Source: an uncultured virus (IMG/VR IMGVR_UViG_3300043446_000670) (taxonomy: Duplodnaviria; Heunggongvirae; Uroviricota; Caudoviricetes). From it: a DNA stretch of 64,000 nucleotides. Shown here piece by piece: positions 1 through 64,000 of this stretch. Under the pieces are notes generated by a model. That model had not been told where the DNA came from and made no database searches. It was given only the letters and a program-made list of their open reading frames with translations. A program made the position numbers and the translations under genes. Each line of letters begins with the position of its first letter. Positions within the stretch are counted from its first letter, which is position 1. The stretch lies in IMG/VR virus record IMGVR_UViG_3300043446_000670; one strand, 5' to 3'.

Positions 1-404
1 GAACCTTTTTCTTCAAGGTAACTTATGGCTTTTGCAAGAACATCAACAGAATCTTTTGCCATGCCAAGCAATGAATTGCAATTTAGACACAAAATACCGC
101 GAAAATCACCGGTTTCATGATTGTGATCAATCGCATATTTACGCTTCCTATTTTCATAGGTCATTAAATCAGGAAGCTCTACATCACATATGGCACAACA
201 ACCTTTTTGAGAGTCCCATGCATTTAAAAACTCTTGATGGGTGACTCCGTACTTATACTTTAAATGCTGCTCAAGACGCTTTTTTGGCGACCGGCTTTCC
301 CAACTATTCCTCTGTTTGTGTTTTTGGCACGGTATGCAAAGATACTGTCCTTTCCAGAACTGATCTAAGTTTTTCTCTGTTTCACAAACAGGGCATCGTT
401 TCAT
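1..404 (-). CDS. Recombination endonuclease VII-family nuclease (3' end truncated by window edge)
   Basis: Not in the ORF track. Manual translation from ATG 404 gives MKRCPVC...CCAIC...IDHNHETGDFRGILCLNCNSLLG, the Endo VII DHxH/CxxCN signature. ATGA overlap with the upstream gene. Confidence 0.85.
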   Translation of the reverse strand, partial: MKRCPVCETEKNLDQFWKGQYLCIPCQKHKQRNSWESRSPKKRLEQHLKYKYGVTHQEFLNAWDSQKGCCAICDVELPDLMTYENRKRKYAIDHNHETGDFRGILCLNCNSLLGMAKDSVDVLAKAISYLEEKG

Positions 405-661
405 TTTTTACGCGCTGCTCTTAAGTTATCCACTAAATTCGGGTAGGGCCTACCAGCAGCCTTTGCCATCGCCTTGGCTTTTGCCTTCTTGGCTGGGCTA
501 AGTTTCTTTGGCTTCCCTAGTCCTTCCGGGCGGGGCTTGTTCCAAACCTCACCGCCTTTGGCGTAAATCTCAACTGGGTAATTGCCATCCCTTTTTTTAA
601 CAATTCGAGGCTTGGGAACTTTGGATTCCCTAATCGCCCCCATGCCTCGGCTTGCCATCAT
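401..661 (-). CDS. Small basic protein (YAKGG motif; RPYPNLVDN C-terminus)
   Basis: K/R-rich 86 aa, translationally coupled to neighbours. Confidence 0.7.
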   Translation of the reverse strand: MMASRGMGAIRESKVPKPRIVKKRDGNYPVEIYAKGGEVWNKPRPEGLGKPKKLSPAKKAKAKAMAKAAGRPYPNLVDNLRAARKK

Positions 662-921
662 AGGATTCGTCCTTTCGTTTTGCCTTTTTTGGCAATGCCG
701 TCAGCAGCCTTTACATAACCGCCCTTGCGGTAGTTGGTCATGCCCTCACCAAACTTAGCTTTAGTCGGCTTGCCCGGTAAATTGACAGGCTTGGACTTAT
801 CGCCGGGTTTGCCGGGAAGGGTGACTGGTTTACCAAAGATGCCAGTTTCCATGTTGTCCTGATTCTTTTTATTCTTGGCATCCAGCTTGGCTTGCTCTAC
901 ATCTAATGGAGTGACTGCCAT
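658..921 (-). CDS. Small basic protein with C-terminal ADGIAKKGKTK tag
   Basis: Ends YRKGGYVKAADGIAKKGKTKGRIL; ATG 921 preferred over TTG 927. Confidence 0.75.
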   Translation of the reverse strand: MAVTPLDVEQAKLDAKNKKNQDNMETGIFGKPVTLPGKPGDKSKPVNLPGKPTKAKFGEGMTNYRKGGYVKAADGIAKKGKTKGRIL

Positions 922-923
922 GA

Positions 924-1319
924 TCAATACACCTTACATTTGGTTTTGCCGCGTTTGGCAATGCCGTCAGCTCGACTAGAAGCAGAAACTTTACCGCCTT
1001 TTTTGTAGCCTTCTTTTTTCATCATTGCTTTCGGGTCAAGGTCTGCGCCCAACTGCATTTCGCGGGTATCCGATACACCTGCGCCACCACTACCACCGCC
1101 AAAGCCTTTAAATGATGTTATTGGTTTTTTTAATGTTTTTGGAATACCTTCAGGTCTTTGCACTCCTACATTAACTGCTGTCATAGGATTACCAGATCTA
1201 TCAACCGTAGAGCTTGATTGCCTTCTGGTTTTAGCACCTTTTACGCCATCATCTCCAGCAAATCTTGCTGTATTTCTCTCATACAAATCATTGTAGTTTT
1301 GGTTTTCATATTTAGCCAT
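924..1319 (-). CDS. Small basic protein with C-terminal ADGIAKRGKTK tag
   Basis: Ends YKKGGKVSASSRADGIAKRGKTKCKVY. Confidence 0.75.
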   Translation of the reverse strand: MAKYENQNYNDLYERNTARFAGDDGVKGAKTRRQSSSTVDRSGNPMTAVNVGVQRPEGIPKTLKKPITSFKGFGGGSGGAGVSDTREMQLGADLDPKAMMKKEGYKKGGKVSASSRADGIAKRGKTKCKVY

Positions 1320-2275
1320 TAGCAGATCCTTCCCTTGGTCTTACCGCGTTTGGCAATGCCGTCAGCGCGAGTAGATGCACTGCTGACCTTGCCCCCAGAT
1401 GCATATTTCTTAACTGGCTTGGCTTTGACCTTACCGCCCTTTTTCATAGGACCCTGCTCAAACCCTGCTCTGCCTGTAAACATGGGGTCTATTTCTTGGA
1501 TGTACTTGCCAGCCCTGCCACCATATCTTTCTGCTTCACGGGAAGCTTCTCCTGCCCCAGCTTCGGCATCTTGCATTTCACGCAATCCTCGTTTATTTAA
1601 AGCTGCTGCGCCAAGACCTAGCCCAGCAAGACCTAACAATGGCAATGCAGCATCAGAGCCAGAAGAAACTTTCTGACCAGCCCTGTTCCTAGCATCCATC
1701 GTTTCTTTAATTGGAGTGCCAGCGCGTGTACGAGCAACGCTGCGAAGCTCGGATGTCTTTGGAGCCTTTAAACCTTCCATGCGACGCTGTGCAATACCTT
1801 TTTCGTCCGTGCCAAAACCACTTGCACCAGTACTAATATTGATTGGTTTTTTGTCTTGTTTTGCAACAGAACGAGGACGAGGACGGGGCTTTGGAGCAAC
1901 ACTTGGACCTTGAACACCGGGCGATGCGCCACCTTCTCCTGTGCCTTGAGGAGTCAATGCGCTACGCAGACCCACCGGGGTGGTGTCTGGTGTTGGTTCC
2001 ACGGGTTTAGGGATAACCGGCGCACCCATGCCCGGAAAACCACGGGAAAATTCAGTACTGGGAGGCGTTACAGGAGTCGCCTTACTACGTTCAGCAAGAC
2101 CACGACCAGCACCAAAACGCTTATAAGCCTCAGATTTTGGGTCGTCAATGTTACCCATGCGGAGGCGATCCAATAACCCAACCTTGTCATCTTTTGATGC
2201 CTTCAAACCTTCTTCTTTAAGTTTGCTGATGTCGTCTTCAGAAGTTCCACCGGCGTATTTCTTGACCTTTTTCAT
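1319..2275 (-). CDS. Basic, Pro/Gly-rich protein with C-terminal ADGIAKRGKTK tag
   Basis: SD AAGGAG before ATG 2275; ends YASGGKVSSASTRADGIAKRGKTKGRIC. Confidence 0.75.
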   Translation of the reverse strand: MKKVKKYAGGTSEDDISKLKEEGLKASKDDKVGLLDRLRMGNIDDPKSEAYKRFGAGRGLAERSKATPVTPPSTEFSRGFPGMGAPVIPKPVEPTPDTTPVGLRSALTPQGTGEGGASPGVQGPSVAPKPRPRPRSVAKQDKKPINISTGASGFGTDEKGIAQRRMEGLKAPKTSELRSVARTRAGTPIKETMDARNRAGQKVSSGSDAALPLLGLAGLGLGAAALNKRGLREMQDAEAGAGEASREAERYGGRAGKYIQEIDPMFTGRAGFEQGPMKKGGKVKAKPVKKYASGGKVSSASTRADGIAKRGKTKGRIC

Positions 2276-2286
2276 GGCAACTCCTT

Positions 2287-3057
2287 TTAGCACTTACCGC
2301 CGTATGCCATCTTGATGTCTTTGCCCTTGGTTTTGCCCTTCTTGGCAATGCCATCTGCCGATTTATGCCCAGAGGTTAGACCGCCAGAAGCCATTCGGAT
2401 TTCTTTGCCTTTAGTTTTTCCTTTATTTGCAATACCATCAGCTCTTTTTGAAGCGGAACTTGCAGATCCACCCTTTTTGTATCCTTCTTCTTTCAAACCA
2501 GCACGCTCTCCTCTACGAGATGCCGCTCGCTCTTGCATTCCAAGTTTTTCTGATAAAAAAGCATCTGCGTCTGTAAACTTGTCCCCAATATATTGCCCAG
2601 CACGTGTTATATAAGCCGCAGGAGTACCAATCACTCCACCTAACATATCAGCCTTTCTTTGTCTTTCTTGACCAAGCTCACGACCATATTCACGACCCAT
2701 GCTTTCAGCTTTCTGCAATCTTTTTTCACGTTCTTCTAAATAGTTTGGCTTATTTGTTTTGTTAACAGTTCCACCGGATGCATATTTCTTAACATTGCCG
2801 CCGCGCTTCATCATGCCCATTTCGGCTTCTTCATGTTTGATCATGGACTTGGGTGCGCCCTTCTTTTTCATGAAGCCCACTTCCTTCTTGACCATTGCCT
2901 TTGACTCTTTCATTTCGCCTCCCTTGGCTTTTTTGGAAAGGCCAGCCTCGGAGAGACCGATTGCGATGGCCTGTTTAGGATTGGTAACCTTTTGACCAGA
3001 AGAGGACTTTAGATCACCACGTTTAAACTCTTTCATTACGGTACGAACTTTATCCAT
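2287..3057 (-). CDS. Basic protein with two ADGIAxKGKTK tags and several xxGG motifs
   Basis: N-terminal VMKEFKRGDLKSSSGQKVTNPKQAIAIGLSEA phage motif; tandem C-terminal tags. Confidence 0.75.
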   Translation of the reverse strand: MDKVRTVMKEFKRGDLKSSSGQKVTNPKQAIAIGLSEAGLSKKAKGGEMKESKAMVKKEVGFMKKKGAPKSMIKHEEAEMGMMKRGGNVKKYASGGTVNKTNKPNYLEEREKRLQKAESMGREYGRELGQERQRKADMLGGVIGTPAAYITRAGQYIGDKFTDADAFLSEKLGMQERAASRRGERAGLKEEGYKKGGSASSASKRADGIANKGKTKGKEIRMASGGLTSGHKSADGIAKKGKTKGKDIKMAYGGKC

Positions 3058-3310
3058 TTCTTGCCTCCATCAACCGGTCTAGCTTTGCATCAAGACGGTC
3101 TAAACGATCCAATACACGATTGATGTCTGCATGAACTTCAACCTTGGTGACATATTCCTTCGCAACCTCTTCGCGAGTGCGATTCAAAAGAATCTGGAGT
3201 CTCTGAAGTTCTTCCTTCTGAGAGTCCAGTTCCTTGTCTTTTAATCTCCACCCCCATCCAATCAATGCCAAAATGACCGTGATGGCGGTGTTCCATAAAA
3301 CCATTTCCAT
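3050..3310 (-). CDS. Small membrane-anchored coiled-coil protein
   Basis: One N-terminal hydrophobic helix followed by heptads (RLDRLDAKLDRL). Confidence 0.65.
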   Translation of the reverse strand: MEMVLWNTAITVILALIGWGWRLKDKELDSQKEELQRLQILLNRTREEVAKEYVTKVEVHADINRVLDRLDRLDAKLDRLMEARNG

Positions 3311-3571
3311 TTAACAGTTCCACGCTCTTAAAGATTTATTGATACGGCTGTTAGGATCATTTGCCGTTTTTGCACTTGTGTTTTTCTTCTTGTGACCTTC
3401 CATTCGAGCGCAAAACGATGCCTTGCGACCAGCGGATTCTTTGGTCTTGGGGTGAGGGGCGGGGGGCTTGAGATTCATCCCCTGCTTCTTTGCTGAAGCG
3501 CGACCTTTCGCGTTCAGACCACCCTTCGGATTCTTGCCTTCTGATCTTTGCCATGCTGGAGTCTTAGCCAT
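3311..3571 (-). CDS. Conserved small basic phage protein (DUF6321-like)
   Basis: AWQRSEGKNPKGGLNAKGRAS...SFCARM...SLRAWNC; ATG 3571 overlaps the upstream stop. Confidence 0.7.
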   Translation of the reverse strand: MAKTPAWQRSEGKNPKGGLNAKGRASAKKQGMNLKPPAPHPKTKESAGRKASFCARMEGHKKKNTSAKTANDPNSRINKSLRAWNC

Positions 3572-4319
3572 TTGCCACCTTCTTTTGTAGAAGTAGTGTC
3601 TCTTCAATCATGGGTTGAAGGACTTGTTTACCAAAATGCCCCGTAAACTCTGTGTTTCCAAAATGACCTAGATTGATCTCCGGGTCTACATAGATCTTGA
3701 ATCCTGCCTCTGTTACACGATCACAGAACAGGTAGTCCTCGCCCATGTATCCCTCTGGCGTTACCTTGAAATCAAATAAGGCATAGTGATGCTTGTTTTC
3801 TACATTGACCCAGTATTTCCATTCCGGGTGGTCTTTGATTAGCTTCTCGATAACATGTCTGCGTATAAACATGAATCCTGTGCCAATCCGCTCTACCCGC
3901 AGAAGACCGTTTTCCGTCAGTTCTACGCCGCCATGCTCGTTGTAATAGATGTCGGTAAAGAACTTCTGGTCTGCCGCTCTTCGAGGATAAGACCCGCACA
4001 GGACATCCCGGTCTGACCCAAGAGCCATAATCCGGAGAACGTCCTGATGTTTGAAATGAATATCCGAGTCAATAAACAACATCTCTGTGCAATCAGACTC
4101 CATGAACTGATTGACCAGAGAATTCCTAGCACGGGTGATGATTGAGCTACCTGATAGGTGACCCAAGTGGATAGAAAACTTGTGCTTTAGAGAAGCCAGA
4201 GCAAGCTGCGGCAATTCATATGCAGAATGTATGCATATACGTCCGTCATATGCCGGAATGGCAACAAACAGACTTCTCCCCGCCAGCACAAATTTCTTTT
4301 CCTCAACCATAGAAGGCAA
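3564..4319 (-). CDS. Glycosyltransferase-like protein (GT-A fold)
   Basis: ITRARNSLV, LFIDSD (DxD), GTGFMFIRR and GEDYLFC motifs. Confidence 0.75.
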   Translation of the reverse strand: MPSMVEEKKFVLAGRSLFVAIPAYDGRICIHSAYELPQLALASLKHKFSIHLGHLSGSSIITRARNSLVNQFMESDCTEMLFIDSDIHFKHQDVLRIMALGSDRDVLCGSYPRRAADQKFFTDIYYNEHGGVELTENGLLRVERIGTGFMFIRRHVIEKLIKDHPEWKYWVNVENKHHYALFDFKVTPEGYMGEDYLFCDRVTEAGFKIYVDPEINLGHFGNTEFTGHFGKQVLQPMIEETLLLQKKVANG

Positions 4320-4572
4320 CTCCTGCGACTGCTGCGCTGTTGGTAATCACCAGACTTGTTTGCACAAGCACACCCTCACCGGGGAGCAGAACATAATTGG
4401 ATTCTGCGCCGCCGATAGTCAGGGTAAACAGGGTCGTAGCGTTGTCTTTGACCGCAATGGTTCCCGCGCCAGTTGCGCTATACCACAGCCCCTTTAAACG
4501 GGTACGCCCGTTGTAAGCCGTGGTAGAGCCATTTGCCGCACAGGTTGCGCCTTTAACGTCTGTTTGCATCAT
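4303..4572 (-). CDS. Small putative virion protein
   Basis: Beta-rich 89 aa with LPGEGVL motif, in the structural operon. Confidence 0.6.
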   Translation of the reverse strand: MMQTDVKGATCAANGSTTAYNGRTRLKGLWYSATGAGTIAVKDNATTLFTLTIGGAESNYVLLPGEGVLVQTSLVITNSAAVAGVAFYG

Positions 4573-4587
4573 GGCGATGCCTCCTTA

Positions 4588-5088
4588 TTAGACGTTCTGC
4601 TGACCGAGGTATGGATCGGTGACGTAGTACAGGATCTGACCACTGATCGAACCACCGGTTGGCGCGTCGCCAGTTGTGCCGCCGCCAGTAATTTTTACCA
4701 TCTGGGTCGCAGAAATAACCGTGTTAAGGTCATCGCCTGCCGTAGCAGATGCAAAATTAATAACTAGCTTGCCAGTGGTAGCAACAGCAGCAGCAACCAG
4801 ACCGTTATCGTCAGACTGAGCAGTGTTGGTATAACCGATCCAGCCCATATCAAAGGTGGGGGTCGTGCCGCCAGTAGCTGCACATAGAGCGTTAATTTGA
4901 ACAACAACAGCGCCAACCGGAAGAATTACCGGGGCTGTATTGCTCGAAGAAATTTGAACCGCAACACTGTTTGCGGATGCGCCCGAAATGTAAAATTCGG
5001 CAACCATCAGACCGGTGCCGCAATATGCGGTACGGGTTTGATCGCCGCCACCCGAACGCCAGATGGATTGGGTAGTAGAGACTGCCAT
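4588..5088 (-). CDS. Putative virion structural protein
   Basis: T/G/A-rich 166 aa downstream of the capsid gene; SD GAGGA. Confidence 0.65.
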   Translation of the reverse strand: MAVSTTQSIWRSGGGDQTRTAYCGTGLMVAEFYISGASANSVAVQISSSNTAPVILPVGAVVVQINALCAATGGTTPTFDMGWIGYTNTAQSDDNGLVAAAVATTGKLVINFASATAGDDLNTVISATQMVKITGGGTTGDAPTGGSISGQILYYVTDPYLGQQNV

Positions 5089-5097
5089 GTTGTCCTC

Positions 5098-5170
5098 TCA
5101 TGCGAGTTAGGTGTAAGCGATCTGCATGACGTTAGCCGGGTCTATTCGCAAACACCTGTTTAAACCCCGG
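5098..5170 (-). ncRNA. Pseudoknotted RNA downstream of the gpT-like capsid gene (candidate Mu-gpT-DE motif)
   Basis: Three interleaved helices: 5166-5170/5136-5140, 5146-5157/5109-5120 (10 of 12 pairs) and 5124-5129/5098-5103. Confidence 0.55.
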
Positions 5171-5191
5171 AATTACTACTTTATATACCAG

Positions 5192-5218
5192 AAAAAAGGG
5201 GGCGTAAAGCCCCCCTTT
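5192..5218 (-). terminator. Rho-independent terminator after the major capsid gene
   Basis: Minus strand GGGGGC-TTTAC-GCCCCC-TTTTTT. Confidence 0.85.
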
Positions 5219-5220
5219 CC

Positions 5221-6129
5221 TTAGGCTCCGGGAGAGCCAAAGATGCCCAGCGGGTCGGATACGCCAAAGCTATAACGCTCACGAGCCTTATAACGGACGT
5301 TACCGGTGTCAAAGTCACCGTCCATACCGGTTTGCATCGGGGTACGAACAAAGTGCTTCAGACCGTTGGGGACATCAGTCATCAGGAACCAAGCGTTCGT
5401 GTCAGTCAGGTAGTGATTGACGCGATAGCCTTCCGGCACAGAGCCGTTGTTCTTGATTGCGTTGATGTCGTTGTCGTTGGTGCCGACACGCAGTTCTGTT
5501 TCCAGCAGACGGGTCGCAACGAACTGAAGTGCCGGAGGCACGATCAGTTTCTTGGGACGCGCTGCGATCAGCAGACCACGTTCGTCAGTCCAAGCTGCGA
5601 TCTGGATAACGGCATTTTCCAGCGAGGTCTCGTTCAGGTCAGCGCCTGTTGTCGGACGGTTGCTGTTGGTGCCACCAGAGATCAGCGGGTGAGCCGTGTT
5701 ACACAGGGTCACGCCGTCGCCATAGGTAACTGCGGTGTTGAACGCATTGTTCAGCACGTAAGCTGCCTTGACTTGCTTGGTGTAAGCCATAGCGCGAGCC
5801 AGTGCCTTGGTGTAACGCTGCGACAGAGAGTCATAGAGGTTATCCTCAATTGCCTCTTCGGTCAGCGAGAAACCAAGAACGATGGTCTCGTGGTTGTATC
5901 GAGCAGACCAAGCTTCCTGCGCATTGTCGTATGCCATTGCGCTGCCCTCGTTTTTAACGGGAGCGGCACTAAAGCCAGACAGCTTGGTTTCCTCTTCAAA
6001 GCTACGCTCCGAAGTTTCGGTTTCGTAGATCTCTTTATGCTCTTCGCCGTAGGTCTTGTACTCCAGACCGAACAGTGCGTTCAGACCGGGCAGAAGTTCC
6101 TTGAGCATTTGTGCGCGTGAAATTGCCAT
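5221..6129 (-). CDS. Major capsid protein (Mu gpT-like family)
   Basis: MAISRAQMLKELLPGLNALFGLEY start, LIVPPAL motif, RYKARERYSFG end; strong codon bias; followed by a terminator. Confidence 0.9.
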   Translation of the reverse strand: MAISRAQMLKELLPGLNALFGLEYKTYGEEHKEIYETETSERSFEEETKLSGFSAAPVKNEGSAMAYDNAQEAWSARYNHETIVLGFSLTEEAIEDNLYDSLSQRYTKALARAMAYTKQVKAAYVLNNAFNTAVTYGDGVTLCNTAHPLISGGTNSNRPTTGADLNETSLENAVIQIAAWTDERGLLIAARPKKLIVPPALQFVATRLLETELRVGTNDNDINAIKNNGSVPEGYRVNHYLTDTNAWFLMTDVPNGLKHFVRTPMQTGMDGDFDTGNVRYKARERYSFGVSDPLGIFGSPGA

Positions 6130-6141
6130 GATTTACTCTCC

Positions 6142-6741
6142 TTATACACCAGTGGTGCTGTTGTACTGGTGAGTATTGATCTTGACGATCAATTCCACAA
6201 ACGCATCCGCGCTAAGGGCAGTGCCGGGAACAACGTCGATAACACGCACCGGAAGGGTGTTGGTGGTAGCGTCGCTGCCAGACAGTACTGCAACCTTAGA
6301 GTCACCAGTTGTTGTCGAACCAGTATTCTGGACCAGTGCCATGTTTGAACCGACTACAGCACGGCTCACACCAGTGGTGGTCACAGTAGTGCCAGACGAA
6401 ACAACAGCAACTTTGAATGCAGCCATTGGGTCATCAATAACGTAACCCAGAGCAGCGTTAGAGCTAGTTGCTGACGATGCTGGGTAATACTGACCCTCAA
6501 CAGGCTGACCAGAAGAGTTGACATAAGCACAACCGACCAGAACGCCGCAAGGAGTTGCATTGTCCGTGCCGGTATCGGCAACCAGATAGCCATTGCTGAT
6601 CTTTACGGTATCGCCATAGAAAATGGCGGTAGCGTAGTTAGTTGCAATAGGAATCTGGCGAATCTGACCCGCATACGGCAAACCGTCAATACGATTGACA
6701 GCTTGTAGACCGTAAGGCGAGCTTACAGTGGGATAAGCCAT
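6142..6741 (-). CDS. Putative capsid decoration/cement protein
   Basis: 199 aa beta-rich protein immediately upstream of the capsid gene. Confidence 0.6.
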   Translation of the reverse strand: MAYPTVSSPYGLQAVNRIDGLPYAGQIRQIPIATNYATAIFYGDTVKISNGYLVADTGTDNATPCGVLVGCAYVNSSGQPVEGQYYPASSATSSNAALGYVIDDPMAAFKVAVVSSGTTVTTTGVSRAVVGSNMALVQNTGSTTTGDSKVAVLSGSDATTNTLPVRVIDVVPGTALSADAFVELIVKINTHQYNSTTGV

Positions 6742-6757
6742 TTGTTGCTCCTAAAAA

Positions 6758-7213
6758 TTAACTAGATCTACCGAAAGTGACCTTTGAACGCTTCTCACTG
6801 AAGAGAGGCATCGCAGGATTACTTTCACGCATAAAGTTGTTGTCCACCGACTCCATAAACGCTTGCGTTTGTTCGACAAAGTGAGCGTTACGTTGTTCGA
6901 CGAATTCAACAGGGGTTTTGCAAAGAAGCAGACCACCAATCTGGATGCCATCGGGAAAACGATTATCCGTTGACTTCAAGTGCATCATTCTTGGTTGTGT
7001 ATGCGACTTTACAGGTTCCCAACCCTCGCGAAATTTGGAAGAAATGTTAACGGGGTCATCACGATTGAGCGTGCTGATACGAATCCAGCGGAAGGCATAG
7101 CCATCCTCAGGATCAGGTTCCGGAAGCAGTTGAGGTGGGGTCCAACGCTTGGGCCTCAAGTCTTTTTCTTCACGGCTCTCAGTGTTACGTTTCTCTCGTT
7201 TTTGATCATCCAT
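6758..7213 (-). CDS. Conserved head-module protein
   Basis: FRWIR...REGWEPV...IGGLLLCK motif, between scaffold and capsid genes. Confidence 0.7.
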   Translation of the reverse strand: MDDQKREKRNTESREEKDLRPKRWTPPQLLPEPDPEDGYAFRWIRISTLNRDDPVNISSKFREGWEPVKSHTQPRMMHLKSTDNRFPDGIQIGGLLLCKTPVEFVEQRNAHFVEQTQAFMESVDNNFMRESNPAMPLFSEKRSKVTFGRSS

Positions 7214-8159
7214 TTTGACTTCTCCTTAATCTCGCAGCCTCACGAGCGTATTGTTCCAGCGGAACTCCAAGCCGCTTGGCGATGTTGACTTCAGACGGCG
7301 TAAGCGTGATCTTCTTTGGCGCAACGCTACGTGTTGCTGAAGCAACGACATTTGATTTTGTAGGGCGCTGAGTAGGCGCATCAGCGGGTTCCTCGGACTC
7401 AAATTTATCCGGGAACACTTGGCGTAACCTAGCATTTAAGCGTCGGTAGTACTCGTCACTTTGAGGGTCAACGTAGTCGTCGTTAACAAGTTTGTCATGC
7501 ACAGCTAGGGCAAACGCGGTCATTTCCTTGTCTTTACCCCACCAGTGAATGTTTCGCTGTTTCCACCTTTCGGCTTTCTCATCGACTTCTTCTGGTTTCT
7601 GTGCAACCGTTGGGAAACTTTCTTCCGGCTCCTGTTCAGGGGCTGGTTTAAAGTTACTCAGTCGCTCGGCTTTAAACTTGGTGGATGTAAGATGGTCTTG
7701 TGCTTCCACAAGCGCATCTGAATCACCCGATTCATACGCTTCCTTGTACTTACGCTTTGCCTCATCAAGCTCTAGCGCAATCTGTTTCTTTGCCTGCTCA
7801 AGAAGAGCGTTTTGGCTAGTATTTACAGATCCTTTGAGTTTTTGATTTTCCTCAAAGTAGGCTTTAGCTATACGAATAGCCTCTTCCTTCTCGCGTAGCG
7901 CAGCTTCTTTGGCTCTGCGTTCGTCGTGATACCCCTTTGTAAACTCGCGAATCCTGTTACGGTCTCGCTTAGAGTACGTAGCAAGCTCGTCATCAGTCGG
8001 CTCCTCTGGAGGAGTTTTCATGGGTTCGCGCCCACGATCCTCTTCCGGGGTGTCGTCTACGACTTCAATTTCAAGGTCATCGTCACTTGCCATTTCGACG
8101 ACCGGTTCAGGCTTGTCGCCAGCCTTGTCCAAGTCCAGTGTTTCCATATATTCAGGCAT
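7206..8159 (-). CDS. Putative capsid scaffolding protein
   Basis: Acidic coiled-coil protein ending IAKRLGVPLEQYA; typical position. Confidence 0.65.
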   Translation of the reverse strand: MPEYMETLDLDKAGDKPEPVVEMASDDDLEIEVVDDTPEEDRGREPMKTPPEEPTDDELATYSKRDRNRIREFTKGYHDERRAKEAALREKEEAIRIAKAYFEENQKLKGSVNTSQNALLEQAKKQIALELDEAKRKYKEAYESGDSDALVEAQDHLTSTKFKAERLSNFKPAPEQEPEESFPTVAQKPEEVDEKAERWKQRNIHWWGKDKEMTAFALAVHDKLVNDDYVDPQSDEYYRRLNARLRQVFPDKFESEEPADAPTQRPTKSNVVASATRSVAPKKITLTPSEVNIAKRLGVPLEQYAREAARLRRSQNG

Positions 8160-8167
8160 AAACCCTC

Positions 8168-8569
8168 CTACGCACGGGAAATTCCGCGAGGATCTTGAAC
8201 AACTGCTTCGACGCTGTCGTCATAGATCATCCGAAATTCTTTGCCATGAATCTTTATTCTTGTGCCCGTGTTGGGACGAACAAGAACAAAGTCGCCTATC
8301 TTGCAAGAAGGACCACTAGGGAACTTCTTTTCATCTTTATAAGCGTCTGGACCCATTTTCATTACGAAAAGCACTGGGGATAAAATCTCTTCGTAATGCA
8401 TCGTGGTGCCAGCTTTTGCCAGACCGCTATCAAACTTCTCTTCAATCTCAGGTAAAGCGCACAAGAGATAAAAGGTGCTTGGGTCAGGCAGTTGACGCGC
8501 TTTCTCTCCCGCAGATTCAGGCAACGTCGTGGTTGTTTCTCCATCCTCACTCAAAAGGATTTCACTCAT
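8168..8569 (-). CDS. groES: GroES-like co-chaperonin
   Basis: VMKMGPDAY...CKIGDFVLV...GKEFRMIYDDSVEAVV (Cpn10 pattern); SD GGAG before ATG 8569. Confidence 0.8.
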   Translation of the reverse strand: MSEILLSEDGETTTTLPESAGEKARQLPDPSTFYLLCALPEIEEKFDSGLAKAGTTMHYEEILSPVLFVMKMGPDAYKDEKKFPSGPSCKIGDFVLVRPNTGTRIKIHGKEFRMIYDDSVEAVVQDPRGISRA

Positions 8570-8762
8570 CGAATTTCTCCAGTTTACGCACAAGGTCTGT
8601 AGTTATCATTTGCGCAAACATCAGACCTTGAATCTGCCCGCACAAATACCTGTACTCGGCGTGATCTTTCGCTGCGCCGTCACAGATAGTCTTGGAAAGG
8701 GAATCGCCTCTTTCCTTGATCTGGTTAAGGAGATGCTGGAGTATCTTCTCCTCGTTTCCCAT
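8562..8762 (-). CDS. Small protein following the portal
   Basis: YRYLCGQIQGL motif; coupled to the portal stop. Confidence 0.65.
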   Translation of the reverse strand: MGNEEKILQHLLNQIKERGDSLSKTICDGAAKDHAEYRYLCGQIQGLMFAQMITTDLVRKLEKFDE

Positions 8763-11131
8763 TATTTATTACTCCGTTTAAACAAGTCAACCTGAACTTT
8801 TTGATTTGCCAATTTTTCCTGCGATGCAATTCTTGCAAGATCAACTTCTTTCTGGTTGGCAATCCTCTGGGCTTCCAGTTGCAGTTTCGCCTGTGCAACC
8901 TGTGCATCCGATTGAGCTTTCTGGGCATCGATCTGGAGTTCTGCCTGTTGGATCTGAACCAGCGGGTCTTGCATTTGTTGCTGGGCTTGGGCTTGTTGGG
9001 CTTGAGCTTGGTTAAGCTGGAGAAGCTGTTGGGCACCTTGGGCGACCAACCGGGACAGTTGGACTTCCACATCCTCCGGCAGTTGCGCATCCGGGGCTGG
9101 GATAGGTACACCGACTTGTTCTTCGACCTTCTTGCGATAGCTAAAGGCTAGATGCTCGGCAATATGCGCCATTGCTGCCATCTGGATCTTTTGAGCCATC
9201 GGGTTTTGACCAATGACTTGCGCAATCATTGGGTCTTGCATGAATGCCATGTGGGCTGCGATGTGCGCCTCGTGGTCTTGGTAGATGAAGGCTTTTGTTG
9301 GTTTGCCGTTCAAGAAAGCCATGTTTTCCGAGATCGGGTCTTTGGGCTTTTGGTCGTCTTCGACCGGGACCAACTTCTCTGCGTTCTTGATCCCCAAGAC
9401 TTCGATCATCTGCCGATGGAGGTTGGGGAGGTCGTAAATCTGGGGTGCGGTGGTGGCTAGTTGGATCACAGCTTGGTACTGCATGATCCGCTGCGCCATC
9501 GTGGAGGAGTTCGGGTCAGAAACCGGGATGACTTCAACGATGTCGTAATCCGACTGTTTTGCCATCCGATCCCCGGACTCAGGGTCGTACTCATATTCTG
9601 TCGGGGCGTAGTCCCGGATGATTTCTTTTAAGAGTTTAAACTCTTGTTTCATCGAGGCATGGACGCGAGCCTGAACGGCAGACATCATCTTTAGCTGGCG
9701 CTCCAGCAAAGCCAAAGTCGTGCCGACCGGCGCATTGGCGCTCATGTCGGAGATCTTCATCTCCCCGATGGAACCTAGTCTTCTGCCCTCTTCTGTGATT
9801 TGATTCAAAAGGGTCAAGAGAACCTGACTTGGCTCCTTGTAGGGAAGCGGCATGATGTTGTCACGCATTGCCCCACTGGGAATATCAATATCCCGCCATT
9901 CGCCCGGAGCAATCGGGGTGTCATCATCCTTGATCCTCATGCCACGGGTCTTTAGACCACCGGGCAGATTAGAGAGGGTTCCGGCATCCACCAATTGTCT
10001 GATCAGGGATGTCCCGGCACGGGCGTACCCGCCGATGATGTGGATTAGACCCAAACCATAGAAACCAAAGCCGGGGATGTAGCAATAATCCACGAAATGC
10101 TGGCGACTTTGCTTATTGGGGTCGTCCTCGTTCCAGTTTCTGTAGACCGACAAAACCTGATTGGTGCCTTGGTCTATGGTCACGACGTAAGGCAGGGCAA
10201 TCCCGGTGTGTTCGCCGTCTTCATCTACATCCTCCAGACCTTCGATGTCCAGATAGGTGTGGATTTCCAGAATTCTGTAGCGGTCGTCGTCATTGGTTTT
10301 GTAACCCTGTTGTTCGGCTTTTTTCTTCTCAATGTCCGACAGAATGTTCATCGGTTCGCCCAAGTCCACATCCCGGTAGAACCCGGAATACTGGAGCTTC
10401 TTGATCTCATTCTTGGTTTTACGCATCACATGGGTGACACGTTCTGCGTTCTTTAGGGATGAGGTGCCGTAAGGGACGATGATGTCTTCGGCGGGGATAA
10501 AGGGTGCGGCAGGGATTTGCTTTTGGGTGTCTGGGTAGACCTTTTTAAACGCTGCCCCGGCAAGTCCCAAGGAATACAGGAGTCTTTCATGTTCCGGACG
10601 GTAGTCGGTCATCTTCTCCGTCAGGGTGTAATTCATGTCGGTGCGGACTCGCTCCGATGCTTCCTCTTTTTGCTTGGTTATCGCCCCGATGATCTCGGTC
10701 TTGACCGGACCTCCAGCAGGGAAGGTCTCCATAATCGATTCCGACTGAAACCTGATCGCGGCTTCGGTTAGGACGGTTGAGTAAACACCACACGCTCCAT
10801 TCCAAGGCTCCGTCCTTTCCTCATATTGAAGACCCAAGACCTCCAGACCTTTGACAAAGGTTTCTGCCCAGTCTTTTCTGGAGTCTATATCGGCTTCGAC
10901 AAGTTCTGTCAGCTCACTGGCGATGGTGTTTAAAACGCCTTCGTCCAGAACCTCTGCAAGGTTCGAGTTAAAATCCGCGCCTTCAAAATCACTCCCCTTT
11001 TCGAGGGTAATTTCCAAGCCATCCATTGATATGGATACCGCCTCAGGGTCCTCAATCTCGATCTCAATTGGTTCCTCCGGTAAGGAAGCTAATCCCATTG
11101 GGGCTTGGTAGACGCTCTTTTCAATCGCCAT
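8762..11131 (-). CDS. Portal protein (P22-like, with C-terminal Q-rich coiled coil)
   Basis: 789 aa directly downstream of TerL; GFYGLGLIH and RQLVDAGTLSNLPGG motifs. Confidence 0.88.
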   Translation of the reverse strand: MAIEKSVYQAPMGLASLPEEPIEIEIEDPEAVSISMDGLEITLEKGSDFEGADFNSNLAEVLDEGVLNTIASELTELVEADIDSRKDWAETFVKGLEVLGLQYEERTEPWNGACGVYSTVLTEAAIRFQSESIMETFPAGGPVKTEIIGAITKQKEEASERVRTDMNYTLTEKMTDYRPEHERLLYSLGLAGAAFKKVYPDTQKQIPAAPFIPAEDIIVPYGTSSLKNAERVTHVMRKTKNEIKKLQYSGFYRDVDLGEPMNILSDIEKKKAEQQGYKTNDDDRYRILEIHTYLDIEGLEDVDEDGEHTGIALPYVVTIDQGTNQVLSVYRNWNEDDPNKQSRQHFVDYCYIPGFGFYGLGLIHIIGGYARAGTSLIRQLVDAGTLSNLPGGLKTRGMRIKDDDTPIAPGEWRDIDIPSGAMRDNIMPLPYKEPSQVLLTLLNQITEEGRRLGSIGEMKISDMSANAPVGTTLALLERQLKMMSAVQARVHASMKQEFKLLKEIIRDYAPTEYEYDPESGDRMAKQSDYDIVEVIPVSDPNSSTMAQRIMQYQAVIQLATTAPQIYDLPNLHRQMIEVLGIKNAEKLVPVEDDQKPKDPISENMAFLNGKPTKAFIYQDHEAHIAAHMAFMQDPMIAQVIGQNPMAQKIQMAAMAHIAEHLAFSYRKKVEEQVGVPIPAPDAQLPEDVEVQLSRLVAQGAQQLLQLNQAQAQQAQAQQQMQDPLVQIQQAELQIDAQKAQSDAQVAQAKLQLEAQRIANQKEVDLARIASQEKLANQKVQVDLFKRSNK

Positions 11132-11139
11132 GATGATTC

Positions 11140-12639
11140 CTAGTAATAAGCCATGCGACGACGGAAGTATCTAGGTTCATCTTCTTCATCTGAATAAACC
11201 GAGATAAATCCACCTTGTCTAAAACGCAATAGAGCCTGAGAGGATGAGTCCACCAAGTCATCATGGTCGCCGTTAGGGAAGGAAGCCATTTCTTCCATGA
11301 CTTCATCTGCCCATCTTGTCTCTGGGCACCAGACCACGCCTGACGCAAACAGGTCGGATATAGCGTTTACACGCGCAATCTTATCGCTTCCTTTGCCCGG
11401 TGTATATTCGGACAGAGGAATACCGATTTTTCTCATTTCATAGATCAAGGGCGCACCTGCTGCCCTCTTCTCGACCAACAGGGTGTCGGGGTTCCATTCC
11501 CGCCACATGTCAAAAGCCTTCTTTTTTAATTCCGGGAACTCCATCCTTTGTTTAAACGCATCTAAAAGGATGATATTGGGGCGTAGATCCCCGTTTTTGT
11601 TGGGGTGCTGGAAGACTCCCCATGTAGTGCAGGCTGAGTAGTCAGCCCGGTTGTTCTTTTCAAACGCGGTATCCCAGCTTTGGATCACATATTCGCAGGA
11701 GGGTGGGTCTGATTTTTCCCAAATCTGCCATTGATCACGTTTTACAATCGCCCCTTCCTCGGAGGTGGGGTTTTGTTGGTACTGGGCTTCCCATTTGGCA
11801 ACGGGAAGTTCGGCTTTTAGGGCTTCAAGTTCTTCTTTTTTCCAGAAACCGGGCCACAGCGGGGTTCCAGAGGGCAAAATTGCGGGGAAATCGATAACTT
11901 CCCACTCATTTACCCCGTCTTTTTCGGCATTTTTAAGGATTTGCCCGGTCAGATCTCGCTTTGACCACCGGGTCATCACAATAATAATGGCTCCTCCGGG
12001 CTGTAAACGCTGACGAGGACCGGATGTGTACCATTCATAGACCGAATCAAAGACGGCAGGGTTGCCCTGTTTGGCTTCCTGCTCCGAATGGGGGTCATCA
12101 ATAATCAATAGGTCAGCGCCTTTGCCAGTAACTGCACCGCCCACACCAATAGCGAAGTAGTCACCACCCAGATGAGTATTCCAACGACCGGCTGCTTTAG
12201 AGTCTGACGACAGCTTTGTATCAAATACCTTCCCATAACCATCCGATTGAACAAGATTCCTCACCTTTCGACCAAAGCCCACCGCCAGTTCTGCCGTGTG
12301 GGCAGTCTGGATAATCTTCTTTTCCGGGTACTTCCCTAGAAACCACGCGGGCAAGAGATAAGACGCAAATTCTGACTTGGTATGCCGGGGAGGCATGTTG
12401 ATAATCAACCTTTTCAACTGCCCGGATGCAACCCTCTCAAAGGCTTCTGCCATGATCTGATGATGTTTCCCGGAGATAAACGCAGGCCACATCTGGGTCA
12501 CAAAGAAAAGAAACGACTCCTTACACCGCTCTATCCTGTCCATCTCCAACAAAGAAAAAACCTTGTTCCTCTCTGCCTCAGGGATCTTGTCCACAATAGC
12601 AACGTAATCAGCTATTTCTTTTTTTGTAAGCAAAGTCAT
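11140..12639 (-). CDS. terL: Terminase large subunit
   Basis: INMPPRHTKS (Walker A), LLIIDDPH (Walker B), QSWDTA and HDDLVDS (RNase H-like nuclease). Confidence 0.95.
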   Translation of the reverse strand: MTLLTKKEIADYVAIVDKIPEAERNKVFSLLEMDRIERCKESFLFFVTQMWPAFISGKHHQIMAEAFERVASGQLKRLIINMPPRHTKSEFASYLLPAWFLGKYPEKKIIQTAHTAELAVGFGRKVRNLVQSDGYGKVFDTKLSSDSKAAGRWNTHLGGDYFAIGVGGAVTGKGADLLIIDDPHSEQEAKQGNPAVFDSVYEWYTSGPRQRLQPGGAIIIVMTRWSKRDLTGQILKNAEKDGVNEWEVIDFPAILPSGTPLWPGFWKKEELEALKAELPVAKWEAQYQQNPTSEEGAIVKRDQWQIWEKSDPPSCEYVIQSWDTAFEKNNRADYSACTTWGVFQHPNKNGDLRPNIILLDAFKQRMEFPELKKKAFDMWREWNPDTLLVEKRAAGAPLIYEMRKIGIPLSEYTPGKGSDKIARVNAISDLFASGVVWCPETRWADEVMEEMASFPNGDHDDLVDSSSQALLRFRQGGFISVYSDEEDEPRYFRRRMAYY

Positions 12640-12866
12640 AGAGAGGAGATCTCTTTCACTGTCCTATCAAACAGTCGTATCCCGTAGAACTTCTTAGGCT
12701 TCACCTCAAGAATCCCATCCTCTTGAAGTCTTCTGACAATCCTATGAATATTGGACTTAGCCTTCATGCCTACCCCCAAGGCTATCGCCTCGTAAGAAGG
12801 CGACATCCCATGTACCTTGATGTACGCCCGGATGAACTCCAATATCTGCCGTTTTCTTTCAGTCAT
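12636..12866 (-). CDS. Stand-alone LexA-type winged-helix DNA-binding protein
   Basis: MTERKRQILEFI...GMSPSYEAIA...SNIHRIVRRLQEDG resembles the LexA N-terminal domain; no S24 peptidase domain. Confidence 0.8.
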   Translation of the reverse strand: MTERKRQILEFIRAYIKVHGMSPSYEAIALGVGMKAKSNIHRIVRRLQEDGILEVKPKKFYGIRLFDRTVKEISSL

Positions 12867-13013
12867 ATCCACCCCAACACGACTGGACACTCACCATCTT
12901 TCTCGTCGGTAGAGGTGCGGTCTACCTTCTGGCAAATGCCCATGCGTGTTGGTACTCGCTCCACTGCCCTGACCACTGACCAGAGTTAATCAAATTGCAG
13001 CATCTGCTTTCCC

Positions 13014-13046
13014 AACATTTAAACTATAAATGAGAACATTTAAACT
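13014..13046. repeat. Direct repeat AACATTTAAACT x2 (21-bp period)
   Basis: Copies at 13014-13025 and 13035-13046, upstream of the LexA-like gene. Confidence 0.7.
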
Positions 13047-13094
13047 CTCAACATATATATACCCCCCGTCCAAAAACCTTACCTCCTTTTCCTA

Positions 13095-13110
13095 TGTTTC
13101 ACGTGAAACG
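13095..13110. promoter_or_regulatory. parS: Chromosomal-type parS site
   Basis: TGTTTCACGTGAAACG, 15/16 match to consensus TGTTTCACGTGAAACA; perfect 14-bp palindromic core; intergenic. Confidence 0.8.
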
Positions 13111-13296
13111 AGGGGGTGGGGGCAAGACATTGTTCTCATTGGGTGGGGGACATATTTGTTTGTGTGGATTACAGCGTAAGCGGTGACGGGTCCCATCTGT
13201 GCCACAGTGGGGGGTAGGGGTACGGTGGGGTCACGCCCAGCACACACAACGGGTGTCGGGGGCGCAGACTCACAGTGTCGGATCGTTTAAACATGA

Positions 13297-13884
13297 TCAC
13301 TTCACCTTCAATGTCTTCACATTGTCGAGTAGCTTCAGATGCTGCGACAGTTCCCGCTTCAACTGCTCTGGTGCGACTGCCTTGTCGGTCTTCTCTTCGA
13401 TGCCAGTGAATAGCCCAATGGACTTGCCTAGCAGTTCTAATGCTTTTAAACGTGAGCCTTCCTGAGAAGCATCCTTGCTCAGTGATACCAACTTCCGCAA
13501 AACGTACCTTCGAGTGCTTGCGACATCATCCGCAAGGTGTTCTATCGTTTCATCCCATGCGGCGTTGATCATGCTGGCAATGCGTGGATCAGCGGCAAGC
13601 TTGGCTGCATTGCTGCTGACTGCACTGTCTGACATCTGTGTGTTATAGGCGAGACGGTAAGCTTCTCTGCGGCTTTTGCCTGATACAACATGATTCACAA
13701 ATGCCTGTTGTTGGCTTGTAAGTGGTTTGTTTATGTTCTTTATTCTCTTTGGTGGGATTGAAGCTGCCATCCGCTCCGCTTCGCTCTCGAACCCAGGCGC
13801 GTTGTCATCCTGATAACCTTCATCAATAGCACTATTCGCCTCTTCCAGTGCCGCTAGATACTCGTCCTGACTGGTCTTTTTCAT
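13297..13884 (-). CDS. terS: Terminase small subunit
   Basis: LTSQQQAFV...EAYRLAY...AAKL HTH and RLKALELLGKSIGLF C-terminal motif. Confidence 0.8.
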   Translation of the reverse strand: MKKTSQDEYLAALEEANSAIDEGYQDDNAPGFESEAERMAASIPPKRIKNINKPLTSQQQAFVNHVVSGKSRREAYRLAYNTQMSDSAVSSNAAKLAADPRIASMINAAWDETIEHLADDVASTRRYVLRKLVSLSKDASQEGSRLKALELLGKSIGLFTGIEEKTDKAVAPEQLKRELSQHLKLLDNVKTLKVK

Positions 13885-13955
13885 TTGTCATCACCTCACG
13901 TTGCAACTGTGATCAGCACTGCTGCTGTACTGATCTGTTTAAACCATCGTTCACA

Positions 13956-14147
13956 TTATCCACAGAGTTATACACAGGTGCAAGCATGGCAATGCATTTG
14001 TTTTTGTTGTCAACCATGCAAATGCCCCTGAGACTCGTCTATAGACCCTCTGAGACGTTTTTTCTCTTTAGGCTACCTACCCCTCACCCGCTTCGCGTTC
14101 GTTGAACCTGCGAGGTTTTTTTGTTCTTTGATAACAAGTTATCCACA
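13956..14147 (+). promoter_or_regulatory. Cluster of DnaA boxes
   Basis: TTATCCACA 13956-13964, TTATACACA 13968-13976, TTATCCACA 14139-14147, all in the divergent intergenic region. Confidence 0.7.
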
Positions 14148-14318
14148 GTTGCTGGTTTGTACACCATACATGAAACATATATCTGTGGAGTTGCCGTTCA
14201 AACAATGGAATAGATTGTCGTCTACTAGTAAATAGCACTTGCACTGGTAATAGCACTATGATCTAATCCGCTCAGTAGTACATCATTTAAACGTAGCAAT
14301 TTGAAAACAGGGGGTTTT

Positions 14319-14648
14319 ATGCAACTGCACCTTTACACGCGACTGACGCACGACTATGCACTTGGCTGGGATCACTTGGACGAGTCCGAATACACAGGCA
14401 CTGTCAAAGTACTTGCACCGCGCAAACTGTCCGACGATGGTATCGACGGTCATACATCGATCACTCGCGTGATCGCTCCGGCTGCACTGCGCGGCACTGA
14501 CCTGACCGCTGCCATTGAAGACACCATGACCACAAGCCGGTGCCGTCATGAACATGACTGCTGCGGCTGCGCCACGACGAATGCTTACGCGAAGCGTGTT
14601 TCAGCGCGTGAGTATTCAGTCTACTTGTCAACCTATTACAACGTCTGA
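14319..14648 (+). CDS. Hypothetical early protein with Cys/His cluster
   Basis: CRHEHDCCGC motif; first gene of the plus-strand block. Confidence 0.65.
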   Translation: MQLHLYTRLTHDYALGWDHLDESEYTGTVKVLAPRKLSDDGIDGHTSITRVIAPAALRGTDLTAAIEDTMTTSRCRHEHDCCGCATTNAYAKRVSAREYSVYLSTYYNV

Positions 14649-14655
14649 GGTTATC

Positions 14656-15243
14656 ATGTTTACAACACGCGAAGAGTGGTTGACTGCGGCGGTCTCTGAA
14701 TTGCGTCCGCTGTTTGATCTGTGGTCTGCACCTGTACCTGCCAAGGTGCGCGTCACCTGCGGCTTCCCCAGCAATGCGCGGCGATCCGGTGCCATCGGCG
14801 AATGCTGGGCTGATACTGCGTCTGCTGATAAAACATTCGAGATTCTGATCTCGCCGACTCTGGATGATCCCCGCCGGGTGTTTGACGTTCTAGTTCATGA
14901 GTTATGCCACTCACTACCGGGCGCACTGAATCACGGCACAACCTTTCAAAAATGGGCGGCTGCAATGCACCTTGTACCTGCTGGATCGGGAAAACAGGCG
15001 TGGAAAGCCACTGTCGCTGCTGCTGGATTCGATGATGCTTATGGCGCGATCATCACTGGTTTGGGTGCGTATCCTCACGCAAGCTTGTCTCTCACTACCC
15101 GCAAAAAACAGGCAACCCGGATGCTCAAGGCAATCTGCCCTAGTTGCAAATACACCATCCGATTAACCGCGAAGTGGGCGAATGTTGGCTTGCCTACCTG
15201 CTGCTGCGGTGATCTTTTCAATCTGACATCTGAGGGTGAATAA
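14656..15243 (+). CDS. SprT-like zinc metallopeptidase with C-terminal zinc ribbon
   Basis: VLVHELCH (HExxH), downstream HG..F, CPSC...CCCG; SD GAGG before ATG 14656. Confidence 0.75.
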   Translation: MFTTREEWLTAAVSELRPLFDLWSAPVPAKVRVTCGFPSNARRSGAIGECWADTASADKTFEILISPTLDDPRRVFDVLVHELCHSLPGALNHGTTFQKWAAAMHLVPAGSGKQAWKATVAAAGFDDAYGAIITGLGAYPHASLSLTTRKKQATRMLKAICPSCKYTIRLTAKWANVGLPTCCCGDLFNLTSEGE

Positions 15244-15245
15244 TT

Positions 15246-16724
15246 ATGAGTAAAACCACATACGAGGCAGTGCTACAGCAACCGCTGGCAACCGTTAAGG
15301 CTGCATATGAGCAAATGTTGGGCGGCACGTTCTCCACAAAACAGGCGGCGGCGCAAGACCTTACCAATGCTGTTAACGCAGGGCGCATCACGCTGGCGCA
15401 GATCAGGGCGGCTATCCCGAACCACCCGCCGGGTGCACCTGTCGCATCGCAGATGCCCGGCGAAGTGAATGACCTAATAAAAACCTCGCTTGCCTTGGAT
15501 CAGGGTTTGCGTAACGTGATCGGGCGCGTCGATGCACTGACCGACAATGTCGGGCGCGTTAGCACCGGGCTAGATTCTGTGGTGCGTGGCATTAATCAAT
15601 TACAGGCTGACTCAGTGGCGCGGGATGCTGATCTGGCTGATCGACTGTCGATTGTCGAAAGGGCTGCGCGTCACAATTCCAACCTTGACGCTGGCGAGAT
15701 CGACGCTGCGATTAATGCTGCTGTTGCTGAGGGTTTCGGTGCGTTTAAACGTAAGATCGAAAAGGCAGGGTTAGAACAGGCGGCGGCTGATGCTGTATCT
15801 GTCCGGGTCATTGAGCGTAAACCTGCTCTGGATGTTTTTGGGGTCGATGTTATCGATGCACAGGGTAATGCGGTGATGGTCGATCTGTATGACCACCCGG
15901 CTGCCCCGGCGGTCGATCCTAATTTCATTTGGACTGAGACCATCCTGCGCCACTTGCTGTTGTCCCAGATGACAGGCGAAAACCTCTGGTTCGGCGGTGC
16001 CAAGGGCGCAGGTAAGACTGAGACTGCGCGTCAATTTGCTGCGCGTACCGGGCGCGGTTTCACCCGGATCAACTTCCACAAGTACACCACTGCCGACGAG
16101 TATCTGGGCAGCACTGGTTTGCAGAATGGCAATACCGCTTTTGAGGATGGTGATTTTCTGAAAGCCTATTCCTGCCCCAGCACCGTCATTCTGTTGGATG
16201 AGATCAGCAACGCCGCACCGGGCGAATTGGCACCGTTGAATGCCCTGCTTGAGCCGAATACCGCCGTCACAATTGGCGGCAAGGTACGCACCAAGGCTGC
16301 TGGCGTGATCGTGATCGCAGCCGACAATACTCTGACCACTGGTGATCAGTCCGGACGATATGCCGGGACTCAGGAGATGAACTCCGCTCTGGCTGATCGC
16401 TTTGCGCGGGTCGTGCGGTTCACCAATTTGTCGATAAAGGATGAGGTCGATGCGGTCGTGCGCCACACGGGCTGCGATCCCCGGCTGGCGCAAAAGATCG
16501 TTTCCTGCGTCGATGTCGTGCGCCAGAAGGTCGCAACTGGCGAGGTAGTGGACGCACCATCGATCCGACAAATCGTCGCGTTTGTCCGCGCACTGCCCTT
16601 GCTGACCATCGATCAGGCATGGGCAACTTGTATCGGCAACCGTCAGCCTGACGAGTCGGCACTGGCTTTGCAGGCTATCCGGGCTGCCTGTTTAAACGAC
16701 ACTGAGATTAATAAGCTTATTTAA
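15246..16724 (+). CDS. MoxR/CbbQ/CobS-like AAA+ ATPase
   Basis: GAKGAGKT (Walker A), ILLDE (Walker B), NSALADRF (arginine finger), SIRQ. Confidence 0.85.
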   Translation: MSKTTYEAVLQQPLATVKAAYEQMLGGTFSTKQAAAQDLTNAVNAGRITLAQIRAAIPNHPPGAPVASQMPGEVNDLIKTSLALDQGLRNVIGRVDALTDNVGRVSTGLDSVVRGINQLQADSVARDADLADRLSIVERAARHNSNLDAGEIDAAINAAVAEGFGAFKRKIEKAGLEQAAADAVSVRVIERKPALDVFGVDVIDAQGNAVMVDLYDHPAAPAVDPNFIWTETILRHLLLSQMTGENLWFGGAKGAGKTETARQFAARTGRGFTRINFHKYTTADEYLGSTGLQNGNTAFEDGDFLKAYSCPSTVILLDEISNAAPGELAPLNALLEPNTAVTIGGKVRTKAAGVIVIAADNTLTTGDQSGRYAGTQEMNSALADRFARVVRFTNLSIKDEVDAVVRHTGCDPRLAQKIVSCVDVVRQKVATGEVVDAPSIRQIVAFVRALPLLTIDQAWATCIGNRQPDESALALQAIRAACLNDTEINKLI

Positions 16725-16733
16725 GGGGCGATT

Positions 16734-18263
16734 ATGAAAGGCTACCAATTACGTCAAGGTATCGAAGCTGCGGCGCACCGTATCTGCTCCGCACTGGGTC
16801 TGCCGCCTGTCACCATTACATGGTCGCGCATCAGCACGGCGGCGATTAATCAGCACGGCAGTATCATGCTTGCCAATGTCGCGGATGATGAGATTGTCAC
16901 TCAGACACTGGTCAATAAATACACCGGGTTTGTTGTTCATGAGTTGCTACATAGGAAATACACTAACTTTCATGTTAATTCTGACAAGTCCTACGTTCGC
17001 TCCCTGCACAACGCAATTGAGGATGCGTGGATCGAGCGCAGTGCCATCGCGTCCGGGCTGACAGGCAATATCGAACCACTGCTCAAGACTCTGGTCGATG
17101 GCATGGTCGATGAGAGTTTAAACAAAGTACAAGATTGGGCTGACCCGGCGGTCTACCCTTTCGCTCTGGCAGTCTGGGCGAGGGGTTTTGCCAAGCGCAC
17201 CCCTGTACCTGCAAACCTGCACCCGGTGTTTGATGAGGCTGCGCGGCGCATCGATACCTGCCGGGATTCAGCCGACACTCTGGCGGTCGCGGAATGGGTT
17301 TTCTCCCAGCTACAAATACCCCCCTCACAGGCTCCAGATCAGCCTGAGAGCGGCGATCAGGACGATGGTGAGGGTGAGGATACCCCCGGCGAAAAAACGT
17401 CTGAGAGCGATGGTCAGGATGATGGTCAGCCGGGCGATGAAACAAGCGATGACCCAGAGCAATCGCAGGTACCGGGCGAGGACGATCAGGCGATGGACGT
17501 TGAGCCGACACTCGAACCCACCGGGCGCGGCGGCGAACAATACGAATACGACAAAGTCAATCTGGTTAATCGCAACCATCATCTGCGCGATAACCCGGCG
17601 AAACTCCAGCAATTGAACTCAGGCAAGCTGCGTTATGAAATTCGCAAGCTGTTTGAGAACTCTGGATATGATGACTGGTCGATCAATAAAAAATCTGGCG
17701 CACTGAATGTCAACGCATTGCATTCTGTTAATACAAATGTGCGCGTGTTTAAACGTCATCAGGAGGTCGAAGGTATAGATTCGGCGGTGGTGATACTGGT
17801 CGATGTTTCATCGTCGATGGAACATAGGCTGCCCCATGCCCGGTCTGCTGCTGCTGCCCTGTATCAGACGCTGACTCAAGCTGGCGTGGCGGTCTCTGTG
17901 ATGGCTTTTGATCACCACGCATCGATCCCTGTACCGTTTGGTTTGTCTGTTGCGCGTGGTATCGATGCCATCAGTCGCATCAAGTTGGGCGGCAGCACCT
18001 GCGATTACTTTGCGATCCGGATGGCGCACGAGATGCTGCTGGGACGGCGTGAGCAACGCAAGGTCGTGCTGAGTCTGACCGATGGCGAGGGACAACCGAA
18101 ACAAGCGCGTCAGCAAGTAGAGATCGGGGAGCGTTTGGGGATCACCACCATCGGGATCGGCATTCAAGAAAACGTGAGCCGGGTTTATCCTAATGCGATC
18201 CGCATTGATGATCTGTCCGATCTGGCATCAGCAAGCTTTAAGCAGATCAGGCTGGCGGCATGA
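16734..18263 (+). CDS. CobT-like protein: HExxH domain, acidic linker, vWA domain
   Basis: VVHELLH...NAIEDAWIE; D/E-rich linker; MIDAS DVSSSM...GGST...LTDG. Confidence 0.85.
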   Translation: MKGYQLRQGIEAAAHRICSALGLPPVTITWSRISTAAINQHGSIMLANVADDEIVTQTLVNKYTGFVVHELLHRKYTNFHVNSDKSYVRSLHNAIEDAWIERSAIASGLTGNIEPLLKTLVDGMVDESLNKVQDWADPAVYPFALAVWARGFAKRTPVPANLHPVFDEAARRIDTCRDSADTLAVAEWVFSQLQIPPSQAPDQPESGDQDDGEGEDTPGEKTSESDGQDDGQPGDETSDDPEQSQVPGEDDQAMDVEPTLEPTGRGGEQYEYDKVNLVNRNHHLRDNPAKLQQLNSGKLRYEIRKLFENSGYDDWSINKKSGALNVNALHSVNTNVRVFKRHQEVEGIDSAVVILVDVSSSMEHRLPHARSAAAALYQTLTQAGVAVSVMAFDHHASIPVPFGLSVARGIDAISRIKLGGSTCDYFAIRMAHEMLLGRREQRKVVLSLTDGEGQPKQARQQVEIGERLGITTIGIGIQENVSRVYPNAIRIDDLSDLASASFKQIRLAA

Positions 18264-18265
18264 GG

Positions 18266-18285
18266 AGGGCGGGGAAACCCGCCTT
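18266..18285 (+). terminator. GC hairpin with GAAA loop after the vWA gene
   Basis: AGGGCGGG-GAAA-CCCGCCTT; weak U tract. Confidence 0.4.
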
Positions 18286-18313
18286 GATGATAGTTGTTAA
18301 GAAGGGGGAGAAC

Positions 18314-18532
18314 ATGAGCGAAAACGTGATCGATCTGTTCAATGACATTTCAGAGATCATTAATGAAAGCGAGGTGCCGACACCAATTGTGTTTAGCGTT
18401 TTGATGAAGCTTGCCGCGTTGGGTGCGGTTTACTCAGAGATGAGTCGTGCTGATTTTTTGAGGGCGGCAGATATGGTCTACAAAATCGAAAGCTTTATTG
18501 TCGAGGATGTTAAGAATCTGCCCATGCAATGA
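18314..18532 (+). CDS. Hypothetical protein
   Basis: SD GGGGAG before ATG 18314. Confidence 0.6.
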   Translation: MSENVIDLFNDISEIINESEVPTPIVFSVLMKLAALGAVYSEMSRADFLRAADMVYKIESFIVEDVKNLPMQ

Positions 18533-18621
18533 CGTTTAAATCTTAAGTTATGACGGGTCGCTGTAAAAAATCTTCCGCCCCGCATAAGTAATTTTATGTA
18601 CGTTTAAATAGGGGAAGGATC

Positions 18622-18804
18622 ATGAAGATATTTGACGTTCAAATAAAAGCAGTCATTATAAAAACAATTCGAGTTGTTGCAGACGATGAAGAAGAAGCAT
18701 CATATAAAGCGCACGAGCAGTTCACCTGTGAATGTGACGGCGAAGAAGAAAAATACGAGCAGGACACCTATAAGATAGAAGAAGTTTTTAAACAAGGAGA
18801 ATGA
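18622..18804 (+). CDS. Small acidic hypothetical protein
   Basis: SD AAGGA; coupled to the next gene. Confidence 0.6.
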   Translation: MKIFDVQIKAVIIKTIRVVADDEEEASYKAHEQFTCECDGEEEKYEQDTYKIEEVFKQGE

Positions 18805-19064
18805 CCATGAAACACTACATTGGAAAAATTGTCGAAGTGAACGGCGACATGGAGTACGACACAAAGTATTTGTTTGCCACTGGTGGAAACCCAGATAAGT
18901 ACAGCAAGCGGGTCGCACGAGATTGGCGCGGTTGCAGTAATTCTGATTGGGATAAAAACGATGGCGGCTATTGGTCAGACTGCACGCTGGTCTGCGATGA
19001 TGGCAGTCGGGAGATACCAGAGGAAGACTTCAAGGTGTTGAGCAAATACCTTGCGGTGCTTTGA
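18801..19064 (+). CDS. Hypothetical protein
   Basis: SD AAGGAG; ATGA overlap. Confidence 0.6.
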   Translation: MTMKHYIGKIVEVNGDMEYDTKYLFATGGNPDKYSKRVARDWRGCSNSDWDKNDGGYWSDCTLVCDDGSREIPEEDFKVLSKYLAVL

Positions 19065-19297
19065 TGTTTAAACGGATCAAGACCATCACCAACAGGCACC
19101 CGCGCTTTCTTAAGGAAGCATACAAACATGATGTATTGATTGATTTGCAGAACGATGAGCGGTTCATCAAGAAAGGTGAGCCGTTCATCCGATGGGATCA
19201 TGGGGCGTGGGATTTATACAGGATGGACGAGCCACCTAGAATGATGGGTCGTTTTGAGAACCTTGGACGAGCAGTTTTTTACGGGAGAAAGATATGA
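19061..19297 (+). CDS. Hypothetical protein
   Basis: Coupled ORF chain. Confidence 0.55.
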   Translation: MMFKRIKTITNRHPRFLKEAYKHDVLIDLQNDERFIKKGEPFIRWDHGAWDLYRMDEPPRMMGRFENLGRAVFYGRKI

Positions 19298-19482
19298 CTT
19301 TCAGTATCGCTGAAGTATTTTTATTGGTATGGGCACTGAGTGCTAGTGCTGCGGCTTATTTGTTTTATTCAAGGGTAGAACTTCTGACGCGCATGGTGTT
19401 CGACATATTGAATAATGAAGACTTGAGAAATAAAATGGTCGCAGATCACAAAAAGATTATGAAGCAAATAGATGCCCAATAA
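19294..19482 (+). CDS. Small membrane protein
   Basis: N-terminal hydrophobic helix; SD GGAG. Confidence 0.55.
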   Translation: MTFSIAEVFLLVWALSASAAAYLFYSRVELLTRMVFDILNNEDLRNKMVADHKKIMKQIDAQ

Positions 19483-19505
19483 TCATATCGTGTTTAAACG
19501 AGCCT

Positions 19506-19602
19506 CGCATATGTGACTGTGAACACGGCTGGATGGGGTTGGGCATCTGAAGGCGATTCCCCACCAGCAACCTCTTACCGCGAGAGGGGCGCGGAATATG
19601 CG
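19506..19602. ncRNA. Candidate structured RNA (multi-stem junction) between convergent genes
   Basis: Closing stem CGCATAT/ATATGCG; inner stems GCTGG.TGGGG/CCCCA.CCAGC and CCTCT/AGAGG. Confidence 0.4.
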
Positions 19603-19609
19603 TATCCCC

Positions 19610-21307
19610 TCAAAACTTATCTATCTGTTCCTCATATGTCCCTGACACTTTGTTGTAGAGCAGGGTCGTTTCCCCTTGTGTCCCCACCCACCGGTATCTG
19701 GATTTCCATACAGCGATTTCGACGTACTCTTCAAGCCGGTGAACTGTGATGCCGCAGTCTGCCTTTGCCCACCATGCCATCGATCCTGATATTGCCATGC
19801 CATCCGGGCGGGGCTGTTCTACCCCTGAACGATTGATCTTGGATGGGTGCGCGACAAACCATGTATGTACGTCATTCGCTTTGCAAAACCGCTGCACCTT
19901 GGTGAGCATATTTGATATAGCTTCTGTCTCTGTGCTGTTGGTCTTGTTTAAATCGATGTAGTTGTACGGGTCGATGACCAGCCCGCGAACACCCATCCGT
20001 TTAACTGCTACCCGCGCACGTTCAAGGATGGAGTCTAGGGTGCTAGGTTCCTCCCCATTATTATCGATAAACAGGAAGTGATCCTGTACAAATTTAAACG
20101 CTTGGTCTCTTTCGGCTTCAGACATTCTTCCTCTGCCATCAAAGAACCTTTTCTTGGTGTAGATCTCCATCAGTCGGCTGATATGGATCTCAGGTTGATT
20201 CTCGAATGAACAGATGGCGAACTTCCAATCATGCGTTCGAGCCAGATTGACCATCAGTTGATCGACAAAATTGGATTTGCCTGAGGATGGATAACCTGTG
20301 ACGACAGTTAGCTGACCGGGTGCTACCGTGTAAATCGTATCGACTGAGCTGTACCCGGTGCTGAACCCCTTGCCTGTTCCCTTCGCGTATAGGTCGTTTA
20401 AACGATCAGCATAGGCAGATGGGTCGGTGAGTCCGGCGATGGGGTAGGGATGCGCGTCTGCGATGATGTCTGCGATGATCTCTCCGGGAGTCCGAGTCGG
20501 GTCATCGTCTGAAAGAAAGACCTCATTCAAATCTTTCTTGTTGAACTTAGCTACTCTGCATTTCTCTTTGCCAATTCTTCTGGCTAGTTCTTCTGCCAGT
20601 GCTTGACCGGGGGCATCTTGGTCTGTGGCTAGAACGATATACGGTGCTGCGTCAATGATCTCTCTGGCGTTCCATACATAACTGAATCTTTTGTCTTCAC
20701 TGGGAAGAACCTTTCCATCTGCCACCTTGATGGGCGCACCTGATGGGACTGATACCACGTTCTCTATCCCGGCTTCGATCAGGGTCAGGCAGTCTATCTC
20801 TCCCTCGACAATAATCAATGGCTTACCCTTCTCCACCTTGTCTAAAGCAAAGAAGTCATGTGCCCCGCCTGAATCTTGGGTGAAGTCTTTCTCTGGGAAG
20901 GATCGATACTTGGCAGCTACCAATGCACCATCCCGGTAGTAAGGGAATCCAATGGCATCGGACTTCTTGTCTAAACGGGCAAACCATTTGTCTGCTGCGA
21001 ACAACCCCATCTTATCTGCTGTGGCTTTGGATATGCCTCGCGACTGAAGGTAGGAATAGTGACGCTCTTCAAGCTTGTTGCTTGTTATTACTTTGGATGG
21101 AACGGCAGACAAGGTTATCTCCTGTTTTTGTGGTTGGACTGAACCGTTCTCCAGACAGTGATGGCAAAAGTAAACCACCGCACCATCTGGCTTGCGGGTC
21201 AATGTCATGTCTTTTGATTTTTGTTTACGCCGTTCAGGTGTGCAGAACGGGCAGACCACCCTTGCGGTTTGGTCAAAATGAAACTGGGCGATGAGGTCAG
21301 CACTCAT
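19610..21307 (-). CDS. Primase-helicase (T7 gp4/Twinkle-like)
   Basis: N-terminal CPFC...CHHC zinc finger; Toprim IVEGEID and ATDQD; helicase GYPSSGKS and LVIDPYN. Confidence 0.92.
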   Translation of the reverse strand: MSADLIAQFHFDQTARVVCPFCTPERRKQKSKDMTLTRKPDGAVVYFCHHCLENGSVQPQKQEITLSAVPSKVITSNKLEERHYSYLQSRGISKATADKMGLFAADKWFARLDKKSDAIGFPYYRDGALVAAKYRSFPEKDFTQDSGGAHDFFALDKVEKGKPLIIVEGEIDCLTLIEAGIENVVSVPSGAPIKVADGKVLPSEDKRFSYVWNAREIIDAAPYIVLATDQDAPGQALAEELARRIGKEKCRVAKFNKKDLNEVFLSDDDPTRTPGEIIADIIADAHPYPIAGLTDPSAYADRLNDLYAKGTGKGFSTGYSSVDTIYTVAPGQLTVVTGYPSSGKSNFVDQLMVNLARTHDWKFAICSFENQPEIHISRLMEIYTKKRFFDGRGRMSEAERDQAFKFVQDHFLFIDNNGEEPSTLDSILERARVAVKRMGVRGLVIDPYNYIDLNKTNSTETEAISNMLTKVQRFCKANDVHTWFVAHPSKINRSGVEQPRPDGMAISGSMAWWAKADCGITVHRLEEYVEIAVWKSRYRWVGTQGETTLLYNKVSGTYEEQIDKF

Positions 21308-21543
21308 TTCATGCTGCCATCTTTGTTTCGTTTAAAGCTTCTGTTGGTAGACGGAGGTTGTAACTTCACCCCGTCTTTGTTTGAACCGCCCTTGGATAGG
21401 GCTTTGACATGAGCTACGTCCTTGCCCTGCACGTTTAAACCTTTAGCCTTTGCCTGCCTTCTAGCTTTGTTGCGTTCGGCTCGGTTCTTCTTTTGTTCCT
21501 CTGTTCCTTGGTAGTTGTCGTATTCTTTTCGGTAGTTACGCAT
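21304..21543 (-). CDS. Small HNH-like protein
   Basis: GKDVAH...KGGSN...NRS pattern. Confidence 0.65.
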   Translation of the reverse strand: MRNYRKEYDNYQGTEEQKKNRAERNKARRQAKAKGLNVQGKDVAHVKALSKGGSNKDGVKLQPPSTNRSFKRNKDGSMK

Positions 21544-22063
21544 TTGTCATCCTCAAAGCAGCCTCATGGAACTTGTCAATCGGGGCAAGCAATCTCTCAG
21601 CAACGCAGTACCTTGTGCCGTACCCAAAGTCGTGCTGGGTCATGTTGGCAAGGAACTTTTTTTGGCTTATGAACCCATGTATTTTTACCACTGCCGGGGA
21701 TTGAATGGAACATAAAATTGCCCAGTCAGTTGAAAAATCTTCTGGCTTGGTAAATATCAACAGTCGCGGGTTAGGTGTTGTCGAATGTGTACTGGTCTTT
21801 ATCTGTATGGTTTGTCCGTGATGGGTCATATCTACGTTCCCATCCCCGCCAATAGTTATCTCTGTTTTAATAGGTATAAACAGGGCTTTGCTGACTGCCA
21901 CCTCACCCAGCATCCCGGCGTAATGGATAGCAAAATCAGTTTGTTCTGAAATCTTTCGGTTGTTTACTTGACCGTGGGCAAGTTGCGTTGACTTAACACC
22001 CTCGATGACCCCGGCGTAATGAGCTGCCATGATCAGATCGTGAGCGTTTAAATTGATATTCAT
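21536..22063 (-). CDS. PD-(D/E)xK nuclease-like protein
   Basis: GMLGEVAV...GDGNVD...IQIKTS. Confidence 0.55.
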   Translation of the reverse strand: MNINLNAHDLIMAAHYAGVIEGVKSTQLAHGQVNNRKISEQTDFAIHYAGMLGEVAVSKALFIPIKTEITIGGDGNVDMTHHGQTIQIKTSTHSTTPNPRLLIFTKPEDFSTDWAILCSIQSPAVVKIHGFISQKKFLANMTQHDFGYGTRYCVAERLLAPIDKFHEAALRMTNA

Positions 22064-22323
22064 GGTTCCTCCATTAACTGGAGGGCAGCGACATAAAAAT
22101 AATTATGTTTGCCCAAAGATTGCATGTGTAGCTTCATGAGGAAGTCATAACATTTTTTCCGTTCCATGTAAGAGATTTTGTTCACAAGGTTCTTACATGC
22201 AATCTTGTCTAGGGTTTGTAAGTCATCCTCTCCTGTGGCAACGGCTTCATTCCATGACTGCTCCATCAACTCATCAATAATGATGCGTTCCATGTCATCC
22301 CGAAAGCGTTCTTCTTCAGTCAT
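22060..22323 (-). CDS. Hypothetical protein
   Basis: Coupled ORF chain. Confidence 0.55.
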   Translation of the reverse strand: MTEEERFRDDMERIIIDELMEQSWNEAVATGEDDLQTLDKIACKNLVNKISYMERKKCYDFLMKLHMQSLGKHNYFYVAALQLMEEP

Positions 22324-22565
22324 CCTTTCCCCCTTGCTCTTATCTCTGCCGCGATCTCTGCCATCTCTGGTTCGCTGGACATACTGTTAAACCATTTGTC
22401 AACAATCTTCGCGCATTCCTCTCGTTCCTTTGCCACTGCATCATCAATTGCTTCCTTTGATGCCTCGATGATGGCAATGTTATGTTTTACCAACACTTGC
22501 TCGATTAGCCACAATACATTTGCGCTTAGATCAGTGGCAGCTTCACGCTTTTGTTCGTCATTCAT
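22320..22565 (-). CDS. Small protein, EREECAK...IRARG family
   Basis: ATG 22565; shares its C-terminal motif with the adjacent gene. Confidence 0.6.
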   Translation of the reverse strand: MNDEQKREAATDLSANVLWLIEQVLVKHNIAIIEASKEAIDDAVAKEREECAKIVDKWFNSMSSEPEMAEIAAEIRARGKG

Positions 22566-22815
22566 TCCTGCCCCCTTCGGAAGTCTTGCAGCCTCTTGCG
22601 CGGATAGCTTCGGCACATTCAGCAGGGTTTGCGTCGGCGTATTCATCGCCAAGCGCATCACACACCTTCGCGCATTCCTCGCGCTCTGCCTCTGCGACTA
22701 ACGCGGCAAACTTCTCAGCGTATTCAAGCCCAATGATTGGCATCCAATTTACGTCCGTCGCCAAGTGAAGCCCAGCCTCCCTTGCCATGCGGATAATGTC
22801 ATCTCTTGTCATCAT
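22558..22815 (-). CDS. Small protein, MTRDDIIRMAREAG...EREECAK...IRARG family
   Basis: Recurrent small phage protein pattern; SD GAGG. Confidence 0.65.
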   Translation of the reverse strand: MMTRDDIIRMAREAGLHLATDVNWMPIIGLEYAEKFAALVAEAEREECAKVCDALGDEYADANPAECAEAIRARGCKTSEGGRNE

Positions 22816-22819
22816 GCCC

Positions 22820-22933
22820 TCATGATTTGTTTTTCCATTGTTTAAATGCAGTGTGTACTGCCCCTGCCATGAGAGAAAGTATGGATGCCATGACCATACC
22901 CATGAGGAATGACTTGATGTGGATGGCAATCAT
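22820..22933 (-). CDS. 37-aa putative membrane peptide
   Basis: MIAIHIKSFLMGMVMASILSLMAGAVHTAFKQWKNKS; SD GGAG; fills the gap in the gene chain. Confidence 0.45.
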   Translation of the reverse strand: MIAIHIKSFLMGMVMASILSLMAGAVHTAFKQWKNKS

Positions 22934-23103
22934 TGCTCCCTCGCTTTCATCATTGCGTCTGCCATTTCATACGCGCTTTTTGCTGCAATCTCTCGTTGGC
23001 TTTCGCTGATTGGCAGAGATAACCAATGCACCATAGCCTTTGCCGCAAAGTAATCCCGCAAGTCCATGCCTTGTTGGTTGGTCATGTTTGGAAATGCTTT
23101 CAT
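22930..23103 (-). CDS. Small protein, GMxLRDYFAAKAM family
   Basis: GMDLRDYFAAKAM...AYEMADAMMKAR; SD AGGAG. Confidence 0.7.
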   Translation of the reverse strand: MKAFPNMTNQQGMDLRDYFAAKAMVHWLSLPISESQREIAAKSAYEMADAMMKAREQ

Positions 23104-23489
23104 TGTTGTTCTCCTGTAGCTTTGGCGGCTTCTTGCATTTGAAATAGGCATTTCCGCAAAGTTTCGTTTTCCTCATGCAGTCGGCGTAGTTCTGCGGCGG
23201 CTTTCATTAAATGCACGGGGTTCTTTTCGTATGCCTCCAAGCTGTCAGCCAGCCGTAGGGCTTCTGGTTGTGTACTCATGTCTTTCTCCTGTATCGCTAA
23301 TGTTTTTTTTTCGTGGGTATTGATCTGCGTTGCGCCTTTGCTGCCAGCAGGCCAGATGTATTGATTCTGGTTGATGGTCATGTCATATCCAAACCGCAGA
23401 GCATTGACAAGCTGTGGTGTCATTGCCGTGTACTGTTTAGGATTTGGCTCGTCTGGGCAGATGGTTATTTTGTAAGGCAACTTAGCCAT
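23100..23489 (-). CDS. Hypothetical protein with internal in-frame start at 23279 (QPEALRLAD...AAELRRLH family)
   Basis: SD GGAGG before ATG 23489; second SD AGGAG before ATG 23279. Confidence 0.6.
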   Translation of the reverse strand: MAKLPYKITICPDEPNPKQYTAMTPQLVNALRFGYDMTINQNQYIWPAGSKGATQINTHEKKTLAIQEKDMSTQPEALRLADSLEAYEKNPVHLMKAAAELRRLHEENETLRKCLFQMQEAAKATGEQQ

Positions 23490-23764
23490 TGTCTTCCTCC
23501 CGAATGTTATTAATTTATTACTTATCACCCCAAAGACCCCCCCTACCCCACAGGGTATGGGAGGGAGAGGTATCACCCGCCTATACAGGCATCGTCATGC
23601 CAGCTTACGCTGCGCCCCCAGACTTGACGACTAGACCAGTCCCACGGATTGTTTAGGATCTGCCCCCGCTCATTAACTTCATGGCATACCGTGTACCCTT
23701 TTCTTCCACGCAACCGGGTTGGGTTCTTACTGACGAGTGGAGTTCGAGTCGGAGGGGAAGGACG

Positions 23765-23851
23765 AAAAAAAACCGCTAGGTCAGACCCCGGTGGAAAGCT
23801 TCTCTTTCGAGGAGGCCACCCCTCGCGGGGTCGGAGTCTGAACTAGCGGTT
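23765..23851 (-). ncRNA. c4-like antisense RNA with terminator-like U tract
   Basis: Long closing stem AACCGCTAG.TCAGACTCCG/CGGGGTCTGA.CTAGCGGTT plus T run; two tetraloop hairpins (GCGA, GAAA); unpaired CTTTCCAC complementary to upstream GTGGAAAG. Confidence 0.65.
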
Positions 23852-23852
23852 C

Positions 23853-23880
23853 TCAGTCGGCTTTCCACGGCTTCGACTGA
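23853..23880 (-). promoter_or_regulatory. Leader hairpin carrying the antisense target (c4 a1/b1-like)
   Basis: TCAGTCG...CGACTGA stem with GTGGAAAG in the loop. Confidence 0.55.
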
Positions 23881-23885
23881 AGCGG

Positions 23886-23915
23886 AGTATTACTCAAGAA
23901 AATCTACCCTGTCAA
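23886..23915 (-). promoter_or_regulatory. Sigma70-type promoter
   Basis: TTGACA (23915-23910), 17-18 bp spacer, TAATACT. Confidence 0.65.
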
Positions 23916-24003
23916 TACCTTTGTTCTCATTTTCAATTTGCAGAATGTATTTGCAGAATCTTGCAGAACTTGGTGCGTTTAAACACATAGCTCATCAGGT
24001 GAG

Positions 24004-24456
24004 CTACACTTTGCTGGCGGGCTTGTCACCCGCTCTTTCTCCTTTTTCCCCCGGTGACACGGGGGGTTTTTTCTGCAAGGGTTCCACCCGTATCTCTGCC
24101 CGTGGATTCTCTGGGTCTAAACCCCAGAAGATGTGCTTCTCCCTGACCTGCCGGTCATTCCTATAGATAGCCCCCTGCATCAAGTCCAAGATAAGACTCT
24201 CGTCCAAGTCAGGACGGCGGCTGGCGTAGTAGATCTTTATCCGTACTGCGACTGTGCATTCAATTAACTCTGCAAGCTTCGGGCATTGCTGTTTAAACGC
24301 ATCGGAATAGCTCAGAGCTTTCTCTGACTTAATCACCCTGATCATGCTGCCCATCTTGGCAATCCTTCTGGAATTCGCCTTGCTTGCTGGCTCTCCAAAA
24401 ATTGTGAAAGAAATTGCTTGCGCTGGAGGGAAGCTAGTACTATTATCTTTGGACAT
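24004..24456 (-). CDS. rusA: RusA-like Holliday junction resolvase
   Basis: GEPASKANSR...RRPDLD...NDRQV...NPRAEI; start position uncertain. Confidence 0.75.
   Translation of the reverse strand: MSKDNSTSFPPAQAISFTIFGEPASKANSRRIAKMGSMIRVIKSEKALSYSDAFKQQCPKLAELIECTVAVRIKIYYASRRPDLDESLILDLMQGAIYRNDRQVREKHIFWGLDPENPRAEIRVEPLQKKPPVSPGEKGERAGDKPASKV
24418..24446 (+). promoter_or_regulatory. Putative sigma70 promoter for the recombination operon
   Basis: TTGCGC-17 bp-TATTAT upstream of SD AGGAGG and ATG 24473. Confidence 0.5.
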
Positions 24457-24472
24457 ACAAGTAGGAGGGTAG

Positions 24473-25357
24473 ATGAAGATCACAAACAAGTATGGTGTAC
24501 CAGACAATCTGGTCACCCTTGCCTCTAGGGAATACTACACAAAAGGCAAGTCACAATACAGCGTGACAGAGCTTTTGTCACCCCCTCGCATCAAGCGATT
24601 GAGGGAGAAATTTAATGAGAACATTGAGCAGGATGTCTCTGACATGCTGTGGCAAATGTTAGGTTCTGCGCTCCATGTCGTCTTTGAACGTAGTCAAACC
24701 CCCGGCTACGTGACAGAGGAGCGTGTTTTTCTTGAGGTCGATGGAGTCACCCTGTCTGGGCAGATCGATGTGCAGCAAGAGACTCCCGATGGTGTTGTCT
24801 TGATTGATTACAAGTTCACCTCTGCGTGGGCTGTGATGCAGGACAAGGTTGAGTGGGAAGAGCAGTTGAATGTCTATGCGTGGCTCTTACAGAAGGTCAA
24901 GGGCAAGCCTGTCATCGGGCTAAAGATCTGCGCCATGATCCGCGACTTCTCCCGCCATGACCAGCGTGAAGACTACCCAGATTCTCCCATCCACATGATG
25001 GACATCCCACTGTGGGACATGGAAATCACAGAAAGATTCGTCAAGGAAAGGCTGCACCAGCACCAGCTTTCCAAGATGCAAATGGAACTAGGGGAGAACC
25101 TGCCCCAGTGTTCCAACGCCGAACGGTGGATGTCTGAGACCGTTTATGCAGTCAAGAGAGAGGGCAGGAAGACTGCCATCAAGTTGTTTACATCAATCGA
25201 AGAAGCCCAAGAACGGGCGGTTAAGGAGAAAGGTTATGTCGAAACAAGACTTGGGGAACCCCGCCGATGCACAGGAAACTTCTGTGGAGTCGCAGGATAT
25301 TGTGACCAATATTCCGAATGGCTGGGCAACCAGCCCAGTGGAACTGCTGAAGCTTAA
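24473..25357 (+). CDS. PD-(D/E)xK exonuclease (RecB/Cas4-like)
   Basis: GSALH...E...SGQID...IDYK; C-terminal Cys cluster RCTGNFC...C. Confidence 0.8.
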   Translation: MKITNKYGVPDNLVTLASREYYTKGKSQYSVTELLSPPRIKRLREKFNENIEQDVSDMLWQMLGSALHVVFERSQTPGYVTEERVFLEVDGVTLSGQIDVQQETPDGVVLIDYKFTSAWAVMQDKVEWEEQLNVYAWLLQKVKGKPVIGLKICAMIRDFSRHDQREDYPDSPIHMMDIPLWDMEITERFVKERLHQHQLSKMQMELGENLPQCSNAERWMSETVYAVKREGRKTAIKLFTSIEEAQERAVKEKGYVETRLGEPRRCTGNFCGVAGYCDQYSEWLGNQPSGTAEA

Positions 25358-25952
25358 CGTCAATGAGCATACCGAGAAGAAGGCAGGGCTGACGTACCTC
25401 TCTTGGGCATGGGCATGGCAGGAAGCCTTGAAGGCTGACCCGACTGTGAACTTCATGGTTCACATGTTTGATGGGAAACCTTACATGAATATTAACGGCT
25501 CAGGCATGGTCTGGGTCACAGTCACCATGTTTGGCAAGGCAATGACCTGTTTCCTGCCGGTCATGGATTACAAGAATAAATGTATTGCTGATCCCGATGC
25601 GTTCGAGGTTAACAAAACGATAATGCGTTGCCTGACCAAGGCGCTTGCGCTGCACGGATTAGGGCTTTACATCTATTCGGGCGAGGATCTACCCGAAGCT
25701 TCAGAAAAACCGCTTGTAGCTCGTGCACAGACCGTTGCGCAGGACGCTGCCAATGATATCGCCTCGTTGGAGTTGTTTGTCCAAGGCATCAAGGACTTTG
25801 TCGGGCATTGCACCAGCGATGCTGACTTGGTTTCCTTTTGGAAAAACAATCAAGTTCAGTTGGATGAGTTAAAGGCTGCGCTGCCCGATAGCTTTGCCGA
25901 GGTGGTTGCTCTGTTTAAACAAGCCAAGTCTGATCTTAAAGATAAGTCATGA
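25236..25952 (+). CDS. Sak3/DUF1071-like single-strand annealing protein
   Basis: NVNEHTEKKAGLTYLSWAWAW...RCLTKALALHGLGLYIYSGEDLP; start uncertain. Confidence 0.8.
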   Translation: MSKQDLGNPADAQETSVESQDIVTNIPNGWATSPVELLKLNVNEHTEKKAGLTYLSWAWAWQEALKADPTVNFMVHMFDGKPYMNINGSGMVWVTVTMFGKAMTCFLPVMDYKNKCIADPDAFEVNKTIMRCLTKALALHGLGLYIYSGEDLPEASEKPLVARAQTVAQDAANDIASLELFVQGIKDFVGHCTSDADLVSFWKNNQVQLDELKAALPDSFAEVVALFKQAKSDLKDKS

Positions 25953-26188
25953 AAGAACTTGTTCTGTATGACCTTGGCATTGCCTTGCCTACCTGCGCTT
26001 TATGTAACAAGCCGGTAGACAGGGTGGAGTCCATGTACCTGCCAGATTACGACGGGAAGCTGTTTAGGGTCTATTGCCACGGGCAGATGGAGCAACAGAT
26101 CCTTGGCTCTTTCACGATGGAAGATGCCAAGGAGATCACTTTCGGTAAGGCGTTCAATGCGCCGAGATTGGAGAACAAAAATGACTGA
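25949..26188 (+). CDS. Small zinc-binding protein
   Basis: CALCNK...YCHG. Confidence 0.6.
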   Translation: MKELVLYDLGIALPTCALCNKPVDRVESMYLPDYDGKLFRVYCHGQMEQQILGSFTMEDAKEITFGKAFNAPRLENKND

Positions 26189-26462
26189 CCGCGAATTATT
26201 AGAGTTTGCCGCGAAGGCAGCAGACATCTCCTTTTCGCATATAGACATTGGCACTTGGAACCCGCTTGCAGATAACGAAGATGCTTTTAAGTTAGCCGTA
26301 AAACTAGGAATAACTTTCAGGACTAAAGATGGGTGGGCAACAGCAGGATATCCATTGAAAACTGGTTGCGAGGTACATGTGGCTATTGTTGAGGACAAAT
26401 ATCTGTCCGCAAGAATTGCCATAACCAAAGCAGCTTCAATCATTGGGGAGTCTATGAAATGA
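26181..26462 (+). CDS. Small phage protein (NinX-like WNPL motif)
   Basis: ELLEFAAKAA...WNPLADNEDAFKLAVKLGI...AITKAA. Confidence 0.6.
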   Translation: MTDRELLEFAAKAADISFSHIDIGTWNPLADNEDAFKLAVKLGITFRTKDGWATAGYPLKTGCEVHVAIVEDKYLSARIAITKAASIIGESMK

Positions 26463-26848
26463 CCATCACCTTGACACGCGAGGAAGCGCAGCAGGTACTG
26501 TATGCGTTAGTCTCATCGACAGGTGAGTTGCATCTCCGTCTTGAAAGCACAACAGATATGCAGTTAATAAACAACAAGAAAGCAATCGAAACCCTCCGAG
26601 CCAGACTAAGCGCACCTGAACCGGACGCCCCAACTCCACGCGACCAATATTGCTATGAACGAGGCTACCAGCGCGCACTAGAAGTTATACGACAGACTCC
26701 ACAGCGCGAATGGCAGGGGCTGACGGATGAGGAAATGGAAGCAGTGGCTAATAGCGTTGAGTACAACCCGTTGGCGATGACGGTTTACGAGTACCGAGTT
26801 GCTGTACAAAAAGCCACATCAGCCAAGCTACGGGAGAAGAACACATGA
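26459..26848 (+). CDS. Small phage protein (REWQGLTDEE motif)
   Basis: ATGA coupling; recurrent WxGLTDEE...KLREKN pattern. Confidence 0.65.
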   Translation: MTITLTREEAQQVLYALVSSTGELHLRLESTTDMQLINNKKAIETLRARLSAPEPDAPTPRDQYCYERGYQRALEVIRQTPQREWQGLTDEEMEAVANSVEYNPLAMTVYEYRVAVQKATSAKLREKNT

Positions 26849-27024
26849 TTGCGCATCTTGACAATGGCAAATCAACAGAGATTCGCCCCGGAGCCGCAAC
26901 GATGGGACTGTCTGTTGTTCGTTGGGAGTTTGATTACAACGACATGATTTGGCTTTTGGAGAATCCTGAATCATTGGCAATACTTGCTACCCGTATGCCG
27001 CCCACATTGAAGGAGAAAACATGA
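26845..27024 (+). CDS. 59-aa hypothetical protein
   Basis: Manual translation; SD GGAG; ATGA overlaps at both ends. Confidence 0.55.
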   Translation: MIAHLDNGKSTEIRPGAATMGLSVVRWEFDYNDMIWLLENPESLAILATRMPPTLKEKT

Positions 27025-27197
27025 TTGATGCCGGGAAATTACAGTACTTCACAATGGCAGCATGGTTGCGAGGTTATGCAGATGGTCTGAATGAGTACGA
27101 ACACAAAACCTTGATATTTAAATTAAACAAGGCTGCTGACATGCTCGACTATGTATGGGGCAAGTACGCAGAAGAGTTGGATAAGAAAGATGATTGA
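27021..27197 (+). CDS. 58-aa hypothetical protein
   Basis: Manual translation; SD AAGGAG. Confidence 0.55.
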   Translation: MIDAGKLQYFTMAAWLRGYADGLNEYEHKTLIFKLNKAADMLDYVWGKYAEELDKKDD

Positions 27198-27324
27198 TTG
27201 GTTCATGTGGTTATGTGCAAAGACCGGGCATTTGATACGCACCGAGTACCCGGAGAGAAGTGAAGGTGTGTACCAGCATTGTCAGTTGTGTGGAATGTTA
27301 ATTAAGGAGAAAGAAAATGGATAA
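27190..27324 (+). CDS. 44-aa protein with C..GH...CxxCG motif
   Basis: Manual translation; fills the gap before the SSB gene. Confidence 0.45.
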   Translation: MIDWFMWLCAKTGHLIRTEYPERSEGVYQHCQLCGMLIKEKENG

Positions 27325-27598
27325 GAAGTATTACGTTGACTCTGGAAGTTTAAATGCATCGAAGTCAAAGAAAGGACAGAACTCTCCAGACTATTGGGGC
27401 GAGATCTGCATTGATACAAAGAATATGGCGAATGTGACCAAGACTCCAGACGGTCACTACGTCTTTCAAATCTCCGGCTGGAAGAAGATGTCCAAAGCGG
27501 GGAACACGTATCTGTCTATTGCAGTTAAACGCAAAAGCCAGAACGACGTAAACCAAGCATCACCTAAAGACGACATGAACGATGACATCCCCTTCTGA
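27317..27598 (+). CDS. Putative single-stranded DNA-binding protein
   Basis: PDYWG...SGWKK...YLSIAV and acidic C-terminal tip DDIPF. Confidence 0.7.
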   Translation: MDKKYYVDSGSLNASKSKKGQNSPDYWGEICIDTKNMANVTKTPDGHYVFQISGWKKMSKAGNTYLSIAVKRKSQNDVNQASPKDDMNDDIPF

Positions 27599-27607
27599 GG
27601 AGACAAC

Positions 27608-27754
27608 ATGAAAGCATTGATCGCAATCTGGGCATTGACCACTGCCACTCTTGTCTGGGCTAACTGCACCACGCACTCTTACTTCATCAATGGTAAAACA
27701 GTGATCTGCACTACCTGCTGTTTCGGGGGCAACTGCACCACTAATTGCTACTAA
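27608..27754 (+). CDS. 48-aa secreted six-cysteine peptide
   Basis: MKALIAIWALTTATLVWA|NCTTHSYFINGKTVICTTCCFGGNCTTNCY; SD GAGGAG; below the ORF-track cutoff. Confidence 0.7.
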   Translation: MKALIAIWALTTATLVWANCTTHSYFINGKTVICTTCCFGGNCTTNCY

Positions 27755-27763
27755 GGAGTCATC

Positions 27764-28114
27764 ATGGAAAAGAGCAAGGCACAACTCGCCAAAGAGTTTA
27801 AACAAGCTAATCCTGAGGCGGATGCAAAGCAAGTAGCAGAAGCTTCAGGTATGCCACTGGCTTACGCGCAGACATGGATTTCCAAATGGAAGCGCGAACA
27901 GGCTGGGACAAAACCCCGCAAGTACAAGAAAAGGAAACCTAAAAAAGTTGTGGTTCCTATGGACAAGTCTAAGGAAGCCATGATGCGCCAAACAATTCAA
28001 ACACAAGGAATAAGAATTTCCCAATTAGAAGTTCAGATTGCTAACCTGCATCACCAGATCACCGGGTATGAGGCTGTCATTAGCTTCCTTGAACACAAAC
28101 TAGAGAAACTGTGA
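27764..28114 (+). CDS. Putative HTH plus coiled-coil protein
   Basis: AKQVAEASGMPLAYAQTW helix-turn-helix-like segment; SD AAGGAG. Confidence 0.55.
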   Translation: MEKSKAQLAKEFKQANPEADAKQVAEASGMPLAYAQTWISKWKREQAGTKPRKYKKRKPKKVVVPMDKSKEAMMRQTIQTQGIRISQLEVQIANLHHQITGYEAVISFLEHKLEKL

Positions 28115-28509
28115 TGGCACTCCAATTTGAAGCGAGGAAGGTTGCTCTTAAGCAAGACCGTACTGGTTTTGTTTTGACCTTGGCTATCCACCCTGACGAG
28201 ATCCCTGAAGAGTTGTTGAGGGATTTTGTTGGGGCACGATATGGGTGCGCCTTGGTCAGGATTCAGGATGATGAGAGTCCAACCCAATATAACAACCGTG
28301 TTCAAAAGGCAGGGATGCTCTGCCGGGACCCAAGTTTCTGGGAATTCCTAGACGCTGATTCAGAGATCACGGCAGCCAATGAACTCTGCCGACGATGTGG
28401 GATTCAATCTCGAACAGAGCTTCATGGGAATGAACACGCCAAACAAATCTTTGATTCGTTGATCAAGGAATACGAGGACTTCAAATATGGCGACGACCCC
28501 TTTAAATAA
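28111..28509 (+). CDS. Hypothetical protein
   Basis: AGMLCRDPSFW...CGIQSRTEL conserved-looking phage motif. Confidence 0.65.
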   Translation: MMALQFEARKVALKQDRTGFVLTLAIHPDEIPEELLRDFVGARYGCALVRIQDDESPTQYNNRVQKAGMLCRDPSFWEFLDADSEITAANELCRRCGIQSRTELHGNEHAKQIFDSLIKEYEDFKYGDDPFK

Positions 28510-28795
28510 ACAATTTGTCGTCTACTTTGACGAACCAACCATGCGGCGCGTAAAGGCATTTGCCAGCAAGCGCGGTATGTCCATGAACCAACTAATCAGG
28601 GAGGGAGTTGAACAAAGGATGACCGATGACAAGCCTTACGTCACCGGGTTTAACGATGCGGTGAAAAAAGCGATGATAGTTGTAGAAGAGAACAACGCCA
28701 CCAAGATGCGTTTCCCGTCAGGGAAATCCTTTGCCGAACTGATTAACGAAGATCTGGAAAGGCTGCTCAAAGATGAAATTACTGGGGAAGAGTAG
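28487..28795 (+). CDS. Ribbon-helix-helix DNA-binding protein
   Basis: KQFVVYFD...VKAFASKRGMSMNQLIREGV. Confidence 0.65.
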   Translation: MATTPLNKQFVVYFDEPTMRRVKAFASKRGMSMNQLIREGVEQRMTDDKPYVTGFNDAVKKAMIVVEENNATKMRFPSGKSFAELINEDLERLLKDEITGEE

Positions 28796-28982
28796 AAACC
28801 AATGCGGCGGTTGTCATGAGTACTTCAACAGTCTTGGAGCGTTTGAGAAACACAGGACGGGAAACTATGGGGGTGGCAGGAGATGTCTTACTCCGGAAGA
28901 GATGATAAAGAAAGGGATGTCCAAGAACGAGGATGGTTTTTGGATTGGCGAGAAGATGACGAAGTGGAAGGCGAAATCATGA
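28773..28982 (+). CDS. FDXHR-type zinc-binding protein
   Basis: CGGCHEYFNSLGAFEKHRTG...RRCL. Confidence 0.65.
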   Translation: MKLLGKSRNQCGGCHEYFNSLGAFEKHRTGNYGGGRRCLTPEEMIKKGMSKNEDGFWIGEKMTKWKAKS

Positions 28983-29080
28983 ACGCTTTTGAATATGTTG
29001 GTTTGACCTTAATGGCTTTGGGGATTGGCATGTTTATCCTCATGGGTATCGTTTACATCATTGCAAAGTACATAGAATGA
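28979..29080 (+). CDS. 33-aa membrane peptide
   Basis: Single hydrophobic helix; ATGA overlaps at both ends. Confidence 0.5.
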   Translation: MNAFEYVGLTLMALGIGMFILMGIVYIIAKYIE

Positions 29081-29649
29081 AGCGCGAACTTTTAATCGGA
29101 TGCGGCTCCGACACACGCAAGAAGATCACTGCGGATGGTACTCATGGATTCGACTATCTCATTACTCTTGATCATTGCAATTTGCATAATCCTGATGTTC
29201 TATGGGATTTGATGGATATGCCCCTGCCGTTTGATGACAATACGTTTGATGAGATACATGCGTATGAAGTCTTGGAACATACCGGGGCGCAAGGGGACTA
29301 CAGGTTCTTCTTTAAACAGTTCTCTGAGTTTTGGAGAATCCTAAAGCCCGGCGGCAAGCTGTTGGCAACATGCCCATCAAGACATTCGCCTTGGGCATTC
29401 GGTGATCCAAGTCATACAAGGATCATGCAAAAAGAACAACTGATATTCTTAAATCAAGAGGCATATGAATCTGGCGTTGGCAAGACAGCAATGAGTGATT
29501 TTCGTGATATATATAAGGCTGACTTTGTGCCCATCATGATTGATGAGAACAAAGATAAGTTTGCGTTTATCATTCAAGCAATCAAGCCAGCGAGAGCATA
29601 TGAGAAAACGACAGATAGCGGAGAATCTGATGCCTCATGTATTGCTTGA
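29077..29649 (+). CDS. Class I SAM-dependent methyltransferase (small-molecule/glycan type)
   Basis: LIGCG, LPFDDNTFD, VLEH, RILKPGG. Confidence 0.8.
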   Translation: MKRELLIGCGSDTRKKITADGTHGFDYLITLDHCNLHNPDVLWDLMDMPLPFDDNTFDEIHAYEVLEHTGAQGDYRFFFKQFSEFWRILKPGGKLLATCPSRHSPWAFGDPSHTRIMQKEQLIFLNQEAYESGVGKTAMSDFRDIYKADFVPIMIDENKDKFAFIIQAIKPARAYEKTTDSGESDASCIA

Positions 29650-29857
29650 CCATTTGATGTCGAAGTTAAATTTAAAGACAGACATGCAACTGGCGAATTA
29701 CTTTGAAATGCCACCGTCAGTTATAAGCAAGGTACGCAATCGAAAGAATGGAGTGTCTGCCAATTTCATATTGTTGATTCATGAAAAGCTAGACATCCCC
29801 GTTGAAGAGATTCGTAAATTGATTGACTTAAGTAAGAGGTATGAAGATGAACACTAA
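29630..29857 (+). CDS. XRE-family HTH protein
   Basis: KTDMQLANYFEMPPSVISKVRN; SD GGAG before ATG 29630 (alternative start 29600). Confidence 0.65.
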   Translation: MPHVLLDHLMSKLNLKTDMQLANYFEMPPSVISKVRNRKNGVSANFILLIHEKLDIPVEEIRKLIDLSKRYEDEH

Positions 29858-30089
29858 AAACGGAATGACTCTAAACGATAACTACGTTTACACGCCATCA
29901 ACAACAGACATTACGATTCGCTGGCGTAAAGCCGGATGGACTCCCCCGACAGAAGACCCAAAGTATCAAAAGAAATGGGCAGACTTCAGAATCCAGTGCG
30001 CTCAAGGCATTGAGAGTCTGGGTCGGCAAGCACCACAGTTCAATCCATCTGTGGTCAGCCCGTCCGTGATGAAGTGGAAAGAGAAGTGA
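29841..30089 (+). CDS. Hypothetical protein
   Basis: TDITIRWRKAGWTPPTE motif. Confidence 0.55.
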   Translation: MKMNTKNGMTLNDNYVYTPSTTDITIRWRKAGWTPPTEDPKYQKKWADFRIQCAQGIESLGRQAPQFNPSVVSPSVMKWKEK

Positions 30090-30406
30090 TCTATAGGAAC
30101 AAGAGACTTCTCGAAGCCGTCAGGCATTCACCATGTCAGCACTGCGGTATAGAAGATGGCACTGTCGTGGCGGCTCACAGCAATCAGCTTAGGGATGGGA
30201 AGGGCAAAGGCATTAAAGCCCATGACTACAGAATCGCAGCCCTATGCCATAAATGCCATTACGAAATAGATCAGGGAAGTAAACTCTCCAAGCAGGAGCG
30301 TTTAAACGTATGGGAAGAAGCCCACAGAAAGACCGTGGGCTGGCTCTTCGACAACAGCATCCTTATTCTGAGACCATCTTCTTCAGATTCTGCATATTCT
30401 GAGTAA
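30074..30406 (+). CDS. DUF1364/DUF968-like zinc-binding nuclease-fold protein
   Basis: CQHC...VVAAHSN...GKGIKAHD...LCHKCH. Confidence 0.7.
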   Translation: MEREVIYRNKRLLEAVRHSPCQHCGIEDGTVVAAHSNQLRDGKGKGIKAHDYRIAALCHKCHYEIDQGSKLSKQERLNVWEEAHRKTVGWLFDNSILILRPSSSDSAYSE

Positions 30407-33400
30407 GCTGGTTTTCCATTTTGGTAATGTCTAGGATCGCGTCGCGCTTCTGATCACCGCTCATCTGGGAGTTGCGGATCATGTTCTTCATGTCCCGTAG
30501 CTCCTTCATCTGCTTCTCAAGGTCTTGGATGTAATCCTTGGTTGCCAATAGTTTCATATTGTCAGTCATGTACTCACCCATGTCCTTGTAGTTCATGGAT
30601 TTTTCCAAGAGATTGATGGTGCGGGTAACCTCGTCCACCGAATCCTTCATCTCATAGAAGGCAGTGACGGTGCCCCGTGCTTCCGGGTCAAGGGCAAACC
30701 GTTTGATGATGGGCATCTGCTCCAGACGCTTGGAGACCTTGGGAGAGTCGCCGTTGAAGTCCATGACCATATCCAAGACATCCACCGCATATCCACCCAT
30801 CGTGCCTGTGTAGCCCTTGAACAGATGGTCAATCTGGATGGGGGAAAGCCCTGCCATTTTACCTATCCATTGAGCAAACATCGATGTTCCGGGACCGACT
30901 TGGAACTCCGGGGCAACATCCTTTAAACCCTGAGGAACGATGTCCCGACCGGTGAAGAAGGAATGATTGGTAACCACTTCCACAAGCGGCAGGGCAGTCT
31001 GTGGGATAGGGTTGAACGCAAGGGTGGAGGAAAGCTGCCGTCCCATTGACCGGGCAAAGTCTTTGCCTGTGTCGTCCCCAAAGGTGACCCCCATGATCCG
31101 TTCGGGGATGACTTTAAACAGGATACCCACCTCAAACGGGATAGGGATCTTGACACCCAAGGATGGAAACAGCCAGTAGTTGTCCCGTGTTTCCTGCTCC
31201 TGTTTCTTGTACTCATCGTCATCATGGGTGAGCGCCCAGTACATACAGGACAGGGCGAACATGGTCATGCCGCGAACGATAAACGCTTTCTGGACTGCCT
31301 TGGGGTCATTCCCCATTCTTCCAAAGGCGGCGCGGTACAGGACATCCAGACCCTGAATACGGGCGTTTAGGAACGGCACGGCGGCTGTCAGGACGCGGAT
31401 TACAGCAGAGCTTCCCTTGCGGTTGAAGTTCATGACCTCCATCGCCCTAAACAGGGCTTCTGCCTCGTTCCCGGTCTCAGCTAGGGTGTTCTTGTACACC
31501 TCCATACGGGTGGCTGCGTCAGAGGCTGTGGTGCCCTTTTCAAGGGCTTGCCAGACACCGGTGAAGTAATCCGTGCCTTTCTTGATCCCAGCCTTGATCC
31601 GCATTGCCTCTTCCATCGTCTTGCCTGACTGCTCGACGTTCTGGGAAAACTCGTAACCGCCGATCAGACCAGCGTTTAAAAGGGCAGCGTACTCCGGTGA
31701 GGAGTTGGATATTGCCTTACCGAAATTGGCAATGGTTGAGACCACAGGCTTCATGTTTGCCCCTGAGGTCACATATGCCGACATGGAATCCCTGACCATG
31801 TTTGCCAGCATAAAGCCGGGGTCTTTGGTCACAAGGTTTCTCAGGACATTTGCCGGGGTGGACAATAAGCCAAGGAACGGCAGGTCTGGCAGGTTCAGGC
31901 TCTTGATCGCATTGATGAACAATGGATCATGGCTCTGGTAGTACGTCAGCTTGCCGTTCTCTAAGGTCGTGAAGACATCGGGACCTGAAGATACATGGTT
32001 TAAACGTGTAGCCTGCCCAATCTGCGTTGCCACATTTGCTGCCCGTTGTGCCGCGACATTCTTGATCCCCATCTGGATGGAGGACTGAGTATTCCTGACA
32101 ACGGTCTCAAGGAAGTCTGCCAGAGGAGCTTCCCCGCCCTTTAATTTTTTAGGACCTTTGACCCCGGAGATTGAGGCGAACAGGTTCGGACCAATGGTCT
32201 TCTCCCCGTCAAACTGGCGGTAGAAGGGGACATAGTCGCTGTACCGGGTGAACTCGTCAGCCTTGTTCTTGGACAGGACTCCAGTGTCCACGAGGAACTT
32301 AACAAGACCGTTATTGAACTTGATCCATTCCTTCTGGATCTGGTCAAACTCAGGATATTGCTGTCCAATCTTTTGGGCGCGAGCAATCATGGCGGGGGTG
32401 TAAACCTCTTCCCTGCCATCTGCCAGCAGTCTCTTGCCGCGCTTGGCTCCAGCCCAGTATTGGTAAAGCTGGTAGATCGTGGGATCTCCATACTTGGCGA
32501 GCGGGGCAAAGATGGCAACAGGACCCTTGACCGTATTGTTCAAATTGCTGACCGTGGTTACCCCGTTCTTATAAACAGGGACACCTCCTACTCGGTCATG
32601 AACACCAAGGGCAGATGCGGTAAGACCCGCGCCAAGATCAGACATCAAGGCAGCAGCTTCAGCACTGGAATCTGCCATGAGCTTTGCGCCACCCATCTTT
32701 TGCACAAGCGCCCTGTCGTATTCACCCAGTCGGTTGTACCGGTTTAAAGCCTTCTCGCGGAAGTAGGAGAAGGACTCCGGGGAAAGAGCATTGGTTATGC
32801 GCTCAACAAAACCTTGCTCAACACGAGCCGTAGTCACCCTGTCCACATCAGCCATGATGGCAGGGTCGGTGGTGTTACGCAGGTTGTAACGAATGTCAGG
32901 GTTGAACTGATCAAACGTGCCTACATTGCCAGTGGCAGACTTTAACTGCTCTGGATTGTAAACAGCAAGGTTCTTCCTGCCGCCTTCTTTGACGTAAAAA
33001 CCGTCGAAGCCAGCGGCTTTAATAAGCTCTTGAATTCGGGGCGTTTCTATTGTTTCCCATGTGCCAGTAATAATTTCATTTATTGGTAAAGCATAGGTTG
33101 ACTCAGCTTCTATTGCCCTGATGTGTTCAGGGTTACTAAAATCAAACGGGTTCTGTGCGCTAACGTAAACAGGAAGGATGTTTGCGCGGGATGCCAAATT
33201 ATTACGAGCTATTTCTAGATACTCATCAAGAGGATCGGTGCCTTTTGCCTTTGCAACTTTTGCTCCCTCTTTTTTAAATTGATCTATTTGTTTCTCAGTA
33301 AAAAATTCCCTTGGGTTACGCTGCATGTAGTTTTCAGACATTTCAGCAAAACTTCCAGCAAACTTAGGATCGTCAGTTACAAATATTGCATTAGCTTGTT

Positions 33401-36400
33401 TAGGTTTAAACTCAGTAATGTCTTGCGCAGTCCCGTGGTACATGACCTTGGGCGTACCGTCTTCGTTGACTATCTTCGATTCGCCAAACCACTTTTTAAA
33501 TTGTGGCGTGTCGCGCAAAGAATAGCGTTTCATGGGAGTTTGACTAATGTCTATTCCCTCTTTCGCTACCAAAGCAATGCCAGTTTCATCAAACAAACCA
33601 TCGTAGCCAAGTGCAGTCAATGACTTTGCTAGTGAGTCTGTCATATCTCCAGAGTAACCAACCTTCCAGTGGTCAACAACAGGGCTTACATCATGCGCTC
33701 TACGGGCGGCTTGCCACAAGCCATCACCAGCTTTAACTTTTTTGTAATCGGGAAGCTGTAGCGCTTTGTTTAAAGTATTTGCTTCTGCCTGAGTAAGTTT
33801 TTTGTTGCGGTTTAACAAAGAATAATCTTGGTCTGTGATGGCAGAGAAAACATCCCCCTCCATGCGTAACAAACCTTTCTCTTCATCATACTTAGCTCGA
33901 AGCGTATCTATTTCTGATTTTGAGTGACCTGTTGCAAGATCTTCACCACCAAACCAAATTAAGTTACCCTCGTCCATCATGCCGCCACCAGACTTATATG
34001 GCGGTCTTGCTAGTAATTTTTTACCACCAGCTTTGATTTCTTCAGCTCTAGTTTGATGCGCTCCGTGATATATCCTTGTGCCTTTTTTAAGAATATAAGT
34101 TTCTCCCTTTGGAAGATCTCTTAGGCTAAATTTCTTTACAGCAATTGGAATTGTTTTGGTTAGCTCAGGCTTTGGCGGTTCTGCCGTTTTAAATTGATCC
34201 TGATCTGGGGCAACGACGGTGTCTCCATCAGTCTTTGGATCATATTTAACAAAGAAGCCATCGGTCTTCTCTGTGGCGTTCTTCTCGCTTAATGTACCTG
34301 CCTTGTTGCGTAAACCAACAATGACCCCTGCACCCTCAGACTCTTCCTTCTCTCTGCTGTACTGGTCTAAGTAACGGGCATCGTACAGATCACCATCCAA
34401 GATGCGATAGGTCTTGCCGCTTTTCTCATCTTTCAAAAACTTGGGCAGGGCAGACTTGCTTGAGAAAGCCATCGCCACATTGAAACCATTGTTTAAACGG
34501 TCTTTCACTGTTTCCCAGTTGTGGTCGTACCTGCCAGCCTTGTTCTTGAAGAACACGGGCTTGCCGTCAACAATCTGACCAAATCCTGTGGAGGAATAAG
34601 TCAGGTGATGGTTGGGCGCAATAGAGTCGCTGTTTATCTTTGTGTAGTCATAGAACATCACATCCTTATTGCCGTCTATAACGCCACGGAACATGGACGG
34701 CTTAAAGTCCGATGTAACATTTAAACGCACAGCGGGTGCGTAGATGTCTTTGGCGATGTTCTCCATCTTCCCGGTTTCCGCGTTCTTCTTGCGGACAGTC
34801 GGAGAAGCAGACCATTTTCTCAGGGAGTCAATCTCTGACTGTAGGATGACCGCAAAAGCTTCTGGGTTCACAATCAATGCTTCAGTCTTTAGGTACTGAA
34901 CCATCCTTGCCCCTGCGCGGAAAGAACTTTTGTTGATGCTGCCAACGTCTTCAGCCGCCGCGCCGCCAAACATGAAGTTCCCGCCAGATGTCTCGCCCAA
35001 GCAAAGACCTTCACAAATGGCAGAACGAGGGCAGGTAGAAGTCTTTTCAGTAATCTTCTGGGCAGAAGCCAAACCTAAACCCTGAGAAGCAACAGGCAAC
35101 CCATCGTAGTTAAGGTTGTAATCACCAATACGAGTCTTCTCTAGCTTACCGTTCTCCGTTAATAAAGAACCAACATTATGTTCCCGTTTCAACAGTTTTC
35201 TTGCATTGGTTACTAAAGTTTTTCTTTCAGCAACGGTGGCAGCTTTGTATTGTTTTATGGCATCCGTAATACGTTTCTCATGGTCGTCATAACTAAAAGA
35301 CTTGGCAATAGCATCCGACCTAGCCTTCTGGATGGAATGCTGCTTCATCTTCTTGTTGAAGTACTCCCCTTGAGCAACGGGGATGTACACATCCACCCTG
35401 CCATCGTCGTACATTCTGTCTACCTGCAACATGTCTGGGGTGACATACACCAAGACGGTGCTGCCATCCACATCCTGTTCCATGTCCCCCTTCTCAACCA
35501 AGATCTTGGCTCCAGAGGATTCATTGGTTAAATGGATTCGGTTCCGACCCTGCGCCGGGATAACCTTGGTACTGTTAATCGCCAAAGACTCATCTTTGGT
35601 GGTGTGGTAGTACAGGGTGATCGTCCCGTCCTTATTGATGGGAAGATTTAACGCCGGATCAAAGGACAGATGCTTCTCAGGGTTGTATTTCTGTAACGAG
35701 TATTTAACCTCATCGATAGGTACGTTTAAACGTCCTTGTGATGTGTAAGGCAAGAATCCGTCCGTGGCGTACATGTCCAAGGCTTCTTCACGTTCTTGGG
35801 GGGTAGCCCGCCAAGCATCGTTTTGATCAAACTTAGGCTCGGATGGTTTAACAACTTGCTTGGTCGGTTTAAGCGCACCGCGCTCAACTTTGCCAAAGAT
35901 GTCTTCGGAGGTCTGGAACCCAGCCCCGGCAAAAGCATTTTTCAGCGCCTCAAAGAACAGCTTTAAACGCTTCAAGATGGCAGACATCATCCCCGGAGGG
36001 GCTTTAGTCATGTCAAAGTCGCCAAAGGCATCTGCGATGGCTTCTTCGATAATGGCGTTCTGGTCTCCCTTGTAGACATTCATGTATGCGTCATACCGGG
36101 ACTGCTGACCAGCCTCTAGGGGGTCACCATTAATGTTTCTTTGCCTGAGGTAGGTGTCTATCCACTTGGTCTTAGCTTCTCTCTCCAACGCCTTCCATTG
36201 CTGGGGCGTGAAGAATCCCAACTCTTTCAAGGCATGGATGGACTCATGGCGCAGGGTTCTGATAGGGTTAGCCGAATCAAGGGCGATCTTGATGACAGAC
36301 TTGGAATACTCCCCCTCTGCCTTCATGTCCTTCTCAAGTTCTAGCGCGACATCCTTTAGACCAAACCGGTCAAGCAACGCACGTAGAGGTGGCTTTACCT

Positions 36401-38858
36401 TGTTCTCAAGGACTTGGCTTACGGAGGCGTATTCTTCTTTGCGCTTCTCTTCTGCCTTTCTTTGGATCTCTTCCTCTGCCCTGCGCTTTAGGGTGCGGCG
36501 ACCCTTGGCTTGGGTTAGGGCTTGGATCTCTTCCTCAGGCAGACCTTGGACAATTGCCCGCTCGGCTTCGTCCCGCGATTTAAATACCTGAACCGCCTTG
36601 TTGTCCTTGAACAGGGTATAGCCCTTGCCCTTGACCCGTTTAGCCTTCGCCTTGATTACAGAGACAGGAGCCTTCTCCGGATCTACGCGTTCAAGCTGTT
36701 TGTTTAAACGATCAAGATTCTCAGCAACCTTGACACGGATTTTCCCAAGGGTGGCTTGGGCTTTGTCGTACTCAATGCCGGTCTGCCCAGCAAGTTGCAT
36801 GTTGGTTAACTTCTCTTCAGCCTTTTGCAGGGTCGTTTCGTTCTGCTCAATCCGGTTGTTGATTTCCTTGACCAGCCTACCCTGACCCTTGACGTACTCC
36901 TGAGACCGGGCATTAGCCTCTTCCTCGGTCGCATACACCTCAGGCAAGGTGATGTCGCCCATCTGGATTTGGTAGCCCTCTGGCTTCTCGCCCCGCTCAA
37001 ACATGCCTTCTTGGATCTTGTAGCCCTTTGGCAGGACTGCGGCGCTCGTAGGAGGCGATATTTGGTCTCCCTGCCTATCCACATCCCCACGACGAACAGC
37101 CTCGTCCAGAATCGATTTGGCGTAGGCATCCTCTTTTAGTCCGGTGGAGAGGCGAATATCCGACAAGGCTTCTGCGGTCAGGATGGGCTTGTCACCCATC
37201 GTCTTGTCCAAAGACTTAATCGCAGCGTTGTATTGCTGATCTGTAAACCTTATGGCATTCGTTCCTGTCTCCAGCTCCGCCTTCTCCGGCAGGGCTTGGA
37301 TAGATTTAAACGCAGCAAATAGCTGCGGCTGGGACATGGAGTTCAGATCCCCCGTCCCGGTGGTTCGGGTCAGGAAGTCCGTGAAAGCTTGGTCTGTGGG
37401 GATCTGTTTAGCCTGCGCTTGGTCAATCACATCCCGTGCGGTTAAACGCTCACCCTGATACCCGGTACGGGAGTTAAGGATGGTGTCTATCTGTTTTTGC
37501 TCTTCTGCCGGGTTTACACCGGGCATCGCATCAGCAATGTCCTCGATGGAGTAGCTCTTAATCGGGGGCAGACCCACCGTCTTGCGGTACTCATCAATAT
37601 GTTGATTCAGGTAAGGGTCAATCCCCTCTGCCTGTAGATCTTCCTTGGAGATGTCCCCCAATGGATTACGAATAGGATGGACGTTGGTCGGAGCCTTGAT
37701 TTCTACCGGCGGGGCAGACATGACTGCCTGTTCCTCGGCTTGCTGTTTGGCTTCCTGTTCTTGACGCAGGGTTTCTTGCTCTTGTGCAATCTCCTGATCC
37801 AGCTTTGCAGCAGCCTCGTCCCGCTCTCTTTGTTTATCAATCTCATGTTCCCGGCGAAGCTGGGATAGCTGAAGCGGAGAGACTGCCGCACCTGTTAGGG
37901 CACCCATCAAGGCATCCCGTGCGGTTGCGCCAGCAACGCCGGAGAAGGTTGAGGTATCTATCCCTGCATTCTGTAGAGCGACGTTCTCTGTGATTTGACC
38001 CACGCCACCTTGAATGCCTTCTGGAATAGATTCTTCCAAAGCACTGCGACCAGCAGTCCTTATGGCGCTAGGCTGGGTCAAAGGACGGGTAGCTTGTTTA
38101 GCTTTGGCGGTCTTTCCAAGGATGGATTCCACACCGGTAACAGAATCCAACATGCCAGCGGCAGTGCTGCCCATGATTCCGGGGGCATTGGAGCTTAGAT
38201 ATTCTTGGGCTTTAACGGCTTGGGCTTCAGCCTCTGCACGAGACAAGCCCTTCTCATCCATTAGCTTCTGGGTGACGCTGTCAAAGATATTGCCCTTGGC
38301 TTCACCGGCTCCCTGTAGGGCACCAATAACAAGCTTGGCGGTCAGGGTGACTGCACTAGCAATTGCCAAAGGAGCAGACGCAACCATCGCGGCAAGACCA
38401 GCGCCAATCGCAGGGAGAGAAGAAGCAACACCAGACACGGTAGCCTGAACAGGCGCTTCTGCGACAGACCCTAGACCTGCCATGATCTCTGCGCCGATAC
38501 CTTGCTCACCTGCGCGGCTCATGATCTCTTCACGGCGGCGCATCTCTTCCAAACGCTCCGGCGACATCCCTGCCTGAATCTCAGCAGCGTACTCCCTAAG
38601 ACCTCTAGCAGGAGCAGATTCAGCACCAAACGCAGACGCAATCGACCCAGCAGAACCAACAAGACTTGCCAACCCGGCTCTAGCCGTGTCTTTTAAAGAC
38701 ATCGGCGCTCTGGGCTGATCCTTGAGTTCTTCTGTGGTGAAACCAGCATAAGGATGCTGGGCTACGACTGCGCGGATAACATCATCTTGAGAAGCTCCAT
38801 CAGGACCCTCAATACGATAAGTTTTTCCGTCAGGTGCTTTAATCTGATAGAGCGCCAT
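30363..38858 (-). CDS. Giant polyvalent virion protein: zincin peptidase, ART-like domains, gp88-like domain, LPD38-like C-terminus
   Basis: HESIH...EEAIAD; YYHTT..IHLT; CP..C..C/RLNVTSD/FYDYTK/DGD..D.R; IYHG; FKKWFG...MYHGT...GFDG...PEQLKS; IPIPFEVG. Confidence 0.8.
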   Translation of the reverse strand: MALYQIKAPDGKTYRIEGPDGASQDDVIRAVVAQHPYAGFTTEELKDQPRAPMSLKDTARAGLASLVGSAGSIASAFGAESAPARGLREYAAEIQAGMSPERLEEMRRREEIMSRAGEQGIGAEIMAGLGSVAEAPVQATVSGVASSLPAIGAGLAAMVASAPLAIASAVTLTAKLVIGALQGAGEAKGNIFDSVTQKLMDEKGLSRAEAEAQAVKAQEYLSSNAPGIMGSTAAGMLDSVTGVESILGKTAKAKQATRPLTQPSAIRTAGRSALEESIPEGIQGGVGQITENVALQNAGIDTSTFSGVAGATARDALMGALTGAAVSPLQLSQLRREHEIDKQRERDEAAAKLDQEIAQEQETLRQEQEAKQQAEEQAVMSAPPVEIKAPTNVHPIRNPLGDISKEDLQAEGIDPYLNQHIDEYRKTVGLPPIKSYSIEDIADAMPGVNPAEEQKQIDTILNSRTGYQGERLTARDVIDQAQAKQIPTDQAFTDFLTRTTGTGDLNSMSQPQLFAAFKSIQALPEKAELETGTNAIRFTDQQYNAAIKSLDKTMGDKPILTAEALSDIRLSTGLKEDAYAKSILDEAVRRGDVDRQGDQISPPTSAAVLPKGYKIQEGMFERGEKPEGYQIQMGDITLPEVYATEEEANARSQEYVKGQGRLVKEINNRIEQNETTLQKAEEKLTNMQLAGQTGIEYDKAQATLGKIRVKVAENLDRLNKQLERVDPEKAPVSVIKAKAKRVKGKGYTLFKDNKAVQVFKSRDEAERAIVQGLPEEEIQALTQAKGRRTLKRRAEEEIQRKAEEKRKEEYASVSQVLENKVKPPLRALLDRFGLKDVALELEKDMKAEGEYSKSVIKIALDSANPIRTLRHESIHALKELGFFTPQQWKALEREAKTKWIDTYLRQRNINGDPLEAGQQSRYDAYMNVYKGDQNAIIEEAIADAFGDFDMTKAPPGMMSAILKRLKLFFEALKNAFAGAGFQTSEDIFGKVERGALKPTKQVVKPSEPKFDQNDAWRATPQEREEALDMYATDGFLPYTSQGRLNVPIDEVKYSLQKYNPEKHLSFDPALNLPINKDGTITLYYHTTKDESLAINSTKVIPAQGRNRIHLTNESSGAKILVEKGDMEQDVDGSTVLVYVTPDMLQVDRMYDDGRVDVYIPVAQGEYFNKKMKQHSIQKARSDAIAKSFSYDDHEKRITDAIKQYKAATVAERKTLVTNARKLLKREHNVGSLLTENGKLEKTRIGDYNLNYDGLPVASQGLGLASAQKITEKTSTCPRSAICEGLCLGETSGGNFMFGGAAAEDVGSINKSSFRAGARMVQYLKTEALIVNPEAFAVILQSEIDSLRKWSASPTVRKKNAETGKMENIAKDIYAPAVRLNVTSDFKPSMFRGVIDGNKDVMFYDYTKINSDSIAPNHHLTYSSTGFGQIVDGKPVFFKNKAGRYDHNWETVKDRLNNGFNVAMAFSSKSALPKFLKDEKSGKTYRILDGDLYDARYLDQYSREKEESEGAGVIVGLRNKAGTLSEKNATEKTDGFFVKYDPKTDGDTVVAPDQDQFKTAEPPKPELTKTIPIAVKKFSLRDLPKGETYILKKGTRIYHGAHQTRAEEIKAGGKKLLARPPYKSGGGMMDEGNLIWFGGEDLATGHSKSEIDTLRAKYDEEKGLLRMEGDVFSAITDQDYSLLNRNKKLTQAEANTLNKALQLPDYKKVKAGDGLWQAARRAHDVSPVVDHWKVGYSGDMTDSLAKSLTALGYDGLFDETGIALVAKEGIDISQTPMKRYSLRDTPQFKKWFGESKIVNEDGTPKVMYHGTAQDITEFKPKQANAIFVTDDPKFAGSFAEMSENYMQRNPREFFTEKQIDQFKKEGAKVAKAKGTDPLDEYLEIARNNLASRANILPVYVSAQNPFDFSNPEHIRAIEAESTYALPINEIITGTWETIETPRIQELIKAAGFDGFYVKEGGRKNLAVYNPEQLKSATGNVGTFDQFNPDIRYNLRNTTDPAIMADVDRVTTARVEQGFVERITNALSPESFSYFREKALNRYNRLGEYDRALVQKMGGAKLMADSSAEAAALMSDLGAGLTASALGVHDRVGGVPVYKNGVTTVSNLNNTVKGPVAIFAPLAKYGDPTIYQLYQYWAGAKRGKRLLADGREEVYTPAMIARAQKIGQQYPEFDQIQKEWIKFNNGLVKFLVDTGVLSKNKADEFTRYSDYVPFYRQFDGEKTIGPNLFASISGVKGPKKLKGGEAPLADFLETVVRNTQSSIQMGIKNVAAQRAANVATQIGQATRLNHVSSGPDVFTTLENGKLTYYQSHDPLFINAIKSLNLPDLPFLGLLSTPANVLRNLVTKDPGFMLANMVRDSMSAYVTSGANMKPVVSTIANFGKAISNSSPEYAALLNAGLIGGYEFSQNVEQSGKTMEEAMRIKAGIKKGTDYFTGVWQALEKGTTASDAATRMEVYKNTLAETGNEAEALFRAMEVMNFNRKGSSAVIRVLTAAVPFLNARIQGLDVLYRAAFGRMGNDPKAVQKAFIVRGMTMFALSCMYWALTHDDDEYKKQEQETRDNYWLFPSLGVKIPIPFEVGILFKVIPERIMGVTFGDDTGKDFARSMGRQLSSTLAFNPIPQTALPLVEVVTNHSFFTGRDIVPQGLKDVAPEFQVGPGTSMFAQWIGKMAGLSPIQIDHLFKGYTGTMGGYAVDVLDMVMDFNGDSPKVSKRLEQMPIIKRFALDPEARGTVTAFYEMKDSVDEVTRTINLLEKSMNYKDMGEYMTDNMKLLATKDYIQDLEKQMKELRDMKNMIRNSQMSGDQKRDAILDITKMENQLTQNMQNLKKMVSE

Positions 38859-38861
38859 GTT

Positions 38862-40322
38862 TTATCTCACCACTTGTGCTGGTCCCCATTGTCCCTTGCC
38901 AGTATTAGGCGGGGCTGTCGGAATTGATGCGATACCACCGCTTTTGGATCTACGTATGGCTTCTTCCATTTCTTGGATGAGCTTTTGTTTGCTTGCCTCA
39001 TCCTTTGCCATTTGTATCAATGGCTGGTACTTAGCACGAATAGCTGCCTCTTCTTTCTGTTTGGCAACATCCAATGCACCTTCTGATCTAATGGCAGCGG
39101 AAGACAGATCTTTGGCTTTATCAAGTTGCTGATCAATCGGAAGGTTGGGGTAAAGCTGTTGGATAAGAGCAAGATTCTTTTGAATCTCAGTCTGAGCATA
39201 AGCCTTAGATGCCGAAGCGGACTGAGCAATCTGCTGTGCTTGAAGTGCTTCTGTTGCACGATGCGATCTTTCAGCTTCTTGGGCAGTTGCTGCATGACCA
39301 AGTACGGTAGCCCTGTTCTGAGCCATGTTTTGTTTGATTTCAGCAATCTTCTGCTCATGCTTTGCCATAGCCTCTATATCGCCGCGCTCTTCTGCTCTGC
39401 GGAGGTTTGCAATCTCAAAGTTCAGCCTTGCCATATCCATAGACTGTTGGCGGCGCTGGGCTTCTTGACGGGCGTATCGTTCATCAGCAGCAGCTTGGGC
39501 TGCGTTATAAGCAGAACCAAAACCGCCAAATACATTCCCGCCACTTCTTGTGGCTTCACCAGCAGCAATCAATGAATTCCAAAAATCCCTTTTCTTCTGG
39601 GCTTCTTGGCGCTCTTGGAAAGCTTGTTGGTTCTTAATATCCTGTTCCTCAAGCCCTCTTAGACGGCTTTCATAGTCAGCCCCAAGAGGCTTTTGGAGAA
39701 TTGGGCTTGTCTTCTTGCGCTCCTCAAGAAGTTCCATAGGGCTACGCGGCATAGGCACATCCTGCATAGCTTGTTCCACAGCCATCCTTGTGTAATCCGG
39801 GGAAGCTTTGGGCTGTTGTGTTGCAATCCCTTTGGGCTGTGATTTCTTTTCCTGCTTTGGCTTTTCTTCTTCCGTAAAAGGATTTTTTACGTAGTCACCT
39901 TCAGCAAAGGCAACAATACCGCCGCTGTCAAAGTTAAACATATTGCCGGTTGGTAATCTTGTAATACCACCGTTTGCGTATGTGGGTACGCTTTCAAGTT
40001 GGTTTGGCTGGGGAACTCCCTCAGGGATTTCTTCTCTGGGCTGGGCTAGTTGCTGGGCTAACTGCTGACCGCCCTGCTGTTGACGGGCTTGATCTGCCAT
40101 CAATTGATTGGAAGCCTGTTCCATAGCCTTGCGTTCCACCCGGTCTTTGACAGACATGTCTGGGGGAGTTGCTTTCTTGGCAGCTTGTTCAACATCATTC
40201 CTGCGTTGCAGTTCAGCAAGAGCAAGATAAGGTGGAACATCAGGGTTCCCGCCATTAGCGTAAGAAACAACCGCCTGCGTAGGCAGACCCTTTAAACGCT
40301 CTTGAATTTGTATAAGGTTCAT
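38862..40322 (-). CDS. Putative internal virion/ejection protein
   Basis: Q/A/E-rich helical protein with YANGGI and FDSGGIVAFAEG motifs. Confidence 0.65.
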   Translation of the reverse strand: MNLIQIQERLKGLPTQAVVSYANGGNPDVPPYLALAELQRRNDVEQAAKKATPPDMSVKDRVERKAMEQASNQLMADQARQQQGGQQLAQQLAQPREEIPEGVPQPNQLESVPTYANGGITRLPTGNMFNFDSGGIVAFAEGDYVKNPFTEEEKPKQEKKSQPKGIATQQPKASPDYTRMAVEQAMQDVPMPRSPMELLEERKKTSPILQKPLGADYESRLRGLEEQDIKNQQAFQERQEAQKKRDFWNSLIAAGEATRSGGNVFGGFGSAYNAAQAAADERYARQEAQRRQQSMDMARLNFEIANLRRAEERGDIEAMAKHEQKIAEIKQNMAQNRATVLGHAATAQEAERSHRATEALQAQQIAQSASASKAYAQTEIQKNLALIQQLYPNLPIDQQLDKAKDLSSAAIRSEGALDVAKQKEEAAIRAKYQPLIQMAKDEASKQKLIQEMEEAIRRSKSGGIASIPTAPPNTGKGQWGPAQVVR

Positions 40323-40332
40323 TTTTTTTACC

Positions 40333-41148
40333 TTATTTGGCAATAGATCCGATGTTCACGCCCAGACCCTTCAAGGAATTCAGCAGACTACCTAGACCAC
40401 CAACGGTCGAGGAAAACTGACCAAGATTGCTTTGCTGACCCGGCGCATAACTAACCGTGGAGATAGGAAGGTTCTGTAGCATGGACTGCTGGAACTGAAG
40501 CATCTTTTGTGGGTAGTCGCGCTGGGCAAGAAACTCGTTGTAATCTGCCGTGACACCTTGTTGTTCGATGTCTCTTTGGGACTTTCCTGCCTCTCCCAGA
40601 ATATCTGACAGAGTCTTGGCTTGGGCTTGTTCTTGATTAAACTGCTGCATGGCTTTATCAAACGCCGTGGCATACCCTTGACCAACAGTCTTATTCATCT
40701 CTTGCATCAGGTTCCGCTGGGTTTCTGTATCCATCAAAGCCTGACGAGTACCACCAAACGCGCCCGCGCCAATTGCCTTGGCTGCGTTCTGCATTTGGGT
40801 AATCTGTGACTGACGGCGCAGTTCATCCAGTTGAGGCTGAAGAGCCGACTGAAGATACGGGTTCATGTATTGCTGGGAAACATCACCAAAGGATTTCCCA
40901 AGCAACGAAGGGTACGACAGACTCCCCAGACCTTGAAACATCTTTGACTGTAGGTCGGATGGACCGGCAGTCATGGGTCCTTGGTAGATCTGATACGGAG
41001 TCTCTGCAAGCCCTTTGGCTTTGCCAAGCATCTCCGTTACATAAGGACCTGCCCATTCAGATAGGGTGGAGGATTCTGAACCTACCCTTTGAGAGGTGTT
41101 TGGGGCGTTGGTTGTTCCAGTCACGCCAGTGGAAGTGGTATCTGCCAT
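40333..41148 (-). CDS. Putative DNA ejection/pilot protein
   Basis: YMNPY, AGAFGGTR, Q-rich helices, Gly-rich hydrophobic C-terminus. Confidence 0.65.
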   Translation of the reverse strand: MADTTSTGVTGTTNAPNTSQRVGSESSTLSEWAGPYVTEMLGKAKGLAETPYQIYQGPMTAGPSDLQSKMFQGLGSLSYPSLLGKSFGDVSQQYMNPYLQSALQPQLDELRRQSQITQMQNAAKAIGAGAFGGTRQALMDTETQRNLMQEMNKTVGQGYATAFDKAMQQFNQEQAQAKTLSDILGEAGKSQRDIEQQGVTADYNEFLAQRDYPQKMLQFQQSMLQNLPISTVSYAPGQQSNLGQFSSTVGGLGSLLNSLKGLGVNIGSIAK

Positions 41149-41157
41149 GATATTTCC

Positions 41158-41919
41158 TTATGCGGGCAAATGTTTATCTGCCTTTGAGTTGACGGCAACC
41201 TTGTTCTTGCCGACCGTCTTGCCACGGGACTTCTGGATACGTTCCATCATGGCGTAGAGCTTTCTTGCTCCTGCTTCTGTGCTTCCATTGCCTAGTTCTG
41301 AAACAATCCGCGCCGGGACAACAAACTCGCCATCAGCAAGACGGGCAGGTTGTTTCTCTCCAATAGTGGCAGGGATAGAATCGCTGACCCCATCACCGGG
41401 ACCTTTTAGTAGCTGACCGCCATCTGAATACCCGCCAAGGGAAGAGATACCCCCCTCATTCATCCTAATAATATTCTCAGACGGGAAACCATCCATAAGA
41501 CCGCCTTCAGCAGCCTTGGTGTAGGTTGTAGGTTTAAAGTAGGTAATACCGCCAGAACCGGGACGACGAGGAACAACCTTGCCTTCTGCGGTTGTCATCG
41601 TTGATGTGGAGTAAGGGGTCTGCTCTCTTGTTGCGGTGTAGGTTGGGATGCCACCTGTATAACCGCGATAGGGAGTTCCACCACCTCCAGCGCCAAGCTG
41701 ATTTAAAAGATAGGACAACCCAGCCACACCGGCAATCTGCGTCCCTATCCCGGAACCGCCGGACAGGACACTGCCGATAGTGTTTAAAGCATTACCCCAG
41801 TTCCCGCTAGAGATATTGGAGAAGAAGTCCCCAATACTTGAGGAGGAGCCGGTAGTAGATCCACCGGTAGTGGAAGTTGTGGGGTCTGGGATGTAGTTCC
41901 CGCTCCAATCATATGCCAT
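41158..41919 (-). CDS. Putative internal virion protein
   Basis: YSDGGQLLKGPGDGVSDSIPA...ARLADGEFVVPA. Confidence 0.65.
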   Translation of the reverse strand: MAYDWSGNYIPDPTTSTTGGSTTGSSSSIGDFFSNISSGNWGNALNTIGSVLSGGSGIGTQIAGVAGLSYLLNQLGAGGGGTPYRGYTGGIPTYTATREQTPYSTSTMTTAEGKVVPRRPGSGGITYFKPTTYTKAAEGGLMDGFPSENIIRMNEGGISSLGGYSDGGQLLKGPGDGVSDSIPATIGEKQPARLADGEFVVPARIVSELGNGSTEAGARKLYAMMERIQKSRGKTVGKNKVAVNSKADKHLPA

Positions 41920-44900
41920 ATGTGCCTCGCCCTAAAATATCAATTAGCTCGTTTAAATCAATATCCTCACCCAAGCCAATTAACGAAGATATATCATTTT
42001 CATCTGTTTTCTCTCCGGGCACAACCTGCCTTGCCTTAAGAAACTCAGGCTCTTTACCCGGCATGGTGACGCTCAGAGGTTGGTATTGCTGTTGAATTAA
42101 TTCCCCCTTGGAACCAATCTGCTGGGTGGGAGCATTAAATTCCTTGCCATAATAGAAAGCCTCGGAGGGACCAGAGGTTTTGGCTTCAGCTTGTTGAATA
42201 GCTGGTAGTGCCGCAATCCCCATGAGAGCTTTGTAAGTCTGCTGCCTTTTTTGCAATGCGGCTTTTTGTGCTGCGGCTTGGGCAGCAGCTTGAGCAGCAG
42301 CATCTCCTGTGCCAGTGCCCTGAGTCCCAGTTCCTTGCCCTCCCGGACCTTCTGTGGTGGTTCCCGGAGCGCCTGTCGTTGTTCCGGGGCCTATTCCTGC
42401 CCCAGATCCTGTACCAGATCCTGCGCCAGCTACATCACCGGTTTGTGTGCCAGTGCCTGCACCGCCAGTAGTAGTGCCTCCAGTAGTAGAGCCAAAAACC
42501 CCTGCTAAATCCATGCGCATCATATTGATGCCGGTTTTTCTAATGTCTTCCGCGCTTGGGTTAGAAATACCGCTGTTTCTTAAGACTATCTCTGCATCTT
42601 TTAGATAGTCGCTCATGACAGAGGAATTTGAAGCAAACTGCTTGACCAAAAAATCCAATGATGAAGTTGGATCGGTGTAGCTTTGTACGTATTGATACTC
42701 TTCAGTTGGAGTTTGTGCAAAGGAAGAGAATGCGCTTCCATAGCCCCCGCCAGCGCCAGCAGTGCCGCTTTCTTGCTTTGCCTGATAGCTTTCTATGTTG
42801 GTTTGTGAAGATTTAAAATTTTCCGACGGAGTTAATTTATTATTTTCTAACTTGGTCAGAAGTTCTTGTTTTTTTGTTTCAGGAATTGGCGAAAGATCAA
42901 TAAACTGTTTAGCCGCATCTTCACCAAGCTTGTCTCTTGCAATTAAAACAAAATCTTCAGCATCGCCTCCTGACGCTCCACCTGTTCCATAGGCAGAAGA
43001 CAAGGTAGCATAGGGCGAATTTGGATCTGGCGTTCCAATACCAAACAAAGCTTTCACTCTGTTGTCTACAAATCTCCAGTCTCCATTAGCATCTTTAAAC
43101 CAAGAAACTTTTGGGTTTGTGACATTTACTAACGTGCCGTCATCATTTTTTCTAAAGTTTCCTTCATTGCCTAGGTCGATTTCCTTTTCAACAAGTCTGT
43201 TAAAGTCCCTGTTAAAGTTTTCTGTTCCGGGTTGAAGAGTCTTAAGTTGAGTTTGCAGTTCGCCAGTTAATTCTGCCGTGGCAGGTCCAATCTGCGTATC
43301 TTGCAAAAATTTTGCGTAATTACCAGATAAACTTTGAGCAATCCTTAAAGCATCTTCATTTGAGATATTTGGTATTGCCTGTTTTATTTGCTCGACGGCA
43401 TTTTCATCAAAATCAGAAGCAATAATTGCATCGTAGTAATCTTGTATTTCTGCATCTGCATTTCTTTGTGTAAGAGGAAACCCAGAGGCTCCAGATCCAA
43501 CCGGCGGGACATAATTCTTTTGTGCCCTCGCGGCATTAATTGCAAGAGACTTACCTGCGTTCTCTAATGCCTTTACTACGTCATCACCACGGGCAGCAGC
43601 AGTTGCTGCGACACCTGCTGCGTTACTAGCAAATGTCTCCAGCCCGTTTAAACTTTTAGGATCTATTCTGCCTGTAATAAAGTTCTTGGCTTCTTCTGAA
43701 GCAAAGTTTCCAACAATGCTATAAGCAATGTTTTCACCAATGTTGGATGGGTCTGAAATGGTAGAGGCAAGTCCACTGGTCACGCCGCTTGCAATGATTT
43801 TCTCTGTTTGATCTACAGACAGATTAGAAATCCTTGCCAACTCTTTAATGTTAGCTTCCCCTGTTGCCCCGCCGCCCATGACGGTTTTTGCAATGTCAGA
43901 GGTATTGGCTGAAACAGCGCCGCTTACCAATCCAGCTTGCATAGCCTTGCTTACATCACCACCTGTAAGTGCAGCCATGCCGCCATTCATGATGGAGCTT
44001 GTGAGCGCAGATATACCGGTTTGACCAACAACCTGACCTAAAGTAATCGCAGTTGCTGGAGCGCCTACTGTAAATGCGGTAGGAGCAACTGCTGCTGCTG
44101 TACCAACTTGAATACCACTTAATGCAGATGAAAGAGCTTGACCAAGCTGCGGGGCAAATACCAAAGAAGCAATTTGGATTACAGGAGCAAGTTCAGCAAG
44201 CTGCCCTCTCCATCCCGCATGGCTAACGCCCACCGCATCAAAATAGTTGGCAGCAAGTTGACCATTAGGCTTGGTAACAGGGACTAGGTTTCCACTACCG
44301 TCTGCTTTAAACAAAATAGCAGCATGAGGGGCTTTTTGATTGGCTCCTGCACCAGTCCTATCAAGCGCATTGGCAACAACGTAAAAATCCTTGGTTGCAT
44401 CATTGATAGCGTTGTACTTTTCCTCATTAGTCTTAAGACCAGATATATCAACGCCAGCTTGTTCTGCCGCCTTTTTAAAGTCCCCGGTGTAAGAAACTCC
44501 TCCACCCATAGGGGAAGTCGTTTTTTCCAAACCAAAGATTGCAGCCCCACGGGCAACAGAAGATCCGTCAGACTTTACGTTCCAACCAAACGCATTGTAG
44601 TTGTCTCGATATTGATCTTTGTTAAGGGTGTCGCTCTTGTATTTATTAAGCACAGAATCCAGCGCACCCTGATCAAGCAGTGGAAGTCCTGTGCTTTGGT
44701 CAATGTTTGTAAAGTAATCAGGATTGGCTTTGGGCAGATTAACCGTAGGAATATTCGCCATTTTCAGAGGATCAATCTCTGAAATCATGGATGTTACTGG
44801 CTTAATAAGATCATCAAGCTTGGTGTTTTTAACGGCAGTCTGTATCTGACCCAGAAGAGTCTGTACTGACTTGGCATCAGCAAACTTGGTAACATCACCA

Positions 44901-46024
44901 AGACTTCCCTTGATGTCATTGATGTAGTTTCCTACATTGTTTATTGCCTCGTTCCTTTGTTCTAACAAAGGATTAAAACTGTCAACCAAACTTTGATAAG
45001 AATCATTTGCTTTGTTATAGGCAGAGTCTGCTTTGTCAAAAGTTGACTGCGCTGTTTTTATTGCGGCATTCTTTTCTGTTTGGATTGTGTTGTAAAGCTT
45101 GTCTAAATTGGAATTAGATGTATCGTAAGTTTTTTGGGCAGTATTAAAAGAACTTTCTGCCGCAGTCCTAGCAGCCTGTTCGGCTTTGTTCATTCCGGAT
45201 TCGGCAGTAGATCTTGTTCTATTTGCATTTGATATTGATGTTTCCGCAGCTTTTTCTGCATTTGATCTTGCATTATTAACAGCAACATCTGCTTGATCGC
45301 GAGTTTTTACTGCGGCATTTACCATCTGATCTGCTTTAGAATCAGAGTTTTCTATTGCCTTCTGAAGTTCAGCCCCTCGTTTGTCGGCTTCGTTTCTTGC
45401 ATTAACCCATTTTTGTTCGTTAGCGCGTTCTTGTTCCTTGCTGGAATTACGCACAGCATCCCAAGCACGATCAATAGCTCTTTGGGCTTCCTCGTACTTT
45501 TCTCTTTTGCTTCTTATGTCTGAATCGTTGTTATAACGATCCCTTGAGTTATTTCTGTAATCTTCGGCTTTTTTTAAAGCTTCATTTGCTTGGGTAAGTT
45601 TTTTTACAGAATCTTGATACGCAGAATTGTTCTTTAGAAAATCACCAGAATCTTTAAATTGATAAGCCTGACGCAGCTTTTCTTCAGCCTCTTTAAAAGT
45701 TTTAACTGAGTTTTGATAAGAAGTATTGTTATTAAGATAGCTTTTAGAGTCTAAGGTTTGCCTAGCCTTATCCAAAGCTTCTTGGGCTTTTTGAACAGCA
45801 GATGATGCGCTGGTATATCTAGAGTCACTCTTTATTGATTTATCGATGTTGTCTTGCAAAGATTGAAGCTTAGACAAAGCCTCATCTCTAGCTTTCTGGG
45901 CATTCGCCAGCGTAGTCTTAGAAGAAGACGAGTTCTTTACTGCTAGGTTGTATTTGTTCTGAGCAGTAGTAACGGCAGTGATTGCCTTTTGTACATCTGC
46001 CAGTTTGACGGCGGTATATGCCAT
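41909..46024 (-). CDS. Large coiled-coil putative internal virion protein
   Basis: 1371 aa; long N-terminal helical repeats, Ala/Gly hydrophobic middle, G/T-rich linker. Confidence 0.65.
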   Translation of the reverse strand: MAYTAVKLADVQKAITAVTTAQNKYNLAVKNSSSSKTTLANAQKARDEALSKLQSLQDNIDKSIKSDSRYTSASSAVQKAQEALDKARQTLDSKSYLNNNTSYQNSVKTFKEAEEKLRQAYQFKDSGDFLKNNSAYQDSVKKLTQANEALKKAEDYRNNSRDRYNNDSDIRSKREKYEEAQRAIDRAWDAVRNSSKEQERANEQKWVNARNEADKRGAELQKAIENSDSKADQMVNAAVKTRDQADVAVNNARSNAEKAAETSISNANRTRSTAESGMNKAEQAARTAAESSFNTAQKTYDTSNSNLDKLYNTIQTEKNAAIKTAQSTFDKADSAYNKANDSYQSLVDSFNPLLEQRNEAINNVGNYINDIKGSLGDVTKFADAKSVQTLLGQIQTAVKNTKLDDLIKPVTSMISEIDPLKMANIPTVNLPKANPDYFTNIDQSTGLPLLDQGALDSVLNKYKSDTLNKDQYRDNYNAFGWNVKSDGSSVARGAAIFGLEKTTSPMGGGVSYTGDFKKAAEQAGVDISGLKTNEEKYNAINDATKDFYVVANALDRTGAGANQKAPHAAILFKADGSGNLVPVTKPNGQLAANYFDAVGVSHAGWRGQLAELAPVIQIASLVFAPQLGQALSSALSGIQVGTAAAVAPTAFTVGAPATAITLGQVVGQTGISALTSSIMNGGMAALTGGDVSKAMQAGLVSGAVSANTSDIAKTVMGGGATGEANIKELARISNLSVDQTEKIIASGVTSGLASTISDPSNIGENIAYSIVGNFASEEAKNFITGRIDPKSLNGLETFASNAAGVAATAAARGDDVVKALENAGKSLAINAARAQKNYVPPVGSGASGFPLTQRNADAEIQDYYDAIIASDFDENAVEQIKQAIPNISNEDALRIAQSLSGNYAKFLQDTQIGPATAELTGELQTQLKTLQPGTENFNRDFNRLVEKEIDLGNEGNFRKNDDGTLVNVTNPKVSWFKDANGDWRFVDNRVKALFGIGTPDPNSPYATLSSAYGTGGASGGDAEDFVLIARDKLGEDAAKQFIDLSPIPETKKQELLTKLENNKLTPSENFKSSQTNIESYQAKQESGTAGAGGGYGSAFSSFAQTPTEEYQYVQSYTDPTSSLDFLVKQFASNSSVMSDYLKDAEIVLRNSGISNPSAEDIRKTGINMMRMDLAGVFGSTTGGTTTGGAGTGTQTGDVAGAGSGTGSGAGIGPGTTTGAPGTTTEGPGGQGTGTQGTGTGDAAAQAAAQAAAQKAALQKRQQTYKALMGIAALPAIQQAEAKTSGPSEAFYYGKEFNAPTQQIGSKGELIQQQYQPLSVTMPGKEPEFLKARQVVPGEKTDENDISSLIGLGEDIDLNELIDILGRGTYGI

Positions 46025-46032
46025 GTTTAAAC

Positions 46033-47433
46033 CTATTGCGTTAAATCATAGAAAGAGATCGACCCAAGTCCACTGCCCTTGGTCGCACCGTCTACTGTTC
46101 TGACTGCCAACGTGTAAATGTCGCTCACACTAGTTAATGACACGCCTAGCTGCAAGTCCCAGTTATATCCCGTTGGCGCACTGGTTTGCGAAACCCCGCC
46201 GCTTCCCGTGCTGGTCACGTAATCTGTTTGCACAATACTTCCTGTGGCAGAAATTGCTGTAGCGGCAATATCGTATTCAACATTGCTGTCTGAAGGAACC
46301 GTAGCAGCCCATGTTGCTCCCGTTAAGGTTGGGTTCTTTAACAGAACCACCTCATAGTTCTGGGAAGTCAGGGGTAGAAACTGAACACGATTTGGCAATA
46401 CAACCGCACCTGTTCTGCCAGAGGCAAGACGAATCGACACAATCGGGTAGAAGGTTGCCGCTGTATCAATGTTGGAAAACGCTGTTGTGCGTCGCGCTAC
46501 ATGGTCAATCGATGTCTGCTCAAAACCACCCTCAGAAACCACCGAGCAGCAAATAGACTTCATTGAAGCCGCTATTGCTGAAGAGCTTGTGATCTCATAT
46601 CTAATAGGCAAAATCGCCGTGGTCATGTAAACGGATGTGATGTCGTTGGCATTATTGAATGTATGGCAAACGATGTACTCGCCGTTGATAATAAAGCCGC
46701 AACGAACAGACCCTACGCCCAACCACTCAAAGTCCATCCACAGAATCTGTGCCTTGGAAGGATCTAACGTAAGACCGCTTGCACCTGTGCCGTCTAGCTT
46801 GTCGCCATTCCAATCATCTTGATTGACCGTGCGTATATCGCTAGGGGTTCCCGGATTTGGGGTAGAGCTTGAACGCAAGACAAACGAATACACACCATCC
46901 ACACGTTGGAAGAACACCCCGTTCTGAGTGTTGAAGTAGCCCACACGCTGCGTAAGATTTGTACTGGCGTTCCCATCCATTACAAAGGTGGCAAGAATTA
47001 ATAAGCCTTTTCCGGGCTGGTAGGGGAAACTCCGATAAGACTGCCTGACAACAGATCCGACACCTACGCCGGTCACCTGCATCTGCACCGCTGCTTCATT
47101 AGAAAGGAAGGAAGTTGTGCCTGTCCCGGTTGTAGCTATATCAAATTGATTGTCAGCCGCGTATCTGTTCTGGCTGTCAAACAGGGTGTATGGCTGACTT
47201 ACTCGAAGCCGCCCAAAGGCATCCGTATTGGTGCCCCCGATTGAGATGGGTAGTGTCGATGAGTTAGCCATAAGCTGCGCCAAAAAGTTATCAAGTGTAT
47301 TAAAGTACAAACGCAGAATACTGTTTAGCTGGTTGTGATATTCCCGGCTGTATTCATTTGGCGCAAACGGCAATGCAGGAGCCTTGGTGGAATAAAGTTC
47401 CACTGATTCCGTAGTAACAATTTGAGTACTCAT
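46033..47433 (-). CDS. Virion structural protein with lectin-like beta domain
   Basis: N-terminal APALPFAPNEY...LRLYF followed by DAFGRLRVS and a beta-rich domain. Confidence 0.6.
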   Translation of the reverse strand: MSTQIVTTESVELYSTKAPALPFAPNEYSREYHNQLNSILRLYFNTLDNFLAQLMANSSTLPISIGGTNTDAFGRLRVSQPYTLFDSQNRYAADNQFDIATTGTGTTSFLSNEAAVQMQVTGVGVGSVVRQSYRSFPYQPGKGLLILATFVMDGNASTNLTQRVGYFNTQNGVFFQRVDGVYSFVLRSSSTPNPGTPSDIRTVNQDDWNGDKLDGTGASGLTLDPSKAQILWMDFEWLGVGSVRCGFIINGEYIVCHTFNNANDITSVYMTTAILPIRYEITSSSAIAASMKSICCSVVSEGGFEQTSIDHVARRTTAFSNIDTAATFYPIVSIRLASGRTGAVVLPNRVQFLPLTSQNYEVVLLKNPTLTGATWAATVPSDSNVEYDIAATAISATGSIVQTDYVTSTGSGGVSQTSAPTGYNWDLQLGVSLTSVSDIYTLAVRTVDGATKGSGLGSISFYDLTQ

Positions 47434-49745
47434 CTGCGCCCATCAGGTCTAATGTCAAGTCGTGGGGAGCCTAGCTGCCATGCCACACCAATGTTGGTAG
47501 ACCGAAGCTCTAGCGTCATCTGCCTGCCTCTGACCCGCGTGTAAATCTGCCCCGTGAACTCTTCTATAGGAATAGTCGCTGTCCTTGTAACCGAATGGCT
47601 GGCATAGCCTCCCACCGATGGCGGGGTGGTATATCCAGAGCCTGAATTCTTCAATGGCTTTAAATACATCGTCGCGGTTGGACTATCGGCGGTCGATCCC
47701 ACAAAGGTAATGTCTGGCAGAACCCTCCAAACAAAGGAGAAGTTGTGCCCGTCATCCAAGTCAAACTGCGCAGAATTAATGTATGCCTCAATAGGCTGCG
47801 TTGAGCTTGTCTCTTTATTATCGTTGCCGATCTCGTGGATTACAGTGTTGTTAATATAGGTGGTTGCCAACGGTCCCTGTTGATATGGGGAGTCAAGCCA
47901 CGCTGTTCTTCCAAGGTCGCCGTAGTACCAGATGTCTTCTACGTAGTTGTAAACGACGTACCGGTCAATCACGGTTGATCCTGATGTGCAGTAGAACCAC
48001 CAGACTTCATTGAAGCCTTCATTGGTTCCAGCAAATATCTGGTCTGCCTGATCTAGATTAATGTCGCTGTAAATGAACTTCCTGAGGTCGCATCGCAGGG
48101 TCTGTACTCGACCGTCGTATTTATAGAACTTATCCACACCCATCCAGAAAGCCACGCCGCTGGCTAATGCCGTAGCGTTTTGCCCGATGATGGAGAGGTT
48201 GTCGCCAAGTAATTGGGTGCCCCAGACAATCGGGGGATTAAGGTATTGCAAGGAATATAACGATGTGTCTGTCCAGACCAGAATTTCCTGTCGGCTCTGG
48301 AGGGCAGTAACAATCTGAGACCCATGAGAAAGCCTGACGCTACCTGCCTGATTGGTCGCAGAGGGAGTCCAGTTTGTGACACTCTCTTGGTCAGACCACC
48401 TGATCAACATAGGATCAAAGGTTGTTCCAAGATAATCATTTGAGCCAAAGCAGAAGGTGAACCGGCTAATGTCTGAGACCGTCAGATAGTTTTGCTTGAG
48501 CGGGACATTAGACGCGCCGCTCATGTCCTCTACGGCAATCGCTCTGGTAGAGATTCTCTGGGTTCCAGATTGACTTCCGGATGTATTGATAGGCGTTCCA
48601 CCTGCCGTGGCGGCTAGGTTACAGGTTACCCCGGAGGCATTGACCACATAATAGACAACCCCCGGTAGAAGCCCCGTAGGAAGACTTCCCGTGGTCGTTA
48701 GGGTGATTGCCATGCCATCGGTTAAAACCGATCCTGTCGTCATCACCGCAGGGCTGGCGATGGTAATAGAAGCCGTTGTGCCAAAGACACCAACGCTGGC
48801 ATCCCAGTAATAGAGCTTGCCGTTCCGTGGTCCAAAAACAAGGTCTTCACCAAAGTTTGTTTGGCTCCAAAGCCTCAATGCTTGGTTAGAAGTAGTCCCA
48901 ATCCCCCACTCTCCAAAGCCCCATTCTCCAGCGCCCCAACCGGTAATAGGCACAGCAATCTCTGAACCAATGTTGATTTGGTAAACAGCCTGAACTGTGC
49001 CGCCGCCATTGGTCACCGTGGAAGTTGCCTTGGCGGTAACTGTGTGAGATCCAGCCTGAGAGCTGCCGATTGCAGAGATAGCCGTGCCGCCAGAAGTTGC
49101 TGCTAGGTTAAACGTATAGCTTGATGTGTTTACAACGTAGTACGTCGTCCCGGCAACAAACGGAGGCGGGAGAGACCCGGTAGTAGATAAAACGACCGGA
49201 GTGTTATTGGCTAGTTTAAACATAGCAGTGAACACAGCAGGACTACCTGCCGTAATCGCCACATCCGAAGACATTGCTATGGTGTAGTCGTTCCCGCTAA
49301 TGGAAAGGATTTCATGTTCGCCAAGAATGGTCAGGTTTCCTGTTGCGGAACTTCCATAAAAAGTTACGAAGTCGCCAACTTGATACCCGCCATTACCATC
49401 GGTAACGGTGATAGTTGAAGAGCCATTGGTGGTATCAAAGGGATTGGTCAGCGTGACAGATTCCCGAATGGGCGTAATGTCGTAATATTCCCCGCCCTGA
49501 GAGATGTAAAACTTCTTGTTCGTGCCAAGGCTTATTAGATTGGTGCTGTTTAAAGTTGACCAGTTCCACAAAGACCGGCAGACACCGTCAAAAGTGTTCT
49601 CAGAAATTCTTTCCCAGCCACCTATTTTCTCAGGTGTGCCTTGGCGAAACCGGACCTTATCACAGTCATACCAACCATTCTCATTGGTATATCGTGTGTT
49701 TTCCCTGTTTACACCTGCCTTGAAAAGAAGTTTCTTTAATGGCAT
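47430..49745 (-). CDS. Tail stabilisation/nozzle protein (P22 gp10/T7 gp12-like position)
   Basis: VRFRQGTPEKIGGW, IRWSDQE, EVWWFY, RVRGRQ...RLDIRPDGRR. Confidence 0.7.
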   Translation of the reverse strand: MPLKKLLFKAGVNRENTRYTNENGWYDCDKVRFRQGTPEKIGGWERISENTFDGVCRSLWNWSTLNSTNLISLGTNKKFYISQGGEYYDITPIRESVTLTNPFDTTNGSSTITVTDGNGGYQVGDFVTFYGSSATGNLTILGEHEILSISGNDYTIAMSSDVAITAGSPAVFTAMFKLANNTPVVLSTTGSLPPPFVAGTTYYVVNTSSYTFNLAATSGGTAISAIGSSQAGSHTVTAKATSTVTNGGGTVQAVYQINIGSEIAVPITGWGAGEWGFGEWGIGTTSNQALRLWSQTNFGEDLVFGPRNGKLYYWDASVGVFGTTASITIASPAVMTTGSVLTDGMAITLTTTGSLPTGLLPGVVYYVVNASGVTCNLAATAGGTPINTSGSQSGTQRISTRAIAVEDMSGASNVPLKQNYLTVSDISRFTFCFGSNDYLGTTFDPMLIRWSDQESVTNWTPSATNQAGSVRLSHGSQIVTALQSRQEILVWTDTSLYSLQYLNPPIVWGTQLLGDNLSIIGQNATALASGVAFWMGVDKFYKYDGRVQTLRCDLRKFIYSDINLDQADQIFAGTNEGFNEVWWFYCTSGSTVIDRYVVYNYVEDIWYYGDLGRTAWLDSPYQQGPLATTYINNTVIHEIGNDNKETSSTQPIEAYINSAQFDLDDGHNFSFVWRVLPDITFVGSTADSPTATMYLKPLKNSGSGYTTPPSVGGYASHSVTRTATIPIEEFTGQIYTRVRGRQMTLELRSTNIGVAWQLGSPRLDIRPDGRR

Positions 49746-49746
49746 T

Positions 49747-50205
49747 TTATTTCACCGATTCGTATTGGGCGTAGCATTGCTTGAGGGCTGCTCTGAGTTC
49801 GTCGGCTTCTCTGGCGACCCTGACAAGAAATTCTCCATCCTCTCTGTAAAGCTCTTTGCCGGTACATCCACCTTGTCTAGCGCCGGAAGTACTGGACAGG
49901 GAACCATCAGTGGGGCGGGCTTGGCGGTCGCGCAAGCCGTTAGCCAAAGCGGTAGCACGAGCATTAAGATTCTTGAGTTCACGGTCTTTTTCCTGCCTGA
50001 TATTGTTCGCAGCCTGTTGCCAATTCTGCTCTTTTTCCCTAGCTTTCTCAACCTCTGCGGTGTATAGGGCTAGGGAGTCCGCTCTCTCTTTGTCCCACTG
50101 CTGTTGGACATAAGCCTGACCTGATTCATCCCCTTTGTAATAGCCGGTGCCAAACGCCGCAATCACGGCTAATACAACGCCAAGGATGACCCAAGGGTTC
50201 ATCAT
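49747..50205 (-). CDS. Inner-membrane spanin (Rz-like)
   Basis: N-terminal TM helix, coiled coil, AREADELRAALKQC end; in the lysis cluster. Confidence 0.75.
   Translation of the reverse strand: MMNPWVILGVVLAVIAAFGTGYYKGDESGQAYVQQQWDKERADSLALYTAEVEKAREKEQNWQQAANNIRQEKDRELKNLNARATALANGLRDRQARPTDGSLSSTSGARQGGCTGKELYREDGEFLVRVAREADELRAALKQCYAQYESVK
49752..49982 (-). CDS. Outer-membrane spanin lipoprotein (Rz1-like), embedded in Rz
   Basis: Alternative frame; GTG 49982 with AGGA upstream; lipobox LTAC followed by a Pro-rich segment. Confidence 0.7.
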   Translation of the reverse strand: MNSRILMLVLPLWLTACATAKPAPLMVPCPVLPALDKVDVPAKSFTERMENFLSGSPEKPTNSEQPSSNATPNTNR

Positions 50206-50384
50206 TTCTTAGGGGGCACAGCGGTGCCATCAAGCTTCTTGTGAACCTTAATCTTTTTGCAAACCTCTACCTCTTTGCCTTTCTTTACTTCCTTGGTGCA
50301 GACTTCTTTAATCTCACCGCCAGCCCAGCTTAAGTTTAAAGTCAGGGTCAGAAGAGTTAACAGTGCAATTTTGATAAGCTTCAT
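50202..50384 (-). CDS. Small secreted basic protein
   Basis: Signal peptide ending SWA; two Cys. Confidence 0.6.
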   Translation of the reverse strand: MKLIKIALLTLLTLTLNLSWAGGEIKEVCTKEVKKGKEVEVCKKIKVHKKLDGTAVPPKK

Positions 50385-50824
50385 TATTCGATCTCCGGAT
50401 GCGGTGGTTGTACTGGGGCTGGTTTACCTTTGTAGCCTTGTTGAACTGGCGGCGCAGAGTTTACTGGGTCAAGGGTTGGCTCTTGGCGCTTAGATATAGG
50501 CATGGGCTTGTCCTCGCGCTCTTCCTTGGTCGAGAGATTGGGAGGCACAAACTGTGGCAGAGCATCTTTGCCTTTAACTGCCAAGAGAGTTGCTAATGAT
50601 CCAAGGATGTACTTGGACATGTCCGAGAGAATCAAGAAGAACTGTTTATCTGCCGGTGCCATGCCGTTCATGGGTTGCGTTACAAAAACGACACTATAAA
50701 GGCTGACCCCCACCATGATGACCACAGTGCAGCAGAAGGTGAAGGCGATACAGAACTTAATTACCGCATCGTGCTGCTCCTGTGACATCGCAAGGAACTG
50801 GCTGATTAACTTTAGCGGGTTCAT
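50384..50824 (-). CDS. Two-TM membrane protein (holin candidate)
   Basis: Two hydrophobic helices; in the lysis cluster. Confidence 0.55.
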   Translation of the reverse strand: MNPLKLISQFLAMSQEQHDAVIKFCIAFTFCCTVVIMVGVSLYSVVFVTQPMNGMAPADKQFFLILSDMSKYILGSLATLLAVKGKDALPQFVPPNLSTKEEREDKPMPISKRQEPTLDPVNSAPPVQQGYKGKPAPVQPPHPEIE

Positions 50825-50990
50825 CCTTCATTTCCTCCGGTTTCATAAGCTGGTCTGGGCAGGTTCCTGTCACTGCGCAGTAAGGTCGTTTACATTCTTT
50901 CTTTTCCCAGTTGTCAGGGTCTTGGCAAGGGTATCTAAACCGCTCGCACCCCAACAGACTAAATACCAAGAATACGGCGAATACGCGCAT
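50757..50990 (-). CDS. Cys-rich lipoprotein
   Basis: MRVFAVFLVFSLLG|CERFRYPCQDP...C...C...C; SD GGAG. Confidence 0.65.
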   Translation of the reverse strand: MRVFAVFLVFSLLGCERFRYPCQDPDNWEKKECKRPYCAVTGTCPDQLMKPEEMKDEPAKVNQPVPCDVTGAARCGN

Positions 50991-51600
50991 GTTGAAGCTC
51001 CCTGTCGTCCATACCTTTGGTTCCACCATTGATCTTCTTGGTCAGGGTAAGAAAATCCCCGGAATCGGCGTAGTGGTTTAAATTGTTGCTCTCCCAGAAC
51101 CAGCAGGCTGACTGGGCTGCTCCCTCGAAGGTCTGTAAGTATTCTGCCGCTTCTTCAGGAGTGATCTCCAAGCTCATGGCAAACCGAGTCATATTGTCTT
51201 TGCCGGTCAATTGGATCAGACCTTTTCCGGCAAATTTCCAACCCTCGTTAGACTCCTCTGGACCATTTCCCATACGGTTTGCGTAAACCCTGTTAGCGAT
51301 GGCGCGGGGGTTACGCTCATACTTTTGAGCGGTTGCCATGTCTGGGAAATACTTGGGGAACGTCTTGAGAAGCCCTGAGGCTTTGTAGTTCAAGTTCTCA
51401 GAGAGGTATACGAACCCGCCCGACTCATGATGGCACTGCGCCATGAAGGCAGCAACACGAACCGGCGTGTTGATGTCGTAGTCGTTTAAAAGGGTTGCTC
51501 CGTTTAACTCTTTTTGAGGGGCAAATAGCGCGTCATGCCATTGTTCAGGATACTTTGTCAGAGGAGCAAATTCCTTGAATTGCTTTAAACTTAACATCAA
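50959..51600 (-). CDS. Endolysin, glycoside hydrolase family 19
   Basis: AAFMAQCHHESG, ENLNY, GKGLIQLTG, SACWFW, TKKINGG. Confidence 0.9.
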   Translation of the reverse strand: MMLSLKQFKEFAPLTKYPEQWHDALFAPQKELNGATLLNDYDINTPVRVAAFMAQCHHESGGFVYLSENLNYKASGLLKTFPKYFPDMATAQKYERNPRAIANRVYANRMGNGPEESNEGWKFAGKGLIQLTGKDNMTRFAMSLEITPEEAAEYLQTFEGAAQSACWFWESNNLNHYADSGDFLTLTKKINGGTKGMDDRELQHARIRRILGI

Positions 51601-51890
51601 TCCCCCTGCATCATCATTAACATTTTTGCACGTAACTCACGCATCTTCTTGATTTCTTCAACTGCCACGGTAGTAGCGTTGTGCATGTCAAGGTATGCCA
51701 TCCCCAAAAGCGGTATGGCAAAAACAAAAGTTAGTGCCATTATTCCAAGACAAATCACGATAACCCACGGTACGTCTGACTCGTTCTTATCATTATTAGA
51801 ACGCCCCACATCCACGCCGTTACGAACAGGATTGCCCCAATCCATGTTGTTAGAGCTTTGATTTGATTTATTGCCCTTCTGCGTCGCCAT
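51597..51890 (-). CDS. Membrane protein upstream of the endolysin
   Basis: One long TM segment; start uncertain; overlaps the upstream gene. Confidence 0.5.
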   Translation of the reverse strand: MATQKGNKSNQSSNNMDWGNPVRNGVDVGRSNNDKNESDVPWVIVICLGIMALTFVFAIPLLGMAYLDMHNATTVAVEEIKKMRELRAKMLMMMQGD

Positions 51891-52444
51891 AATATGATTT
51901 GTGTTTTTCTCATTTCTTCAGCGAGGGCTTGGTTTTGCTCCTGAACAATCTGCTGCCACATACGCTCAAAACGAGTCCACACATCCCCCAATTCTGGCGG
52001 GGTGTTATACACCATCATTTCCCGCACAGTTGCTAACATTGCATCTAACTGCGTTCTGATTCTAATTCTACGTAGCGCTCTGATCGCTACGGATTCATTG
52101 CCTTTGTACAGCTTCTTGGCGTTCCCTTCTTCTTCTATGAACGCCTGCATTAACTTCTCGTACTCCCCAACAAAGACCGCAAGGTGATCCCATACGTCGT
52201 TTAAAGCATCGTTTGGGTGAGAGTTTGCTACCTTCTGGACTCTCTTTACCTCTTCGTTGTATTGCCTCGTTTGCTCTGGGCTTGGAGAGGTAATCTTGTG
52301 GTATTGCTCTTTTAAATCTTTAAGAACATCTCCTACCTCCCCTGCCGTTGACTTAACTTCTTTGTAAAAAGCTATTCCTCTCTTGGCAAGGTCTATCGCA
52401 GTTGTTGCTGCCTTGAAACACGCTGCAATGGTGATCGGGTCCAC
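51755..52444 (-). CDS. Helical protein with C-terminal TM segment
   Basis: MDPIT start, coiled coil, hydrophobic C-terminus. Confidence 0.6.
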   Translation of the reverse strand: MDPITIAACFKAATTAIDLAKRGIAFYKEVKSTAGEVGDVLKDLKEQYHKITSPSPEQTRQYNEEVKRVQKVANSHPNDALNDVWDHLAVFVGEYEKLMQAFIEEEGNAKKLYKGNESVAIRALRRIRIRTQLDAMLATVREMMVYNTPPELGDVWTRFERMWQQIVQEQNQALAEEMRKTQIILWRRRRAINQIKALTTWIGAILFVTAWMWGVLIMIRTSQTYRGLS

Positions 52445-52456
52445 ATTGGCTTCCCC

Positions 52457-55231
52457 TTATTGATCCTGCCACTGCGAAGTCTGCGGGGTGAAAGCTGCTG
52501 TGTAGCGGGCGTATTTTGTAACACGCAAATCGTCGATATACCCAGTCATATTGTTGGACGACGTACCTGCATAATATCTTCCAAAATACACAGTACCAGT
52601 GGCGCTAAAACTTACATTTGCTGCTATAGAGCCAAGAAGCGTCCCATTTATATACGCATACAACGTCCCGGACTGTTTTACCATTGCAACGTGTATCCAT
52701 GAGTTCTGCACAAGCCCTGTGCTGCCGGTAATCAGATAAGAGTTAAAGCCGCCTATCCTCCAGCCGCTACTAAAAATGTTTATGCCAACATGTAATGCTC
52801 CCGAAGCAGGAAAATCTATTACGTACTGGTCGCCGGACAAAGCCCCAGTGATATAAACCCAGCACTCAATAGTAAAATCGCCTGTGCCAAAATCAAATCT
52901 ATTATTGTAGTTTTGAATTACTGAGTAGCTGCTTGTATCAGGCAAACTTATGCTCGAACCACCAAACTTACTCTGCGTCGTACTGATCTGCGCATTGCCA
53001 ACAGTCTCCAGCACGTTCTTGCCAGTTGCGTCAGTGACCCCTGCGTTGGTGAAAAGCGCCAGCAATGAAGGGCTAGACGCTCCTTGACTTGTGAGCGTCA
53101 ACGGAGAAGAAGGCGGCGTGAAAATACTTGCACCAGTTGTCGTGCTGGTTGTTTGATACGACGTTGGTACAGAGCCTTTTGTAGAGCGAACATTAGTTAT
53201 ATAGCCAATCCACGGGTACGTGGTTGTAGTTCCGTAAAAATTACCTATTCTGTTAGCTGTAGATGTAAAATCAAACGCTGGACTTGGCGTATATGTTCCT
53301 TGCAAAACACCATCAACAAAAAGCCTGAACACCCCGCTTTGACGTGTTACACAAACGTGATTCCAATATGCGCCAGCTTTTGCTGTCGCTACAATTTCTT
53401 GCCCAGCCCACGAAACATACCAAGCACCCGTAGATGTATTAGCCGCTATAGCTATTCCATCCTTAAATGAACCTCCGCTAGTTCTGGAATCAAACGCAAA
53501 TTTGTAATCTGAAAATGTGCCGCCAGTGTAATAAGCGAAAAACTCAATGCACATATCAGTCGTGCCAGCGTTTGTCAGACCTCCAGTTATTGATAAATAA
53601 TCGCCCGTCCCATCAAAATACCCGCTGCCACCATTCGTCGACGCGCTGTACGCAGCCGTAGGAGCGAACGGGCTGAAGGCTTGGATGCTGGCGGTAGAGC
53701 CAACTGTAGCCGTCGCAGCCGTTACGCTGTTATCGACAAAGCGATTGCTTTGCAGCGTCAGCAGAACCGTATTGGTAATGGCTGTGAGTGGTGCAGTCGG
53801 AACAGTAAAGCCGGATGTGCTGTATACAGCCGTACCTTTAACTATTCTGATGTTAGACACATAACCGTTGAGCGCAAAAGTTTGCGTTCCTGTGTCTCGT
53901 TCTCCGATAGATAATGGCGTGGTGCCATCAGTAAAGTTAGTTGTAGCTACCGCCGCACGATCAAGAACACCATCAAGGAAAAGGTACGAATTACCACCGG
54001 TTCGCATCCAGCAGACGTGATACCACTTGCCTGTTACTACCGTAGTGTTGCCGGGGTATGTAGAGCCAGCAAAACCAAACCAGATTTTGTCACTGGAGCT
54101 TTTTCCAACAATCCAACCGGGGCCTGCTGTGCCATCAAATCGTTCCATAATGCTTTGTTCAGAACCCATTCCACCGGTGAAGTAAACCCACATCTCAACG
54201 GTAAAGTCGGCAGTGCTGCCTAAGCTGTACGCCGCATTGGTGGGAAAGGTGACTGGCGGTGAGGTCTGAGCGCCCGTGAAGTTTGCGCTCCACCCCGTCT
54301 GCGAGAACGGCGAGAACGTACCCTGCGTCGTGTTGCCGTTGCGGGTTATGGTGAAGTTGTTGCTGCTGGAGTCAAGGAACGTGTTGTTCTGGGCTCCGTT
54401 CGTGCCGTTGCCGTGCAGCAGCAGTGTCGTGTTCTGGAAGTACGGGTCGTACATGTTCCACCGACGGGTCTGCGCTGCTTGTATAGCGTCAGACACAGTC
54501 CAGATACCGGGAGTCGCTGCGCCAAGTGCCGGGTTGTATGCCACATAGCCTTGGAACGGTGTGAACGTGCTGACTGCTGCGTTGCCGTTGGCTGTAATCG
54601 TGAAGTTGTTGCTGCTCTGGTCTACGATAGCCGGGGAGTTGCAGGTCAGCAGGCTGGTGTTGGTGATGGCGAGTAGCTGCGTGGGTGGCGTGAACGCTGC
54701 GGTGTAGAGGGCAGTGCCGACCACAACTCTTAAATTACTTATGTATCCAGTAAGTAAAGAGCTATAGCTACTTGCCTGTCTCGTTGCAGCAATACCGTAC
54801 CCGTTTGTGGAATCACTTAAAGTTTTGCTGTCCGCAACAGAACCCAAAGAAGTACCGTTCCTATAAACTGTAACTGTTCCGCTATTTCTTACCCACGCCA
54901 TGTGGTACCACTGCCCAGTAGACCACGTAAAAGACCCGTCTATGGTTGCTTGACTTCCTTGACCATCAAAAGAACGCCACAGGTTTGTTGTTCCTACACG
55001 GAAAACAAAGTTGCCGTTAAAACCAACAGTATAATAATTGGTGCTACTACCTACAGTAGTCTCACTTGCCGCTGCGGCTGTTAAATATACCCAACACTCA
55101 ATAGTAAAATTTCCAGCACCCAAAGACGTACCAGAAGACATACTTAAATAATCCCCCGTCCCGTCAAACGCGACAGAGTACCCAGCATTAGCGCCAGAAG
55201 TAATAATGTTTCCCGGATATTTCGTGCTCAT
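52457..55231 (-). CDS. Tail fibre/adhesin with four LamG (ConA-like) domains
   Basis: Repeated FTIECW...WxHxAxVR...YxNG...GYIxxxR units. Confidence 0.8.
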   Translation of the reverse strand: MSTKYPGNIITSGANAGYSVAFDGTGDYLSMSSGTSLGAGNFTIECWVYLTAAAASETTVGSSTNYYTVGFNGNFVFRVGTTNLWRSFDGQGSQATIDGSFTWSTGQWYHMAWVRNSGTVTVYRNGTSLGSVADSKTLSDSTNGYGIAATRQASSYSSLLTGYISNLRVVVGTALYTAAFTPPTQLLAITNTSLLTCNSPAIVDQSSNNFTITANGNAAVSTFTPFQGYVAYNPALGAATPGIWTVSDAIQAAQTRRWNMYDPYFQNTTLLLHGNGTNGAQNNTFLDSSSNNFTITRNGNTTQGTFSPFSQTGWSANFTGAQTSPPVTFPTNAAYSLGSTADFTVEMWVYFTGGMGSEQSIMERFDGTAGPGWIVGKSSSDKIWFGFAGSTYPGNTTVVTGKWYHVCWMRTGGNSYLFLDGVLDRAAVATTNFTDGTTPLSIGERDTGTQTFALNGYVSNIRIVKGTAVYSTSGFTVPTAPLTAITNTVLLTLQSNRFVDNSVTAATATVGSTASIQAFSPFAPTAAYSASTNGGSGYFDGTGDYLSITGGLTNAGTTDMCIEFFAYYTGGTFSDYKFAFDSRTSGGSFKDGIAIAANTSTGAWYVSWAGQEIVATAKAGAYWNHVCVTRQSGVFRLFVDGVLQGTYTPSPAFDFTSTANRIGNFYGTTTTYPWIGYITNVRSTKGSVPTSYQTTSTTTGASIFTPPSSPLTLTSQGASSPSLLALFTNAGVTDATGKNVLETVGNAQISTTQSKFGGSSISLPDTSSYSVIQNYNNRFDFGTGDFTIECWVYITGALSGDQYVIDFPASGALHVGINIFSSGWRIGGFNSYLITGSTGLVQNSWIHVAMVKQSGTLYAYINGTLLGSIAANVSFSATGTVYFGRYYAGTSSNNMTGYIDDLRVTKYARYTAAFTPQTSQWQDQ

Positions 55232-55240
55232 GTTTTATCC

Positions 55241-57370
55241 TTATTGCCTTGGCAGTGCCACGCTGGGCGGGATGAAGTTCTGGGTGTAACGGGCGATGCC
55301 TTTGGTGACTCGCAGGTCGTCTAAATATCCATTTATTGCTTGGCTTCCGTCTGATGTATTAGCACCAACGCCAAAGTTTGTTGTTACTGTCCAATCGTTA
55401 GAGTCTGTTCCCGTTGCCACGCTTGTGCCATTCACATAAATTTTTGTTTGGTTTGTTCCTGTGCTTTCTCTTACAACAGCAACGTGCGACCAAGTTGAAG
55501 TTGTAAGTGCTGTGTTGTATGCAAGCACATCGCCAACTCCATATTTATTTAAAGCAACCTTCGCATTACTTATGATTACAACTATTCCATTTGTGGCATT
55601 TGCACCTATTACATGATAAGAACCGGCAGCAAGAGAGCTTGGATATATCCAAAATTCTATGGTGTATGCGCCAGTTCCAAAAGCATATAAAGCGTTGCTT
55701 GGAAGTTTAAGATAATCCCCCGTCCCATCAAAATACATGCTCCCACTGCCATACTTCACGACACTGGTGCTGACAGATGCGTTGCCGACTGTCTCCAGAT
55801 TGTTCTTCATCGTGCCGTCGTAGATACCGGCGTTGGTGAAGTTGAGTAGCAGGTTTGTATTCGCAACTGCTGTGGGCGGTGAAGTTGGAATTGTGTAGGT
55901 AGTGCCCGTGTAAAGAGCTGTACCTTTAATTGTTCTGACACCACTGATGTAACTGTTTGGAGCTTGTGATGTCCCACTGTTGTTAGCAAGAACACCAAGA
56001 CCAGATGACCCAAGCGTTCCAGTTGCGGTAGTCGTAGCAACCCTTACACCGTTCAAATACGTGCTAAATGTTGAACCGCTACGAGTAAACGCCATGTGGT
56101 TCCATGCGTTCCTTACGGCAGTTCCCATATTCAAGTTGCTGACAATATCCCATGAACTTCCACCAGTTCCGGCAAAAGCTCCAAGAGTTCCGTTGCTGTT
56201 ATAGGTATACATCGCATAACAACGATTTGTGCCGCCGGTCGATGCCATAGTTAATATTTCGCCATCTGCACTAAAAGCCAGCGGATACCACCACAGCTCA
56301 ATGGTGAAGTCAGAACTTCCAAGCGTGAGGTTGGCATTCGACGCAATCGTCAAGTAATCGCCAGTGCCATCGCTGTACCCAGACCCGCCGATGACATCCG
56401 AGGTCCACTGGTACTGTGGGGCGAACGGAGAGAAGGCTTGGACGGATGGTGTTCCTGTAGCAACAGAAACAGCTTTTGGGGTTGTGCTGTTATCCACAAA
56501 ACGATTGCTTTGGCAAGTAACTAAAGAAACCGTTCCTGTAATGGAAGATGCCGCACCTGCCCCTGTAGAGCCAACTGTTAGTGCGTTTAATGCTGAAGTA
56601 GCGGGAGTAAACGACCCTGTATATAAAGCTTGTCCTTTAATAACTCGAAGATTTGAAACATATCCTGTCGTGCTGTAAGTTCCATCAGAACGTCTTCCTG
56701 TATATGGAGCATTAGTTGACGAACCTAAAGAGGCCGATGAAGTTACTCCAGTTCCACCAATTCCATTTACATAAACAGTAATTGTTGTTCCGCTTCTAAC
56801 TGCTGCAAAATGGTTCCAAGTATTGATTGCAACTGCTGGAGAATAAGACCAAGAAGTTCCATTGTAATAAGCAAATTGACCAGCAGAAGAATCATATATG
56901 AACTGATCACCCTGCCCAGAACCCCCGGTTCCATACATAAAAGACGTTGAATTTGCAGTTATGTACGCCCAACCTTCAATAGTAAAATTGCCCGTTCCAA
57001 AGTTAAAATCGGCATTTGCTGCATAACTTATTGAAGAAGACCCATCAAAATAGTTCCCCCAGCCAGTTGCACTAAAAGGCGTGAACGCACCTTGGGTGGT
57101 ATTGCCGTTCCTAGTGATCGTGAAGTTGTTGCTAGACGAGTCTAAGAACGTGTTGTTCTGTGAACCGTTGGCGATGTTGTCAGCTTGAAGCAGCAACGTG
57201 CTGTAGTCAAACAGAGGGTCTGTAGCCCACTGCCCTGTAGTAATAGCCTGTGCCTGCTGCTGTAGCGTAAATACGCCCTGATACTGGACAGTATTCGGGC
57301 TGGTCGTGATATTCGATGCAAGCGGGTTGTAGCCCGGCTTGTTGATATTGCCCAGATAACGCAGGCCCAT
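55241..57370 (-). CDS. Tail fibre/adhesin with three LamG domains (paralogue)
   Basis: Same repeat units and linkers as the downstream gene. Confidence 0.8.
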   Translation of the reverse strand: MGLRYLGNINKPGYNPLASNITTSPNTVQYQGVFTLQQQAQAITTGQWATDPLFDYSTLLLQADNIANGSQNNTFLDSSSNNFTITRNGNTTQGAFTPFSATGWGNYFDGSSSISYAANADFNFGTGNFTIEGWAYITANSTSFMYGTGGSGQGDQFIYDSSAGQFAYYNGTSWSYSPAVAINTWNHFAAVRSGTTITVYVNGIGGTGVTSSASLGSSTNAPYTGRRSDGTYSTTGYVSNLRVIKGQALYTGSFTPATSALNALTVGSTGAGAASSITGTVSLVTCQSNRFVDNSTTPKAVSVATGTPSVQAFSPFAPQYQWTSDVIGGSGYSDGTGDYLTIASNANLTLGSSDFTIELWWYPLAFSADGEILTMASTGGTNRCYAMYTYNSNGTLGAFAGTGGSSWDIVSNLNMGTAVRNAWNHMAFTRSGSTFSTYLNGVRVATTTATGTLGSSGLGVLANNSGTSQAPNSYISGVRTIKGTALYTGTTYTIPTSPPTAVANTNLLLNFTNAGIYDGTMKNNLETVGNASVSTSVVKYGSGSMYFDGTGDYLKLPSNALYAFGTGAYTIEFWIYPSSLAAGSYHVIGANATNGIVVIISNAKVALNKYGVGDVLAYNTALTTSTWSHVAVVRESTGTNQTKIYVNGTSVATGTDSNDWTVTTNFGVGANTSDGSQAINGYLDDLRVTKGIARYTQNFIPPSVALPRQ

Positions 57371-57373
57371 GCT

Positions 57374-57694
57374 TTACTCCAATGCAGAAATGTCAGCAGA
57401 TGTCATCGCTGGTATTTGTTCGCTGCTCAGTACAGCCACGGGTTCAGTAGTCGCCTCTTGCACTACCTCCTCAACCACAGGCAGAGCGTGCTCCATCCAC
57501 TGACCCTCAGACTGGCTCCACGAATACTTGAACCCTTCCTTCACCGGCATAGGATCGCGCACAACCCAGCCCGGTGGATACCACCAGACAACTTCCTTGC
57601 CTTCAGGTGCAACAGGCGGGTCTTCAACTTCAATCCAGCCTTCACTACCGTCCATTTGCGGATATGGGATGGACCCGTTTTTGCTGTAGAGCAT
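57374..57694 (-). CDS. Putative tail fibre-associated small protein
   Basis: Trp/Pro-rich; adjacent to fibre genes. Confidence 0.5.
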   Translation of the reverse strand: MLYSKNGSIPYPQMDGSEGWIEVEDPPVAPEGKEVVWWYPPGWVVRDPMPVKEGFKYSWSQSEGQWMEHALPVVEEVVQEATTEPVAVLSSEQIPAMTSADISALE

Positions 57695-57704
57695 ACGTCA
57701 CCTA

Positions 57705-58112
57705 TCAGGTAATGGCTTCAAAGGTTGCCGTAAAGGTCAGGGCAGATGCAGTACCGGAATATGCGGCAACAGACTGGTTCTCCGTGATGTACAGAGAGTT
57801 CGTCTTGTCCACAATCACCAGCGTTGCGTTCGGGGGTACAGAAATCTGGTATGCCGGGTAGGACACAACTGTTGCCGAACCGAACGTGGCGTTGTTGCCT
57901 AAAGCGATGGTTGCCGTCGCTGCACTTGAAGTCGTGTTCGCCGCAGTGATTGAAGTCACGCGGTTGACTGTACCCGCTGCAGGAGTCAGACCAGTCAGGG
58001 AAGTCGTACCGTTGTACGTCCACGAAGTCGTGGCTGTAGCAGCGGATGAGGGGATAACGTAAGCGGTATTACCGTAAATTGCCGTTACGTTAACGATGTT
58101 AGGATTTGCCAT
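57705..58112 (-). CDS. Virion structural protein
   Basis: MANPNIVNVT...ISVPPNATL. Confidence 0.6.
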   Translation of the reverse strand: MANPNIVNVTAIYGNTAYVIPSSAATATTSWTYNGTTSLTGLTPAAGTVNRVTSITAANTTSSAATATIALGNNATFGSATVVSYPAYQISVPPNATLVIVDKTNSLYITENQSVAAYSGTASALTFTATFEAIT

Positions 58113-58124
58113 CTTGATAACTCC

Positions 58125-59063
58125 TTAGAAGCCAAAAATAAGGGACATAGCTATGGCTTTCCCTGTTGAAATACCACCACTTGATGCGCCCCATACAGGA
58201 ACACCACCTGTTACCGTGAGAACCTGACCCGATGAACCAATTGACAGCTTGCTCAAAGTGTTAGTTGCAGAGGCATACAGAAGGTCACCAGTGGTATAGG
58301 TACTCTGTGCAGTACCGCCGTTCGTAGCCGGTAAAGTGCCCGTGACACCTGTTGAAAGAGGTAGACCTGTGGCATTCGTCAGGGTTCCAGAGCTTGGTGT
58401 ACCCAAAGCTCCACCATTAACAACAACCGATCCTGCGCTGCCGACGTTGACCCCCAGAGCCGTCGTGACACCTGTGCCTGTCGTGATTGTCGAAGGGGCT
58501 ACACCTGCACCGCCGCCTACAACCAGCGCACTTGCTGACAGCGCACCAGAGCTTGCAAGGGTTCCGGAAGCCGAGTAGTACAGGACACCGCCAGACGTAC
58601 CAGAGCTAATACCTGTGCCGCCAGAAGCCACGGGGAGAGCCGCTCCCAGTGTCATGGAGGATGCGTATGTGGTCACATCAACGACGTTCGTGCCGTCGTT
58701 GTAGACCATCATGGTCTTGCCTGTTGGTACAGCGATGCCGGTTCCGGTGGAGTTCTTGACCGTGACCGTATCTGCTACGCCGTTATAAATAATGTATGAC
58801 TTCTCGATGGCGGGGACAATTAAGTTTCTTGCGCCGCCAGAGGTTCCAGTTAGGTTTAAACGGAAGTTACGCGCCGTCTGGGATGCGTTGGTATCCGTCA
58901 GGGTTAAGGTAACGTCTGCGCTGGCAAAGGTAACGTCAGCAGACCCAACGATTGCCTCTTCAAGCGCAGTACCCAAGTTCGTGTTGGTCGTAATGCCCCA
59001 CGTACCTGACTGCTCACCCGTGGCAATCAGTTCAATTTTTAGATTGCTGTATGTACTAGCCAT
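58125..59063 (-). CDS. Tail fibre-like protein
   Basis: MASTYS...GEQSGTWG start; LPVASGGTG and GTPSSGTLTNATGLP fibre motifs. Confidence 0.7.
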   Translation of the reverse strand: MASTYSNLKIELIATGEQSGTWGITTNTNLGTALEEAIVGSADVTFASADVTLTLTDTNASQTARNFRLNLTGTSGGARNLIVPAIEKSYIIYNGVADTVTVKNSTGTGIAVPTGKTMMVYNDGTNVVDVTTYASSMTLGAALPVASGGTGISSGTSGGVLYYSASGTLASSGALSASALVVGGGAGVAPSTITTGTGVTTALGVNVGSAGSVVVNGGALGTPSSGTLTNATGLPLSTGVTGTLPATNGGTAQSTYTTGDLLYASATNTLSKLSIGSSGQVLTVTGGVPVWGASSGGISTGKAIAMSLIFGF

Positions 59064-59072
59064 GTTCTTTCC

Positions 59073-59996
59073 TTATGCCGCTTGAATTTCGACCCAATTA
59101 GGATCTTGGTAGTTGCCAATTACAGACCAGTTTGGATTCTGATAATCATCAACTGCCGTCCATCCACCTATTACTACTGAACCAACCTGACCCGTGCCAG
59201 ATACGCCAGTTACTACTACCGTGTCATCCGTTTTAATTACAACCGTGCCTATCGCACCTGTTGCAAAAACACCTGTTGGAATCTTGGTTGGTGTGGGTAC
59301 AACCGATCCCACAGAAGCTGTTGCGCCAACCCCGGTTACATTCACTAGACCCGGATAATCTAGTATTACGTCCCCTATGGTTCCTGTACCTTGAACGCCC
59401 GTGGCATTAAAGGTAGAACTTATAGAGAACGCTGCCGTTCCAACATCTCCAGTTGCACTTACTCCCGTGACAACTGTTATTACCTGTGGTGTTACCGGTT
59501 CTACAGATCCTGTTCCAGATACCCCGGTAGCATGTATAACCGTTCCAATAACGAAAGTAACAGTTCCTACCGCGCCAATGCCTTCCACACCAATAGGCAC
59601 GACAATATCATCAACCTGTACAGAGAAGTTGCCAATCTGACCAATACCCTGTACGCCTGTTGTGGTGAAAGAAACTAAGGGGGTAACCGTTCCAACCTGA
59701 CCCGTTCCTTCAACCCCAACCGGGATAACAATGTCACCTGTTGATGTAGTTACGTTCCCTACATCGCCCGTACCGGAAACGCCGGTAATGGATGGGCTTA
59801 CAACTAGAGCGACACTTCCTACACTGCCTGTTCCTGATACTCCTGTCGGGGTGACAATCTTGGCTTCAATAATGCCGCCCCAGCCATTTTCACCCCATGT
59901 GCCAATGCCCCAGCCTGCTGTATTGGTCGTAGGAATGCCGCCCCAAGTAGCGTCCCCCCACGCACCTTCACCCCAAGACTTAACAAGGTTTGGCAC
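59073..59996 (-). CDS. V/G/T-repeat virion protein
   Basis: Many TGVxGTGxVGxV repeats; N-terminal WG repeats. Confidence 0.65.
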   Translation of the reverse strand: MPNLVKSWGEGAWGDATWGGIPTTNTAGWGIGTWGENGWGGIIEAKIVTPTGVSGTGSVGSVALVVSPSITGVSGTGDVGNVTTSTGDIVIPVGVEGTGQVGTVTPLVSFTTTGVQGIGQIGNFSVQVDDIVVPIGVEGIGAVGTVTFVIGTVIHATGVSGTGSVEPVTPQVITVVTGVSATGDVGTAAFSISSTFNATGVQGTGTIGDVILDYPGLVNVTGVGATASVGSVVPTPTKIPTGVFATGAIGTVVIKTDDTVVVTGVSGTGQVGSVVIGGWTAVDDYQNPNWSVIGNYQDPNWVEIQAA

Positions 59997-60008
59997 ATTC
60001 TCTTCCTA

Positions 60009-60470
60009 TTAGGCGATACGAATAATTGCAGTTGCTGCCGCAGGAGCCGGGAATTGAATCTGAAAGTCACCGGAACTCACTTGCTGGTCTCCACCAAAAT
60101 TCAACACAGCACAAGCGGGATCACCAGCAGCACTGTCGTTATAAATAATCGCACCGGAGGTGGTAAACGTCGCACCGCTCCATGTCGTGTTATCAAAGTC
60201 ACAAACAGCAGTCGTGCCGTCTGCAACCGGCGTAACTGATGTCAACGTTTTGCCACCCGTGGTGTAACCGTTTCCATTAGACAACTCATCCGAATTGCCC
60301 GTCAGATTGGTGTAGCTAGTCGTAGCTGCGCCGTAAGTTCCTGTAATAGATGCCGTAGCCTTGCCAAGAGCAATCTTGAAGGTGTTTCCAGTAGAGGCTG
60401 TGAAATTGTGTACCGCCTTCAGGATTTCCACCTTGAACGAGGTCGGCATTGCTGTAGTAAATCCGGGCAT
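60009..60470 (-). CDS. Virion structural protein (paralogue of 60762-61178)
   Basis: TSFK...FKIAL...GYTTGG...IYN...VLNFG. Confidence 0.65.
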   Translation of the reverse strand: MPGFTTAMPTSFKVEILKAVHNFTASTGNTFKIALGKATASITGTYGAATTSYTNLTGNSDELSNGNGYTTGGKTLTSVTPVADGTTAVCDFDNTTWSGATFTTSGAIIYNDSAAGDPACAVLNFGGDQQVSSGDFQIQFPAPAAATAIIRIA

Positions 60471-60471
60471 G

Positions 60472-60759
60472 TTAATTCTCCAAAAGTTTTACCAATTCAG
60501 GGTGCCCCGCTTCACGAAGGCGATTTGCCAGTGTGGTGTTATGCGAGGCAACTGCCTGACGCATATACCGCACCAATACTGCTCGGATCTGGCTCTTGAA
60601 CGCTTCCGCTTGGTCTCGGATAACGGGATGAGAGCTTTCCCCAACATAAACAATTTTCTCTAGCGCCATTTCTGCGACTTCCTCTGGAGTAAACCCTCGA
60701 CCAGAGACTGAAACAGCCTTGATTTCTCCCAAAAGAACGCCACCAGAGCTAGAGATCAT
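60472..60759 (-). CDS. Conserved hypothetical protein
   Basis: RGFTPEEVAE...IRDQAEAFK. Confidence 0.6.
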   Translation of the reverse strand: MISSSGGVLLGEIKAVSVSGRGFTPEEVAEMALEKIVYVGESSHPVIRDQAEAFKSQIRAVLVRYMRQAVASHNTTLANRLREAGHPELVKLLEN

Positions 60760-60761
60760 AA

Positions 60762-61178
60762 TTAATATGTACTTCTTATTAATGCTTCCGTTGCGGTATT
60801 CGGAGGCATGGTTATCAAAAAGGTCGTCGTGGATGTCTTGTCAGACCCAAAATCAAGCACCGCTATCGACTTGTTGCCCTTGCTTGCGTTGTAAATCAAT
60901 GCACATCTAGCCGTTATAGCCCCTGTCCAAGACACATCTGGGAAATCTACGTATGCCGTTGTCCCAGAAGAAGACACAGAAACAGGAGAAAGGACAGATC
61001 CCCCTGCCACGTAATTGCCCCCACTTGCCTCGTTTGATGCCGTATAAACAGTCGTATCTGCGTTTAAATTTGCATCCGCTGTGTATAAGGCTATCTTTAT
61101 GGTGTCAGTTGTCAAGTCATGAACGCCCTTGTACAACTCTTCCTTAAAGCTTGTGGTCTGTGTCTGGACGATGCTCAT
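60762..61178 (-). CDS. Virion structural protein
   Basis: TSFK...IKIALY...YVAGG...LIYN...VLDFG. Confidence 0.65.
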   Translation of the reverse strand: MSIVQTQTTSFKEELYKGVHDLTTDTIKIALYTADANLNADTTVYTASNEASGGNYVAGGSVLSPVSVSSSGTTAYVDFPDVSWTGAITARCALIYNASKGNKSIAVLDFGSDKTSTTTFLITMPPNTATEALIRSTY

Positions 61179-62101
61179 TAATTCACCTGCAATCTGACCT
61201 GACCATCACGATAAGCATCCATACGTTGTTTGCCATCTCCCAGATTCTTGAGCAGAGCAATGGACTGTGTATAACGATCCTCGTACAACCCTCTGTCTTC
61301 AGGCAGAACTTTCATATATGTCAACGCTTCCAACATCGTGGCATTGAACAGGGCTGAGTCAAAGTTGTCTCCAAGCCAAGTCGTGCCAGATGCGTTGGTT
61401 ACTGTGCCGACGGTTACCGTAAACCCTGATCCCAGACCACCAATATCTGCCGCGTCTGCGCTCAACACATCGTTAGTGACGTAATAACATCCACCGTCCA
61501 CCAAGCTGACAGAAGTAATGACATTCCCGGAAATGATGATGTTGACCAGCGCACCGTACCCTGTGCCATTGGTCAAAGGCACATTGAAGTAGGTTCCGTT
61601 TGCGTATCCCGTTCCAGCATTGGTAATAGACAAGGTTGAAATCGGGCTTTGAACAATCGAATCCGGGTAGTAGTAATAATGCAGTTCTGCCCCATAGTTT
61701 GCATCAGGGGTAGGACCAACGATGAATGTCAGTTCATTAACATTCGATGAGACAGGACCAAACAGGGCGTAGTGTTTTGGCTTGCCGGTGTCTGATGGAC
61801 CGGGATATGCCTCGCGGATAAAGTTCACATCCTTGTTCAGCAAATAGGAGTAATCCCCGCCGCCATTGGGATAGATTGCTAGGGAGTACACAGAAAGGAA
61901 GTCTGTCGGACATTGGAGGTACTTATTGCCCGACGTAAGTGTTCCCGTCACGTTCTTTCTCAGGTTTGCAATCTGCACCGTGTTGTAGATGCGCTGCTCT
62001 GCCTGACGTATGAACGTGTTTATGATTCGCGGGTTAGACGCATAGTCAAAATCGTTTTCCGCGTAATCCTGAACTGTGCTGACAAGGTCTGCGTAGTTCA
62101 T
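61178..62101 (-). CDS. Head-tail adaptor / tail tubular-like protein with inserted beta domain
   Basis: FIRQAEQRI...GPTPD..Y..ELHYYYYP...TWLGDN. Confidence 0.7.
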   Translation of the reverse strand: MNYADLVSTVQDYAENDFDYASNPRIINTFIRQAEQRIYNTVQIANLRKNVTGTLTSGNKYLQCPTDFLSVYSLAIYPNGGGDYSYLLNKDVNFIREAYPGPSDTGKPKHYALFGPVSSNVNELTFIVGPTPDANYGAELHYYYYPDSIVQSPISTLSITNAGTGYANGTYFNVPLTNGTGYGALVNIIISGNVITSVSLVDGGCYYVTNDVLSADAADIGGLGSGFTVTVGTVTNASGTTWLGDNFDSALFNATMLEALTYMKVLPEDRGLYEDRYTQSIALLKNLGDGKQRMDAYRDGQVRLQVN

Positions 62102-62104
62102 TTA

Positions 62105-62362
62105 TCACCCCATTGGACCACGCGCCATCACACCCTTGGTTGCTGCACCGGTGCCACGAATCTTGATGCCAGAGGTCTTGTCGGCTGGGTAGTTACCCTT
62201 GCTGATCGTGCCAACAGAAATGTCCATGTTGTCCATGACCTTCGCGCCGGACTCGGTATTGACCTTGGGTTTGGTTGCCTTACCAGACATATCATGGGGC
62301 GCGGCATAGGTTTTAGCCTGACCGACTTCCTTGCCACCCATTTTGTGACTGAACTTAGCCAT
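62105..62362 (-). CDS. Small basic protein
   Basis: Ends GIKIRGTGAATKGVMARGPMG. Confidence 0.65.
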   Translation of the reverse strand: MAKFSHKMGGKEVGQAKTYAAPHDMSGKATKPKVNTESGAKVMDNMDISVGTISKGNYPADKTSGIKIRGTGAATKGVMARGPMG

Positions 62363-62526
62363 TATCGACCCCTTCCGGTAGAACGCTGGTTCATGGCACG
62401 AGCCAAATTACGCCCATATTTCTTCATTTCTGAGCTTGTCACGCCGCCTTTGCTCATTTTATGCATACGTTTTTCATGCGCCTTGACTTCCTTATCGGCG
62501 ATCTTCTTAACTTCTGACTTATCCAT
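62362..62526 (-). CDS. 54-aa basic protein with MSKGG motif
   Basis: Manual translation MDKSEVKK...MSKGGVTSSEMKKYGRNLARAMNQ; SD AAGGAG; TAATG overlap. Confidence 0.65.
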   Translation of the reverse strand: MDKSEVKKIADKEVKAHEKRMHKMSKGGVTSSEMKKYGRNLARAMNQRSTGRGR

Positions 62527-62535
62527 GTTTGCTCC

Positions 62536-62952
62536 TTATGTCACACTTACAGTCGCGTTTCCTACCAGCGCCTTAGACACCAGATTATTTGGTGTCAAAA
62601 CGGCATCGTAATTTCTAGAACCACCAACCGGATACCAGCCCCATTGAATATCCCGTGAGCCACCTGTGGGGTATCCGGCATCTCCACCATTCGGGGCATC
62701 CTGTAGACCGTTTAAACCAGCGGTAAAGTAGGTCGTATCTGGACGCGGTTCCCGGACTGCTTGCGGATCATCCACTGGGTACATACCCAATTGCAACTGA
62801 GGATGATCAGGAGACCAGCACTCGTCACAAACTTTCAATTGGTACAACTTTGTTTTAACAACCTCATAACGAAGCTGCTTAAGTTTAAACCTAAAACCGC
62901 AAATATCACACTGGGCAATGCTCCATTTTCCAGAGGAATATCTGTTTCCCAT
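62536..62952 (-). CDS. Conserved zinc-binding phage protein
   Basis: CDICGF...VCDECW..DHPQL...DPQAVREPRPD. Confidence 0.7.
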   Translation of the reverse strand: MGNRYSSGKWSIAQCDICGFRFKLKQLRYEVVKTKLYQLKVCDECWSPDHPQLQLGMYPVDDPQAVREPRPDTTYFTAGLNGLQDAPNGGDAGYPTGGSRDIQWGWYPVGGSRNYDAVLTPNNLVSKALVGNATVSVT

Positions 62953-63884
62953 CAGTAATAACTCCCACCAATGAAAGTTGCCCTTGGGACAAGTCTCAGA
63001 GCAGCTTTTTCCCGGTCTTCCCCTGCCGCCAGATTGAACTGTTCGTCATAGACAGCCTTCAACATATCCAGCCTTGATGCCATTTCTGGGATCTTCATGG
63101 CGATGTAATAAGCCAATCCTGCGACTAGGCATGGGTAGAACCTGAAGTTCATATCTGCCGTTTGGATACCATTACCCGCATCCTGCACCCGGCGAAGTCT
63201 CCAGTAGGCAAGCGTGTAGGTCTGGGAGCCATCAGGCGTAGGCCAGACAGTAACGGCTGGAAGCTGCGGCGCATAGACCGTTGTGCCAGTGGTATGGGGT
63301 GCGGCGGTCGTGTTGTTCTGACCACGGAATATATTCATCAGGACGTTGCCAGAAATATAACCATAGTAGATGTCTTCACTGTCGATCCGGATGTATCCAC
63401 TTGAAGCTAAGTTATTTGTGGAACTTAGGGTGATCGTGTTGTCTGTGGCAGTAAGGTTGCCAACCAAGGTAGCCCCGGCAGGACCAACCTGACCAGACAA
63501 CCGCTGTATCCAGATCTGAATTGGACGAGCTTGAGTGAGCTTATTTGGGATTGTTGCGTAGGTCGATGCGCTGATGCGGCTGATGTTTAAATCAGTTTGC
63601 AGGTTCTGCTGGTTGGCGTTTGTACGAATTACATGCTCCAACAGGTCAATCGTGTCTATAGGTAGTGGGTATGTGTTTAAACCTTGCTCGAACGTAATCG
63701 TCCCTTGCTCGATTGTCCACATGTTGATACCACGGTTTGCCCACTCAATCGTCAAAAGGTTCATGGAACGACGAGCAGTCTTGAGATCGTAACCGCTGCG
63801 CATCTCGCGCCCAGCCCTCTCCCACGCCTCCTCGGCGATCTCCGTGAACTCCATATTGAAAAGGGTTGAGCCGGTAGTAGTCAT
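62952..63884 (-). CDS. Head-tail connector-like protein with inserted beta domain
   Basis: EEAWERAG...ARRSMNLL..EWANRG...WPTPD...AGLAYY. Confidence 0.7.
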   Translation of the reverse strand: MTTTGSTLFNMEFTEIAEEAWERAGREMRSGYDLKTARRSMNLLTIEWANRGINMWTIEQGTITFEQGLNTYPLPIDTIDLLEHVIRTNANQQNLQTDLNISRISASTYATIPNKLTQARPIQIWIQRLSGQVGPAGATLVGNLTATDNTITLSSTNNLASSGYIRIDSEDIYYGYISGNVLMNIFRGQNNTTAAPHTTGTTVYAPQLPAVTVWPTPDGSQTYTLAYWRLRRVQDAGNGIQTADMNFRFYPCLVAGLAYYIAMKIPEMASRLDMLKAVYDEQFNLAAGEDREKAALRLVPRATFIGGSYY

Positions 63885-63887
63885 GGT

Positions 63888-64000
63888 TTAGCCCAGTTCT
63901 TCTTCTGCCATTATCTCTTCTGCAATCTCTCTGGATTCGTCTTCCAAGACTTCTTCCAGACCACAAAAGCATGGGTTATCAAATTCTTCTTTTGCCGGGC
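63888..64000 (-). CDS. C-terminal fragment of an acidic protein (5' end outside the window)
   Basis: Open frame ...PAKEEFDNPCFCGLEEVLEDESREIAEEIMAEEELG* ending 3 nt before the next ATG. Confidence 0.45.
   Translation of the reverse strand, partial: PAKEEFDNPCFCGLEEVLEDESREIAEEIMAEEELG

Follow-up and report, generated by a model that had tools for sequence, protein, structure and literature searches.

Plasmid-like prophages such as P1 and N15 encode their own ParA, ParB and initiator and carry their own parS, and promoter silencing from parS has reportedly been described in P1. The use of a host parS by a phage is also already known. The Bacillus phages phi29 and Nf carry the host parS, which is read by the host Spo0J, and in phi29 five such sites together with Spo0J are used for spore entry, or entrapment (both according to PMC2731898). 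ParB-CTP loads at parS and spreads from it, a single site being sufficient for many clamps (PMC12704722). On chromosome II of Vibrio cholerae, ParB spreading silences promoters near parS; in those measurements, the amount of ParB2 was 10-14 times the normal one (PMC3688505). In a preprint on a Staphylococcus phage, ParB is encoded by the phage, and no parS was found.

We analysed a stretch of 64,000 nucleotides from an uncultured virus (hereafter, the window), in which the parS-type palindrome TGTTTCACGTGAAACG occupies positions 13095..13110 (no strand assigned). It agrees with the parS consensus, taken in the 16-bp form printed in PMC7383237, at 15 of 16 positions with an exact 14-bp core, and hence has the palindrome of a chromosomal-type parS. 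This is the only match to the consensus in the window at up to three mismatches (0.34 matches are expected by chance at that looseness), and a match to the core with at most one mismatch is expected at 0.02 per window (2 of 100 shuffles). The 16-mer is placed in the gap between terS and the gene of a LexA-type HTH protein, approximately 190 bp beyond the end of terS. It is non-coding; the short reading frame running over it is broken by a frame shift in a close relative, L007. In a river metagenome DNA run, the contig spanning parS differs at four positions, none of them within the site. Thus, two claims of the earlier note, that a parS is situated in the non-coding gap between terS and the LexA-like gene and that its core is beyond chance, are borne out.

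The window is probably a nearly whole genome of a lytic-looking freshwater podovirus. The near-identical record G001 links window position 1 to position 63884 with approximately 40 bp between them, hence little of the circular genome map is likely to be missing; the junction of the window itself carries at least one extra small ORF. The records carrying the region are freshwater and river metagenomes. The large terminase subunit gene terL (11140..12639, minus strand) encodes a protein 53.6% identical to that of HTVC027P, the range for HTVC023P, HTVC027P, 023Pt_psg01 and DSL-LC04 being 51-58%, and the major capsid protein is 63-73% identical to those of the same four and of MinM2. The small subunit gene terS occupies 13297..13884 on the minus strand. 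The HTH gene (12636..12866, minus strand) encodes a 76-aa protein with a LexA-type DNA-binding domain (Pfam LexA_DNA_bind, E=5.7e-12; NCBIfam lexA, positions 4-75 of 203) and without the protease domain; it is the first gene of the terL operon and overlaps terL. Also encoded are a primase-helicase, Sak, an exonuclease, RusA, an endolysin and an Rz-like spanin.

None of the window ORFs searched matched a ParA, ParB, integrase or DNA polymerase family (71 ORFs with Pfam and PHROGs, 52 ORFs with NCBIfam; of the ORFs shorter than 80 aa, only the HTH gene was included). Thus, the window does not contain the parA and parB genes that a complete ParABS system has on the same replicon, in agreement with what had been stated from the first inspection. 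The same was observed in the complete parS-positive relative G006 (58,261 bp, with terminal repeats), where none of 61 ORFs matched ParA, ParB or integrase, and ParB was not found in the five partial relatives examined. The features of a plasmid-like prophage (own partition genes, an initiator, a resident replicon) were not found either: the window has no such genes, and a TerL scan of 185,579 genomes matched one short MAG contig, which fits a lytic life.

Several further observations concern the gene content and composition. No tRNA was found in the window. A 2831-aa polyvalent protein with LPD38, ART-PolyVal and GP88-like domains is encoded at 30363-38858, a weak SprT-like match is encoded at 14548-15243, and G006 has a beta-ketoacyl synthase gene (L452:17151-18272). 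The palindrome GTTTAAAC is the most over-represented 8-mer of the window, with 32 sites from 3021 to 63675 where approximately 1-3 are expected; in the relatives there are 440 copies in 700 kb versus five of the reversed word, with 0-1 per 11 kb in five named relatives. This word was considered as a host fingerprint and rejected, as none of five genomes checked was enriched in it.

Relatives were sampled as 80 viral loci by the window TerL and 80 metagenome loci by the G006 TerL, each set being the best 80 of approximately 590 matches, hence the sample is uneven. The presence of parS was tallied in 104 loci, window included, with a complete gap from terS to the HTH gene (57 of 161 loci were dropped as incomplete). 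All ten relatives at 96-100% TerL identity whose contigs span the spot retain parS, so that the conservation at the same locus in close relatives, which the earlier note had proposed as a check, was indeed observed; in the closest subclade, 27 of 448 other 14-bp windows of the gap are equally conserved. Over the whole sample, 29 of 104 complete gaps contain parS with at most two mismatches, which corresponds to 23 of 85 distinct TerL sequences; the remaining 75 gaps lack it, and hence the site is dispensable. At the same threshold it was not found in HTVC023P, 023Pt_psg01, DSL-LC04 and MinM2, nor in four of the five complete IMG/VR relatives.

Mapped on a FastTree tree, the gains and losses of parS amount to eight parsimony changes, compared to approximately 20 for shuffled labels, as expected when kin share states. 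The window subclade (support 1.0) is nested among parS-negative lineages. In a second, deeper group the presence and loss of parS are scattered, and the position shared within this second clade may be one inherited event. The site also recurs in lineages at 72-76% TerL identity with differing flanks. When the best match was taken in each of 58 gaps, it differed from parS at 0-1 positions or else at five or more, with none intermediate.

The position of parS is strict. All 43 matches in 1.13 Mb (14 in 700 kb and 29 in 431 kb) are localized between terS and terL, three of the 29 being two-mismatch matches within the HTH gene, and in the relatives' loci scanned the gap upstream of terS never contains parS. 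There is one copy in the window and in G006, and three in L481/L482. Among 28 distinct non-coding sites, 21 of 24 substitutions affect the outer bases or the T5/A12 pair, with the same variants in Burkholderiales; hence the phage site varies where host copies vary. We conclude from this comparison of sequences that parS is real, selected and fixed in place in the terS-HTH control block. The best reading is that it is optional: within a clade of lytic freshwater podoviruses in which no partition protein was found, some lineages have retained it.

On the host side, the 14-bp core with the same alternative bases is present in 189 of 201 Burkholderiales genomes, mostly in two copies, compared to 9 of 201 for the reversed control (the genomes were sampled from the order of a Burkholderiaceae MAG, and the tally includes the unpublished G042 and G178, which enter no other result). 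The motif is located 2-4 kb from parB in all five Burkholderiales genomes checked, and in G031 and G033 the exact 16-mer of the window is 3.5-3.6 kb from parB. These counts and distances show that, in an order of plausible hosts, the word is a chromosomal parS of the working type. As the same word is parS in many phyla, its occurrence in Burkholderiales cannot name the host of the phage, and the order is a plausible freshwater diderm host, no more. The Rz-like spanin suggests a Gram-negative host. Neither the TerL genome scan nor the best matches of the endolysin and the primase yielded a host; a DNA search of 401 Burkholderiales genomes gave two short gene matches, no CRISPR array and no host.

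In the control block, read along the minus strand, the terS stop is followed by a GAGAACA box and a C-run, then by parS and a G-run with TATAT, and finally by a predicted promoter, HTH and terL. The predicted sigma-70 promoter (TTGAGA-17-TATAGT, a consensus match at 13023..13051, minus strand) is directed toward HTH-terL-portal, its -35 box beginning 43 bp after parS. Such a promoter is not above chance by itself (one found, compared to 2.3 in shuffles); it is kept in L007, L010 and L053. In L028 and L481/L482, parS plus one base constitutes the exact 17-bp spacer of a 10/12 promoter match, and in L023 and L035 parS abuts a predicted -35. Many parS-bearing relatives have no promoter match of at least 9/12 nearby. 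In most carriers, parS is situated 155-410 bp beyond terS, with a GAACGTT box and a run of C or G close by, and its distance to terL varies. The C-rich and G-rich flanks fold around parS (z=-2.69, 2 of 200 shuffles), and no Rfam family was matched. A general link between parS and promoters across unrelated phages was also considered and turned out to be weak: in an unbiased viral set the two overlap in 22 of 143 cases, compared to 7-15 for shifted positions and 8-16 for shuffles; this modest excess disappears at a stricter promoter score.

The GAGAACA box (13131..13137, minus strand) has a second copy at 13032-13038 on the opposite strand, within the promoter spacer, and is probably the form that the GAACGTT(C/T) box of the wider clade takes in the window subclade. 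Of the parS-positive lineages, 16 of 24 have the GAACGTT(C/T) palindrome, as do 38 of 63 parS-negative ones; its density in the gap (94 in 84 kb) is approximately 47 times that downstream (11 in 460 kb). Given this enrichment, the two forms of the box would constitute a candidate operator belonging to the phage HTH itself.

The G-run with TATAT (13053..13067, minus strand), a loose pattern of which is present in 49 of 58 complete gaps, occurs with or without parS and is a candidate packaging or genome-end feature. In 16 of 72 loci the contig ends 150-750 bp upstream of terL, compared to 4 of 72 for the equivalent downstream interval (p=0.007), and three contigs from separate records begin within 1 bp of one another; such a cluster fits a genome end, but also a variable insert in the terS-HTH gap. 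The contigs of L046 and L003 start at the G-run block, their first bases repeating a short piece of the downstream gap sequence in inverted orientation; this may be an artefact of assembly or a structure of the end. Between the promoter and HTH (the region of window positions 12890-12960; L001, L005, L008, L009, L053) there is a variable point of insertion with short repeats at its borders, GTCGTGTTG and ACACGCATG among them, and the insert of L001 is tRNA-like by eye.

Upstream of terS there are three 9-mers (at 13956, 13968 and 14139, spanning 13956..14147, plus strand), which resemble DnaA boxes; in the window they are 850 bp from parS. Two of them overlap a possible terS promoter. The cluster, which many of L012-L078 also have, is a candidate origin using the host DnaA or a regulator site. 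Two or more boxes are present in 32 of 59 lineages scored, comprising 4 of 16 parS-positive and 28 of 43 parS-negative ones. Since the boxes and parS are uncoupled across lineages, a mini-oriC module uniting them was rejected.

Outside the clade, a scan of IMG/VR yielded the 14-bp core in at least 134 loci, compared to four matches in the whole IMG/VR for a palindrome of the same composition, and among the matches listed the full T...A flanks are present in 118 of 165 distinct sites. Among the carriers are phi29-like phages, microviruses and other tailed phages. In 9 of 71 examined loci parS is at most 1.5 kb upstream of a terminase gene, IMG/VR itself favouring contigs with such genes. The perfect 16-mer is present in the cultured microvirus SpV4 of Spiroplasma (L544, record positions 693-708) and in the small Clostridium phage CP1 (L545), directly after the endolysin. 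Perfect parS also adjoin replication genes of three uncultured microviruses (L098, L103, L146), and L128 and L190, distantly related phages, have five perfect parS each upstream of terL.

The match in HTVC027P (16412-16427) is of a different kind, as it is inside an unannotated 123-codon ORF (L227:734-1105, MN698241.1), where it encodes FHVKH; relatives of this ORF are found in 71 viral loci. In the relatives, the Val before Lys is GTG in 18 of 23 cases, compared to the 2% background, and the full parS core is kept in approximately 10 of 22 distinct FHVKH contexts, with kin sharing codons. Possibly, parS is here overlaid on a gene, FHVKH often being spelled as the parS core with otherwise rare codons. 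Since its match is within a coding frame, HTVC027P was set aside as a cultured model.

Compared to the described systems, the site would work like the phi29 parS and is not part of a complete ParABS or plasmid-prophage system. As in phi29, a host-type parS is carried by a lytic phage, and no phage ParB was detected in the window; however, phi29 has five sites used in spore entrapment, whereas this clade usually has one, as do the window and G006, and it is fixed in the terS-terL control block. The Rz-like spanin of the window points to a Gram-negative host. The palindrome and the tolerated variants are the same as in chromosomal ParABS, but the phage site has no parA or parB in cis and is not coupled to the DnaA-type boxes, a candidate origin, across relatives. 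With P1 and N15 the locus shares a parS on a phage genome, whereas the partition genes and the initiator were not found here. By analogy with Vibrio chromosome II and P1, a parS near a promoter could repress it; there the ParB is the replicon's own, while the virus would borrow that of the host.

We consider 13095-13110 to be, with good probability, a docking or loading site for the host chromosomal ParB. This claim, already made in the earlier note, is well supported by comparison, through the conservation in close relatives, the distant recurrence and the host-like variants; the 75 relatives lacking the site weigh against it. Of the uses proposed there (segregation, marking the genome as self for SMC, titration of ParB), all stand as rivals, but none needs a fixed position, and this points to a local role, as does the confinement of parS to one control block, close to the predicted late promoter and the probable end of the genome. 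From the known behaviour of ParB, we infer that host ParB-CTP would load at the phage parS and slide onto the adjoining DNA. Tentatively, as parS is on or beside the promoter of the HTH-terL-portal operon, ParB may then hold down late transcription, or make the packaging site less accessible, for as long as the phage DNA is low-copy. With only about two parS on the chromosome of a candidate host, the block would be lifted when replication has raised the number of phage genomes above what the available ParB can serve. In view of the fixed position, we prefer this local effect on the late promoter or packaging, ranking it ahead of positioning or partition and of titration or self-marking.

Alternatively, host ParB could dock in order to position or partition the phage DNA, by tethering it to the origin region or by passage to daughter cells in a stalled or carrier-state infection, the location being merely a tolerated non-coding spot near the genome end. 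This has the direct precedent of phi29 with Spo0J (PMC2731898), and one parS would suffice, as it loads many clamps (PMC12704722); the phage, with no DNA polymerase detected, leans on the host machinery, and DnaA-type boxes are close to the site. We regard it as rather doubtful, however, since there is neither integrase nor initiator, the single short MAG contig gives no sign of stable carriage, the boxes are uncoupled from parS, and the gap upstream of terS never has it. Less likely still, parS would be a decoy, the phage genomes soaking up ParB and thereby disturbing segregation, SMC loading and division, or marking themselves as self against an SMC-type defence. Tens of phage genomes would indeed exceed the two or so host sites, and there are three copies in L481/L482 and five near terL in the unrelated L128 and L190; on the other hand, most carriers have a single copy, and a decoy would not require that all matches fall in one interval.

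The remaining alternatives do not involve host ParB. The palindrome could be read by a phage protein (the LexA-type HTH or TerS), or be a packaging-site or RNA structure, its likeness to parS being convergence; it is indeed upstream of a DNA-binding gene, just past terS, between flanks that fold around it. We consider this very unlikely, given that all 104 gaps scored have HTH and TerS but only 29 have parS, the GAACGTT(C/T) palindrome is a separate one, found in lineages with and without parS, no Rfam family was matched, and phages of unrelated families, SpV4 and CP1 among them, contain the very same word. Finally, the absence of parS from most relatives and the equally conserved gap windows of the closest subclade would agree with a chance match or a neutral relic of host DNA, but such an origin is hardly credible in view of the recurrence at 72-76% TerL identity with different flanks, the host-like substitution spectrum and the strong excess over the control palindrome.

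In the literature searched, mostly open-access text, we found no account of a host-type parS in phages of non-sporulating hosts, and a word search of the pelagiphage papers PMC9599517 and PMC12753301 gave no mention of ParB; in the searchable literature, the use of host parS by a phage is described only for spore entrapment in phi29 and Nf. To this, the present analysis adds the mapped gain and loss of parS, its strict position and the cases where it forms a promoter spacer. The clade provides natural pairs with and without parS, e.g., L028 versus L025/L026, the two parS-as-spacer cases suit a clean reporter test, and SpV4 and Clostridium phage CP1, cultured phages with perfect sites, are in vivo models of the wider habit. 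As a more speculative extension, which we hold to be rather improbable as a whole, the host ParB-CTP clamp might serve as a DNA copy counter in lytic phages of non-sporulating aquatic bacteria, delaying late genes or packaging from a parS on or next to the packaging-operon promoter, at the likely genome end, until ParB is exhausted, with lineages gaining or losing the switch on changing hosts. If the docking of ParB is confirmed, an abundant clade of freshwater phages would be borrowing the segregation clamp of the host for another purpose, possibly for the timing of late genes or packaging.
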